Positions 1 to 64,000 of a DNA stretch of 64,000 nucleotides are shown in pieces (positions within the stretch are counted from its first letter, which is position 1; every line of letters starts with the position of its first letter). Origin of the DNA: Pseudovirgaria hyperparasitica (Eukaryota); assembly GCA_010093815.1 (NCBI GenBank), contig ML996582.1. One strand, 5' to 3'. A program made the translations under genes and the position numbers. The notes beneath the pieces are model-generated. The model had not been told where the DNA came from, searched no databases, and worked only from the letters and a program-made list of their open reading frames with translations.

Positions 1-123
1 GAGGAAATAAGAAAGAATTGTATCAAAGTATATCGTACATGTGGGGCGTGCATTGCATCGTGTTCCGGCCTCCGTTTTTCTGCATATCTCCTCCCGAACT
101 TCTTCGACTGTTTCCAGAGCGAA

Positions 124-184
124 TAACAACGACAACAACGACAACAACGACAACAACGACAACAACGACAACAACAACAACAAC
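124..184. repeat. (AACGACAAC)n/(AAC)n microsatellite
   Basis: Direct reading: aacaacgacaacaacgac...aacaacaac. It produces the poly-T and NNND runs in the overlapping ORFs. Confidence 0.95.
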
Positions 185-626
185 CAGAAGCGCCGTGATA
201 TGCTAAAAGTCAGAAACGCCCGGTCGATGATCGATGCATACGACCTGGGCGGGCGACGACGACTAATTAGGAATAAAATTCTGAGTATGCTTATTCAAAC
301 CCGAAAGCCTCCAAGTGTAAAGGACTTTTGTGCGCCTGTCTGAATGTGATGGAGGGATGACAAGGACGGATGATGAAGCAAGGGAATTCGTGCAGAGAGA
401 AAAAAAAAAACATGGAGGCGTGGGAGCATGTGTGTATGTATATAATGAGTCCATGAAACGGAGAGGATAACATGATGTGTAAAGGTCGTCGAAATCGCCG
501 GATGAAGGCCGTGTGGGACGTCTTGGACACGTGTCTCAGATCAGCAAAACAATAGAACGGTGGTGAGGTGTGATCCAGATTGCTGTAAGCTGGAAATAGA
601 TGCACGATGATAGCGTAAGCCTCCAT

Positions 627-3359
627 TCAGAATCGAATGTCAAAGTCCCGCATCGCGACCGCAATCTGCGATCCTATCGAATATACAGCATCTTCGTCCC
701 GTCGATAAGTTGCATCAAGTGCATGGTCGACAGCCCAATCTCCGTTCTCCAATGCTCGTGGCGAGCCAGCGTACGTAACGTCGTCTATCTTGCGCAGTCG
801 TCGTAGGACAAGATCACGCTGAGAGTCGGCGCTGGTCCATACATGAGACAGCTCCGTGATGCAAGCAAGGTTGGCCTCGACAGCCCTCTTGAGGCCCGGG
901 AGTGTGTCACGGGACCCGCCAGCGGTGAGCACGTCCACGGCCGCTAGCAAGCTGTAGCCGAGAAAAGGAACTGCAGAGAACGAACTTGGACGAGGAGAGC
1001 CAATGCGGTGAGAGTCTGCGTGTTGAAGATGGTGAGCAATATTGAAGAGTTGCTTCGCGTGCACGAGGCTTGCTTGAATATTCCTTTCCAGTTGAGTCGT
1101 AAGCGCACCGACTCTGACGTGTCGATTCAACCTAATAAAAGCAGTGTTGTACAAGCTGTGTAACGACAGGAATGATCCCGCGCAGTCTCGGTGGATACTA
1201 CTCGTCAAGGCGTCGGGACTGTAACGTAAATCGTGCGGTAATTGAGCGTGCCATGCCTGAAGTTTGTGGTACATGCTGTTGTAGTGGTGCTCGTAGTAGT
1301 CAAGGTACGCAGCATTGACAGTCTTATTCAAGGCTCGGTCTGTCATTGAGAAGACTTGACCCCAAATGGCCGATACCTGGACGAGATAGGCCATTGTGCT
1401 CAGTGGAAGCTCGGTAGGAGTGCCGATGAGATCGTAGTCGAAGATTGGAGGATCCTGTGTGCGCTTCATGTTGTATTCCTGCTCTGTACATGGTAGACGA
1501 ACGAAGGTGTCCTCGAGGTTGATGTTGCATTTAGTGCCACCGCAGAAGCCGTTGTAGCGGTCCATCAAAAAGCCAGACCAGAACGTTCGCCTGCGGCATT
1601 CAAGCAGCTTCTCCCGGTCCAGCCCGTAAACATGGTCGCTGGGGTCTGCAATGTAGCAGATCACCTTCTCCGAGTTGAACCCTAGTGCGCTAATGCATCC
1701 CAGCGCCAGTCTGCAGTGATTCCATGACGCAGTTGTTTCACCACGTGCAAAGCAATACATGCCCACCAGAAGCCTGGCATGGCATATCTGCAACGTCAGC
1801 TCACTGAACAGCGTTTTTAGCGCATACTCGGCGATTTCGTGCAACTCCTTGCCGTAAGCATGTCGGTCTGGGATGTGAGAGAACAAGGATCCGATGGCGA
1901 GCATGCTGTACAACACCATACGATCTTGTGGAGTCTTCGAGCGGTTATGTTGAACCCAATGTACGATTGTATCTCTCGGAAAGAGGCAGTATGTTGCGGA
2001 GTTGAAGTGCGTAAAGTAGTGGTCAAGTAGTTCGAGAGTTACGGCTGGACTGATTTCGTAGGGATCCGTCAGCCAGCGATCTGCTTTTTCGTTCTCCGAC
2101 ATGACATGTCTCGCTGAATGGAGTGAGTTGTTGGTCGGAACGTGCTTGAGCTCAGGATCAGTGCCTGTGTGGTAACCAACGTTACCAGCACTTTGGTTCC
2201 ATCGTATTTCGTGGCGTGGAGGCGAGGCACCTTGCGGCTGTCTCGGCGCCAAATCGTGATCGCTTGTGCGTCGCATCTTCGTCGGTCTCGACCACTCTGG
2301 GGGAGCAGCGTTTGTGCTTACAACGGATGGATACGTCCCAGGGCTGCTGTGTGCAGTTCCGGCGGCTCTGTGAAGGGGAGAACTAGTTTCTGAACGATGA
2401 GACTGAGAACGAGACGACTGCTGCTCGGTTGCTCCTCTGATGCAAAGTTAGCATGCCATGTAGACGTACAGATGTCTGCTAGGCGAGGAACCGGCTTACC
2501 CTTTACACGTTCGTTGAGACTTGGTGCACTGGGCACATTTGGGGAAGCCAGGATCACACTTGATCTTCTTTTCTCGACAAGTAAGACAGGCTTGGGCGAG
2601 TCGTTTCCGTGGTTTACCGGCCTTTGTGATACCCCAGCAAGGATTGACTGCCTCTCCATCGATTTCAGCAGGAACGGTGTTACCATTGTCGTACTTCCAA
2701 TGCTCATTGCCATGCTCATCATACACTTTACAGACGACCCTCGGAGCAAAATCCGGTGCACGCGGTACACTTTCAGCCCGTCGCTTTACACCGGCATGCA
2801 CGCTTTCGGATGTATCGTGAATGGGATGTGGAGCAACGGAAGTGGCGCGCGGCGACTGGTGATGCAGCTGAGGGGCATGAGATAGATGAGCCTGGTGAGG
2901 AAAGTAAGTGTCATGTGGTATTGGTATGTCTGGATCTGATCGCCTCCCAAGATATGGAGTTCCACGGCCGTCCAACGATTGCTGCCTGCTGAGTGTTGAG
3001 GATGATAGATGTCGTGGTGGTGAGTTGTGAACGGAGGTGGCAGAGTCGTGGAACGAAGAAGCTGGCGCCGGAGCTGGAGCTGGAGCTGGTACGTGATGAG
3101 ATAGCGGACGTTGCGCTTCAGATATGGGTGGTGTAAGTATTTGAGAAATGCCAGGTAATTGGAGCTTTGTGTCCTTTGCAGGTGCGGCTGGGTCGGTGGG
3201 AGTTGCACGCTGAGTGGGATTCCAGTGTGGCATTTCGTATTGGGATTCTGATGGCGACGGTAGGCCTGGAAGTCGAGGATGCGAAGAGACGGCGTGCTGA
3301 CCAGGCCACGAAGAAATTCCAGGATGCATCGGTCGAGGCTGAGGGCCAGCAAGAGACAT
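627..3359 (-). CDS. Zn(II)2Cys6 binuclear-cluster transcription factor with fungal-specific TF (middle homology) domain, ~889 aa
   Basis: Exons 3359-2500 and 2436-627. Intron 2499-2437 (GTAAGC..GCTAAC..TCAG) joins the two ORFs in frame. C6 motif CLTCREKKIKCDPGFPKCAQCTKSQRTC; fungal_trans signature ECRRRTFWSGFLMDRY; Pro/Ser-rich N-terminus. Confidence 0.93.
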
Positions 3360-3533
3360 GGTGTATGTAAAAGTTGGCCGGTGGCAACGGCGACAGTAAA
3401 GGAAATCGGAAATGGACGACTAGTTATTAGCTGGACAGCATCGGAGGACAGAAAAGCAGTGCAGCAGGAGTGGGATGCCGGATAGTTTTGATGCAGCACG
3501 GGCACCAGCAGCAATCCAGAGTAGTATGAGTGA

Positions 3534-3591
3534 GTTGGTGGTGGTGGTGGTGGTGGTGAGTAGTAGTAGTGGATGAGTGGTAGTAGGAAGA

Positions 3592-3648
<57 letters not shown>
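3534..3648. repeat. (GTG)n and (TAG)n microsatellites upstream of the TF start
   Basis: Direct reading; long perfect (TAG)n run at ~3594-3648. Confidence 0.95.
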
Positions 3649-6035
3649 AATCGTGGTAAGTAGGCCGTGCACTCTCTCACTTGCAGTTGTCTCCAAGCCG
3701 GAGAGTAGAGGAGCAGGGAGCAAGGAGCAGGGAGTAGACCAAGCCGTCGTGTCGAGAGAATTGGAAAGAGAAGAGAGTCGCAGGATGGAGCGTTGGCGGG
3801 ATGACGATCAGGCGCGACGAAAATAGATGTATGCAGGGCTGATGATGGATGGTGACAAAACGTGGTCCGCCGGGGGGCTGCAACTCACAAGCGGTCCAGT
3901 CGAAATTGTCGATTACTTGCAGATGGTGTGTGTGTGGATCAGATGAAACGCTGAAACGCTGAAACCTGACAGGGTGGTGAAAGGAGCGACGACAACGACA
4001 AGAACGACAACGACAACGTTGCGAAGAATGACAGGAAGGATTGACGCCCTGGACGTTTCTTGTGTGTAGCGATCGATGGTAACAGGACCGGGGGGGTTCG
4101 CGGACTGGACAGGGACAGATGAATAGAGTTGGTCGGGACGTCGGCCAAGAAGAGATCCTATCTATGTTTGGTTTCCGGCAAAGTGGGAGATGCAGTAGTG
4201 CGAGCCTGGAGGAAGAGACACGAGTCGATGCGGGTTGGCGGCGCCACAAGGATGGTGGTGGCCGTGTGGACGTTTGCAACCTTTGTGTATATATCGAGTG
4301 TGGTTGAGGCGAGCAGAGGAGGAAGAATAAGAAGAGGAAGAGGAGGAGGGAGGGGGGAAAGAGAAGAAGAAGAAGAGTGGATAGGGTTGCGTAGAGACAG
4401 AGATACTTTATCGGGGTCGGGGAACAGAAGAGACGAGTGCGTGTGTGTGTGCAGATGGAGAGGATAAACAGAATAGGATATGGACTAATTAGATCCGAGT
4501 CCAAGCGTCTCTCTCACTCTCACACACTCTTCTTTGTCGTTGCAGCGGAGTGCAAGTAAGTGGAAGCGCGTGCTCAGGTACGTAGATGGTTTCTTTAATA
4601 AAGAACAAGAGAAGTAGAGGAAGAAGAAGAAGAAGCCAGCAACAAAACGTCAGATGGGACCCGTAGACAACTACCATGATACCTATCCATCAGCATGATG
4701 ATGATGATAATGATGATGTACAACCCCCCTCCCCCCCCCCTCCTCTGTCTCTCTCTCTCTTATAAGGCTCGATTTAGACAAGAGATTCGACAAGTATTAG
4801 AGCGAATGTTCATAAGGGAAGACATAGTATGACAGGGGTCGTGACAGATTTTGGGGGGGGAGGGGGAGGGGGGGCCCTACTACTACTACCTACGCAGACG
4901 GGACACGGACACATTTCAAGCTTCCGTGAGGCCAACTAAACTTCACAGTTCCCTTGCCGGTATCTGGAATCTGGAATCAGAGACGCACGTTCTGAAACTA
5001 TATTATACACAGTATACATGGTATATAGTATCCTATACATCATACTAGTATTCTTGGTCGTCTTGGCCCAGGAGCTGTCCTAAGGCTTCCTCCTCGTTTG
5101 AGGTATGCCTGAGGTTATTTATACACCGTCACCGATGATGCACGCACAGGGCTTCGTGGCCAGTGGAATGAATGCTTCTGCATTTATTACGGCGACTCAC
5201 AAATTGCTGCAGGTCTCCACGGACTGAGCAGGTTTGAGAGGCGCTCCATGCGCCCAAGCAGAGCGTGATGCAGCATCATTTTACACGTACAGGTAGGTAT
5301 ATACTGTATGTTGGAGTAATTAGGACCTAGGTACTCGGGTAGGTTAACAATGGCCAGACGACTACGACGTACACGATTAGAATAATGTTGGACTACTGTA
5401 TCTGCCAGCCCAGTGATTAATCGCAGTTGCTATAGTGTCGGTGCAAGGACTGGACCTGAATCGGCCGTAAATGCCATGCGTTGACACAGACAGTAGATCC
5501 CGCCGTCTTGTCTGCACGGCTTCGGTGTCATGTCAAGAGGAGAGTAGAGAGGCTTGCATGTACATACAGGATGTACTACGGCATCTCGGAGCACACTTGC
5601 CGTCACAGGAGGCTGCCCCGGTCGATCAGATGCAGATGCAGATGGGCGTCGGTGCTTGTCGGTGGGTGATGCGGTGCTGGTCTTCTTCTTTTTTTTTTTG
5701 CAGAGTCATGTTATTCAAAGTTCGTTCGTCGCGGGATCTGAAGACGGAGCTATGCCAGATCCAATAGACAGATCGGTCAAGCAGGGAAGAGAATGGATGG
5801 ATGGCTAGGGACAAGGTTGCCAGCCAGCTGTGCCAGGGTAGAGAGAGAGGCCTCGATGCTTGTCCTGGTCATTGGAATTCTACCTGGGGATCTGCCGTTG
5901 TAGTCCGGCACCATCGAAACGGAGATGCAGTCCGTCTTGTGCCATAATTACTATCCATCTATAATGAATGGCTGTTAGTTGGGATGGTGCGCCGGTGCAG
6001 AGGTCGGCAGCGAGTACCGATGGATGGATCACACT

Positions 6036-6245
6036 CTACCTACCTACCTACCTACCTATTTACCTAGTAATTGACTGCCACTCTACTTCTTCACCTTCTG
6101 ATTAATTACCTACAGACCCTATCCCGCTCTACTCACAGCATCAGGCACAGACGTAGACGCAGACGCAGACGCAGACGCAAGAGCATAAGCGCAGACTGCC
6201 AGACACCGGCACAGAGACACACACACACACACACACACACATACA
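6036..6245. repeat. Cluster of simple repeats (CTAC)n, (GACGCA)n, (AC)n
   Basis: Direct reading. Confidence 0.9.
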
Positions 6246-9200
6246 TACGCACACAAAGATACACCAAGACACAGAGAGACACAGGTACAGGTCGCCAGTA
6301 AAATGGGCCCTGTCACTCTGCTGCAAGATCGCATCGCAATATGCTCCCTGTCATCCCTAAGATAGAGTGGCTCTGTGCCCTGTGTCCTGTGTGTGCTGCG
6401 TCCTGTGCTCTGCGCCCTGCCTGACTGCCCTGGTCCCCGCGGCGCCGCCCATATCGCCCTCCATCGGTGACCACGCACCCAGCAGCCAACACTAACAACT
6501 ACCTGGTAGCAGCACTAAAGAGACCACCAGACCACCAGACCACCAGCACCCCCCAATCCTCCTCCTCCTCCTCCTCCTCCTCCTCGGACGTCCAGATCGA
6601 AAGTCGACGGCGTCCTAAGCGCGTCCTGAAACCTACTGTACACAAAAGAGATCTCGGGCCAGGCCGTCGTGCTGTGGGGAAGGCTGCTGCTTGTCCTTTC
6701 AGCCTAGTCTGTCCCGAGACTGAAGCCAACATGGCTAAATTTGTCTCCATGCCAGGCTTACCTGTCTGTCTGTCTCTCTGCCTGTCTGCCTGCCTGTCCG
6801 CCTGCCTGCCCTGGCTTTGCCCGAGAGTTTTCGATCAGCACTCATTTGCCCGGTCGACGACACAAGAGTTGTACTCAAATATGGCAGTCAAGAGCAAGAG
6901 TGCGGCTCTCTGTTCGTTCTCGTCCTATCGATCACCATCACCCAATCGGGCGGCAGTGAGAGTGAGAGAAAGAGAGAGAAAGAGGGAGCGTGCCGTGCAT
7001 CAATGGCTCTGCGTCGGATCCCCGTCGCCGTCGTCATGGGTAGGGGCAGGGCAGGCAAGGCAGGGCAGACAGGACAGGGCAGACAGCCTGGAGGGAGGGT
7101 CGGAGTTGCCATCGGATTGTGGTAGTGGTCCCGCCCCGCCTCTAAATGCGGCCAAGAAGCCCTGTACTGTAGTTTCGGCACCGCACCGTCAATCATCCGC
7201 CAGCCCAGCTCCACTGCCCAAGCTTTGCTGTACTTGGTAGCTACTAATATCTACTATGCAACAGATGGAATCCAAGTGCTGCTGTATGACAAGGGCGACG
7301 ACAAGGGCGACTAGGGGCCACGGACTACTACTACTACGACTACTGCTGCTGCCACTTACTAGGGCAAAACACCTCGCTCGACAGACAGGGACAAGGTCAT
7401 TCCTCGTCTAAGCCTGCCCGTTTCCCACCCTCAAAGAGGATATACATGGTATATTATTGTACTGTAATTACAGCATACAATCAGTCCACAGACCGGCCTC
7501 GATGACACATCTGCTCCATGCAGGCTCGGCGTCTATGTATCAATACTCCAGACTTTTACCGTCACCGTCGCCGTTGTCGCAGGCGCCGTGCAGAGGCCAG
7601 TGCCAGCGTGCTTGGACGGAAATTGATCCCCTCTGTCTGTTCTCAGCCGCTTGTCACACAGTCACACGTTCATCCAGCTGTGGCCCGGCTCAAGCGTCCA
7701 TCTCTGACGTCTCGGCGCGATAGCGATCACTGCCGCTCAATTTCCGCTGTCAGACACACGAGCATTTCCCCATGCGGCGCGTGACGGACATCTGGAAGAC
7801 TTGCATCTCGGCAGAGAAAAAAGAAAGCAGGCCAACGCCAACGCCCACTCCACCTCCACCGCCTGCACACATCATTACCGGCAGCAGCGACACTTGACAA
7901 CAGCGACAGGGACACCGCTGCTGTCAGTCTTGAAGACAGATGGAAGATTGGGTGGTGTGAAGTCGTCATGGTCTGGCCAAGGGGGGGTGTGGTGGCCTCA
8001 GGATACAAACAAAACAAATCGAGCAACCTGAAGCCCGGGCCCAATGCGGCAATTGTATGGGTGCAACGTTCTTGCCCATTACAATTATTATTAAAATAGC
8101 TGACCGAGGTATGACCTCCAAACTCGTACGATACTGGTTTGCTCTCTAGGCTAGACCAAATCGGGATGGGCGGTCAGAGGCGGCATTATCCTCTCTGATC
8201 TGCCGAAATAGTCCTTCATCTAGCCCGACAGCCCGAGACTAGTCCGAACTCGTGTTTCTGCCACGCCATGTCTGCGACCTCAGCCAATCAGCGACTCTCC
8301 ATTCTTCCACCCTCTCTTACCGCTCGCTTGCCAGATCGAGCCTAGTGCATCGTGTCGACTAAAAAGCAAATCGCACCATTTCCCTGCAACGGGTGTGCGA
8401 TGCCAATATTCCAATAATCCTATCTCCACCTCCCACTGTAACCTCTCTCTCTACCTTAACCTTCTCCTCCTCATCCTCGTCCTCAACCTTGCTCCTGATC
8501 TCCTTCTACCTCTACGCACGTCTTATCTCTGCCATATCCAATTGCTTGGCTGATCGTGCGTCTTAATCTGTATCACAAAGTGGACCGGTGGACGTACGAT
8601 GTAGGACGCTGAACGTACGATGTTGGATGCTGGACACTGGACGCTGGAACACTGGACGCTGGACAGACCACACCGCGCTGTAATTACGCATCGCAGCTCG
8701 TCAGCCGCCTGCTCGCTTGCATATCGCACATCCACGTCTGATTCTCACATCCATATACAGTATCCACATTTAGACGCTGCGTTGATGGCTGGCGGCAAAC
8801 TTCCTAGCCTTTTTTCCCTCTCTCTCGTCTGGCGTCCTGGACGTCCTGGTCAAACGGTCGTCTCATGTCTCAAAAAGACAGCCAGATGTCGTGCAGCCGC
8901 AAGACACCACGAACTATCATGTCTCACTGCAGCTTCATCCATCGTCCCAACTGCCCGACTACCCTGGCAGTCTTCTAACTGGCTGATCCTGGCCGGCTTC
9001 TGCGACTCTGCGACATGGCCTTGAAGATCTCCTGCGCCTCCCACGTGGGACTGACTGCCCTCGCATCCTTCTTTCCCTAACTGGGCAAGTCCCGCCTTTG
9101 CCATCATTTTGCTCCTCATCTGCTCCACTGCAACACCGCCGATCCCAACCTCATGCCTACACGTGCGCCAAGCCTAGAAGCAAGAAATAGCCACGGATTG

Positions 9201-10969
9201 CGTGTTCCTCTCGACTGAGCACTGCTGCAGGTAATATGATGCACAATTATTGCTTCTGGGCACCGCTCAAATCCTTCACCCAACCGTGTCCTCTCCGGTC
9301 TTGCTCGATACCTCTTCCCCCCCCCCAAAATCACCCGACCCATTACGGCTTTCCTTTCCATCCTACTGCTGACCTCCAAGTTTCAACGGCACTGCCATTC
9401 CATGTCCCTTGGACGCCTCACACAACCCGGCTGTCTCAACTTCGTGATCCCTCCAGACTCCTTTTTTCCGATTGCTTTTTTTAAGCACCCGCATCATTTC
9501 GCCCGGCTCTTTCCCTGCTGCAGTTTCATACGCACATCCGCCCTGTTCAACTCGGGCAATGATTAACCAGATTCCACGTGGATTCGGGTCTCGGGAGACT
9601 AGGCTCTACGGACTTCTTACGCCATTAGCACCAAGGAAACGTTGAGCCTCAAGGACCGATGATCTTCCTTGCTGTGGATGCTTGATGCTGCAGTGTTGAT
9701 CTAGACATCCCATTTGCCAAGCCCAAATCGCCATCGTTGCCACTCTGGTGCATCCACACTTGGTGGCACCGGTGTCACGACGATGTGAGACTTTGGTGAC
9801 ATACATTCTGAAAATCACCAACGATGAAGCTCCTTCGCATTAGATACACAGACGAGGAGGCCCATTGCCATGTGGGCCTGTTCTGATCTCATGCCGCTCG
9901 ACAGCCTCACATTTGATGGTATTGCCACTCCGGTCGAGATCGTCAGGAGGCTGTCCCAGGCGGAAATTACCGCTGCGTGAGGTGCAGAGCTGCCGGCATC
10001 CAGACGTTCCAAGCGGCATTCCATCCGAGACCGACCATCCTCGTTGATGTGGCCGCGTAGCATGAGGGAATGTCTGAATCTGGAGCAGTCTCTATATCCA
10101 TCACATCGCCAAGGCAGATTACCCACCTGTACACGGCGGTAGATGCCGTTGTGCAATCTTGAAACACGGGGACATTGTGACTAAGATTATCTCGTACATT
10201 GTCCCATCTCTGCTGACATTCCTGTTCCATCGTAGAAGCTATTCGTCTTTGTCTGGGCATTCTTTACCGCGTCGAGCTCGAGTCGACTGTCAATTGCACC
10301 ATCGTGTCTTGCATGCTACTATTGACAGACAGACATCTATACGATCAAAGTCACCGTAGACTATGTTATTGCCCCTATCCTCGGACATGATTCCCAGCCC
10401 TCCCTCCTATCACAATGTCCGCCAAAATCCCGCAATCCCGCAAATCTTCCCCCGCAAAAAAAAAGGGCAGCGGCAAAGCCCCTTGTCTTGTTCTTGCACA
10501 GCGCAAGAACATTCTATGCAGCAGGACGCGAGGCAGAGTAGAGCAGAGCAGAGCAGAGCATTGCATAAAATGGTCGCCGTATGCACTGTCGGCTTGCAGT
10601 ATTCTCGGTTTGATCCTTGCAGCTGCAGCTGCAGCTGCTCCCGTCGCTCATAATTACCGGTTTCTCATAATTACATACTGTAGTTTGCTTCCAAATAGCC
10701 AGTTCGGTCGCCATGACTGGACTGGAGTGGACTGGACTGGACTGCGGAGACGGGACCCTGCAGCTGTTTCTGCGTAGCACAAGACGTGTATGCGTGCGTT
10801 CGTGTGTGCATTTGTGTAAGGCTGTTGGTACCTTATGGGTCGTGGAGTCGTGATTACTAACTCGTTCCATCGTCTTGTGTTTACGTTTGTGTAGGACCGG
10901 AAACGCATGCATGCCATGGCTGGAGTAGAGTAGAGTAGAGTAGAGTCGAGTCGACCAGCGTAGAGTAGA

Positions 10970-11185
10970 GTCGACCAGCGTAGAGTAGAGTAGAGTAGAA
11001 ACAAGAAGGAAAAAGAATAAGAAGAAGAAGAAGAAGAAAATACACAAGACCCTGCCGTGGTACATACTAACCATACAGTCGACCAGCGTAGAGTAGAGTA
11101 GAGTAGAAACAAGAAGGAAAAAGAATAAGAAGAAGAAGAAGAAGAAAATACACAAGACCCTGCCGTGGTACATACTAACCATACA
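10970..11185. repeat. Perfect 108-bp tandem duplication containing (TAGAG)n and (GAA)n
   Basis: gtcgaccagcgtagag...ccataca occurs at 10970-11077 and again at 11078-11185. Confidence 0.93.
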
Positions 11186-11424
11186 CCCTTCGCAACGCAA
11201 GTCCACCAACCATCTCAAAGCATCACGCTCCATCACCACAGTCCCATCCATATCAAATCCCAATGGATACCCGAATCTCACACTCTTGAACAATACAAAA
11301 GCCTTCCATGTCTCTGCATTATCCGCATTATATGCATACCTTATCTGGCACAGCATCCTTCCTTCCTCCCCCGAAACCGAAACCAAAGCCCCGAAGCTGA
11401 CCTCACCACTCCGTCCGTTTCCGT

Positions 11425-11555
11425 TAGTCAATCAGTCAATCAGTCAGTCAGTCAGTCAGTCAGCCAGTCAGCCAGTCAGCCAGTCAGTCAGTCAGCCAGT
11501 CAGTCAGTCAGTCAGTCAGTCAGTCAGTCAATCAGTCAGCCAGCCAGTCAGTCAA
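11425..11555. repeat. (TCAG)n/(CCAG)n tetranucleotide repeat
   Basis: Direct reading. Confidence 0.95.
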
Positions 11556-11679
11556 TTACGAGTAGAGAGGTTGCGACCGCCGTGCGTCGGTGAAATACCA
11601 TTCTATCAACTTATCTATCGACCTGTTTCTCTCTGGTCAGACTCTTGGTTTTGGTGGGGAGTAGGAGGAGGAAAGAGCT

Positions 11680-11842
11680 TTGTTGGGATGTTGCTGGGGT
11701 GGGATGGGATGGGATGGAATGTTGCTGGGATGTTGCTGGGATGGAAGGGATGGGATGGGATGGGATGGAAGGGAGTGGAGGCTTGGAGGGGATGGAAGGG
11801 AGTGGAAGGGAGATGGGGGAGATGGGGGAGATGGGGGATGAG
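11680..11842. repeat. G-rich (GGGAT)n/(GGGGAGATG)n low-complexity repeat
   Basis: Direct reading. Confidence 0.85.
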
Positions 11843-12013
11843 GTGAGTTTTGAGTGTTGGGTTTGTTTGTACATGTCGTCGTGTGAGGCTATGTTGCGCT
11901 ATGCTATGTGACTCCACGCTATACCGTACCACGTTATCACCAATTACCAATTCCCCTGCCGTCTCCACAGCCACGAATATCATCCCCCCTTACCCCCTCA
12001 CCCCGAATTACGC

Positions 12014-12175
12014 AGTCAGAGCCAGAGCCAGTGTTAGAGTTCGACTCAGACACGAACTCAGAGTCAGCGTTAGATTCAGACTTAGATTCAGACTTAGACC
12101 CAGACTCAGACACGGCCTCAGAGTCAGGATTAGATTCAGATCCAGATTCAGACTCAGACCCGGACTCAGAGCCAG
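12014..12175. repeat. Degenerate (TCAGAN)n hexamer repeat (reads as SD or SE dipeptide repeats)
   Basis: tcagac/ttagat/tcagag units; gives DSDLDSD on + and SESGSES on -. Confidence 0.85.
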
Positions 12176-12535
12176 CCAGCCCCAGCACGTCCCTAGAAGA
12201 AAAATGAGATAGAGATGGGGAAAAGGGGGCTGTTGCTCTCTCAACTCCCGTCCCAACCACTGAGTCACTGAAATCTACATACTTGCTAGCTAACTAGATA
12301 GCTAGGCTCCTCGATAGAAGGCTAGTCATGGATGGCGGACTGCTAGGCTTGGGCTGTGGTTGAGAAAGGGGGCATTAGCCGGGCTACGGGGTTTTAAGGA
12401 GATGATTGGGAAGAGAGGGATGGGTATTTTGGGGGAGGGGGAGGGGGAGTGTTGGGAAGGGGGGGTTTATGTTAGAAGGATAGAGCATGGATGGATGGAC
12501 GGGTGGGTGGGTGGATGGATGGGTGGATAGAAAGA

Positions 12536-12538
<3 letters not shown>

Positions 12539-12577
<39 letters not shown>

Positions 12578-12581
12578 GAGA
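12539..12581. repeat. (AG)n microsatellite
   Basis: Direct reading. Confidence 0.95.
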
Positions 12582-13497
12582 CTAGATTCTTTAGAGGAAA
12601 TTGAAGAGATAGTAGATGGTAGTAAGAGAAAGGAAAGGAGTAGTGGTAGTAGCTTAATATAAACTAAACATGAGCTTACTTATCTAGTAGACATATCTCT
12701 AGGTACATGTCCTCTCTTCTCTCTGCTCTCTTCTCTCTTCTCTCTTCTCTGGAGAGAAATCCAGTAGCCCTATCATTGTCACTTTATCCATTCCACGGCT
12801 CGCAACAACCACAACAGTCGACGATGACAACCGAAGTCAAGTTTACCAATTTTTGTGGGTGGCCATGACGTCCATCGCAGCTCTTTCCACGAGTATATTG
12901 AGTGTGGGCTGCGTCCCTGTCCTGACTCTTCTGATATGGAGGTCGAGACTAAAGACCAGACAGGAGAGGTTTGACGAAATCAATTCCTTTGTAGGTCTAG
13001 AGTCTTGTTTGACGTACGGAAAGCGCGTGTTTCGGGATTACTACAGCTTGGAATAGCTTTCCAGCAGGGCGACACGTGGTGGTAGTGTTTCTGCTGATCG
13101 ATCCGACAGACACCAGTGGATCAGGTTGCCCACCTATGGACCACTTGGGAAGGAGAGATCCTGGCGAAGACGCAGAGATGTATATGTGCCTCGCCGTGGT
13201 TCAATTGTGTTGTGTGTATGGGCGTGAGAGAAGTAGAGCAGGTCTAGGGCAAAGATGGACGGAGCGTCCGTGATATAATTGTTTTCTTGCCACTTCTTTT
13301 AGGCATAGCCTGCATAGCCTCCAATGTCTGAGCACAGGACACGGGGCAATAAGGATTACTTACCGTGAAATCAATGTCCGGCGGGGGATTGCTGGCTATT
13401 AGACGGAGATCAAAGGCTTGACAAGGAGGCGCACTACGAGAAGATTCCGCGTCAGGGTCGAGAATTAAGATTAATACACACAGAACAAAATGTCGAC

Positions 13498-14412
13498 TTA
13501 CAATGCGTATTTCTCACTGCATCGCCATGCCTGTTCAAGGTGTCGGACCTCTTCCATATCAACGGTCACCGAGGACATAGTCGCAATAAGTCGCTCGACA
13601 GCCTGATTGAATGCAAAATCCTGCGGGATGCCCTTGCGCTGTGAACAGAGGTCGAAAGATACGGGAAAAAACCCGGCCGTCTCCCAATCAAGAAGGCAGA
13701 TCGACTCATCTTGCTGCCAGAGTATGTTGCGCGGTGCGATGTCACGGTGGCAAATCACAAACTGACCGGGGTCAAAATTGAATCGATAGGTGGTATCCCA
13801 CTCAAGGAGGCGAGATTGGAACCAGGCATTCATTTGGTTGACGTCTCCCATAAAATCAACGCCAGTCTCAGGCAGAGGGCAATCGAAACATTTCCCCTCG
13901 CCCGCGAGGTTGCCCGGCGTTGTGCGTTTGAAAGAATACAGATGAGCGAGCGCTCTTGCGAGAATGGCGTACTGCTTCGGGGTCATGGCGTTTGCAGGAA
14001 TGCAAACACCCTCAATGTACTCCATTACCAGGTAACCCTTTCCATCGTGCTTGAAATATCGATAGACACGCGGTACTCGACAAACTTCAGGGTTGACCTT
14101 GTTGAATATGAAGCGTTGATTGTCTGCCTCAGCCTGGCTGACGATGAGTTTGACTATGGCGTTGGAAAGGATGCGTACTACGCGACTTGGAATTCCTAGG
14201 GAATGGTCGTGAGGAGGCCTTCGGCAGGCTTTAACGATCTCTGAATTGGAGAGATGACGGGTTGGGTCATATGCCTCAGAGGCTTGAGAAATCTCAGAAA
14301 TCTCACGAGCGTGCAGCTGCTCGGCTAAGTTTTCACCAACTGCGTCATCAGACTGTCGAACGCAGCTTTTGCACCCTTCCGCTTGAGACCTCGTTTCTGT
14401 GGTTAAGACCAT
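13498..14412 (-). CDS. Aminoglycoside-phosphotransferase (APH)/protein-kinase-like family protein
   Basis: Motifs VPRVYRYF, YLVMEYIEG, HRDIAPRNILW (catalytic loop) and LLDWETAG. The ORF stop overlaps a likely donor GTAAGT at 13501, with CTGAC branch and TAG acceptor at 13434, so a short extra 3' exon is possible. Confidence 0.88.
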   Translation of the reverse strand: MVLTTETRSQAEGCKSCVRQSDDAVGENLAEQLHAREISEISQASEAYDPTRHLSNSEIVKACRRPPHDHSLGIPSRVVRILSNAIVKLIVSQAEADNQRFIFNKVNPEVCRVPRVYRYFKHDGKGYLVMEYIEGVCIPANAMTPKQYAILARALAHLYSFKRTTPGNLAGEGKCFDCPLPETGVDFMGDVNQMNAWFQSRLLEWDTTYRFNFDPGQFVICHRDIAPRNILWQQDESICLLDWETAGFFPVSFDLCSQRKGIPQDFAFNQAVERLIATMSSVTVDMEEVRHLEQAWRCSEKYAL

Positions 14413-15411
14413 GGAGTGGTCGACTCTCTGTCTAAACTCAGCCCAAATTGGTTCAACCGAGGGCGAGGCTGGAAGACATGCCTGAGGCTTCTTAGGGTGA
14501 ACAGGTCGATAGCGGGCTTCTGCGGGCCAGGCCGGTGATGCTGTGGCGTGCTGTTAGAACAGACTACAAAGAGACGTGCGAGTCCTTACTATGATCTTGT
14601 GGTGTATACTGGGGATCATCCAAAGATCGCTCGTCGGAGTAGTGTATATCTGGTTGATTGAATGGCGCTTCGCGCTTTACAGGGGGGCACATTTTTCTGT
14701 TGCTTGACGTGCAGGCTTTAATGTGCCAGTCGAATTTTCATGCATTTCAGGGATCAAGACATCGCTAAGGTGTTGTCGCTTCCAAGAATATGGTTGTGTA
14801 GTACAGGGCGTAGGGCGAGTAGATCTGACTTCGCCACTTTGCTTCGATATATAGCTCGTGCCTCCAAGCGAGGTACCAAGCAATATAATAACATAATCAG
14901 ATAAGCCATATAACATATCATACACACACATACGTATTATGCTCATTTCTTTCATCTAGATATGATGTACATTCTTGAAATTCTTACGGGCTTTTTTCAT
15001 AGTAGAGCTGTTCAGAGTTTTCTATAGTCTTTCTAGTCATATATTACTATACTAATAAGTCTGCGATCAACATTCTAGATACATTTTTACTTACTTGTTA
15101 TCCCTTCATTAAAACGACGTTGTTACATACGTAGCTTACTTACCTATTCGTTGGACGCCTAGTTTTTCTATTTCCCAGAACGCCTCCGGGCTGAGCCTTG
15201 TAGACTACCTTGTAGCATTCCAGGTGATCGAAGCACCGGGGTATGTCACGGTGGCAACGTGGCGGGCAATTTACACCTCTGGGCTACTGGTAGTATGGAC
15301 TGTAGTCATTGTAGATGCACCGGTATTATGAAATTGCCTTGTACTATCTGTACAACTGGGCACTGCCCGTTCCGCGGCTTCATATCCCCTGCAGCTCTTT
15401 GGGCCTGCCAT

Positions 15412-16530
15412 TCATGGCCTAAGAACCCAATCCCTATTGATCCATACATAAGCATTATTGCGCCTCGATACATAGTATTGCCCATCCCAGTCCGAATCCG
15501 CAGGACCAGTTCCTGAGACCCTTGCTGTGGCAGATGGCGACATGTTAGACGCTGAAAAAGCAGTTGAATACTGCGATGGCCTGGTAGACGTCTGATACGA
15601 AGTCTGATACGAAGTCTGATACGCTGGAGAATTGGTAGACGTCTGATACGGAGTCTGATACGAAGTCTGATACGAAGTCTGATACGCTGGAGAATTGGTA
15701 GACGTCTGATACGGAGTCTGATACGTTGGCGACGTGATAGACGTCTGGAACGCAGTTGGGTACACTGGCGACGTGATCGACGCCGAATACATACTCTGAT
15801 GCACTGGTGATGTGATAGCCGTTGGAGAGACATGCGAATAGGATGGCGACGTGGTCGACCTCGAGGAAGCGTATAATGGTGATGTGATAGCCGTTGGAGA
15901 GACATGCGAATAGGATGGCGACGTGGTCGACCTCGAGGAAGCGTATAATGGTGATGTGGTGGCCGTGGGAGGGTTCAGATTAGGCAGTGGCGGGTTGGCA
16001 GTTATAGTGCGAACAACTCTGCCCTCCACGTACACTTTAATCTCACCACTTGTTGCATCGACGAAGACAGATCCTCGATCATCGTGGTCATTGCCCGTTG
16101 GTACATTGTAAGTCTCTGTTAGGTCCACGGAAAGACCTTTATCACTTAGCTTTCTTTCCATGATCTGTTGCTGTTCGAGGAGTGCCACGCTAGACTTGTA
16201 GATAGCGCAAATAACCAGAGAGCTAGAGTCTCCCAGAGCCTTTCGATGTTTTTTGTATTTGGACAACATGCGATCCATAAATGATTCCACATGGTTGTTT
16301 CCAGCGTATGGGTCGTCTTCACTGCTGTCATCTGGCCGAGGTGCTACGTGCCCTAGCATTGCGCCTTTCGAAGAGACAATGACAATAACGGAGCATGAAC
16401 CGAGATTATCTGTCCCAATTCCAGGTATCTTGGAGAAAATTACGAGGCCAAAGTCGTTCATGGTGACTGCTTTTGCCAGTTCTATCGATACCACCGTACG
16501 AAATCTGCTCATTTCGGGAGGGGTGTCCAT
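15412..16530 (-). CDS. Uncharacterised protein, 372 aa: N-terminal CheD/CNF1/NTAN1-like Cys-His putative deamidase domain plus Ser/Thr/Tyr tandem-repeat tail
   Basis: Intronless ATG-initiated ORF. GTDNLGSCSVIVIVSSKGAMLGHVAP resembles the CheD LGSC...H catalytic motif. The fold assignment is by eye. Confidence 0.7.
   Translation of the reverse strand: MDTPPEMSRFRTVVSIELAKAVTMNDFGLVIFSKIPGIGTDNLGSCSVIVIVSSKGAMLGHVAPRPDDSSEDDPYAGNNHVESFMDRMLSKYKKHRKALGDSSSLVICAIYKSSVALLEQQQIMERKLSDKGLSVDLTETYNVPTGNDHDDRGSVFVDATSGEIKVYVEGRVVRTITANPPLPNLNPPTATTSPLYASSRSTTSPSYSHVSPTAITSPLYASSRSTTSPSYSHVSPTAITSPVHQSMYSASITSPVYPTAFQTSITSPTYQTPYQTSTNSPAYQTSYQTSYQTPYQTSTNSPAYQTSYQTSYQTSTRPSQYSTAFSASNMSPSATARVSGTGPADSDWDGQYYVSRRNNAYVWINRDWVLRP
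15585..15958 (-). repeat. Coding tandem repeats: 72-bp units (start 15805, 15877, partial 15949) and 12-bp YQT[S/P] units
   Basis: ITSPLYASSRSTTSPSYSHVSPTA occurs twice; gtctgatacg[a/g]a repeats at 15590-15725. Confidence 0.92.
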
Positions 16531-16932
16531 TTCGATAGAAGAAGTTGCTGCTTGTGGGTAAAGATCTTGAGAGAATTTCTTGAAACTATTTCAGGCTCAG
16601 GTTGACGCTGTGGGAAGTGCAAAGCTTTTATGTCGAGAGGCTTGTAGACTTGATTGAACCATCAGACCCTTGTCGTGGTCTGCGCCTTTTGGATATCACG
16701 CTGGTAATGCTGGAATGTACAACGCATAAGGCAACCATCGGACCTTCCTTGATGCTGATCTGATGGGAATGTTCCGCTGCTATCCTGTCCTGTGTAACTT
16801 GCCGCACTTTGCACCGTATGGAATGCACAGTGCTGCCTAGGACAACCTACTAGACATTCAAACAATGAAAAAATTGTCATCAGTCAATGTGAAACGAACA
16901 TGATCATGTGTCAGGCAAGATACACATATATC

Positions 16933-17865
16933 TCACATTTTCTTCCGGTTTTCTGTGCCATAAAGCTGGCACTCCTCTGCTTCCTCAAGAATGAGGGCAA
17001 CGTCATTTAAGTTATCCATCTCAGCCCAATATCGTGGTGTTTTACTCTTCGTGTCCAGTTTCAAAGGGTCAGCACCCACCTCTAACAGATACTTAACGAT
17101 GTCCACCTTTCCAAACTCTGCAGCCCGATGGAGTGGTGTACCGAGGCCAAACCCTATACGCGCCCGAAATCCTTTGGGGTCATTCGCATACTTCACCTCG
17201 TTGATTGGTACTCCTAGCTCTACGAGTCGACGAACCACCTCTAGAGCGTCAGGTTTATCCCTGATAACGGCCCAATGCAGGAGTTGTCCAAAGTTCTGGT
17301 TTGCCCCACGAGAGAACAGATAGTCGATAAGTTCCAGTGGAGCTCTCAAAATAGCATCGGACATAGGTGTCAAGTCATAGTCGCAGCGGCTGTTAGGATC
17401 GGCACCATGGTCAAGAAGCCACCGAACCATTTCCCAATCACCCTGACTTATGGGAATGCTGGGGGACCGTAAGTAAAGATCATAGTTATAAGCGTGGAAA
17501 AGTAACCTCAACGCCGAAGCCTCACCCCGGCCTCTCGGCGTGTTTATATCCCACCCAAGCCCAAGGAAGAGATTCAGAACCTTGTATTTTCGGGAACGTA
17601 CAGCGGCTACAAACAGAAAACTTGAAAGTTCCGAAATCTTCTCATCAAGCAGGTATTGAATGAGTTCTATGTTCTGCTTTGCCATGGCGACAAGTAGCGA
17701 GTCGAACAACCAGCCGGGACGAGGCATATTTCCCCCAGATTTCGGCCACCCAGGCGTGTGTAGTAGACGCTGGACTTGTTCTTTAACACCATCGATATCT
17801 CCTCGACAAGCGGCCTCGTAACACAGCCTGACTTCCACGGGCCTTGTCAATGTTGGCGAAGACAT
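16933..17865 (-). CDS. Ankyrin-repeat protein
   Basis: GTPLHRAAEFGKVDIVKYLLEVGADP, WLLDHGADPN and LLHWAV ankyrin repeats. Probable stop-free 48-nt intron at 17506-17459 (GTTACT..CCCAG). Confidence 0.92.
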   Translation of the reverse strand: MSSPTLTRPVEVRLCYEAACRGDIDGVKEQVQRLLHTPGWPKSGGNMPRPGWLFDSLLVAMAKQNIELIQYLLDEKISELSSFLFVAAVRSRKYKVLNLFLGLGWDINTPRGRGEASALRLLFHAYNYDLYLRSPSIPISQGDWEMVRWLLDHGADPNSRCDYDLTPMSDAILRAPLELIDYLFSRGANQNFGQLLHWAVIRDKPDALEVVRRLVELGVPINEVKYANDPKGFRARIGFGLGTPLHRAAEFGKVDIVKYLLEVGADPLKLDTKSKTPRYWAEMDNLNDVALILEEAEECQLYGTENRKKM

Positions 17866-18106
17866 TGTCCTGAGTGGATGCGTGTTTGGTAGGAAGTTGC
17901 CTCTGGCTCAAGAAGTCTTACCACTTCGCGGGGTAATTAGGCAGTATGTGCGACCTAATTGCGTAAGTGTGATCTCAGTGGATTGAGACTTCCTGCCAAG
18001 GCGCCACGAGTGCGCGTTCAGGTGTCCAGTTCTTACAATTTTTAAGACAGCATCTAGGTCTTATCAGTCATAGACAATACCATAGCCCTGGTACTTCTTA
18101 TACCAA

Positions 18107-18277
18107 CAGCGGGTTCAAAAAGTGACTGAACGCCGATGTGTCTCTGCGCGCAGATCGCAACATTAAAACAAAGATAATATTTAAGAGATTAATCTATAGA
18201 TTACTAGTGGATTTAAGTATAGGAATGCTAGCATGGTTTTGGTAGTTGCCGATGATCGGTGACTTTTGAACCCACTG
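18107..18277. mobile_element. Degenerate 171-bp MITE with Tc1/impala (mimp)-like terminal inverted repeats
   Basis: Left end CAGCGGGTTCAAAAAGTGACTGA; reverse complement of right end CAGTGGGTTCAAAAGTCACCGA; AT-rich non-coding core. No TA target-site duplication is visible. Confidence 0.6.
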
Positions 18278-18279
18278 AT

Positions 18280-18490
18280 GTATTATCTTTTATCATTATC
18301 TTTCATTAGCTCTATTTTATACATATAGTTAGTTATTACTAGGTATAAAGATAGAAGAGAGAGCTATAGCTCGAAATAATACTAGTTTTATATATATATA
18401 TATATATCATGAGTATAAATATAGTAGAGAGAGATAAGAACATAGAAATGTAGGAGATTTATTCTGTAGAGAGAGTGCAAACATAAAGAC
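18280..18490. other. AT/TpA-rich patch with (TA)n, possibly a RIP-degenerated repeat remnant
   Basis: Sharp drop in GC with many TA dinucleotides compared with the flanks. A similar patch lies at ~14880-15170. Confidence 0.45.
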
Positions 18491-19395
18491 TTGATAGCCT
18501 TGCCAGGAAGAAAAGACATGGCAATCTTCCATCCTTCATCTATAAGGTTGGTCGGTCTATTCTAGTACCGACCTAATGGTTACTATTGCCTGACTATACA
18601 AGGCTAGTCAGATCGGTGACACTTACTAAGACCATCTCCTCTGCAAGGCATCGGATGGCGCCTTGCATAATCTGACGGGGAGAGTGTACCTTACTTAGTA
18701 AGACAACTTAAGTTTGCCCTCTCCATAAAAAAGGAAAACCGTCATGACAAGACCCTTCCTGGCACATAAGATGAACACCTATCATTTCGACGACAGCACT
18801 ATTAGATAGTGACAATATGCCTCAAGCTTACACCCCCAGTTTGTTTCTCTGCCAAGAGAGAATGAAACGGATCGTGCCATGCCCATGGCCCCAATCGGGT
18901 ACAGCCATTGGCGGCGGGCCTGACTCGTATAAGCCTCAGGCGGAGTCTCACGTCCGTCCGATCCAGACTGAAAACTTAACCTTTTTCCTGTGCTCGTAGC
19001 CTCGTCTCGTCGGGCCGCCTGGTCAAGCAGGCAATTCACGCTTTGCGACATGTGCCATGAGAGCAGCCGCGCAACCGCCACAGTGAAATTGCATTACGAT
19101 GGACTGGCATGGTGGAAGTAAACCATTAATTAATGCGATAAAGGGTGCATCGGTGAAGCCGACCATGTGATTTGATATGATAACGATAACAATGCTTACT
19201 CTCAATAGACTTGCCCCGAGGCGTGTGGCGATACCGTCCGTATAATATAATGCAGAAGACAGCGAATGCGAGTACGAGTCTAGCAAGTATCTAGACAAAT
19301 AGGAACCTTACAAAGCTACGAGCTTCGATCTCTCTACGACGCGTTCTTGCCAGGGATATGATGATTGATGCTTTGTGATCATGCTTTGGGGTATC

Positions 19396-21041
19396 TCAGA
19401 AAACTGTGCCGTCAGAAACGATCATGATGGGGGGCTCCTTCGTATTGGGTCGCGATACTTCCGCAAGCTCACGGCCACCCTATTATGAGTTAGTGACATG
19501 AATCCAGGGGAAAAGCCTGAAACAGACTCACCTTCCAAGTGCCGGCTTCAAGCATCTGTGCGAGAGACAGTGCGTCGGCTCCGCGCAGACTAAGCAGTGC
19601 ATTGACCTCCACCAGTAATTCATCCAAGAATCCCACTGTAACAGCTCGCCATTCAATAATGACGTCGTCATCTACAGGGAAAAGTGGTACTACTTCCATG
19701 CTCGGCTGGCCCTTCAATTGCGCATTCTTTGCAAAGTTCTCGAGACCTCGCTTCGTGTCCTCGTCTTTCAGTGTGAGGAGACCCGTGTCGATGAGTAAGC
19801 CACCGTTTCGGTATTCGGGTAGACCCGTCATCAGTTCAACCCCTGCGAATCGTACATTGAGCAGCTTCGACATGGGAACCATGAGAGAATAGGCAAGCCA
19901 CTGGGTAAGTTTGTGAAATGGCAGAATGTTCTCCCACGGGCGGTCAGGGTGTGATGGCATCTGAGAGCATGGCCAGGCATCGCCGATCGACACTCCATTG
20001 ATGCGAGTTCGCGTTGCCGGCCATATTGGTCCAAGGCTGTCCATTAGAACTGTCCATAAGGTTGGGACTGGGATGATTGGGACCGAAGATGCTTGCGTCG
20101 ATGGATGGGAAAGAAGATAATCTGGTTGTGGTTAGCGTGCCCGTGAGAATGATATTAGCCATGAAATTACCCAGCATGTTTCCTGGACGAGCCTCAACCC
20201 CAAATACCTCCTGTTTCTGAAGAGCATCTGCGAGTCTATTGAGAAGTTCGGTACGTCCTTCTAGGCCATTGATAGGATTCTGGTCGGTGACCTGTAGGCC
20301 CCGTGCCACAGCGGTCACATCAAGCCTACGCAGTCCCCTGCTGTCAACCTGATGCGGAACGGCGACATTGCTGCTGAACAGACCAGCTTTGAACATCTCC
20401 AAGCTTGCAATAGCGAGGCCTTCACTCCGACGATAAATTTTTCCACTCTCTTTGCTTCGATATTGCCATTTCGTCCCTGCGCCTGCATCAAGGAGTACGG
20501 AGACGAGGAAGAGGTCAATCAACCGACGCGTACGCTCCTGTGCGTTAATTTGTGTTGACCAGGAGGCCAAGAGCTGGTCAACACGTGGACGACCACCGAC
20601 TTCAAAGTGTTGCCAGCGGCCATGAGGGGGAATGGTGGAGTAATCAGGGGCGAAGTCACGCTGTGGACAAGACACATTAGTTGTTGAAGCCAGAAAAAGT
20701 ATGAAATGACCGACCTTGATGATCGACACTACATAGCCAGCAGTGTCGGCAAACTTGTCCAGATCCACAACAAAATGCTTCAATTGATTCTTCTTGGCCT
20801 TCTCCAACACCAGCTTCGAACGATCTCTGACGGCATATATGCTGCGAAGATACCCCACAGGATCTAGATTCGGGTCTGGAGCTTTGGGAAGGGTGATATC
20901 AGGGAGAGGGTTGGAGGTACGCGAGTGAGCGCTCTGTGACATAGACATGGCTGGCGACCTTGAAGAGCCATTGGAGACTGTAGAGTGCGTGCTGGCTCCT
21001 GAGAGTGACGGCTTGTTGCCTTTTCGACCAAACAGCCCCAT
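19396..21041 (-). CDS. DUF1688 family protein (uracil catabolism Urc4/Urg3-like), ~496 aa
   Basis: Four exons (introns 20714-20661, 20170-20122, 19531-19480) join in frame. Motifs IPPHGRWQHF, SVLLDAGAG, RSEGLA, FHKLTQWLAYSL, TGLPEYRNGGL and C-terminal SDGTVF. Confidence 0.92.
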
Positions 21042-22769
21042 GTCTAGAGTTGTCGGGGCTCTCCGTCTGGTTTAGAGCGCTCGGGCAAACACGAGTGGGT
21101 CAATTGATGTCTGAGCTGGAAGTCTTTGAAGATAACGAGCGTAAAGCTGTGGTAGGCAACGTGCTTGCGGCCAGATACAAGGGACGTGTGTGTGTGTGGG
21201 TGCAGGCCAAGTCGACAGCGGCACTTCCACCTAGAGGCAATTGTGTTTGTATACTGGCGGGGCTCAGCAAGTGAATCCAGGCAGAGAGCTGCAAGACCAA
21301 GCGCACCGCACCACGTAGGATTACGTAGCAGGGAGATGGACGAGTGAATAACGAGAACGAAAGAGGAGGGAAGAGAGAGAAGGAGAAGAAGGGGGAACCC
21401 GGGAGTTGGGATGCTTGGATGGATAAATTGGTGAACGGTGTGGATTGGGGTAGAAGCTAGGGCTCTGGATGGAAAGCTGGAGGAACGAAAGGCCCGAGAT
21501 TTGGGGCCAGCCCTAGGTCCCCCTTCCGTAGTCTTGGCCTGCTTTTTGCCTCGCACCGCAGGCACACGGCAGAATCAAACGAAATAGCAGCACACCCAGG
21601 CAACATGTGGCAGCCACAGACTCAGGCAAAGTTCAACCAGACTATAATTTCTCCATGCGAGTCACGTTAGCGTCCCATCGCAAAGTGCACCTGGCGAGAC
21701 CTGAAGACTGACTACCGGCCTGTTCTCCCTCGGTCGCGTGGCGTACAAGGTCCAACGCGATCGAGCTCAAGCGGCGAGATGGCCTCGCTCTAGCCAAACG
21801 TTGTTCTGCCTCCTTCTATGTGCTGTGCTAACACTGTAATATTGCCCTTCGTCCAGATCCCACTCCGCTCGCCTATCGCAGCTGTTCCCCGGCAGCATCC
21901 TGTTGATCTCGCTGTCTAGGATGTCTCAGACTGTTCAGCTGTGGCGGGTAGCGGCACAAAGGGGTGCGTCCAGGGGTCGGGGCCATCAAGGATGCCAGTG
22001 TCCTCCCCTCGTCCCTGCAAAGGCGTGGACCCGTTGGCCGTAGCAGGGTTCCGTTCACCAACTACCCTGGATCTGTACTATGTCTATGCACGACACAAGC
22101 CGTGAGCTGTCTTCGAGAATTTCGAGGCGATGATGTGTGCTGCTCCTGTCGCTCGTCGCTTATCGGGTTGCTGGTAACCATGCACGGAAAATAACCAACA
22201 ACAATTATAGTTGTGGTAGCTCGAGACTGCAAGCAGGGACTCTGCAGCCATGCTTATCTATGTTCCGGTTTCCTTGGACGCTGCGAACGTCAGCGGCAGT
22301 CCTCGCTGATGAACAACCCTCTTTGCACCCGGTGACCATAGTTGATCCTGTGGAGGAGTTCTCTGCCCGGGCGCTCGGCAGGCTACTGTATTCGTGTAGT
22401 AGGGTTGCGGCTATGGCTCAATCGTTGTTCTTTGAGGGTTCTTTGTGAAAATGGAGGCGTCCAAGTGCAAGATGCATCCATCCACCTCTGTAAACTCATT
22501 CGGGGCGATCGGGGCATACGGAGCAGCGCCGCGCATTCCATATCAGGCTTCCAGGCAATAAGGCACGAGTACGTTAATACAGCTCAACAGTGATCTTGTG
22601 CTTCAGTATAACTGGTTTAGTCTTCAGACCTCACGTAACGCTATACACAATCAAGAATCATGCTACGACGCGTCTAGTCTGTATAGGCAGATAACTCTGA
22701 GATCGCTGACTTCGACGCTGATGCGTTCACGCCTTACCCCGCCAAGTGTGTGTGTGTGTCGCTGTCGAT

Positions 22770-25521
22770 ATGGATGATCTCTCAGGCCTCAATTGGAGCT
22801 CCGGCTCTAATGGCCAACCCAGCAATATCAAGGCGAACTTTCCGACCATGAACCGGCCCATGAATATGGCACTCAGCCCTGCGAACTCCGGCCGCTCGAC
22901 CCCACTATCGTCGCAGAACAGCGGCGCATTCTCATCTCTTCCTGCCCAGAAGCCAAAGATTGGATCGAAACCGTCTACACCTGCCAACGATAGCTTCGCG
23001 AGCTTGGTGACCTCAGCTTCTTCTCCAAAACCACCAGCAGCCCTATCGTTACAAGAGCGACAGCGGCAACTGTTAGAAGAGAAGGCAAGACAAGCAGGTT
23101 TGAACCATACAAACCAAGACGCGCACTTCTGGGATAATCTGGGCCAGACAGACAAAGGCAAGGCTCCTTCGTCTTTTCCTGTACCGTCAATAAACAGAGT
23201 GCACTCACCCCTACAACAAACGGTTTCAACTCCCCAAAGCGAGTCGGAGCAGGATATTCTTGCTGCTTTCAGTTCTGACGCGAAAGTGGACTCATCGAGC
23301 CACTTCCCCCCTCCTGCGCAAGACCACACGCCTTTCGAGAATGACGACGACGACGATCCTTTTGGTCTTGGTTCCCTGCCACAAAACAAAGTCCAGCCTG
23401 TCGCCGCGAACCCGACGCATCCCGAGCAGGACGATGATATATTGGGAATGCTGGGAAAGCCAGTATCTGAACTTCCTAGAAATGCAAACGAAAAAACTAA
23501 ACCTGCCCATGTAACTCGTGAGCTATCTCCTAATGAAAACGTATCATCACCACGGGACAAAGCAGTTGCCGAAATAGTCGACATGGGCTTTCCAGCTGAT
23601 AGAGCTGCCCGTGCGCTTGCGCAGACTCAGTCCGGAACAAATGTACAACAAGCCGTGAGCATTTTGTTGAATCAGGCCCATCAAGAAGCGACAGAAAGAT
23701 CTCAAGGCAGCGGTCGGTCGCGTCCAGACAGTAGAGATCGTTCTGATCGGAGAGCCTCCCCTGCTTGGGCTCAAGAAAACACCAGTCGTCCATCATCAAG
23801 GCCGGCGAGGGGTGACAACAGGACTTCGACTGCGGAGAAGGATGTAGCTCAGTACGCGCAAGATATTGGGAGTTCGTTGTTCAAGTCGGCAAATTCATTG
23901 TGGAAGACAAGCCAAAAGAAGGTGCAAAGAGCTGTGGCAGACTTTAATCAAGATGGAGACCCAAGCCAGCCAAAATGGATGCGGGATGCAATGAAAGCTC
24001 AAGCGCAAGCAGCACAGCATGAGGAAGAGCGGAGTACTTCACGGCAACGTAATGGCGGAGGGTCAGATAGAAACGATATTTTGCAGACGGATACTAGAGT
24101 CACCAACGAAGCCATGGCCCTAGAGGCCAGCCACGGTCCTCCAAGGCGGAACAAAGCTCCAGAGAGAGGCCCTAGTCCCATGGATGCAAGCCTCAGAGGA
24201 CGGCTATCCGAGCTGCCTTCTCGAGAAGCACCAGCATGGGCGTCTGATAATGTGAGAAGACCGGAACCCGAGAAAAGACCTATAGCAAAATTGAGTCGCC
24301 AGGACGTGGAAGATCAGTCCGCGCAAGCATACGTAAGCCCAGCGCGGCGAAAGAAGGCAGGTCCTCCGCCTGCTGAACCCCAAAAGGTCTCGAGTAGCGA
24401 AAGCAGGGCTGCGGTGTCGACCCCTCTGAACTCGAATAACCCTTTCGCTCAAAGACCCAATTCCCAAAATCCTACCTCGGCGCCGCGTAACTCAGCGCCA
24501 ATCGAAGTACGTCCCAAAGTACCTACACGTAATATCCCGAATGTTTCTCCTACAGCTTTGTCCACATCAGCTGCGCACCGGCAGAAAGGTACCGAGCAAT
24601 TCAAACGCGGAGATTACTCCGCTGCACACTCTTCATACTCCTCGGCTCTAACTCAAATCCCATCGACACATCCTATCATCATAGTCATTCTATCGAACCG
24701 GGCACTTACATCACTCAAGAATGGCGATCCAAAATCTGCTGTAGCGGACGCCGATGGTGTCCTCATGATCATTGGTCCGTCCAAGGGTCACGGTGAGAAA
24801 ATCTCCATGGGCGGCACAGAACCGGACAAAGACATGAGGGATTTCTTTGGTAAGGCCCTTATGCGGAAAGCAGAGGCATTAGAGAACATGGAGAAGTGGC
24901 ACGACGCATTGAAGGTCTGGCGGGAGGCTGTAGAAGCTGGTGTTGGAGGTTCCGTGTCAATGCAGGGGAGAAATCGTTGCGAGAAGGCTATTGCGCCCAA
25001 GCCTGCCACGAAATCAGCAGCACCGAAGACAAAACCAAGACCAGCACCATTTACTTCGGCGATGGCAGACTTTGGTGGCGCTTTATCGGATGGCTCGGAG
25101 GCAGCGTCTGTCAAAAGACTCCGAGAAGCGAATGCTGCTGCGGATAAAGCTGATGACGAGAAGTTCAGGCTGTCTGATCAGGTAGATGCCAGGTTGATGG
25201 CATGGAAGGGAACGAAAGCCGATAACCTGCGTGCGCTACTTGGCAGCTTGGATAACGTTTTATGGCCCGAGGCAGGCTGGAAAAAGGTTGGAATGAACGA
25301 GTTGGTTATGCCTAATAAGGTGAAGATTGTCTACATGAAAGCTATCGCAAAGGTCCACCCAGACAAGGTAAGTGTTGTTTGGTTTTTACTCGTGGGATTT
25401 CTCTGACCTCATTTTACAGGTATCCCAAACAGCAACAACCGAGCAGAAGATGATTAGCGCGTCTGTCTTCAGCACATTGAATGAGGCATGGGATAAGTTC
25501 AAGACAGACAATAATCTTTAG
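22770..25521 (+). CDS. SWA2: Auxilin-like clathrin-uncoating co-chaperone (UBA + TPR + C-terminal J domain), ~899 aa
   Basis: UBA (IVDMGFPADRAARAL), DPF/NPF motifs, TPR region and J domain with VHPDK. Intron 25368-25419 gives the last exon ending ...LNEAWDKFKTDNNL*. Confidence 0.88.
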
Positions 25522-25921
25522 ATTGGTGCATGAGTTCATTCAATTAGCGATATGATGAGCATTTAGGTAGATACGCTGCATGGCAAAAGTAAGATAGTGC
25601 GAATAATCCGAACCCATGCAGATATGCATCATAGACGGACTATGACTGTCTTTTCCCATCTATCCGTAAAACCTCTTGCTGAACGAGAGGTAGTGGAACC
25701 TCGTGCAGCTCGCCACGTTGTGCAGACTAGACGTTCCTGAAAGATCGGCGTTTACCCCAGATTCTGTGCACGGACATCTATGCAGAGCCGTTGCGTCATG
25801 TGAAATTCCGAGTTTTCGCATCCACTATCTATGACTCCAATACGCGACTCACATATTGCATTGACTTCTACAACCTCGATAATCGCGTTCAATCTCAGCT
25901 GCTGTGTTTGCTCCGAACGCC

Positions 25922-27034
25922 ATGTACCCTCCCTCGGCAGGTCTCAACCTCGATGTCGAGGCTGTTAGCGGGATATGCGGCTCAATATCAATCGCCTGTT
26001 GGGTCGTTGTATTCTCTCCTCAGATCATTGAGAACTTTCGACGAAGCTCCGCAGATGGCTTATCCGTGGTCTTCATCGTAGTCTGGCTGGCCGGCGACAT
26101 CTTCAACATTCTTGGTGCAGTCTTGCAAGGCGTTCTGCCTACCATGGTATGTCAGATTCCACTACATAAGCACGTAGCCGATGCTAATTGACGCTCCCAG
26201 ATCATCCTGGCCATCTACTACACCCTCGCAGACATTGTCCTCCTCCTCCAATGCTTCTTCTACAAGGGCTTCACCCTCAAAGACAAAGTCATAAAGCCCG
26301 TCTGTCCCAGCGACCCTGAGCCAGCCACCGCAACCGAATCCTCCTCCCTCCTCCCTCCCCTCAACGGCAACGGCTCACCCAACGGCCACTCAATATCAGA
26401 CTACGCCCGCCGCTCCTCATCCACCTCCTTCACCGACCGCCTTCTCGCCACAACAACAGACCCAACCCACCTGTCCCCAGCAAACCCACACGTCGACCGC
26501 ACCCGCACCCGCTCGCCCTCCGCCCTGCCCTCGCGCCGCTCCTCAGTCTCCAAATCAATCCTCCTCAACACCCTCGCCATCCTCCTCGTAGTCTGCGCCG
26601 GCGTGCTCGGCTGGTGGCTCTCGAACCGCCACCGGCGCTACCCCGACGCGCCCGCGCATCCGGAGCCCCTACGCTTCAACCCGCTCGGCCAGGCCCTCGG
26701 GTACGTATGCGCCGTGCTCTATCTCGCCTCGCGCGTGCCGCAGTTGCTGCTCAACTACCGCCGCAAGAGCACCGAGGGCATCAGTCTCCTGTTCTTCCTG
26801 TTTGCATGTCTTGGCAATCTGACGTATGTGTTGAGTATCTTTGCGTATGCGCCCGTGTGTGAGCGGGCCGGGGTCGGGCGGTGTGTCGAGGGCGAGCAGG
26901 CGCGTCTGTATTGGCGGTATATTGCGATTAATGCGAGTTGGATAATCGGGAGTTTGGGCACGTTGGGGCTGGATGCTGGGGTTTTCGTGCAGTATTTCAT
27001 GTATCGGCCCGACGAGGATAGGGGGCGGAGGTGA
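25922..27034 (+). CDS. PQ-loop repeat vacuolar amino-acid transporter (Ypq1/PQLC2-like), ~352 aa
   Basis: Two PQ loops (FSPQIIENFRRSSADGLS; SRVPQLLLNYRRKSTEGIS). Intron 26147-26200 restores the frame. Confidence 0.92.
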
Positions 27035-27375
27035 AGAGGCATCATGTACTTGTGTGAATTTTGACTCATGTAAGGTGTCATGGTGGATCATACAATGCAT
27101 GGAATGGTTTATAAAAAGTACATTCTTCGATTTTTTTTATTGGGCGGGTATTATGTACTATGCGTCCGACTGACTCATGTGGAAGCATACAACATCCCTG
27201 TCGAGATGTCTTTTTGTGTTACATCCAATCGCCACTCTGTCCTACTTGTGAGCTATCATGCACCCCTTAAAACCTCATATGTTGACTACCACGGGTATTC
27301 CCCCACCATCCTACAATCTTAGAATCCTAGCTAGTACCTTGTACCTAGATTTTGCCACAAGTTGAACATCCTCGT

Positions 27376-28881
27376 TCAATCTGAAATATCTTCATGAGTA
27401 ACGTCCCTTGACCCTGTCGAATTGACTAGTGACCTCGCCGGGCGGAACATCTGCATTTGATTATCCTCGGCAGCAGCGCAGATCAGCCATGGTTGGTTCT
27501 TGTTGAAATTAAAGTCTGTAATGCGGTTTGTAAAGCCTCCGTGCATGAAGAGTCTAGGACCATATTAGTAAGCAGAACCTTGAAGAAATCTTGCTTTAAG
27601 ACTTACAGCTCTGGTGGACCGTCTTCAGCCTCATCAGGTGTTTGCTCTTCACCGATCTTGCTGATGTCCCAGAACAGAAGACGGCGGTCGTAGCCCGAAC
27701 TGGCAATGACTGCGTCGTTATCTGGATGCCATTCAAGGCCGACAACGTCATCCTGATGGGCCTGAAGTAGGTGTAATTTGTTCTTGGTGTTGCGCAGATC
27801 CCACATGGCAATGGTCTTGTCAGCCGAGCCAGTTGCGAAAATCGTCTCGAAGTGCGGATGCCATGCCACACAATTTACTGCTTCATCATGGGCTTTCTTT
27901 GTCGTGATTACCTTGCCAGAATTGGCGTCCACGATTGAGAAGTTCAAGTCATCAGATACAGTTGCCAACCAATTGCGTTGAACCGGGTGATACTGCACGT
28001 CGTTGACTGTGGACGCATGATGGGTGAAGGTTTGCAGAGGTTTGATGGTTTTAGCTCCTCCCTCAAAGCCGGCCTTGACATCCCACGTCTTGACCGTTCC
28101 ATCGTGTCCGCCGGTAGCAAGTGTATATTCAGCAGACGGGTTCCAGCTCAGTCCGTAGCCCTCGGATGTATGTCCCTCGAGCTTGAGTTCTGCTTGAATC
28201 GTCTCATCGTTCTTCGGGTAGGAACTATGTTTCGTCCTGTCGAATACAAGAATGTCGCCATCCACGGTGAAAGACGCAATGATGTTAGGGTTCGTGGGTT
28301 CGTAGCGTGCTTTGTTCACTTCGCCGGGGTGGTTGATCTTCTGGATGACTTGGAACGTAAACGGTCTCTTTGCATTGCCATGGCCGCCTATTTCGCCTCG
28401 AGATTCGTCGAACTCGGATGTATCAGGTTCGACAAGGTCAGGAATTTCCACATTTGCGATCTGCAGGTGATTTTGGGCTTGGTCAGAGGTATGAGTGCCA
28501 AATAGCAGTCGGTGCTGGCTCATATTCGTCCCTTCAACCCTGTTCCAGATCAGATGGTTGCTAAGCGCATAGCGGTTCCCAAAACCTACCTCTTGACATC
28601 TGGTAACCACTGTATCGATAGGCTTGGCCATTCAAGTGCTCGACTGCAAATTGTCAGTTTCTGAACCTATAGTAGTCCGTTGACCTCGCACCTGAACATC
28701 ATGTCGTAGAGGAAGACCGAATTCTTCTTCCATATTTTGTATTCCTCATTGATGCGCCTTTGCTCTAGAGTTTCCACGTCCTCGTTCGCTTGCCGAGCGT
28801 TTGTCCGGTCTATGATGTAACTTGTCAGCCCATGAAGTTCTGGCTAAGGACATTGAGATATATACCGCCGGGCGATGCCAT
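27376..28881 (-). CDS. HAT2: Histone-binding WD40 protein (HAT-B subunit Hat2 / RBBP4-Msi1 family), ~432 aa
   Basis: Five exons (introns 28865-28810, 28691-28644, 28589-28540, 27606-27554). Motifs INEEYKIWKKN, ALEWPSLSIQWLP, HPGEVNKARY and EDGPPELLFMHGG. Confidence 0.9.
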
Positions 28882-29612
28882 TGTTGCTAGATGGGTATCG
28901 AGGGTAGAGCGTATGACAGTGACTTGCTACTTGAGAAAATCATGCGACTATGCGCAAGACAGCAGCGGTGCAGAACGAATTGCGCCAAGTAACGTTGAAG
29001 GTGGAGTGAGAGCAATTGACGGAAGCCACCCTGCCAACAAGCGACGCGAGGCGGGCTCGGACGCGAGCGTGAAACAGCTGCAGGGCTCGGCGATCTTGGA
29101 GTGTGGGTGGGGCAGGGCAGCTCGGGCTAGACGGTGCTTTTATAATTACGTTGCGGCTCTGCACATATAAAACTGATTCTACTCCTTTTTCCCTGAGTAT
29201 GAAACTTTGTCTATCATAGATAACCGAATTTCAATCTTATGGCTAGAGTACTACACTCTAAAGCCACTTTATGCCCAACAGCAATGCCAAGGGTCTCTGA
29301 CCTCAGGCGCCACTTTTATGGTGGGGAGTTCGGGTGCGGCGAAACTTTTGTGCGGCCAGACATGGACCCTCCGGTCAGACTAACGATCATAGACAACGGC
29401 CTGAATAACAGTCACAAACCTTCCACGTTACCACACGCTCACCAACGAACCCTCGTTTCCTCTCGCGCTTAGGCGCATACCTACCTCGAGTCCACCTCCA
29501 TTCCTATACCCTAGCGACTCGGCTGCGTCTCGTTCTACTCTCACCTACTTTTATCTTGGAACAACGTCGTCGCCGTATATTTTTGAGGCACAATCGACGC
29601 TATTAGATCGCA

Positions 29613-32600
29613 ATGGGTGTACCAAAGTTTTTTCGATGGATGTCGGAGAGATATCCGGCGATCTCACAGCTCATAGCTGAGAATCGCATACCAGAGTTTG
29701 ACTGTTTATACGTACGTCTTGCGATTGAAGAGGGACCCATATATGAAAGCGATCTAACGAAATATAGCTTGACATGAATGGTATCATCCATAACTGTACT
29801 CACAAAGACTCCGATTCCCCTACTTTTAGAATGACGGAAGACAAGATGTTCATAGCCATTTTCAACTATATCGAACATTTGTTCGGGAAGATCAAACCGA
29901 AACAGCTCTTCTTCATGGCCATCGATGGCGTCGCGCCACGCGCAAAGATGAACCAGCAACGCGCCCGAAGATTCCGAACCGCCCTAGAGGTAGAGAAGGC
30001 CCGTGAGAAGGCCATTCAGGAAGGCGTGGAAATGCCTAGTGAAGATGCTTTCGATAGCAATTGCATCACTCCTGGCACAGAGTTCATGGCAAAGCTTACA
30101 CAGCAACTCAAGTACTTCATTGCGAAGAAAGTGTCTGAGGATGTTGATTGGCGCGGTGTAGAAATAGTGCTGTCTGGACACGAGGTTCCTGGAGAAGGGG
30201 AACATAAGATCATGGAGTACATACGGCAGGCGAAATCCCAACCCGCATACGACCCCAATCGTAGGCATTGTCTTTATGGTTTGGACGCCGATTTGATCAT
30301 GTTGGGTCTTCTCAGTCATGACCCTCATTTCTGCTTACTACGCGAGGAGGTCACCTTCGGACGCCAGTCAAAAGTCAAGTCGAAGGAGTTGGAACACCAA
30401 AACTTTTTCTTGATGCACCTATGCATGGTGCGCGAATATCTGGAACTGGAATTCCAGGAGCTCGGAGAGCCTGGCGCTTTGAGCTTTCCATTCGATATGG
30501 AGCGGGTCATTGATGATTTCATTCTTATGGCATTCTTTGTTGGAAACGACTTTCTGCCAAATCTTCCGCATCTTCACATAAACGAGGGTGCTCTAGCGCT
30601 AATGTTTGGGGTTTACAAGACAGTCTTACCCAAGGCTGGTGGGTACATCAACGAAGGTGGCGTCATTCACCTAGAGAGGTTGCGAATCTTATTAGACGAA
30701 TTGTCCCATGTTGAGTACAGATTTTTTGAGTCCGAGAACTCGGATGCCCAGTGGCTCAGAGGCAAACAGGGCAAGGAAGATGTGATGGATCGAACGAAGA
30801 GAAGAGGTCAACTAGTGATATCTACGCCCCAAAAGAAGATCTATGAGGCCGTCAAAGACTACTTGATGAATAACGACTCAAAATCTCTATCACCCCCGTT
30901 GGATCTCGCGACATCTCTTCCTGCGAGAGATCGCAAATTTGTGGAAGAGCTTGCAGAGAGCCTGAATCTCCAATGGAAAACGGTTGAAAATACCGAAGGT
31001 GAACGCCATCTACAGTTATCATATCCTCCAAGACTTGTTTCCGAAGATCTCGACGATGACGATGATGATGAAATTGATGATGAAGAAGCGCAGTACGCCC
31101 TCGCCCGGGTTCTCAAGCGCTATGATAAAGCTAAGATAGAGGACCTCACCGGTGATGAAGCACAACAGGTCATGCAAAAGCAGTATGAGCAAAAGTTTGA
31201 CAAATGGAAAGACGCGCACTATCAGTCGAAGTTTGGGTGGAGTCGTGACAACAAGGAAGAGCTGAGGAAGCTCACGGAAAATTACGTCCAGGGTCTCCAA
31301 TGGGTCCTATATTACTATTACCGTGGTGTCGCCTCATGGCCCTGGTTCTATGGCTTCCACTACGCGCCTATGATTTCTGATGTTAAGGAAGGTCTTGATG
31401 CTGATATGAACTTCAAGCTTGGACAGCCTTTCAGACCGTACCAGCAACTTATGGGGGTCTTGCCGGACAGAAGTAAGAAGATCGTGCCGGAAGTTTACCA
31501 TGATTTGATGACCTCGAAAGAGTCACCAATCATTGATTTCTACCCGCGAGACTTTGAGCTCGATATGGACGGAAAGAAGATGGAGTGGGAGGCTGTAGTG
31601 AAGATTCCATTCATTGACGAGACTCGCCTGCTCAGTGCTATGGGCACCAAAGACCATTTGCTGACTGATGCCGAACGCAGTCGGAATGAATTTGGAGTCT
31701 CGCTTAAGTTCACATACGACGCAGATCTGGATTACGTGTATCCTTCCTCTCTCCCTGGAGTATTCCCGGACCTACTACATTGCCGTTGTGTAGAAAATAT
31801 TTTTGAGTTACCTACCATGGATGGCCTTGAAGTCTATGTTGGACTGATGGACAACGTAAAACTTGGTGCTGCAGCTTTAGCTGGGTTTCCAAGTCTGAAA
31901 GTACTTGATTTTAACGGCCAGCTAGGTTTCCATGGAGTGACCGTATTTCAACAAGAGAGTCGGAACGAAAGTCAGGTTGTTACTTTGTTAGGAACCGATG
32001 CCGCGGCAAATGTGAAGATTGCACAAGCCCGGCTAGGTAAGGCAGTGCATGTTGGCTACCCCTTCCTTCAAGAAGGGAAAGTCGTCAAAGTCTCGGATGA
32101 GTTATTCGATTACACTTTGTCTGAAGATGGTCTTGCACAAGTTGTACAGACACCACACGCCCAACACGATATTTCGAATTGGAAAAAGAAGGCTGATCGC
32201 ATTGAGAGTGTTTACAGCAAGCGTTTTGGTGTGATTATAGGATCTGTCGAGTCTCTTGTTCACGTTGACATGCTGAGAGGGCTCAGGAAAACCGAGACAG
32301 GTGCGACCGTCAAGGAGTACGGTGAAGTCCTCGGTGTTGAAACAGACTATGCAACACAAACAATTGTCGACGAGGTCATAAGTGTTGATCAACGCTTCGT
32401 TGAGAGAAAAGCCTTACCTATCGCAGAAGAATACCCAGAAGGTTCAAAAGCATTTTTCTTGGGCGAGCTTGCCTATGGTAAACCTCTCCAAGTCATTGGG
32501 CATGAAAACGAACGGGCTAGCATTTGGGTCCTTGTACCCGGAACACGCGAGCCTGAATTCGGTCGAGATGTGGTATCTCGGGTTGAGCGAACGGTACCCT

Positions 32601-33877
32601 ATACCCCTTCATTTGCCGTAGCCAGATCATTGCACTTGAGCCCTCTTGTGTTGAGCAGACTCACTTCAGCGCTTTCCGTTGAATCTGGTGGTGTACGGTT
32701 GAATCTGGGCTTAAACCTCAAATTCGAAGCAAAGAAGCTCAAAGTATTGGGCTATTCACGGCGCAGCGAACATGGCTGGGAATTCAGCAATAAAGCCATC
32801 GAGTTGATCCAGCAATATATGATCAAGTTCCCAGAATTTATTGCTGGTCTGATGGCGAAGCCGAAGGGAGATGTTTACAAAGATACAGACTTCTACCCAG
32901 AAGGAGAAGCTTTCAAAAAGATGAAAGAGATCGGGACCTGGCTGAAAGAACAGAATGCCAAGGGCTTCGAAAAGGTGCCCTTAGACGCACAACAGCTGGA
33001 CTCGGATGCAGTCAAGCTCATTGAGCAGGCGGCGGACGGCATCATTCCAGCTTTGCCACAGCCGGTTCCGAAGAAATTGACTGCTGTACCAAGGAGTGCT
33101 CTCATCAAGCCCTCCGATGCCGAGGCTCAACTGGGGGTTCAACATTTCACTTTGGGTGATCGAGTTGTCTATCTCTTAGAGACAGGCAGAGTTCCCATAG
33201 GACAGCGTGGTACTGTCATAGGCATTACGAAAGTCGCTCGTATCGACTACCTCGACGTTGTATTTGATACTACTTTCATGAGTGGAACAACTCTCGACCA
33301 GCGATGCTCTCCATTCAGAGGAGCTACGGTGCCTGCAAATGGGGTTCTCAACCTCACTGATAAGCAATTCGTTCTAGGAACTCAAGCTGGATCAGCTCGC
33401 AAACCTCAACCACCGGCCCAGCCTCAGGGTTATGGCATGCCATTGGGTCCAGGAGGTCGTGGACAGCTCAGGCCTGCGCCCGCGCCTCCAGCAATTACTG
33501 ACTATCGCAGCGGCGTAGTCGGTCATGCGAATGGTCATGTTACAAATGGTTCAGCCCGTGGAGGAGGCCCCGCCGGGCGTGGCCAGACTGGGCAAATTCA
33601 AACCGAGCTACCATTCCGTGGACCTCCACAGAACCGCGGTGGGAACCAGGGGCGGGCTCGAGGTGGTCGTGGACGGGCCGGCAATCGCGGTGGATACAGG
33701 GTGGTCGATATGGACAACGTCACGGAAGGTGTGGTGACGAACAATCCGAACTTCCAACCCCGAGCGTACAATAAGGTTCCACCACCTAACAGCTTGAATG
33801 CGCCTGGTGGTCGTGGCCGTGGCAGGGGTGGACACAGAGGGAGAGGAGCGCCCAGAGGAAGACCTGCTGCCCAATAG
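29613..33877 (+). CDS. XRN1: 5'-3' exoribonuclease 1, ~1402 aa
   Basis: MGVPKFFRW start, intron 29712-29767, then LDMNGIIH, DGVAPRAKMNQQR, PGEGEHKIM and YGLDADLIML. The long Xrn1-type C-terminal region has an RGG-rich tail. Confidence 0.97.
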
Positions 33878-34196
33878 TAATATGGACACAATATATGAAA
33901 GCTAATACCATCAGGTTTGCCTGCGTAGCAGCCAGTTCAGGCAACTGCATACCAGTCGCGATCGGAACACCAATGTCTTTAGTGTTCTGCTCGCATCGAA
34001 ACGTAGTTTATTCAAAGATGAGATGCTATTATACACGTAAAATATTGTAGACAGACTCCAGAGCTCTGATGCCGCCCTTAATCGAGGACCCTGTTCCGTA
34101 ACGCCGTCTATGCTTGATGCCCTCTCCAGATACATCTGTCTTGATGTACTGAACCGTATATACAAGACACTATGTCCTTTCACCGCATTCATTCAA

Positions 34197-34854
34197 TCAA
34201 TCAATCGGTCTACTCGTTTCTGCGTCTGGTCCACGCATGTAAGCATCAATCGCCGCACTGAATGCAGCAAAGCCAGCGCAGCCCAGCGCCGTAGCTTGGG
34301 GACCCGCCTTCATAGCCAGTGCACCGCCCGTCAGACATCCAGCACTTATGCCGTTCCATAGATCGTTTTTCGCGCGAACTTTCTCGATGGCGCACTCGGT
34401 GCCGGAGTAAATGCCACCAATCATCCCAAAATTCTTGGCCGACGACCACGATGCTCTACCCATCTCTTTTGCGCCCTGCCTCAGCTGTTGTCGGAGTGGT
34501 AGCTCTGCCATAGCCGCGGATTGTGGGGACGACATTGGAGTATCGTATCGCATCTAGGTTGTGAAAGTTAGCAGCTTCCTCTCGGGGATCAAAGGCAAGC
34601 GTGGTAGACGCACAGAAGACATGAACAGGCCGAACGCTCCACCGAGACCGAAACCCATCACACCTGACAAGACGGCCTTGAATGGGCACGATTCCATCCC
34701 AGCCGTCATCTAGGGAGTATTAGCCATATGATCCCACGCATCGTCTTTGAAATGTTGGGGCATCGCGAACATATTTTATCATCATCTGTTCCTGGTCTGA
34801 TACACCTTGATTTGATTGCTGCCCTCCAGGCATGCCCATCCCAGGAAAGGCCAT
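34197..34854 (-). CDS. TIM22: Mitochondrial inner-membrane translocase subunit Tim22, ~178 aa
   Basis: Three exons (introns 34770-34710, 34613-34554). Motifs MESCPFK, SSAKNFG, ECAIEKVRAKND and GCAGFAAFSAAID. Confidence 0.93.
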
Positions 34855-35272
34855 GGCGACGTGTGAGTAATACAGGTTGAAGTTGCAGAGGTAGAACGGT
34901 GTTTCGAGACTTTTCGGCGCTTGTTGTTGCCCTATCACCGAAGGATCGCCGAGATAAGCTTGTCGGCGCATGAGTCATGCACATACATCTACCACCGTTC
35001 GTTTCGTTTCTCCTCTTCGCACTCACGCAAGTATTTACCAACATACAAGTCAGATACCGCAATACGATATTGTAACAGTCCATTGATGTTCCAGCCACAG
35101 TCGACTCTCTGCCACCATGATTTTAACGCAATTTAGCGTGATCGTGGCGCTAGCACAGCCCTCCAGGCAACAATGATAGGATCAATTTAGCAATATGACT
35201 GCCTCTCACGGACCTACGAGTATAAGAAGGTACAGACAGACTCGGCTTGACTTGGGATAATATTGCGCTTCA

Positions 35273-36652
35273 ATGGCTTCCACAATTTGTTGCGATTCTG
35301 TTGAAATCGCCGGTTGTCCAGATGTCGCCGACGATAGCGCCCGCCGCCGCAAAGAGAGACAGATGCATCTCATAGATCATACAGTCCCCGCCGAGGGCAC
35401 GTATATAAAATCAGTGGCTAGCGCGACGAAACCTCCGGTATACACGATCGATCTCTCCCTCCCTCCGTCTGAAAGATATATGCAACTTGCGACAGATTAT
35501 AAACAGAAGATTCAAGGTCTTCCTGCACTTTTCGAGGATCTTGTCGCTGCGACACCTGTTCCTCTACTCTTGGTGACTTGGTTGTCACGGCTAGTCCTAC
35601 GCAGACTGCATAGCAAAGAGCAGACAGAAGAGATACGAGGGATTTCAAAAATAACCGGCGTGGATATGTATCTTTGAGTAGCGTTCAACACTCTACTTGA
35701 TCTCTTTATGGGATGTACAAGTGGTGGCATGAGAGTCTGGGACGAAGGAAGTGGAGGCCAGTCCGATGTCAAGCATACGAAGATGCTACACTTCAGAACT
35801 TTGGACTGGGGTATGGATGCTTTGCGCGAAGTCATCGTCCAGCTCGAGTTTGTGGAACGGCCCGGTGGTCAAGTAGTAGCTAGAAGTATCACATATGTCG
35901 GGTTTGTTGGTGTTATAACAGGCATTCGGTGAGCTTGAGATACAGTTCAGTACTTGTTGCAGTCTCTAATGATGTCTAGAAAATCTCTAAGTGTATCTCT
36001 AAACTTCCGCCCATATCACGACGACAAGACTCTAAAGGCCAACATTAGCTTCTACACTAATCAAGTTTTGGTTCTGCTCGGTCTGCGGCCGTCTATTGCA
36101 TCACGACTACGAACCTACATCGTACCGGAGAAGCTTCACATCGAATCTTCTGGAGAAAGGACCGTTCCTACGCAAGCGACGCTGTCCGAGATCAGAGACG
36201 AACTTCCGAATGCCCCAACAACTGCTGCGTACATCATAATGTGCTCAGGTTCTGATACGACTGTGATGGAAAAAGATCACCGCAACGCTCAAGTATATAC
36301 GTCGACGTCGTTCATAACTGCGACCAATCATGATGCGACGGATGAGTCAAATAAGTCCATACCTGTATTGAAAAACACCAAACTAAATGTGGCCCCAGGG
36401 CTGCAAGATCTAATCGATGATTCACGAGATCGTAAAGCTTGTATTACTGATAAATGGAGAAAGGCTCTAAAGTCTTGCCGACGAAGGAACAGGACGGCCA
36501 CAGAAGATAACTTCGCTGTAGATATGGGCCAACTTATTCGATGGGTCCAGACTTATCCCACTACGAACGACTCGACTCACTTCGCGTGCGTCATGGACCC
36601 AAGCGAAGGTGATATCGTGTGGGTGAAGCAGTTCGAGGCAAGCCTTGAGTAG
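35273..36652 (+). pseudogene. NAAA/acid-ceramidase-like Ntn-hydrolase interrupted by an in-frame TGA at 35675-35677
   Basis: Motifs IDLSLPPSERY, MYL*VAFNTLLDLFMGCTSGG, HFRTLDWGM, YVGFVGVITG|RKSLSVSLNFR (intron 35929-35979) and ATNHD. The reading frame is the same on both sides of the stop. Confidence 0.75.
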
Positions 36653-37120
36653 AGATTTCGGCTACGGCCTTTGGGACTGTAGATGCGTTCAAGGCTTGTA
36701 AGGCCCATAATTCACATATCTCGCAAATGTAGATACGAAACGTTCGTCTAATAGAATGGGATGACTACATTGCTTAGATTCTATGCTGCCTGCCGCAGAT
36801 AAGCATATCTGCCAACAACGTACGTTGATCAATAAACAGGCCGATGATCGTGGAGGGCAAAGACTGATCAAGTAAGAAGAGAACATGTATTGCATAATAC
36901 ACAATTGAATAGGAGGTGACACGAAATATAAGTGCGACAGCCACACCAAGAAGAAATGTGGCGCATTGATCTCGGGCTAAACTCGGATCTATGGATGTCC
37001 GATTTCAAATCCGCCACACTTCGAAAGTTCGCCTGGGCGGTTTCGAAACAATTATCCAGACCTTCTTATCAGGACTTTGGGTTTACTCCAGGTTGTCTCT
37101 GTATTTGCCCAAAGCTCGTT

Positions 37121-38035
37121 ATGCCCCTTGAAAACGTCAAGAAGATTGTCCTTGTGCTTTCGGGCAAGGGCGGCGTTGGCAAATCGAGCATCACCACACA
37201 ACTCGCCCTAACGCTATCATCGCAAGGCCATTCAGTTGGTGTTCTTGACATTGATCTCACAGGCCCTTCTATCCCACGCTTCTTTGGTGTCGAGACTCTG
37301 AAAGTTAAGCAGGCGCCAGGCGGGTGGATACCCGTACCTATTCATGAAGCTTCGGATTCAGATGCGGACCCAAAGCGCGGTGCTTTATCATGCATGTCCT
37401 TGGGATTCATTCTTTCCAATCGCAATGACGCCGTAATCTGGCGTGGACCAAAGAAGACTGCTATGATACGTCAGTTCCTGGAGTCAGTTCTGTGGCCTCC
37501 AGGTCTCGAATATCTTCTCATAGATACACCACCAGGAACCTCTGACGAGCATATTTCGCTGCTTGAAACGCTACTCAAATCCGCTACACCTAGTCAACTT
37601 CCAGGCGCTGTTGTTGTCACTACACCACAGGCAGTTAGCATATCTGATGTCAAGAAAGAGCTTAATTTCTGCCGCAAACTCAATATCAACGTTCTTGGTG
37701 TTGTAGAGAACATGGCCGGTTTTGTGTGCCCCAATTGCATGGAGTGCACACATGTCTTCAGCAAAGGAGGAGGTGAAGTCATGGCCCATGAGTTTGAAGT
37801 TCCCTTCCTGGCAAGCGTACCTATAGACCCTGCTTTTGTCATGCTCATCGAAGAGGGTATTGTGCCAGTCTATCCAGAAGGGACGACAGTCGAAGGACAA
37901 GATGTCGGCACCGCACACGACAACGAGGTACAGTATCATCTCCTCGTTGAAAAGTATCAACGATGCTCGCTGTTCCCAATCTTCGATCGAATTGTCAAAC
38001 AACTGGTTACCGTCATCCAAAGCGGGACCACTTGA
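37121..38035 (+). CDS. CFD1: Cytosolic Fe-S cluster assembly P-loop NTPase Cfd1, 304 aa
   Basis: [33 protein letters not shown] and [11 protein letters not shown]. It lacks the N-terminal Cys-rich extension of Nbp35. Confidence 0.93.
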
Positions 38036-38595
38036 TTATATTTTGATGATTGTGATAGAGCAGCGAGAGGTGTGGATGATGGATCTATTATGAAGATCAA
38101 AGTATTCCTATTGTCTGCCTTATTACAAGGAGAAAGAATCCCATTCAGTTTCTGCACAGTGAACAGCACAGTGCAGGCATGAGGGTTTGACAATAAGTCT
38201 TGGCGGCGAGGAACTGAATTCACTAATCGCACGCACCACTTGACAACGCAGACAATAGGAACAGATAATAGGCTACGAAGCCCAGAGTTCCATTGACGGG
38301 GCATGGCTGCTCTATTGATGAAAGAAAATTTGCAGCAATCGGGGACCGCTATTCTATGTCCTTATCCTCCTTATAAAACAAGTGCGGGCAACCCTAGACT
38401 GATGGATCGGATTTCCAACCTTTCTACAGCCAATAATTCTTTGCTACGAGCAGCAATTCTTTGATATAAGTTCCTATCTCTAACCACCTGGACTCTTTAT
38501 TCTCAGAATTGAACGGGCACATCGCTGGCGATCGCGTCCTCTCCACGGTTTAAGAAACAAACATTCTCTACAACGCAAGATCTCAACTCTTCATC

Positions 38596-39954
38596 ATGTC
38601 TCAACAGCACTCTTCTTCCTTTTTCGTACCTCCACAAGGACTTGACCAACTGCACAATATCTCTACCTCCGAGTCTCGATCGTATGACCGTGGGCTACAG
38701 GGGAAGCCCGACTTTCGTCGTGGCTCAGGCACACCTTTCCCCAGGGGTTCTGCCACAGAGTCCTACCCTCCGCGCATCCAATACGGGGTCGAACAATCCG
38801 ATTTGTCATGCGACGTTGGACTCTTCAATCCAGCGAATCTTCCTTTGTTCAGGGACCATACCAGCCCATATGGTGGCTTTTCCTTCGCTCCGTCTAGCCG
38901 CAAGACAATTGAATCTCCACCGGTCAGCCCAAGGACAAGCCCAACGCATTTCAACACTCGACTGGGTCACGAGAATCATGCTCTACCTGAGCCCGAGGAC
39001 CAAGGGCCAAGTTCGAGCCACGGCTCCGACCGTGGTGCTGATGGTGTCGGTCATCCAAATCCACTCGACCGCAACACCGTCCACGCAGGTTCGAAACGCA
39101 AGCTGATGTCTGACTCCGTCGATGACGATGACGATGATGAAATCGTGGCGCAGGCGCCACCAAAGCGTAAGAAGGGGAACGCGCTGCAGAGGACGAATCA
39201 GGTTGATTTTGAGAAGGCGAATGGCTTGTTCGTCGACTTCGCCAGTGTGGAGGTCGGGGCGCAGATTGCGGAAGCTGGCCTTCCCAATCAATATGCGCCT
39301 GCTGCCGACGAGGATGTAGAAGAAGGCAGCCTGCCACCCGACACAATGCCCACTGCGGAGTACATGCGCCACAACAACCACCAGATCTCCAGATGGAGGA
39401 GCAATCTTCAAGATCCGACAGATGTAGACTTCCCGCATGACCCCAACTCACCAGGGGCAGGCTCACCGGCAGCAATGCAGGCAACACCGCCGCTAGAAGC
39501 GAACACTTGGGGTCCACCGATGGATCAAGCTGGCCCTAGCCCTGCACGCTTGTCGAATGGGGCAAACAATACAAACCGCAACGGAAGCCCATTTTCCGAT
39601 TTGACATCTATCAGCCGCAGACGCCCAAATCCCCGTGACCACCGGGCTACACAGAGCCAACGCGGAGAACATCATGGAGGCAGAGGTCACCCTGCACCTC
39701 TCCCCAACGCCACGGCAAACCCAGTCGAACCTCCGCACTTGCCGCTTCATGGACGTGTGTATGCCGAGATCGTCGTTCCCAATGGACGATTCGAGGAGCG
39801 CATGATTGTTGATCAGATGAACTGCCATTGGGTCTTCGAGGCTGCTTCTCGGTATGCCTTTGAGCGTGAGAATGGGATGGGCGCCGTCAGTCTAGACGAC
39901 TTTGTCAGGATATTTGGGCTCGGACGACACTACGGTCACTGGGAGCCCCGATGA
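38596..39954 (+). CDS. Hypothetical protein, 452 aa, mostly disordered, with NLS-like PPKRKK
   Basis: Long ATG-initiated ORF preceded by TATAAAA (~38372). No recognisable domain. Confidence 0.65.
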   Translation: MSQQHSSSFFVPPQGLDQLHNISTSESRSYDRGLQGKPDFRRGSGTPFPRGSATESYPPRIQYGVEQSDLSCDVGLFNPANLPLFRDHTSPYGGFSFAPSSRKTIESPPVSPRTSPTHFNTRLGHENHALPEPEDQGPSSSHGSDRGADGVGHPNPLDRNTVHAGSKRKLMSDSVDDDDDDEIVAQAPPKRKKGNALQRTNQVDFEKANGLFVDFASVEVGAQIAEAGLPNQYAPAADEDVEEGSLPPDTMPTAEYMRHNNHQISRWRSNLQDPTDVDFPHDPNSPGAGSPAAMQATPPLEANTWGPPMDQAGPSPARLSNGANNTNRNGSPFSDLTSISRRRPNPRDHRATQSQRGEHHGGRGHPAPLPNATANPVEPPHLPLHGRVYAEIVVPNGRFEERMIVDQMNCHWVFEAASRYAFERENGMGAVSLDDFVRIFGLGRHYGHWEPR

Positions 39955-40875
39955 GGGTGAGCGGTCCATGAACACTGTGAAGGAAGAGGCGCAATTGGCG
40001 TGGCAATTTCTAGGAACAGATTCTTTCAGAATTTTTGACTTGGATCTCGAGGAAGTTCGTGAGTGTCGGAACATTCGGTTTAGGACCTTTGCCTAGCGGT
40101 ACTTGTTATTCAAATACTGCGTCTAATATGTCGAAGGCAAGCTTGTAAAGTCGGATTCACGGGCCCTCTTACTTAGTATTACTTGCAAAGCAATACACCA
40201 AGACTGATCTTATTGGACAGTCCTGTACCTTGTAAAATGAGACAACTCCTGCGTTGCTTGTCTTTAATATCCCCGTGCTGTACACTTCGTCCTCTTCTCT
40301 GCATGGGCATGCATTCAGTCATCTCTGGAGCTGAACTTCGTGATGCTAGGGGCGCTATTATCCAAGATCTCGCTCAATACTGAAACAGATTACCAATGGT
40401 AGCCAGTGGTTTCACTGGTTTGTGTTCAAGTTTCATGACGCCTAGATCCCTTCGGAAGCTATCACCTTCTGTTACTGACCACGAAAGCTTCGGCCTCTGA
40501 ACTTTTCGTTGAACATTGAGACTGTAACCAGGATATGAGCCATCGCTTGGTGTCACCCAACTTGTATGCTCATTGAAGGTTGAATCTCTGTAGTTGAGCC
40601 GCCAAACAGTGGTTATCTTCTCATATCGCACGCCTAGACAGTCTCGGAGTGAGCACGCCGTTGAATGAGACTACAGATAATCATCAATCCATGTTGATCG
40701 TATACCGACTTCAGCGACTCATGAATCGACCAGTGTGAACTTTTTACGGGTTTGTAGGCTCTTCCCTATGTGACCAAAGATTGTTGAGCTCAAGTGAAGT
40801 GGTCTGTATTTACGGACTGTACTGACAAACAGAACACAATTGCCGCCGATAGACTTCGCTGACTGTGGCCCTACT

Positions 40876-41022
40876 TCTTCTCCACCTCAGCTTTCCTACT
40901 TATATTATTCCACATACAATTACTCATTCTCCGCCTCAGTTTCTCCACTTGTCTTCTACACACAATTACTCATTCTCCGCCTCAGTTTCCCCCCTTATCT
41001 TCTACATACCCACTCATTCTCT
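40876..41022. repeat. ~46-bp tandem repeat (2 near-perfect copies plus degenerate flanks) just upstream of dynamin-like gene A
   Basis: acaattactcattctccgcctcagtttc occurs at 40916 and 40962. Confidence 0.85.
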
Positions 41023-41072
41023 ACCAGAATACTATTGCAAAATCACCAGTGTGGAGCTCCGGCTTCATCACA

Positions 41073-44000
41073 ATGGCGGAGCGTGAAGATATTGACATTT
41101 CAGCTACTAACCACTCAAATGGCCTTGTGGCACAACAAGCTTCAGTCTTCGATACCGAGGTGAAGATCGAGCCTGGTATCAATTCGGTTCGTCCTGACAA
41201 TCTGGAGTCGACTGAACCGGCCCATACTGCAGCCCCAATCGCAAGTCACTATTCGCCTATCATCCCCTCGCGCAAAACTACGGTGAATTCGCAAGGCAGG
41301 AAACGTAAAGGTACGTTGATCTACAACGTCGATCCGACATTCACTAATCACACGAAGTTCCTTCCATGGACTCAGATAGTGCGGTCAGTGGAAGCGAAGA
41401 TGAGAGCGACAACGACAGCGATTATGATGACGGGGATGAAGCCATCACTTACAACCCAGAAAGCCAAGAACTACCCAGAATTCCCACACTGCACCCGGCA
41501 TTCAAATTAGCGGAGCAGTTGGCAGTGGATATCGTGGCTCCCTTCAAGGAATTAATCCAAAGCAGTGGCTGTGAAGACGATGAGACGAGACTACTTATGA
41601 GGGAAATCAGTGCCTGCGAGGATGTGAGGTATGGTGAAGCTGTCAAGATAGGCATTGTCGGAGACAGTGGTGTGGGCAAGTCACATAATTCGATTGTCAA
41701 GATGAATTGCTTATACAGGGGCAGGAAAATCCTCTCTCATAAACTCACTGCTAGGCTGCGTCAGCTTGACACCACAGGTTTATTGAACTGCTACCTCTCG
41801 CTACATGGTACTAACACAACTTTCAGGCCGATGACGGAGAAGCTTGCACATACGTGGTACAAGAATTTGTCCCAGTCCCACCAAAGCAAAAGGCTCCATT
41901 CGCTGCAGAAATCTACTGGAAAGGAAGGAAGATGCGGGAATCTGACCTGAAAAGCCATATTGATAGCTATTATCAGTTTTACAGGTGCAAAAAGGAAGCC
42001 ATCGACGACGAGCGAGGTGAATCTGAAGAGGTTGAAGCTCGTACAGCAAAAGAAGTGTTCCTTGCCCTTTTCCAGGACAAGGATGAATTCGCTGATGAGG
42101 AGTCGATGAAAGACTACCTGAGTACAGTAGACCCAACAGATTATGGCCAAGTTCTATCTCAGATGATCAAGTGGACGGATCAAGTCATCGCGAAATTGGG
42201 TTGTGATGGAGAGCCTTTGATAATCGAGGCATCGAATCTGGATGCGTTGTCAGAAAATATCTTACCTTACACGAAGACAGTCACAGACTATCTTGTGGGA
42301 AGTCAACTCAAATGCTCACCATGGTCAATGGTCCGACTTGTCAAGTATGCCACATAATATCCTTGCTCCTTCAGTTGCTGACATTCGTTGCAGGATAGGC
42401 GTACGATCTCCACTCCTAGCAGCTGGAGTCACAATTGCCGACCTTCCAGGTATCTCGCAATCAGATTGACCACAAATGTTCTCTAATCATTCCCAGGTAT
42501 TTCCGATATAAATCGGACCCGTGTTAAGACCACACAAGCTTACCTGAAAAGCTGTGACTACTTGATTATAGTTGCCGATATCAAGAGAGCCGAGACCGAC
42601 ACGGCCACCCACTCCAACCTTATTGACGCTCATAGGAGGAGACGTGGAAAAAGTGTTATCATGGTGTGCACTCGCTCCGATGACATAGGAGCAAAGCAAA
42701 ATATCCCAATGTCTCCACAAGAGGAGGAGCAAGCAGAATATCTAAAGCGTCAGGAGATGTCAACCACGGCTAAGTTGAAAGAGATTGGTAAGAACATACG
42801 CGCTAGTCGTGGAGATCGAGACTTGGTGAATTCGCTCTCCAGGAAAAGGGAGAAGCTGACAGTAAAGAGCAAGATGTACAAAGCTCGACAAACCCAGGAA
42901 CGTATCCTCATTCGAAACAGAAAGGTTTCTACAGGTTTAAAGAAGAAGTATCTTGAGCTTACCAAAGATGAATATCCCCTACCAGTCTTCTGTGTGAGCA
43001 ACAAATTATACACAGCTCACTTGATCGGTATTCCTCGCGATGAGCCCGCGATTCTGACAGTGGAGAACACGAATATTCCAAGGATGGTTGAGTATATATA
43101 CAACCTTCCAGCGACACGAAAGTTAGCTGCGCTGGAACACCATTGCCAAGTGACCCTGTGCACGCTATTCTGTACAGTAGAGATGGCCTCCACGATCACC
43201 AAAATCCAGAGAAAGGAGCATCTCGAAAGATTGATTCTTCAGTCCCAACAGGCGGCTCTTATCGAGGTAGATACTATTTTTAGCGACTTCAACCAGAGAG
43301 AGGTATGCGCTCTGGTCTCCAAGTTGACAAACTTTGAACAGCCGTGGATAAAGCGAGCTGCGGTGAAATGTGGCAGGTGGGAGAGTTTTGGTGCAGCTTC
43401 TCACCGCGCCTTGTGCCGAAAATATGGGATTCACAAAACGAAGAAGCTGGGCCCAAAGGACCTCAACAAGGAGCTTTTGATGGTAGTTTCGGATGATGCA
43501 GAGGTACCATTCAACAGCTTGATCAATGCATGCGAAGGACTACTTGCGACTCTTGACAGCACACTGGAGACAGTCCTAGAGAAGATGCGCTGTACCATAA
43601 ACGAGGATCAAGCGTCGACACTTACACCAGTTCAGGCTTTCTTTGGAAATCTGAGACGACGCCAGACTGAACTTCAGGTGCGTTGCATGTATGCAATCAG
43701 GGCTATGAGGAAGTCTCTCGGCACTGTCAAGATCGATGCGCTTCAAGACAGCTCCGACGCATCTTATCTCGCAACAGCAATGAAGAAGGTATACGAGCGT
43801 GCCGCCGCGATTGGCTTTAGAGATTGCGAAAAGGGTGTTACTATACACAGGAAACGATGCGACGTCTTGAGCAATGACATATGCCAGCCTGATGGAATCT
43901 TCATGTTTGTGAAAGACCAGACTATGGTCCATTGTGAAGCTGTGGTCGAAACGCGGAGAGTAGCTCTCCAGAAGGATATTGAAACAATCTTTGCCAGTAT

Positions 44001-44157
44001 CCAGCACGACTTTAGTTCAATTTGCGCTACTGATGTTGAGGAATCCCCAGCCTCCAAAGAGCTTCAGAGGAAGCTTCGTGAACTGGTGCCCAAAGCAAGA
44101 GAGGAGTTCATTTCGCCGGTCAAAGGCTATCTTGAAGAATGCCGCAAGGTCAAGTGA
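41073..44157 (+). CDS. Dynamin-like P-loop GTPase A (SLIP-GC/NUGGC-like), ~947 aa
   Basis: Six exons (introns 41311-41357, 41676-41724 [GC-AG], 41778-41826, 42345-42393, 42450-42496) give a 2844-nt in-frame CDS. G1 GDSGVGKSSLINSLL, G2 ACT, G3 DLPG, G4 TRSD, PVFCVSN, long helical C-terminus. Confidence 0.85.
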
Positions 44158-45165
44158 GCTTTTTAGTCCAGTCCAAGATGGATGCAGAACAAGGAAGCTA
44201 TAAAATTCCCTGCGAGAGACTGTATTTAGGCAAAGTGCGAGGAGCGGGTAATAGAGTCTGAAGATTGCAATCAGTATCCGCCTGGATCAGATGCGAGGGA
44301 CATGAAGTTTACATTCGTGGAGTTTTCAATTGGGATGCATTTTATTCTCCTGCTGGCATGCGTGACTTCTTTTAGAAAGGGTGTAAGTTGAAAACGGGTC
44401 CATATAGTCAACATGCCGAATCCACATGAAAATAGTAGTACTCATCTGAATATCGCGCCACGTGTGGTAAGAAGTCTTTCGCGAGATTGCGAGATCTGGA
44501 ACAGTTTACACTTCGTAGGTAGACAGATCACGAGCAATGGTAAAATCTTGCACACTGAGCGCAAAAATCTACTCTTTTTGGCAGAATGTTGGATAATTAT
44601 TTGATGCCTGGAGTAAAACCATGATGGTAGGTAACATGACTGTGTCTACGTATCACTAAAACGTTCGCAGACTTGATGAGTGGAGAGATAATGCAAACAG
44701 ATGCCAGAGCTTATTAGAACTTTCTGAGGCTTCCATTCGTGTGGAGTAATCCCAGAACAATCGAACTTTCAGAGGATCCATGCATAAGCTATCTACTCTT
44801 CTCTTCTGCGAAAAGCTACAAGAATCCCAGGCCATCAATATCATAACACAGGTAGAGGATGTTCCCCTGCGGCTCGGAGTGCAGCCAACGCTCTTACCTG
44901 TACGCATATTTTGACAAACGACTACTTTTTGGTGACGCCCTTTCATTTACACTGGTGATATTGAGCTAATCTACTTTAAGTATAGCTGGTTGCGGAGTGA
45001 ATGACAGTGTTTACACAGGACGCACTTGGCCTTTCGAATATGGTCGTCTCGACCTCATCTCACCGCTCATCGGTAAACCTACTTCAATCTCTACTATGAA
45101 CTAAGACTCTTTACTCCCTCAATAGTTGCCCTTGGAACGATAACGTCTCAGCATCGCTTATCAGC

Positions 45166-48100
45166 ATGATTGACAGTCAGTGTGAGCTAGTTCAAGCGAC
45201 TTCAACCACTCGGCCTGTCGATGTGGAGAGATTCGACTCTGTGTTGTTAGATCAGACTATGCTGGACACACGGCCCCGGATGACGAGCGAACAATCCTTG
45301 CTAGGCCATTCGAGACCCATGTACCCAGAATCAACCACAATGAACCCTGATCAGAACAACAGCCTGAAGCGGAAAGGTATTTAACAGTGGAGGTTCTTCA
45401 AGCAAGTGCTAAGTTCTGTAGGGTGCCAGATAGACATTGAAAGTACAGGGAACAACGACGGAGATCTCGAATCAGACGACTCTGACGATGAGTGCAATGC
45501 AAGTTACGTACCAGACAGAGTAGAACTCCCGCAGGCGCCAAACTACCATCCAAGCTTTGCAAAAGCGATGGAAAGTCTGAACAAAGTACCGGAACACTTC
45601 CTGAATGCCATCAAGAGCAGTAGCCCTGACGGCGAGGAAGGCTCATTGCTCACGAAGAGAGTCTTGGATGACTCAAAGATCATCTTTCCCAGTAGCCGAC
45701 GTATTGGCTTGCTTGGTCGCAGTGGCGCTGGTACTCAGGACTTCACTCTCTCGTGCATCCTCTTGCTGACTCGTCATAGGTAAATCGTCGCTTATCAACT
45801 CGATTCTAGGGAAAGAAGTCGCTATGATAGTGCGTGTATGTTAAAAGCCATGATTATCCAGCTAACATTGTCCAGGGGTCGAGTGGTGGAGCATGCACCC
45901 CATTCCCCATCGAGTATCATCCATTGCGCCACAATCAAGTGCAGGCATTTCAAGCGGAGGTTGAATACCTCACAAAGTCTGAGGGCACCAAGATGGTCAA
46001 AGGATGGGCGCGGAACGCGTACCAGTACCTCGATTCGAAGGAGAATAAGGCCTCAGATCAAGACAAAGGCGGTGATGATCAGGGATTTGAAAAGGACAAG
46101 CTGGGTAGCACCGCATTGAACTCTCTGCTTACAGTGTTTGGTCATCACGCGGAATTCGCTACGGAAAAATCCGCCAAGGTGTTTCTCAAGTCACAAAAGT
46201 CTGGCGACGACCAAGCGCTGCGGAAAATCATCACGGAATGGGTATCTTCTATTTACCAGCAGTTGATGTCAGACAAAAATCCCAGGAGTCTCTATGCATC
46301 CGATTCTGAAAACCTGGCCAATCAACTCCAGTCTTTGATTGCTTACGGCCGTTCATGTGAGTGCAAAGACCAGGCTGGGAAGTACTGGCCGTTCGTTCAC
46401 GTAGTAAGGTACATAGAAAGCTCCTGTAGTCCGTGTCGTAGTCTGGGCTAACTGTACAGGGTATCATTTGATTCAAAGATTCTACAAGAGGGTATGATCA
46501 TTGTCGACCTCCCAGGTACGCCAGGTCAACGGGATGCGCAAGACGTAGTCGACTACTAACGGAAATCCTTCAGGTCTATCTGATATCAACATGACGCGGA
46601 CGAATGCAACAAAAGCGTACCTGGGCAAATGCGACAAACTTATAGTCGTTGGCAAAATAGACCGCATTGTGGATGATGAGGAAGTTCAGAGATATCTCAT
46701 TACAGCACATCACCATTTGTCGCGAACGAAAAGGGGTGTGATGTGTGTTCCCACTGCCACGGATGATTTCTGCGCAGGAACAAACTTCGCATTCGATATG
46801 AAGCTGAATGACGACCAAGTGGTTGAGCTAAAGCTAGCCGACATCCAGATTCAGTATCTAACAGACAAGCATACAGAGATGCTCACATCTTTACAGCCAG
46901 GCAAGCTTCACCGGCGGGAACTCAAACTACACAAAGATCGACTCAAGAAAGTCCAGTAAGTGAATCATTTCCTGGGCTAGGTGAGAATTTCACTGACAAA
47001 TCAGATCACAAATAGCGAAGGCCAAATTGAGGTGTGTGTGCCAATGACCAGCATCTCGGATAGAGTACTTATCATTCATGTAGTAAAGAGGAGTATCAGA
47101 TCACGATCCGAAACGACAGGGTGGTATCAGAGCTGATTGCAAAGTATGCAAGATTGGCAAATGGGCAGGATCTTTTGGTATTTCCGGTTTCTAATCGCAT
47201 ATACGCGGAATACCTGAAGGCATTATGGGAACGCAATTCGCCCGTCAAATTAACTCCAACAGGAACCGGCGTGCCAGCTCTTCGCAAATTCCTGTACGGG
47301 ATCGCGTCTGCTGGCAAATTTGAGGCACTAAATCATCAATGCTTTGTGTTGGGCAATTTGATAAGGACATGCGAGCTCTCATCGTCCCTTTCGAAGATCA
47401 AGAAGCAAGAGAGACTGGAAGTTCTCGTCAAAGAAAGCAAAGAAAAGTCGTTGGCAGAGCTCCATGACCGGTTCAAGTTGCTACGAGAGAATGAGGTCTC
47501 GGGCCTATGTAAAGTGATGAAGACTGAAGACAGCGCTATGCGGGCGTGTGCGCAAGCTCTCTTGGATACGTGGGCTAAATTGAAGGCGCCCACCCATGCA
47601 GCCTGGTGTCGCCACTGGGGAGCTTGGAAGCTCGATGGCGATCAGAAGGACTGGAATGTCTACCTCCAGGAACCCATCAAGAAGGTACTGGAGACACAGT
47701 TTGATACTTTGGAATCGGCTTGCCTTGACGGCTCGGACTTCCTTGGCTCCACGCTCTCACAGATCCTCATCGGATATGATGGAATGATCCAGCAAATCCG
47801 AAATCACCCGTCCACCGTCATGAAAGAATCTCTCGCGCGTTTCCTGTACAACACCGAGCAGCGAGAAGCAGGTATCCACAACATGATTGATAGCACACTC
47901 AACGTGCTGCGCCACTCCCTGGAGACAATTGAGCAGAGAACCTTCCTCTCCAGTGCGGACTCCTACTTCACGGAATTCATCAACCCGATCTATGAGGAAT
48001 GCCAAAACGCCTATGCAACTCCAGGGGTCAAGAAGTCTCCAAAGGGTGCAAAAGTAGTCGTAAAGGAGGTGAAGGCAAAGAACAAGCACCAAGTCCGTTG

Positions 48101-48392
48101 TGAGATTCTCACAAGCAGGATCTGCTCGCACAATACACTCTACCACCACATATGCACCAAAAGACTACAGCCCGCACTCCAGGCAGCTGTGCAAACAGCC
48201 GAGGAGACGATGAAGACCAAGATAGAGTCTTTATATGCTGATATATACCAGGATTTGCAATTCATATTCGAAAAGGACGACGACAACGACCCTGAAACGA
48301 TCAAGCTCCGACAGGCCGTTCGGGATGTGCTCGGTGTTGCTAGCAGCGATCTGGACAACGCTGTGGCGTTCTTGAAGGAATGCAAGCCTTGA
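45166..48392 (+). CDS. Dynamin-like P-loop GTPase B (SLIP-GC/NUGGC-like), paralog of A, ~958 aa
   Basis: Eight exons (introns 45377-45421, 45731-45779, 45830-45875, 46409-46459, 46516-46573, 46956-47004, 47032-47083) give a 2877-nt in-frame CDS. G1 GRSGAGKSSLINSIL, ACT, DLPG, G4-position TATD, VFPVSN, TGVPALR. Confidence 0.85.
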
Positions 48393-49458
48393 GCGGACTC
48401 ACTTCTTTTGTCTTCTTGTCCGCATTTTTAGTAAGGTACATGGTTTCTGACTCACACCGCAACTACATTTTCACATCGCCCGGGTCTGCTTCTTCATTGC
48501 GACATCGCTCAATCTCACTAGATATCTCACATCCATCTGTCCTTGCACTTTACTGCCTTAGCTTCGGTATTGCAAGAACCCCATCCCAATCCTTCTCGAT
48601 ATCCTCTCCTAGTCTTCACTCAGGCAGACCGTTCCATTGTGTTTCCATGTACAGCTAGCAAGATATGGGATCACATACTATGCCAAACACTCAAACATAT
48701 ATGAATTTATAAGCCTCGAACTGCCTTTTAACCAGTTCCAACTGACCCCTATTTTACTTTGAAGTAATCCCTCTTCTAACCTTCCTACCACCGTTCTAGT
48801 CCGTAAACTCCTATTACATTTTCTCCCTTGATATCCAAACTCAGTATACTCTACTTTATATACTATTGAATCTTATTACTATGATTCATATAAGTATGAG
48901 CCTTGACTTACATTCAACGTGTCCCAGTCGACCCTTCATTACCCTGCCAATTTCCCTCCTGCCGTTCCAGTCTACAAATCTCCCACACACATACATCATC
49001 CCTCTAACATCCGAATTCATCATACTCCCCTCTATTCACACACTGCCAGATCCCGTTGCAGTGCTTCATATGACTGCATGACCATACGTCTTGCGCGCTC
49101 CATGTGACTGGCATGACGATAAGTCGACAGCATGAGTAGCACGCCATGGATGCCCCTTTAATGCAGACCCAGCAAGAGAACCAGAAGCACACGTCTCAGA
49201 AAGCGTCGACAAAGATACGAAGTCCACACCTCCACACAGCATACCATCACATCAGAGTCTCAAAAGCGCGTTTCGAAGCTCACATTCCATGTGCGAAATG
49301 TGCTGGTATTACAACACTCTCTATCGTATCGTACCATCTCATATTACAATACAACATACACAGCATGCATTTAAATTCCCAGTAATCAGCAAATACCCAC
49401 CACTGATGCACATTCCCAGTAATCAGCATATGACCACCCCTTAGCCCCCCCAAACCCC

Positions 49459-50883
49459 TCATCGCGGCGGCAGCGGCGGCGGCGCCGGATAAAGGCGCAG
49501 CGGCGAATCCATCAGCGTCTCACCCGCGTTCGCGCCCTTCCGGAACGGGCCCTCATTCTCCTTATCTGCGGATCCACCGACGCTCGAGGAAGGGAGGGGG
49601 CATATGTCCATGGCGTCGGGGGGAGGGATCGGGGGTTGCGATGGCCTTGCTGCTTGTGTGATTGCCTCCTCTTTCTTGTTTTGAGACGCGGTGTTTTGGA
49701 TGAGTTGGATGTATGGATGGAGGGGCTGGGATGGCTGGAGGGGGACGATGCCTCGGGAGGCCCAGAGCTTGTGCATGTCTGCTGCGGATTGTGCTCGGGC
49801 TCTGTTCAGGGCTATGTTGGATTTTCCGTGCTGGGTCTGGGTCTTGTGCTGATGCTGATGCTGATGCTGATGCTGATGCAGCTGCATCTTCGTCGGATCG
49901 AGCGTGACGGGCGTGCGTTTGGCGACCTGGTCTGCGAAATCCTTCGAGCTGCTCGCAGCGACAGCCTGCTTATCCGACGCCATCGACGGGCCGAAAACAC
50001 CTGCGTTCATAAACTCCAACAAGTTGCCCTCCTCGGGCTTCAGCACACCGCCATGTTTCCGAGCGTATACGTGCTGGGCAATGAGCTGCTTCGCCTCGTC
50101 GCTGAGGGTGTACACGATCCGATGCCAGCCCTTCTGGAGCCAAAGGGCCAGCTGTACCCAGGCGTAGTTTTCTTGCGTGATGGGCGTGGGATCGAGGCAC
50201 CATTCGCGCTGAATGCAGGTAATGTGTTTGGTGTAAGCGCACCATTCGACGTACATGGAGGTGCCCGCGGCGATGTCGGAGTCTTGGTTGGTCCACGAGT
50301 CTTTCTTGGAGAGCGGGATTGGGCGGTGGTCGGCCCAGAACTGGGAGCGCAGAGCTTTGAGGCTCATTTGGAATCCCATTGGGCGTACGGTGTTGGAGGT
50401 GAGGTCGGAGGATATTGTGGTTTGGAAGTAGAAGTCTGTTGCTTCGAGGGCGTGGTTCTTGGGGTCAGCGCGGAAACATAGGAGATGGGCGGCGAGGTTC
50501 GGAGGGAAGTGTTCGAGGCCGTCAATGGAGGTCGACTGCATGATTGGGACTCTGGAGAGATATCTTGGCTCCGCAGGGGGGATGCTGAGGATGGATTTGT
50601 CCCAATCTTCTTGAGAGACCTTCAGAGTTGCGATCTGATCGACAGACGTCAAGTCGAACGTAGAGTCAAGAGGATACATGTCAGCAGTGGCCTTGGATGG
50701 CATTTGAATAGTGTTGGGCGCAGTGTAGGTGGAAGGCAGGTGAGAGAGAGGAGGATCGAAGTGGCTGCCGTGTTTCCAACCAGGCGGCCGCGACTCCAGT
50801 CGAATGGAGTGATACGTTTTGGGAGTCTCAAGTGACATTGTACCGGAAGGAGGAGAGAAACGTGATCGATAGGGGTCGGTCAT
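49459..50883 (-). CDS. Hypothetical protein, 474 aa
   Basis: ATG-initiated intronless ORF with TATATATA ~30 bp upstream; Trp/Tyr-containing central region, (HQ)n run and Pro-rich tail. No family recognised. Confidence 0.7.
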   Translation of the reverse strand: MTDPYRSRFSPPSGTMSLETPKTYHSIRLESRPPGWKHGSHFDPPLSHLPSTYTAPNTIQMPSKATADMYPLDSTFDLTSVDQIATLKVSQEDWDKSILSIPPAEPRYLSRVPIMQSTSIDGLEHFPPNLAAHLLCFRADPKNHALEATDFYFQTTISSDLTSNTVRPMGFQMSLKALRSQFWADHRPIPLSKKDSWTNQDSDIAAGTSMYVEWCAYTKHITCIQREWCLDPTPITQENYAWVQLALWLQKGWHRIVYTLSDEAKQLIAQHVYARKHGGVLKPEEGNLLEFMNAGVFGPSMASDKQAVAASSSKDFADQVAKRTPVTLDPTKMQLHQHQHQHQHQHKTQTQHGKSNIALNRARAQSAADMHKLWASRGIVPLQPSQPLHPYIQLIQNTASQNKKEEAITQAARPSQPPIPPPDAMDICPLPSSSVGGSADKENEGPFRKGANAGETLMDSPLRLYPAPPPLPPR

Positions 50884-51168
50884 TCACCAGGGCGAGTGAA
50901 AACGGGTGTTTATATATATGGAAAGTGATTCAGAGCGCGAGTTCAGAGCGCAGTTCCACGTGACGCCGGGCAGTTGCGGTGACAAAACATGGAACAACAC
51001 AATGCACCACTACATCACTGGTACGGCAGTAAGAGGTCTTGTACAGATTGGGTGACTCGCTTAGTGATGATATACGAACCTGTCACCACATACACCTTTG
51101 GTATCATGTCAAACTCCGTCAATGCATCCGCTACCAAAGCACTTTTTCGACTAGATATGAGATCAATC

Positions 51169-53813
51169 TCATGAAGTAGACCTGGCCTTCCACTCTTCAT
51201 GCAGTTTCTTCTGCTTCTCCCACTCCTTCTTCAGCTTCTTTGTCTTATTCTTCGGGATCTCATCGCCCTTGGCGTCTTTTGTGGGCAGGCCCTCGTCGTC
51301 CCATGCTGAGTATTCTTTTGTTTTGTACATGTCCAGATGGCTCAGCTTTGCTTGCTCCAGCTTCTTAGCTGCCTTCTCTGCCTCCTCCTTCTCGCGCTTG
51401 GCCTTGGCGTCCTTCTTCGCCTGCTCGCGCGCTTCCTTGTCAGCTCGCTCGGCGACCAGTTGCTGGTCTACAGGGCGAACCATTGCAGGCTGCCCTCCCT
51501 CACGATCTTCGAGGTATATGCCAAGATCCCAGAGTTGAACGTCTCGGAGCTTGTCGCAAAGCGCGAGATAGTCCTTAGACGGAGCGCTTTTGGAGCCAAG
51601 GGCCCTGACGTCTTCTTGGAACTGGCTAAGAACTTCTGCATACGGGACTGCGTTCATCTCCTGATGTTTCGCCGCAACGTCCTCTGACGCAAGCCTCTCT
51701 ACTTCCTCGCTCGAGATCTGACCAGCAATTGCTCGCCGTCTAATCTCGTCGCGGAGTTTGGCGGCTGGGTAGATGAACTGCTTGGCGACGTCTGGAATGT
51801 CAGCACCTGCCCAGCCAATGGCGTTGGCAGCATCCACACGAGCAGATCCGTTAAGACCAAACACGGTCACTATGTTGGTGATCCATCGAGCTGCACTCAG
51901 CACAGTCTCTGGCGACAGCATCTCTTTCTCTCTGGCATTGTACTGTGTGATGAGCTGAGAGATGGTGCGCATGGCAGCTGGGGTATCGAAAGAATCGCAA
52001 AGCGCAACATCCAGTGCCGACTGCGCTGAGCTCAAGGCCTCAGCGAGCGCAGAGTCGGCGTCCGCGTTCGGCGTGCTCGTCTTGGGGTTTCTTTGGAGGT
52101 CTTGTGCTTTCAAGAAGAAGTTCTGCACCTTGTCCTCCCACGACTCGCCAGCCTTGACGAGCTCAGGGGTAATCTCAACACCGTCGTGCCAGCCGCCTAA
52201 GTGAGTCAGCCTTGCAAACAGTAACAACGTGATAAGTTGGAATTACCTAGTAGAAAGACAATCCGTAGGCCGCGAGGCGTCCACTCGCCTCGCTGCAGCG
52301 CCTCTCGGATTGTCGTAAAGTTCTTCAGACTCTTGCTCATCTTCGAGCCAGAGATGGACAGATGGCCCATATGCAGAAAGTAATTGACCCATTGATGCGT
52401 ACCATCACCATGATCATGCCCATGTCCAGTTTCTTGATTCGCCCAGAACGCCTCGCTCTGAGCGAGCTCATTGTCGTGGTGAGGGAAGGCGAGGTCGATA
52501 CCGCCACTGTGAATGTCAATCTTCGGGCCTAGTACATCCGACGCCATAGCTGAGCACTCAATATGCCACCCGGGCCGCCCTTGACCCCATGGACTAGGCC
52601 AGTACGGCTCGCCCGGCTTCGAGGACTTCCAAAGCGCGAAATCGGCATCTGATCGCTTCTCCGATGTCTTGTTCGTCAGAGAACCTTCGCCGTCCGCCTG
52701 TAGTTCCTGGTTTCCGCGATTCCACGGTTCCAGGCGAGAGTAGTTATTTCCGGCCTTCTCGAAGGCGTCAATGTCAAAGTACACCGAGCCGTCTGAGGTC
52801 GCATAGCCGAAGCTGTTCTTCTCAATCTTCTGCACGAAATCTACTATCTGAGGACCGTATTCGGTCACGCGTGTGAGCACATCTGGATCCAGGCAGTTCA
52901 ATGCCCGAACGTCTTCCATGAAGCGGTCCTCGAACTTCTTCGTTAGCTTCGTGAAGATGCTGTGGTCGCTTGTGTCGAGCGCGGCGCCGTACAGACTATC
53001 TAGATATGGCAGTAGCACATCCTCCGCCCTGGCATAGAACTCTGCCGGCTTAATCTTCTTTGACGTGTCCGATGCGCTGCTCAACACCTCTGCCGCCGAT
53101 GTAGCAGTCTTGATGTGCATCTTGACCTTCGCCTCCTTGTCCCCAGCCGGCCCATCTCCTTCCAGAGCACCACCAAACAGCACTTTCTGATATACACGCA
53201 TCGACTCTGCAGGGAAGTGTTGCGGGTCGACTCCCTCCGGCAGCTCCTTCAAGTTCTTCTTGATATATGCGGCGTACGCCTTTGTCGTGGTGTCGAGCAC
53301 CTCCTCGTCAATCTCCTTGTGCTTTTCCACAAACTCCCCAAACAAGTGCTGCTGCCGGCCCCTGAGAATAATCTTATCATCCACGTCTGTAATGTTCATG
53401 ACGAACTTCATGTCGAATTTGAAGTAGTCCCGCATGATCCGCCGAATGATATCGGTAGAGACATAGTTGCGTGCATGTCCTAGATGGGCGTCATCGTATA
53501 CCGTCGGCCCGCAAGCATACCATGTCACGGCCTTGCCTGCGGGATCGAGAGGCGTGAAGGGCGTCTTGCTGCGCGTCAGGGAATTGTACACTTTGAGCGC
53601 CGGCAGCGTCTCTGCTTTGGACTGCGTCTTTGGGTCTTGCCACACGGGCTGCTGACGAGTGGTCGCCATGGTGCGGATCGGAGGGAGAGGAGTGTGGAAA
53701 GGCAGACTGGGGAAGATTCGACGTTTTATCAGAGCGGGCCTGGCGAATGAGTCAACTGGAGAATGAGTCGGTCGGAAAGCTGCAGCGCGGAGAGTGAATG
53801 AGAGAAAGCGCAT
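51169..53813 (-). CDS. CRS1: Cysteinyl-tRNA synthetase (alternative starts at 53813 and 53669)
   Basis: WYACGPTVYDDAHLGHAR (HIGH), MNITDVDDKII, DFALWK, GRPGWHIECS, DLAFPHH and KMSKS. Intron 52246-52197. Confidence 0.96.
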
Positions 53814-54097
53814 CAGCAGGCTTCAGGACGGACGACACTTGGGGACAACAGAACAAGGTCGCAAATAGGGAGTAGATATACAGCGTCAGAGAACAAACAG
53901 ACCAGAATTCACTCACTCTCAATACTATACACACGAACACATGCAGTGCGGATTTATCCCCCGCTACTCCCAGCCCTACGCACAGACCCTCCACGAGCTC
54001 CCCATCCCATACAGCTCCTCTCGATATTTTTCCTCTACCAGAACACAACCTCTCAACCACCAACACCACCACCACATCACCAACCCAAACACCCACA

Positions 54098-55756
54098 ATG
54101 CCGCCTCACGAGCCCTCACCCTTCCTCGACCCAGGCCCCTCGTCCACGCCCTCGACCCTCGGCATAATCCACCTCAAACGCGACCTCCTCGTGCCCACGA
54201 TCCTGAGCACATCCACGCCGTCCGCCACAAGCGACTACGCCGAGGGCATCGTGACGAACACACGCTTCGGCTCATTTCCACACTCCACGCTGCTGCATAT
54301 CCCATGGGGCACACAGGTGCGCGCGTCGAAAGTCGACACGGGCAGCCGCGGCAACAGAGACAAGAGCAGCTGCAACAACAGCAACCACGGGAAGAAGCGT
54401 AAGCGCGGTGCTGGTGCTGGGGCTGGAAGAGAGAGCACACAGGACGCAGACGGGGAGGATGTAAAGGCGGCCGTGGTAGCGAGTACGGGGTTCGCGCACC
54501 TACTGCCTCCAACGCCCGAAGCATGGACGCTGAGCCTACCGCATCGCACACAGGTAGTGTACACGCCAGACTACAGCTACGTACTACAACGACTGCGCGT
54601 GCGACCTGGCGATACGCTGATCGAGGCCGGTGCGGGCAGCGGGTCGTTCTCCCACGCCGCAGCGCGCGCAGTCTTCAATGGCTATCCATGGGAATCACAA
54701 GAGCCGAGCGAAGACACAACACAGGGCGCGAAGGACAGCACGACGAAACCGCCAACGAAGAAGAAGAAACCAGGCAAAGTATACAGCTTTGAGTACCACG
54801 AACCACGCGCAACCAAACTCCGCGAAGAAATCAAAGACCACGGCCTCGACTCCATAATCCGCGTCACACACCGCGACGTCTACCAAGACGGCTTCTGCCT
54901 CCCCCCACCCGACAACAACACAACCACAACAACCACCCCCAAAGCCGACGCAATCTTCCTCGACCTCCCCGCCCCCTGGCTCGCCCTCAAACACCTCACC
55001 CGCACCTCCACATCCAGCACCCCCTCCCCCCTAAACCCCCTCTCAACAACCCGCATCTGCACCTTCTCCCCCTGCATCGAACAAGTCACCAAAACCGCCG
55101 CCGCCCTGCGCGCCCACGGCTGGACAGACATCGACATGCTCGAACTCGCCCATCGCCGCATCGACGTCCGCCGCGAGCGCGTCGGCCTCGCTGAGGAGGG
55201 CCTGCGTGGGAGTAATGCCAGTCCCGCGACTGTGCATGAGGCGCTCGGCCGGATGCGGGTGCTTGAGGCGCGGCATCAGGCGCATCGGGCGGCGGGGGGG
55301 AAGGGGGCTGCTGGGAAGGGGACTGGGAAGGGGAAGAATGGGGAGGGGAAGAAGATGAAGGAGGGTGGGAATGGGAAGGAAAATGGAAAGGGAGAGAAGA
55401 AGAAAGGCACGCGTGACGTCGACAACCACGAAGATGAAGCTAGCCCCAACGACGACGACGCAGCAGCAGCAGATATCACAGGCAACACCACCACCACCGA
55501 CCGCAAACTATGGAAAGAAGGCCGCCTCGTCCACCGCACGGAGACAGAGCTCAAGACGCACACTTCATACCTTCTCTTCGCGGTCCTGCCGCGCGAGTGG
55601 ACGGCTGCGGACGAGGCGCGGTGTGCGAGGCGGTGGCCTGTTGGGGCTGGTGGTGGTGGTGCAGGTGGTGTTGGTGGTGGTGATGGTGGTGGTGGTGATG
55701 GAGGTGGTGGTGCTGAAGTGCAGGCACCGCAGACGAAAAAGGTCAAGACTAGATAG
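54098..55756 (+). CDS. TRM61: tRNA (adenine-58-N1)-methyltransferase catalytic subunit Trm61/Gcd14, 552 aa
   Basis: PTPEAWTLSLPHRTQVVYTPD, IEAGAGSGSFSH, AIFLDLPAPW, FSPCIEQV and THTSYLLFA. Confidence 0.95.
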   Translation: MPPHEPSPFLDPGPSSTPSTLGIIHLKRDLLVPTILSTSTPSATSDYAEGIVTNTRFGSFPHSTLLHIPWGTQVRASKVDTGSRGNRDKSSCNNSNHGKKRKRGAGAGAGRESTQDADGEDVKAAVVASTGFAHLLPPTPEAWTLSLPHRTQVVYTPDYSYVLQRLRVRPGDTLIEAGAGSGSFSHAAARAVFNGYPWESQEPSEDTTQGAKDSTTKPPTKKKKPGKVYSFEYHEPRATKLREEIKDHGLDSIIRVTHRDVYQDGFCLPPPDNNTTTTTTPKADAIFLDLPAPWLALKHLTRTSTSSTPSPLNPLSTTRICTFSPCIEQVTKTAAALRAHGWTDIDMLELAHRRIDVRRERVGLAEEGLRGSNASPATVHEALGRMRVLEARHQAHRAAGGKGAAGKGTGKGKNGEGKKMKEGGNGKENGKGEKKKGTRDVDNHEDEASPNDDDAAAADITGNTTTTDRKLWKEGRLVHRTETELKTHTSYLLFAVLPREWTAADEARCARRWPVGAGGGGAGGVGGGDGGGGDGGGGAEVQAPQTKKVKTR

Positions 55757-55933
55757 GTCGATGGGTAGATATGGATGGGTAGGGAGGGAGATGAGGAATT
55801 CAGGCCTGCGTGGCTGACTGGCTGGCTGGATGGCTGGATGGATGAGATGGCCTGGTTCTGGTATACGCATGCATGCATGTAGGAAGTAGGCAAGTAGGCA
55901 AGCAAGCAAGCAAGCAAGCATCTCAACGCATCT

Positions 55934-57514
55934 CTACAACCTCCGCATTCCCCCCTTTCCCATTCCCATCCCCATCCCCAAGCCTCCCCCCTTCCACTTC
56001 CCACCCCCATTCAATTTCCCCTTCCCCCTCCCCCTCCCCCCACCATCCGCACTCCCCAGACCCAACCCCATATACCCCCTCCCGCGCGGCCTCACCCCCT
56101 CACTAACCGGCATCTCCACCTCATACCAGTCCTCGAACCTCGCCCTCTCCTCCTCAAACCTCCCCTTAACCCTTCCCTCCATACCCCCCTCTCCCTCCCC
56201 ACCATCCACAATCCCCCCCTCTCCCTCCCCCCCCAAAACCCCCCTCACCCCGCGAAAAAACCCCTCCAAACAAGCCAAATTATGCACCTGCACCAGCGTC
56301 CAAGCCAACATCTCCCCGGCAGCAAGCAAATGATGCACATATGCGCGATGATGGCGCGCACAGGTATAACACGCGCAACCGGCCTGCAGCGGGGCGGTGG
56401 AGAGGGCGTGTGCGGTGGGGTTCCAGAGGGATGTGCCGAGGGGGTGTTTCTCTGCTTGTTGTTGTTGTGAATCTGATTCTGAATCTGATTTTGATTCTGG
56501 CGAGGCCCCCCGAGGCGCAGGAAAGGTGAAAGTCAGCGCGATGCCGGCGTCCGTGGCGGTGCTGAGAAAGGGGGCGAGAGTGAGGTCTGCGCCGAGGGCG
56601 ATGGAGTGGAGGAGTTGGGATGGGGAGTGTGCGGGGGCGAGGCAGAGGCGGGGGAGGTGCGTGAGGGGTTGCGGAAGAGCGGGGATGGCGGAGGGGTCGT
56701 AGATGGCGAGACCGGCGGGGAGGGCGTGCCCTTCTCCATCACCGTGTCCGTCGTCAGTGACGGCGTCGAGCAAAGAATCCAAATACCAGCGCTGCGCCTC
56801 GACGGGCAGCGGCAACACAGCCGCGAAAACAGCATAGTCGCCCCCTACTCTCCCCTTCGCGCGTTGCAGATCCGTCAGCCATGAAGCGGTGCGATCGAGC
56901 ATTTTGACGCGGCGCTTGAGGCTGGGCGCGGGGTTGCCGTGGGGGATATCGGCGGGGGCGACGAGGATGTCTGGGTTGAGGGATGGGGCGGCGGCGGAGA
57001 TGTATGTGGCTATGGACAGGGCGGAGAAGCCTACGGAGGTGCAGATTGCGAGGGAGGAGGATGAGTTTGGGTTTGGGGAGGGGATGGGGGAGAGGCGGCG
57101 GGGGGCGAGGATGGAGAGGGTGGTGTCTGGGAGGGCGGTGAAGGTGCGGAGGGTGGAGGAGGGGGATGTGGTCGTGGGTTGGAGGTATATCGGGGGTGTT
57201 TTGAGGGGTGCTTTTTCGACGACTAGGAGGGGTGTTAGTGGTAATTAGTGGTGATTGAGTTATGCTGGCGGCGGCGTACAGTCTTCCAGCGCGACGTACA
57301 CGCCCTTGACATCTGTGTGCCTGCGGAACGTGTCTTGTGTGATGTGTGGTATGACGCCTCGTGAGGTATCCGCGATGTAGTGCGGGGTCTCGAGTGTGTT
57401 TCGGGCATCGTGAGTGAGGAGTCCGAGGCGCGGACCGGAGGTGGATGCGCTGCCGGCGAGGATCGTGAAGCGGAGCGGGTCGGGGGATCTTTCGGGGCCG
57501 CTAGGATCGGACAT
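55934..57514 (-). CDS. Queuine tRNA-ribosyltransferase family protein, probably the accessory subunit (QTRT2-like), ~507 aa
   Basis: RLGLL..ETPHYIADTSRGVIPH N-terminus; intron 57279-57223; Zn-site CACYTC..HHRAYVHHLL..EMLAWTLVQVHN. Confidence 0.85.
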
Positions 57515-57756
57515 GTTTGTGGTGGGTGGTCACCAGTATGTGGCGATTGGTTGTGGGTTGTTGTGCGCGAGGTGGTAGATGGATGTTGGAGTCCAATTCG
57601 CAATCGATACGGAATCCGTGGATGCGCGCGCCGACCCGCGGATCAAACGCGCAATCACGTGTACACAACCCAGCTCTAAATTACTCTTCCAAAAGCATGA
57701 GTATAAAGTCAAAAGTAACTCATAAGACATATACCATCTGCTTTTATTTGCTTGTG

Positions 57757-57792
57757 ATCACGCGTCAGGTCTGTAATCACGCGTCAGGTCTG
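57757..57792. promoter_or_regulatory. Direct repeat of ATCACGCGTCAGGTCTG, each copy containing ACGCGT (MCB-like)
   Basis: Copies at 57757-57773 and 57776-57792, ~245 bp upstream of the QTRT2-like ATG. The regulatory role is inferred. Confidence 0.4.
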
Positions 57793-58406
57793 CAGTGCTA
57801 GAATACCCAAGAATATATTTCCTTTTACTTTGTTCCATTCAACCACGACATCCTCTTCTCGCCCAGGCGGTTACGTTTCTTCGCGACTTGGAAGAAGAAG
57901 CAAACAAACCATGATATGTACAACAAACTGCCTTCAGTCTTCCATCATACCATCCTGACCGCACAACCTGATATGGCCCGTGCAGTACTTTCAAACCCAG
58001 AGGGAAATAACGCAAAGAGATACCGCCTTTCGAAGCTACAACGGCTTCGCCCAAGCACGAAAAGACAAAAGAACAGTGAGTGAGTGGTCCTGGCGACGCA
58101 GCCTGAACGCCCACCTTTGCCGTTTTGACATGACGAAACCAGCGATCGTGAATGCCCCACGGGCATGTGAAAAGATCTTCTGTAACACAACTGTAGAAGC
58201 GAAAATAACCGAGTCCCTTAATAATTGGACTGGGGTGTGGGATATAAGACTCGGCCTGAGCAGTCAATGCTCATCTGCCGGGCGTCGAATTATGCGTATT
58301 TGTTCTCGCAGGTTTTGGATGTGACTACTGCCGTCAGATTGGTACAATCCAATAAGATATCGAGCCAGCGCACGGCTCCCGGAATACGTGGTTGGTAGAA
58401 GGTCTT

Positions 58407-59765
58407 CTAGTGACCGCCAGTGAGGCTGGTGGGGTCGGATGAAGCGTCGTCCGGGTAGACGTAGAAGGCGAGGGCAATGATGATGTAGGTGCCGAGACAC
58501 ATGGCGCCCTCCAAGTAGTTGCTCTTGCCGTCCTGAATCAGGTAGTTGACGACCAAGACACTGAGGAAGAAGACGACCGTCTCGAAGAGCTGGAAGTGGA
58601 GGGTCATGTTGATGTCCATGATCCATCCGAGAATGACCATGAATGGCGTGACGAAAAGCGCAATCTGCATGGAGCTACCAATGGCAACACCCACGGCCAA
58701 GTCCATCTTGCTCTTGTACGCAACCACGACGGCCGTGACGTGCTCGGCTGCATTTCCAACAATGGGCAGCAGCACAAGACCGATAAAGGTCTTGGACACT
58801 TTCCCTGTCGCGACAATGCCTTCAATGCTTCCGACGAGATATTCAGCACACACTGCTGTGATGATCGTGATGACCGCAAGAGCGATACCAGCCGGAATGG
58901 GCCCTAGGACTTGAGCTTCTGCATGTTCCTCGTTTCCATTCTCGTCAGACGCTTGTTCCTCGTCAAACAAGTGCGCGTGACTCTTCAATTGGAAGTACAG
59001 GTAGAGAACGTAGAGAATGAGGAGGATGATGGAGGTGCCGTGAGACAAAAGGAGGATATTGTCGTTGGAGCTCTCCTTGGAGTCACGTAGCGCGGCGTAC
59101 AAGGTGGCAGGGATGATCAGCGAAGCCGAGGCGACAGCCATAAGCGACGACATGGTCGATGCGACGGTCGAGTTGAACTTCTGCTCTGGCTTGGCGATGC
59201 CACCAGCAATAAAACAGCACCCAAGCACGAGGAGGATGTTGGAGAGGATGCTGCCGAGCATACTAGACTGGACGATTCTGACCTCATTCTTCCTCAGCGC
59301 AACAATGGAGACCTAGATAGACGCATTAGTTATATGCCTGAGTATGATTGGCGCATCTCTTACAATCAGCTCTACGGCATTGCCAAACGTCGCATTCAAC
59401 AGACCACCAAGTGTTTGACCAACATGCACAGATATCTCTTCCGTCGCAAAGGCCAACAGCGATGCCAACGGGATGATGGCCAAGAAGTTGAGAATGAAGA
59501 CAGCAGTGGAGCTCCAACCAAGCTCGCCAGAGATGATACCCAGAGGCACGAATACCAGTAGCACGTTGACGTAGTTGCTTGCCAAAGTCTTCCAGGTGGT
59601 ATAGAGGATTAACATTGGCCACTTGACCCAGGCGCGATCGTCTTTGAGGTGCCACCTGTCGCCGTCATCGGTATGGGAATGGTTTCCGCCTCCTGGTAGC
59701 AAGGGATCCCTCTCGCCGGATGCTCCATCGACATGGCCATTCGGGCCATTCGGTCTTCCAGGCAT
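58407..59765 (-). CDS. VCX1: Vacuolar Ca2+/H+ exchanger (CAX family), ~435 aa
   Basis: Alpha-repeat motifs [12 protein letters not shown] and [23 protein letters not shown]; intron 59363-59313. Confidence 0.93.
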
Positions 59766-61516
59766 GTTCCTTTGCCGCTGAGATTCGTCAATTGTATCCT
59801 TGCGACGGGAAATCTTGTTGGATTTTTTCTTGTAGATATCTAGACAGCGCCGGATAGGCGCGCAATATTAGTCTTGGCTTTCTTCGTGGGTGGTGAAGTG
59901 TGGTGCAAGATGGATCGCGCGGTTCGCGGAAGAGGGAGGTGGTATGAGGCAGCGTACTACGAGAGAGGGAGACACAACGTTAAAAGAACAATGAGGGATA
60001 TACAAGAATTAATGTGTGGGTGGTGAGAGTGGTTGGCAGAGTGATAGTATGGATAGAGTACCACGAATTGGAGGTGGTGGGAGGTTGAAGGACAGGGTAA
60101 GACGTACGCATAGCTGGCTGTGAGAGAGAGCGACGAAAGAGTCGAGATGGAGGAAGACTGGCGGCGCTCAAGCACAAATAAGAGGAGCAGAAAGACGGTA
60201 TGTTGAACAGGAGGTACCTTGGACCGTGGACAGGGCCGATGAAGATGATGGTGCAGGCCGGGTCTTGGCTTTGGGAGGAGGATGTCTTGGGGTTGATGAA
60301 GGAAGGGCACAAAGAAGGGTTCAGGTTAGTTAAGATACGTGGTAATTAGCGGCTTTGATGCACAGCGAAGGGGGGGGGGTGATGTTCAACGGAATGCAAA
60401 GAATCAGGAATGAATGAATGAATTAGACAGAATATGTACCAAGCAAAAGCCCCGACGAATGATGCAGGTAATAGTAGAGAGAGACGCCGCAAAAAGAGTC
60501 GCACGCTGCTAACCTGAAGCTTCAAAAGTCGCTGGTTGGCGGTGGTGAGGTCAGAACGGGTGGTGTTGGGCGGTGATGCCAGCTCCGGCCAATCAGCGTG
60601 CAGTACTGACTCTTGGCATTTGGGCTATGCAAAACAGCTCCTTCGACGCCATCCATGTCATGCGAGACTGCGTCACTCTCGCTCTCTTCTTCTTCATTAA
60701 CTGGAAGTGTTGCGAGCCCTGCACCTAACGCTTACTAACAACGACACAGCTCGCATCGGCAACTTGGACGGTAGATGATGGTATCGACTACAGTCTCATC
60801 ATATATATATGTAGTAGACATATAGCGCGCTATAAAAGAAAGAGAGTCATCATAGAACAAGTCTAGGTCTATTCATCCAAGATCATCATACATTCTGGCT
60901 AATTATACTAATTAATTACCACTACCAAAAGCGAGCGGAAAAGAACTGGCCCGCCAGAGCCAAGAAGACCGCTACTAATTAACTACCCAAGCTAACCTCA
61001 TCAATGCATCACGTAGGCGTGTGTGGCTGAACATCCCAAGCACACGCTTGGCAGGGCAGAATACCCTTCTTTCGCTCCCAAGATGCTTGGGAATAAGGCG
61101 CAGTTCAAGTAATTGCGTGTGTGCTCTTGTAATAGAGAAAGAGAGAAAAGAAGGTGGCGAGGTAAATATCACCTCACTCACTCACTAATAGTTAGTTCTA
61201 CGTAGCTCAAGGTAGATGGATGGCTTCTTACATACATTCCCGTCGTCATCCGGTCGCGAGAAAAACCTCGCTGAACAAACAGCCCTGGAATGAATGCCGA
61301 ACCAATACAGATACCAAAGACAGCTGCCCTCAAGAAGAAAAAATAAATGCTTTGCAGGGTGTCAATCGAGTACTCCTTATCGCGCCACACTGCGCGAGCT
61401 TGTTGCCGTCTACGCGCCTGTCCAAGAAATGCTCATTTGGGACTCCGCTATCATTAACCATCATACCGTAGAAAGACTCCGTATAACGACTAACAAAAAA
61501 CCGTGTTGCATCACTC

Positions 61517-63352
61517 TCATGACGAGCCTTCAATGACCTTCTGGGACTCCTTGTGACCGGAAAGTCGTCGTTCATCGCGCATTCGAACCTTGTGATTGTC
61601 GCGAATCTTGTCGACGTATTCATAGATTTCATTCAGGCCCTCGATCTGTTCTGCGGCGCTCAACGAACTGCTGGCATTGCCTCTGACAAGCGGACTGAAT
61701 AGACGTCGTCGCAAGCCCTCCAGATTCGCCTTCAGCGTAAGGAGGCGTCCGTGGTGGCTGACGAGCATGTGCTTGTCCCTGACTGTGCGATCTTTGATGC
61801 TCGATAGCAGCTTTCTGTTCTTCTCGAACTTGGCAATCGCCGAGTTGCTTCCGAGCAGGCGATGCCACATACTGCCCAGGATGTCGCCTTCCTCGCGCTC
61901 TTGCTGGTCCTTCTCACGAATCACCGTACGCTGCAGGTTCATAAATTGCCCGTCGACATCGTTAAAGAGCCGGATGATGTTGTTGCAATGAGTAAGCTCG
62001 TCATTGATACTTCTCTCCATCGTATTCAGGAACTCGTTGAAGGTTCGGTGCAAGCTGACCATGGTCCTTTGGTGCGTCGTTTGCCCAAAGAGCTCAGTCA
62101 CAACTTCGCCAATCTTGGTCGATTGTCCACCCCTCTCTAGAAGCTTGATACGGCTAAAGATGCCGTGGACACTATCAAAGATGGTAGTCGGCCGTGTCAA
62201 CGCCTTTGCGAGCTCCCGCTTCGCCCAGTCCATGGTCGAGAGTATGCTGTATAAGGTCAGTCACGTGTTATTTCAAGGAAAAAAGACATCTACGTACCTG
62301 TCCACGTCACTAGTGACCTGTCCCAAGAACACATTCAGATTCTGCGATAGCTCCATCAGAGTGCCGCTGAGATCGTCCAGCTCGCGGAAGATGATCGGAC
62401 CTGATGTCATGTTACTTTGCCGGATGGTTTCTCCCAGGTCCCAAACGGCGATGCTAGTCTCCTGCAGGGTATCGACCTGTCTGAATCCATCCTCAGTGTA
62501 GTAGAGTAAAGGCTCATACGATTTGCTTAGTTGCGCAACCATCACAAGATCGGGCGAGGCTGGTTGCTCGGCTGTGGCGAGCAGAAGCTTGAAAGCGATG
62601 TAACCTAGCAGTATAACAAGTATCGTGGACGCCTTGGACAGCTTGGCTTCGGTAACCGCATCGTATCTTGACTTGAGCCACAACAGGCTATTTTCGATAT
62701 GCTCGATCGAAGAATGTATTTCCCCGCGCATCGTGAACCGGATAACTAGCGACTGTCAGTATGAAGGTCATCATGGCATAGACGCCCACTCACATGAATA
62801 CCCTGCGGACGTATGCTGGACGGCTGGAATTTCCTCCTCCTTTTTATCATCATCGTCGTCACCATCATCGTTCCCGTCCTCTGCCCCTTCATGCTCCTCC
62901 TCTACGACGCTCAGCTCTCCCACGTTCGGAATGTCATCACGGTCCGGACTGGAGCGAGGAGTCTGGTCTCGAGAAAGCGGTAGTAATATTTGTGTTGGGT
63001 GTAGCGATCTCCTTGAAGGTGACATGGAACGCGACATTGTGGGAGACTCGCTACGACGGACCAGCCCGGCATTGCGATTATACCAGTGTCGAGCTAGAGG
63101 GCCCCAGGTGCTTTCCAACGATGCGCCTCCAATAGACTCGCTGACCGCAGAGTCGCTAGCGACCGAGTACGCATCAGGATCTGTTTCCGAAGGCTCGAAC
63201 GGATAGCCCGAGTACGACAAATGCTCTCCATAGGGAGATTGATGGCGCGTTGGTGTGAAGTCGGAGAGAGGACTGTTCAGGTCTGGGAATGTTGTGCGCT
63301 CGTCATATTGGCTCGCGATGTCGCTGTCGTACATGTCTCGAGATTCGCTCAT
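61517..63352 (-). CDS. Uncharacterised protein, ~578 aa: acidic disordered N-terminus, one TM helix, long coiled-coil region
   Basis: Three exons (introns 62793-62746, 62297-62247) join in frame. TM-like segment TILVILLGYIAFKLLLA. Confidence 0.8.
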
Positions 63353-64000
63353 TGTGACTTGTGTGGATGTATGTGTGCGTGTGGGAGGGAAGGAGGGCCA
63401 CAGGCGGAGTGGAGGACCAGAGGTAGATCGAGGAGGACAAGAAAGACCGGAGATTATGGAATATATCTGCAAGATGCGCAGCCAGTCGAGTCGGTCAAGC
63501 AGAGTGTGAATGTCGAGTGTCCAAGTGGATATGTCGAACGCGTTGGCGCGGACAGGTGGGCGCGTCCTTTCCTATGTGTTCTATCACGGCTGCCTGGTGG
63601 GTGGGAATTGAGTCGTTAGTGTTGTAGTAGACAATGAAGCGCGCCATAACATAACGAAGAAGAGAGAGTAGTAGACTCAACTCCTCCATCGAAGAGTGCT
63701 GGAAGTCCGCCAGGCCAGGCCAGCGGACAACTGCAGGGGTGCTGAATCCGAAACGCATTTTATATCTTGCAGAAGTCGATTGGATGGGGATGTTTAGGAA
63801 ATGGAGGGGCTGGAAGGAGGCTGGTTGGTCGTAAGTGGAGAGTAGTGTGGCGGCGTGCAGATGCCTTAAGCTGTTCGTGGCATGGCCGGAGGGGTAGACC
63901 GTTGGCGCCTTGCTGGCCTTGCTGCCTGAATCAACCCGTTCCCCGCTTTCTCAGTCTTCTGGCGTCGAGTATTACCTGCCGTTGCTTGCTGAAAAATAGT

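What the first reader, a model, noticed from the sequence alone, without database searches (positions are those of the whole stretch)
16000..16530. Orphan N-terminal domain carries a CheD/CNF1/NTAN1-like catalytic Cys-His signature
Seen: IGTDNLGSCSVIVIVSSKGAMLGHVAP, a Cys after LGS, a hydrophobic strand, then a His 15 residues after the Cys. Established: CheD-type deamidases use an LGSC...H dyad in a similar strand arrangement, a fold shared with CNF1, YfiH and NTAN1. Inference: an uncharacterised fungal protein glutamine/asparagine deamidase. No signal peptide is visible, so it would act inside the cell.
Basis: inference. Interest (0 to 1): 0.7.

Follow-up and report, generated by a model that had tools for sequence, protein, structure and literature searches.

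The report
Fungal deamidase paired with ankyrin gene
This fungal gene encodes an unnamed enzyme shaped like bacterial protein-deamidating enzymes and toxins, and wherever its surroundings could be read it sits beside the same ankyrin-repeat gene, which suggests an undescribed poison-and-antidote pair, though no experiment shows it yet.

Summary
Window 16530-15412 (-) is a 372-aa gene with T40, C46 and H61. These are kept in 120, 123 and 127 of 130 aligned homologs. A confident model (pLDDT 94.5) matches CheD (Z 11.7), NTAN1 (10.6), YfiH, BLF1 and CNF1, then drops to 4.5. It is no orphan: 237 clusters, in five ascomycete classes, with no Pfam family. All 11 metagenome loci fetched (8 independent) carry the same ankyrin family within 2 kb, in four orientations. 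Four public records have consecutive identifiers. Broken enzyme copies beside unbroken-looking ankyrins occur, and so do lone ankyrins. Best reading: a cytoplasmic Cys-His amidohydrolase, probably a protein deamidase, acting as toxin, with the ankyrin as antidote (about 0.5). Fold, residue conservation and linkage are shown. Activity, substrate, toxicity and rescue are inferred. Ten literature searches found no description.

The parts
15412..16530 (-). Whole gene, single exon, 372 aa (P0001): catalytic domain, S/T/P/Y-rich repeat linker, 30-aa W/Y-rich end module
   Evidence: ORF. The end module matches the homolog P0003. Contigs of two apparently spliced runs cross 15696-15834 without a gap, over the place where the public 311-aa model P0002 puts an intron
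16000..16530 (-). CNF1/YfiH/CheD-fold domain, residues 1-177
   Evidence: Model pLDDT 94.5, pTM 0.90; Foldseek CheD E 4e-7, NTAN1 5e-6, CNF1 4e-4; VIA Z 11.7 (rmsd 4.0, 138 aligned) to CheD
16393..16395 (-). Cys46, inferred nucleophile, in an L-x-x-C loop
   Evidence: 123 of 130; CNF1 and BLF1 have L-S-G-C (passage of PMC8960835)
16348..16350 (-). His61, inferred general base, on the second strand of the hairpin that follows Cys46
   Evidence: 127 of 130; strands E47-52 and E56-62 in the model
16411..16413 (-). Thr40, inferred third triad residue (Cys minus 6)
   Evidence: 120 of 130; same offset as CheD Thr21 and NTAN1 Ser69
15505..15999 (-). Low-complexity linker grown by tandem duplication (72-nt and 63-nt units), with eight SPxY motifs
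   Evidence: Tandem repeats; the repeated SPxY motif is found in this copy only, of 114 near-full-length members
15415..15504 (-). 30-aa W/Y-rich end module; one to three copies in relatives, swapped for other W/Y-rich modules elsewhere in the family
   Evidence: Found in 9 of the 9 proteins picked for display; 34 of 46 long tails end in a W/Y-rich stretch
16933..17865 (-). Partner ankyrin-repeat gene, 294 aa after splicing (P0163); candidate antidote
   Evidence: Pfam Ank hits; model pLDDT 92.5, ordinary ankyrin fold; same family beside the enzyme gene in 11 of 11 loci
17459..17506 (-). 48-nt GT-AG intron of the ankyrin gene
   Evidence: Skipped in contigs of both runs; the public protein lacks these 16 residues
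16531..16932 (.). 402-nt gap between the ankyrin stop and the enzyme ATG
   Evidence: One spliced contig in each run spans 15929 to about 17900 across this gap. This is a hint of co-transcription or overlapping UTRs, not proof; one sample

Best explanation
A two-gene toxin-antidote module of filamentous ascomycetes. The 175-residue domain is a CNF1/CheD-fold Cys-His-Thr amidohydrolase. Cys46 attacks a side-chain amide, most likely a glutamine of a conserved cytoplasmic protein; His61 activates it and Thr40 orients the His. This damages the cell unless the neighbouring ankyrin protein binds and blocks the enzyme. The swappable W/Y-rich tails would aim or localise the enzyme. The pair would act in hyphal fusion, meiosis or nuclear competition, as an addiction, drive or non-self module. 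Shown: fold, residue conservation, purifying selection, tight linkage in several orientations, apparent transcription of both genes. Inferred: activity, substrate class, toxicity, direct binding, the ankyrin's inhibitory role and the biological setting.
For: Fold and triad. Linkage: all 14 enzyme copies in 11 of 11 metagenome loci lie within 2 kb of this ankyrin family. After merging near-identical loci that is 10 copies in 8 loci, 9 of them within 1 kb. The own genome has 3 intact-looking copies of the ankyrin family in 35.4 Mb, so chance adjacency is about 4e-4 per gene. The linkage survives four arrangements: divergent, convergent and both tandem orders. Consecutive identifiers are seen in 4 of 8 named records checked. 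Divergences correlate over 14 pairs (rho 0.91), and over 8 pairs after dropping close kin and the two most distant (rho 0.61, p 0.009). The asymmetry expected of toxin-antidote pairs is seen: the enzyme is broken beside an ankyrin with no break in the matched part in L009, L010, L011 and L012; two lone ankyrins occur in the own genome; a decayed relic on contig C25 keeps traces of both genes. dN/dS is 0.16-0.43 for both genes where dS is not saturated. Precedent for ankyrin inhibitors: Imm-ank (passages of PMC3482391) and AnkJ inhibiting Ceg14 (abstract start of PMC13439196).
Against: No activity, toxicity or rescue data exist. The loci come from one pattern scan built on the closest subfamily, so only 3 independent distant copies (26-35% identity) test the linkage across the wider family. 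For 3 of the 8 named records no partner appeared in the partial lists read, and a fourth shares only a contig length with an ankyrin. Correlated divergence is expected from joint inheritance alone. The breaks may be assembly errors (L012 is a frameshifted near-copy of the intact L008), and the ankyrins of L009 and L011 are cut by contig ends. One lone ankyrin (C4) sits about 0.7 kb from a Peptidase_C12 gene, so this ankyrin family may go with other enzymes too. The ankyrin is about as conserved as the enzyme, with no sign of the rapid diversification seen in many conflict genes. No transposon ends were found around the pair.
Confidence: 0.5

Rival explanations
1. The two proteins work together, but the ankyrin is a sensor, activator or substrate adaptor. 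It would switch the enzyme on (for instance after non-self recognition) or bring it to its target, like the sensor-effector two-gene clusters of fungal cell death.
For: The same linkage data. Sensor-effector two-gene clusters and ankyrin-bearing NLRs are known in fungi (passages of PMC12881547, and PMC11138114).
Against: The ankyrin has no NACHT or other signalling domain, and it is conserved rather than hypervariable. Lone ankyrins and enzyme-first decay fit an antidote better, though not exclusively.
Confidence: 0.22
2. A non-toxic small-molecule amidohydrolase of the YfiH/YlmD kind (nucleoside or metabolite substrate), kept beside the ankyrin gene for co-regulation.
For: YfiH/YlmD are the third and fourth best structural matches (Z 7.9 and 7.7), solved with inosine or UDP-MurNAc (titles).
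Against: The domain is CheD-sized (about 175 aa) and closer to CheD and NTAN1. No metabolic gene is a constant neighbour; the neighbours seen are APH-like kinases, DUF7924, a chitinase and other ankyrins. Variable W/Y-rich tails suggest macromolecular targets (inference).
Confidence: 0.13
3. The linkage is only historical: both genes are passengers of one old mobile cassette and have no functional tie.
For: Near-identical copies in different genera (91-95%) against 61-68% between two copies in one Alternaria strain hint at mobility (no housekeeping control was run).
Against: The pair stays within 1 kb through at least three rearrangements of order and orientation while all other neighbours change, and it does so down to 26% enzyme identity.
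Confidence: 0.1
4. A housekeeping N-terminal Asn/Gln amidase of the N-degron pathway, a fungal counterpart of NTAN1.
For: NTAN1 is the second structural match (Z 10.6) and the nearest named Atlas cluster (0.84, a lead only).
Against: The model aligns only to NTAN1 residues 35-193 of 305. [quoted passage not shown] Pseudogenes, multiple copies and swapped tails do not fit a housekeeping gene.
Confidence: 0.05

Closest known systems
CheD, Thermotoga maritima (PDB 2F9Z; Pfam PF03975), chemoreceptor glutamine deamidase
   Same: Best structural match (E 4e-7; Z 11.7, rmsd 4.0, 138 aligned), similar size, Thr at Cys-6, Cys-His on a hairpin
   Different: 16-17% identity, no PF03975 hit, His at Cys+15 rather than +17, fungal, no chemotaxis genes, ankyrin neighbour, variable tails
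NTAN1, human N-terminal asparagine amidohydrolase (PDB 6A0E; PF14736)
   Same: Core fold and Ser/Thr-Cys-His order (Z 10.6, rmsd 3.9, 141 aligned)
   Different: No appended C-terminal specificity region; 9-13% identity; patchy multi-copy family with pseudogenes
CNF1/CNFy and BLF1 deamidase toxins; plant-pathogen effectors HopAF1, AvrXv3 (PF28166), XopAK (NF041406)
   Same: Fold (Z 6.9-7.4); L-x-x-C loop like L-S-G-C; weak profile hits to XopAK in 13 of 52 members, best E 0.003; AvrXv3 cluster at 0.81 in the Atlas. The Cys-to-His spacing of 15 equals CNF1's by recall (His881 is from memory, not from a call)
   Different: No signal peptide or delivery domain; smaller; made in a eukaryote's own cytoplasm; linked to a candidate inhibitor, which host-directed toxins do not need
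Fungal toxin-antidote and cell-death gene sets (Spok; NLR-effector and protease-gasdermin two-gene clusters)
   Same: Patchy, multi-copy, cytoplasmic, tightly linked partner, decayed copies
   Different: Spok is one protein with nuclease and kinase domains (introduction of PMC12693581). The word stem 'deamid' does not occur in the 2025 fungal cell-death review or the A. fumigatus het paper
Ankyrin inhibitors of enzymes: Imm-ank of bacterial polymorphic toxins; Legionella AnkJ with Ceg14
   Same: A stand-alone ankyrin protein tied to an enzyme
   Different: Those are bacterial and guard a nuclease or an ATPase; no homology beyond the generic repeat was tested

Membership tests
CNF1/YfiH-like cysteine hydrolase superfamily | Alpha-beta-beta sandwich fold | tested here: met
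   The top eight VIA rows are all members (Z 11.7-6.9), next 4.5; all 11 Foldseek matches at E<=0.001 are CheD, NTAN1 or CNF
CNF1/YfiH-like cysteine hydrolase superfamily | Conserved Cys in an L-x-x-C loop and His 12-17 residues later on the next hairpin strand | tested here: met
   C46 123, H61 127, L43 127 of 130; strands; reference residues
CNF1/YfiH-like cysteine hydrolase superfamily | Ser/Thr third residue six before the Cys | tested here: met
   T40 in 120 of 130; CheD Thr21, NTAN1 Ser69
CNF1/YfiH-like cysteine hydrolase superfamily | Cys sulfur within hydrogen-bond distance of the His | tested here: inconclusive
   Model coordinates were not returned. The aligned ranges (model 16-174 to CheD -1 to 157; 5-170 to NTAN1 35-193) fit the expected register, but no distance was measured
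CNF1/YfiH-like cysteine hydrolase superfamily | Amide hydrolysis activity | not testable with these tools
   Needs an assay
CheD (PF03975) | Pfam profile match and chemotaxis gene context | tested here: not met
   No hit in 130 members at E<=0.1; no chemotaxis genes among the window's long ORFs
NTAN1 (PF14736) | Pfam match and appended C-terminal region over the active site | tested here: not met
   No hit; alignment ends at NTAN1 residue 193 of 305
Secreted or injected CNF1-type toxins and effectors (CNF1, BLF1, HopAF1, XopAK) | Export signal or delivery domain | tested here: not met
   The domain starts within the first residues; a crude screen flags 3 of 114; no dedicated predictor was available
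Secreted or injected CNF1-type toxins and effectors (CNF1, BLF1, HopAF1, XopAK) | Profile match above the curated cut-off | tested here: inconclusive
   XopAK at E 0.003-0.1 in 13 of 52 members, none for the query itself
Toxin-antidote gene pairs | Toxin gene not found without the antidote gene nearby | tested here: met
   14 of 14 copies in 11 loci, plus the window and a relic; the sample is biased to close relatives
Toxin-antidote gene pairs | Antidote may stand alone; toxin decays first | tested here: inconclusive
   2 of 3 own-genome ankyrins stand alone; 4 broken enzyme copies, but assembly error and contig ends limit this
Toxin-antidote gene pairs | Toxicity of one product and rescue by the other | not testable with these tools
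   Needs expression tests

The most novel reading that the evidence does not exclude
A widespread, mobile, deamidase-based toxin-antidote system of filamentous ascomycetes. Hundreds of CNF1/CheD-fold toxins carry interchangeable W/Y-rich targeting tails, and each is held in check by its own ankyrin antidote. The pair is arranged for co-expression (shared promoter, or one transcript with the antidote first, as the window's contigs hint) and serves as a gene-drive, addiction or non-self killing module.
Probability: 0.4. Interest if true: 0.88.

Novelty: new variant of a known kind. Interest (0 to 1): 0.72.

Why it matters
The CNF1-fold deamidases named in the papers read here are bacterial toxins and effectors, CheD and NTAN1. 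A family of hundreds of unnamed fungal members extends the superfamily, whatever the substrate. The fixed ankyrin partner makes the biology testable in one yeast experiment. If it is a toxin-antidote pair, it adds a new killing chemistry and a new antidote type to fungal drive and non-self systems, offers a natural inhibitor of a CNF1-fold enzyme for structural study, and may help explain how accessory DNA is kept in fungal genomes.

Tried and rejected
Complex prediction of the enzyme domain with the ankyrin gave no verdict (score 0.01, mark 0.34; the alignments were not used). It counts neither for nor against binding. Sequence searches of the PDB found nothing. Pfam gave no family for the domain in 130 members, and PADLOC gave only stray single hits. 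Pattern scans found no relative in prokaryote genomes or viral contigs; these scans reach close relatives only. The viral structure library gave giant-virus CheD/NTAN1-like folds at 10-15% identity, not followed up. The Atlas had no usable hit for the tail module, and a choline-binding-repeat hit in 1 of 130 members (E 2e-4) was not pursued. An RNA polymerase II CTD mimic was considered for the linker and rejected as a family trait: no exact heptad (heptad recalled from memory), and repeated SPxY in this copy only. Transposon ends: no terminal repeats or target duplication, flanks single-copy, only weak RIP-like values. No run was on record as RNA; the splicing evidence comes from the joints. 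The stretch 15010-15612 had no cover, which proves nothing. The 311-aa public gene model was rejected. The ankyrin fold search gave generic ankyrins and DARPins only. Further intact paralogs of the enzyme in the own genome: none with four different seeds (counts are lower bounds). Literature: ten searches found no paper on this family or pair. Zhang et al. 2016 on CR effectors (PMC4857004) is not held and was not read; it or its supplements could mention the family. Earlier scan notes held nothing on this family.

Full report
Observation. The finding is the first 177 codons of a 372-aa minus-strand ORF, 16530 to 15412. The quoted motif is there, with Cys46 and His61 15 residues apart. A public record with the identical domain is named as a hypothetical protein of Pseudovirgaria hyperparasitica. 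That 311-aa model leaves the ORF after residue 245 and ends in another frame. Two facts favour the 372-aa form. Its last 30 residues match a module that an Alternaria homolog carries twice. Contigs of two public runs from one sample, which skip four intron-like stretches nearby and so appear to be RNA, cross the supposed intron without a gap.

Family. Pfam has no model for the domain. A full scan of cluster representatives found 237 at E<=0.001, of which 150 were listed. Named members belong to Pseudovirgaria, Alternaria, Pyrenophora, Stemphylium, Dothidotthia, Lizonia, Paraphaeosphaeria, Aspergillus, Penicilliopsis, Coniochaeta, Chlorociboria and Peltigera; by my own knowledge these span five classes of filamentous ascomycetes. 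In a 130-row alignment, T40 is kept in 120, L43 in 127, C46 in 123 and H61 in 127; other Cys and His positions are kept in 14 to 74. Of 114 near-full-length members, 68 are the bare domain and 46 have a tail, 34 of which end in a W/Y-rich stretch of several unrelated kinds.

Fold. The model is confident (pLDDT 94.5). Foldseek ranks CheD, NTAN1 and CNF1/CNFy first, and all 11 matches at E<=0.001 are of these. The independent aligner gives CheD Z 11.7 (rmsd 4.0, 138 aligned), NTAN1 10.6, YlmD 7.9, YfiH 7.7, BLF1 7.4, CNFy 7.3 and 7.1, CNF1 6.9, then 4.5. The triads reported for CheD (Thr21, Cys27, His44) and NTAN1 (Ser69, Cys75, His92) have the same order and the same Cys-minus-6 offset (passages of PMC7022378). 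CNF1 and BLF1 share an L-S-G-C loop (passages of PMC8960835); the family has L-x-[GSA]-C. The Cys-His distance could not be measured. The substrate is open: protein Gln deamidation is the commonest chemistry among the closest matches, but YfiH-type members are solved with small molecules.

The partner. The ORF upstream, 17865-16933, encodes a 294-aa ankyrin protein with a 48-nt intron. A scan of metagenome contigs with the enzyme alignment returned 11 loci. All 11 hold a member of this same ankyrin family next to the enzyme gene. Three pairs of loci are near-identical, so 8 are independent. They hold 10 independent enzyme copies, 9 with an ankyrin within 1 kb and one at 2 kb. The arrangement varies: divergent in L003/4, L005, L009, L010 and L011; tandem with the ankyrin downstream in L006/7 and L008/12; convergent in L013 and in a second, distant pair in L008/12; tandem with the ankyrin upstream in the window. 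Other neighbours change from locus to locus. The own genome has three intact-looking members of this ankyrin family in 35.4 Mb, so adjacency by chance is about 4 in 10,000 per gene.

Public identifiers agree in part. Of 8 named enzyme records checked, 4 are consecutive with an ankyrin: Alternaria tenuissima g11499/g11500 and g13315/g13316, Pyrenophora tritici-repentis KAI0619220/1, and P. teres CAA9961596/7. One shares a contig length with an ankyrin (Dothidotthia). For three (Stemphylium, Paraphaeosphaeria, Lizonia) no partner appeared in the partial lists read. Pairwise identities of enzyme and ankyrin correlate over 14 pairs (rho 0.91), and over 8 after dropping four close kin and the two most distant (rho 0.61, p 0.009); joint inheritance alone can give this. 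Both genes are under purifying selection in five copies compared, with dN/dS 0.16-0.43 where dS was not saturated.

Asymmetry. No enzyme copy whose surroundings could be read lacked the ankyrin. The reverse is not so: the two other ankyrins of the own genome have no enzyme gene within about 4.5 kb on either side. Enzyme copies in L009, L010, L011 and L012 carry stops or frameshifts while the matched parts of their ankyrins do not, though L012 may be an assembly error and two ankyrins are cut by contig ends. A relic on contig C25 keeps decayed pieces of both genes, head to head. One lone ankyrin lies about 0.7 kb from a Peptidase_C12 gene, one of six matches to that family in the genome, so the ankyrin family may not be exclusive to this enzyme. 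In the window, one spliced contig in each run spans ankyrin, gap and enzyme domain; this hints at co-transcription but does not show a single transcript.

Mechanism. I put the fold and catalytic triad at about 0.95, a real functional tie between the two genes at about 0.8, and the toxin-antidote reading at 0.5. In that reading the enzyme deamidates a conserved cytoplasmic target by the Cys-His chemistry described for BLF1. The ankyrin blocks it, as Imm-ank proteins and AnkJ are reported to do for other enzymes. Divergent or tandem layout would keep the two co-expressed, and the tails would set target or place. All of these steps are inference. The rivals are an activating or adaptor ankyrin (0.22), a harmless metabolite amidohydrolase (0.13), mere co-transport (0.10) and an N-degron amidase (0.05).

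Comparison and novelty. [quoted passage not shown] It fails the tests for CheD and NTAN1 membership and lacks the export features of CNF1-type toxins. Weak profile hits to XopAK in 13 of 52 members and Atlas leads to NTAN1, AvrXv3 and CheD clusters at 0.80-0.84 point the same way but are leads only. Ten searches of the paper library found no account of this family or of the pair. What I saw of each paper: passages of PMC7022378, PMC8960835, PMC3482391, PMC8150971, PMC11138114, PMC12881547 and PMC9815663; abstract and introduction of PMC12693581; only the listing of PMC13439196. No supplements were read, and Zhang et al. 2016 was not available. Verdict: a real, apparently undescribed fungal family of CNF1/CheD-fold enzymes with a fixed ankyrin partner; a new variant of known kinds; interest 0.72.

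Noticed in passing
window 13000-14872 (-): An APH-like kinase gene (PF01636, E 5e-14) with three introns seen in contigs (13434-13501, 14428-14481, 14541-14589) lies just downstream. An APH-like gene also follows the pair in L008/L012, but it did not match the window's kinase by tblastn.
   Followed up: partly
window 15505-15999 (-): The linker has eight SPxY motifs and two TSPSYS, loosely like the RNA polymerase II tail; seen in this copy only.
   Followed up: yes
L023:3020-3847 (+) and 4538-5532 (-) (own contig C4): A lone ankyrin of the partner family sits convergent with a Peptidase_C12 (UCH-type) gene. The genome has six matches to that family, more than the two I would expect from memory.
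   Followed up: partly
L024:4299-5134 (own contig C25): Decayed relic holding pieces of both the enzyme gene and the ankyrin gene, head to head.
   Followed up: yes
L006:6465-10594: A GH18 chitinase with a chitin-binding domain and what look like LysM genes (by eye, no Pfam hit in the piece scanned) lie next to the pair, a layout that recalls killer-toxin-like clusters.
   Followed up: no
P0206/P0216, P0211/P0213, P0219/P0224/P0227: Copies in different genera are 91-95% identical while two copies in one Alternaria strain are 61-68% identical; a hint of horizontal spread, without a housekeeping control.
   Followed up: partly
window 42487-44157 and 47064-48392 (+): Two DUF7605-bearing ORFs lie 3 kb apart.
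   Followed up: no
window 14900-15170 and 18170-18470: Short AT-rich tracts flank the pair on both sides, with weak RIP-like values; both are single-copy in the genome.
   Followed up: yes
viral structure library: Five giant-virus proteins match the model at E<=1e-4 with 10-15% identity, one annotated as CheD.
   Followed up: no
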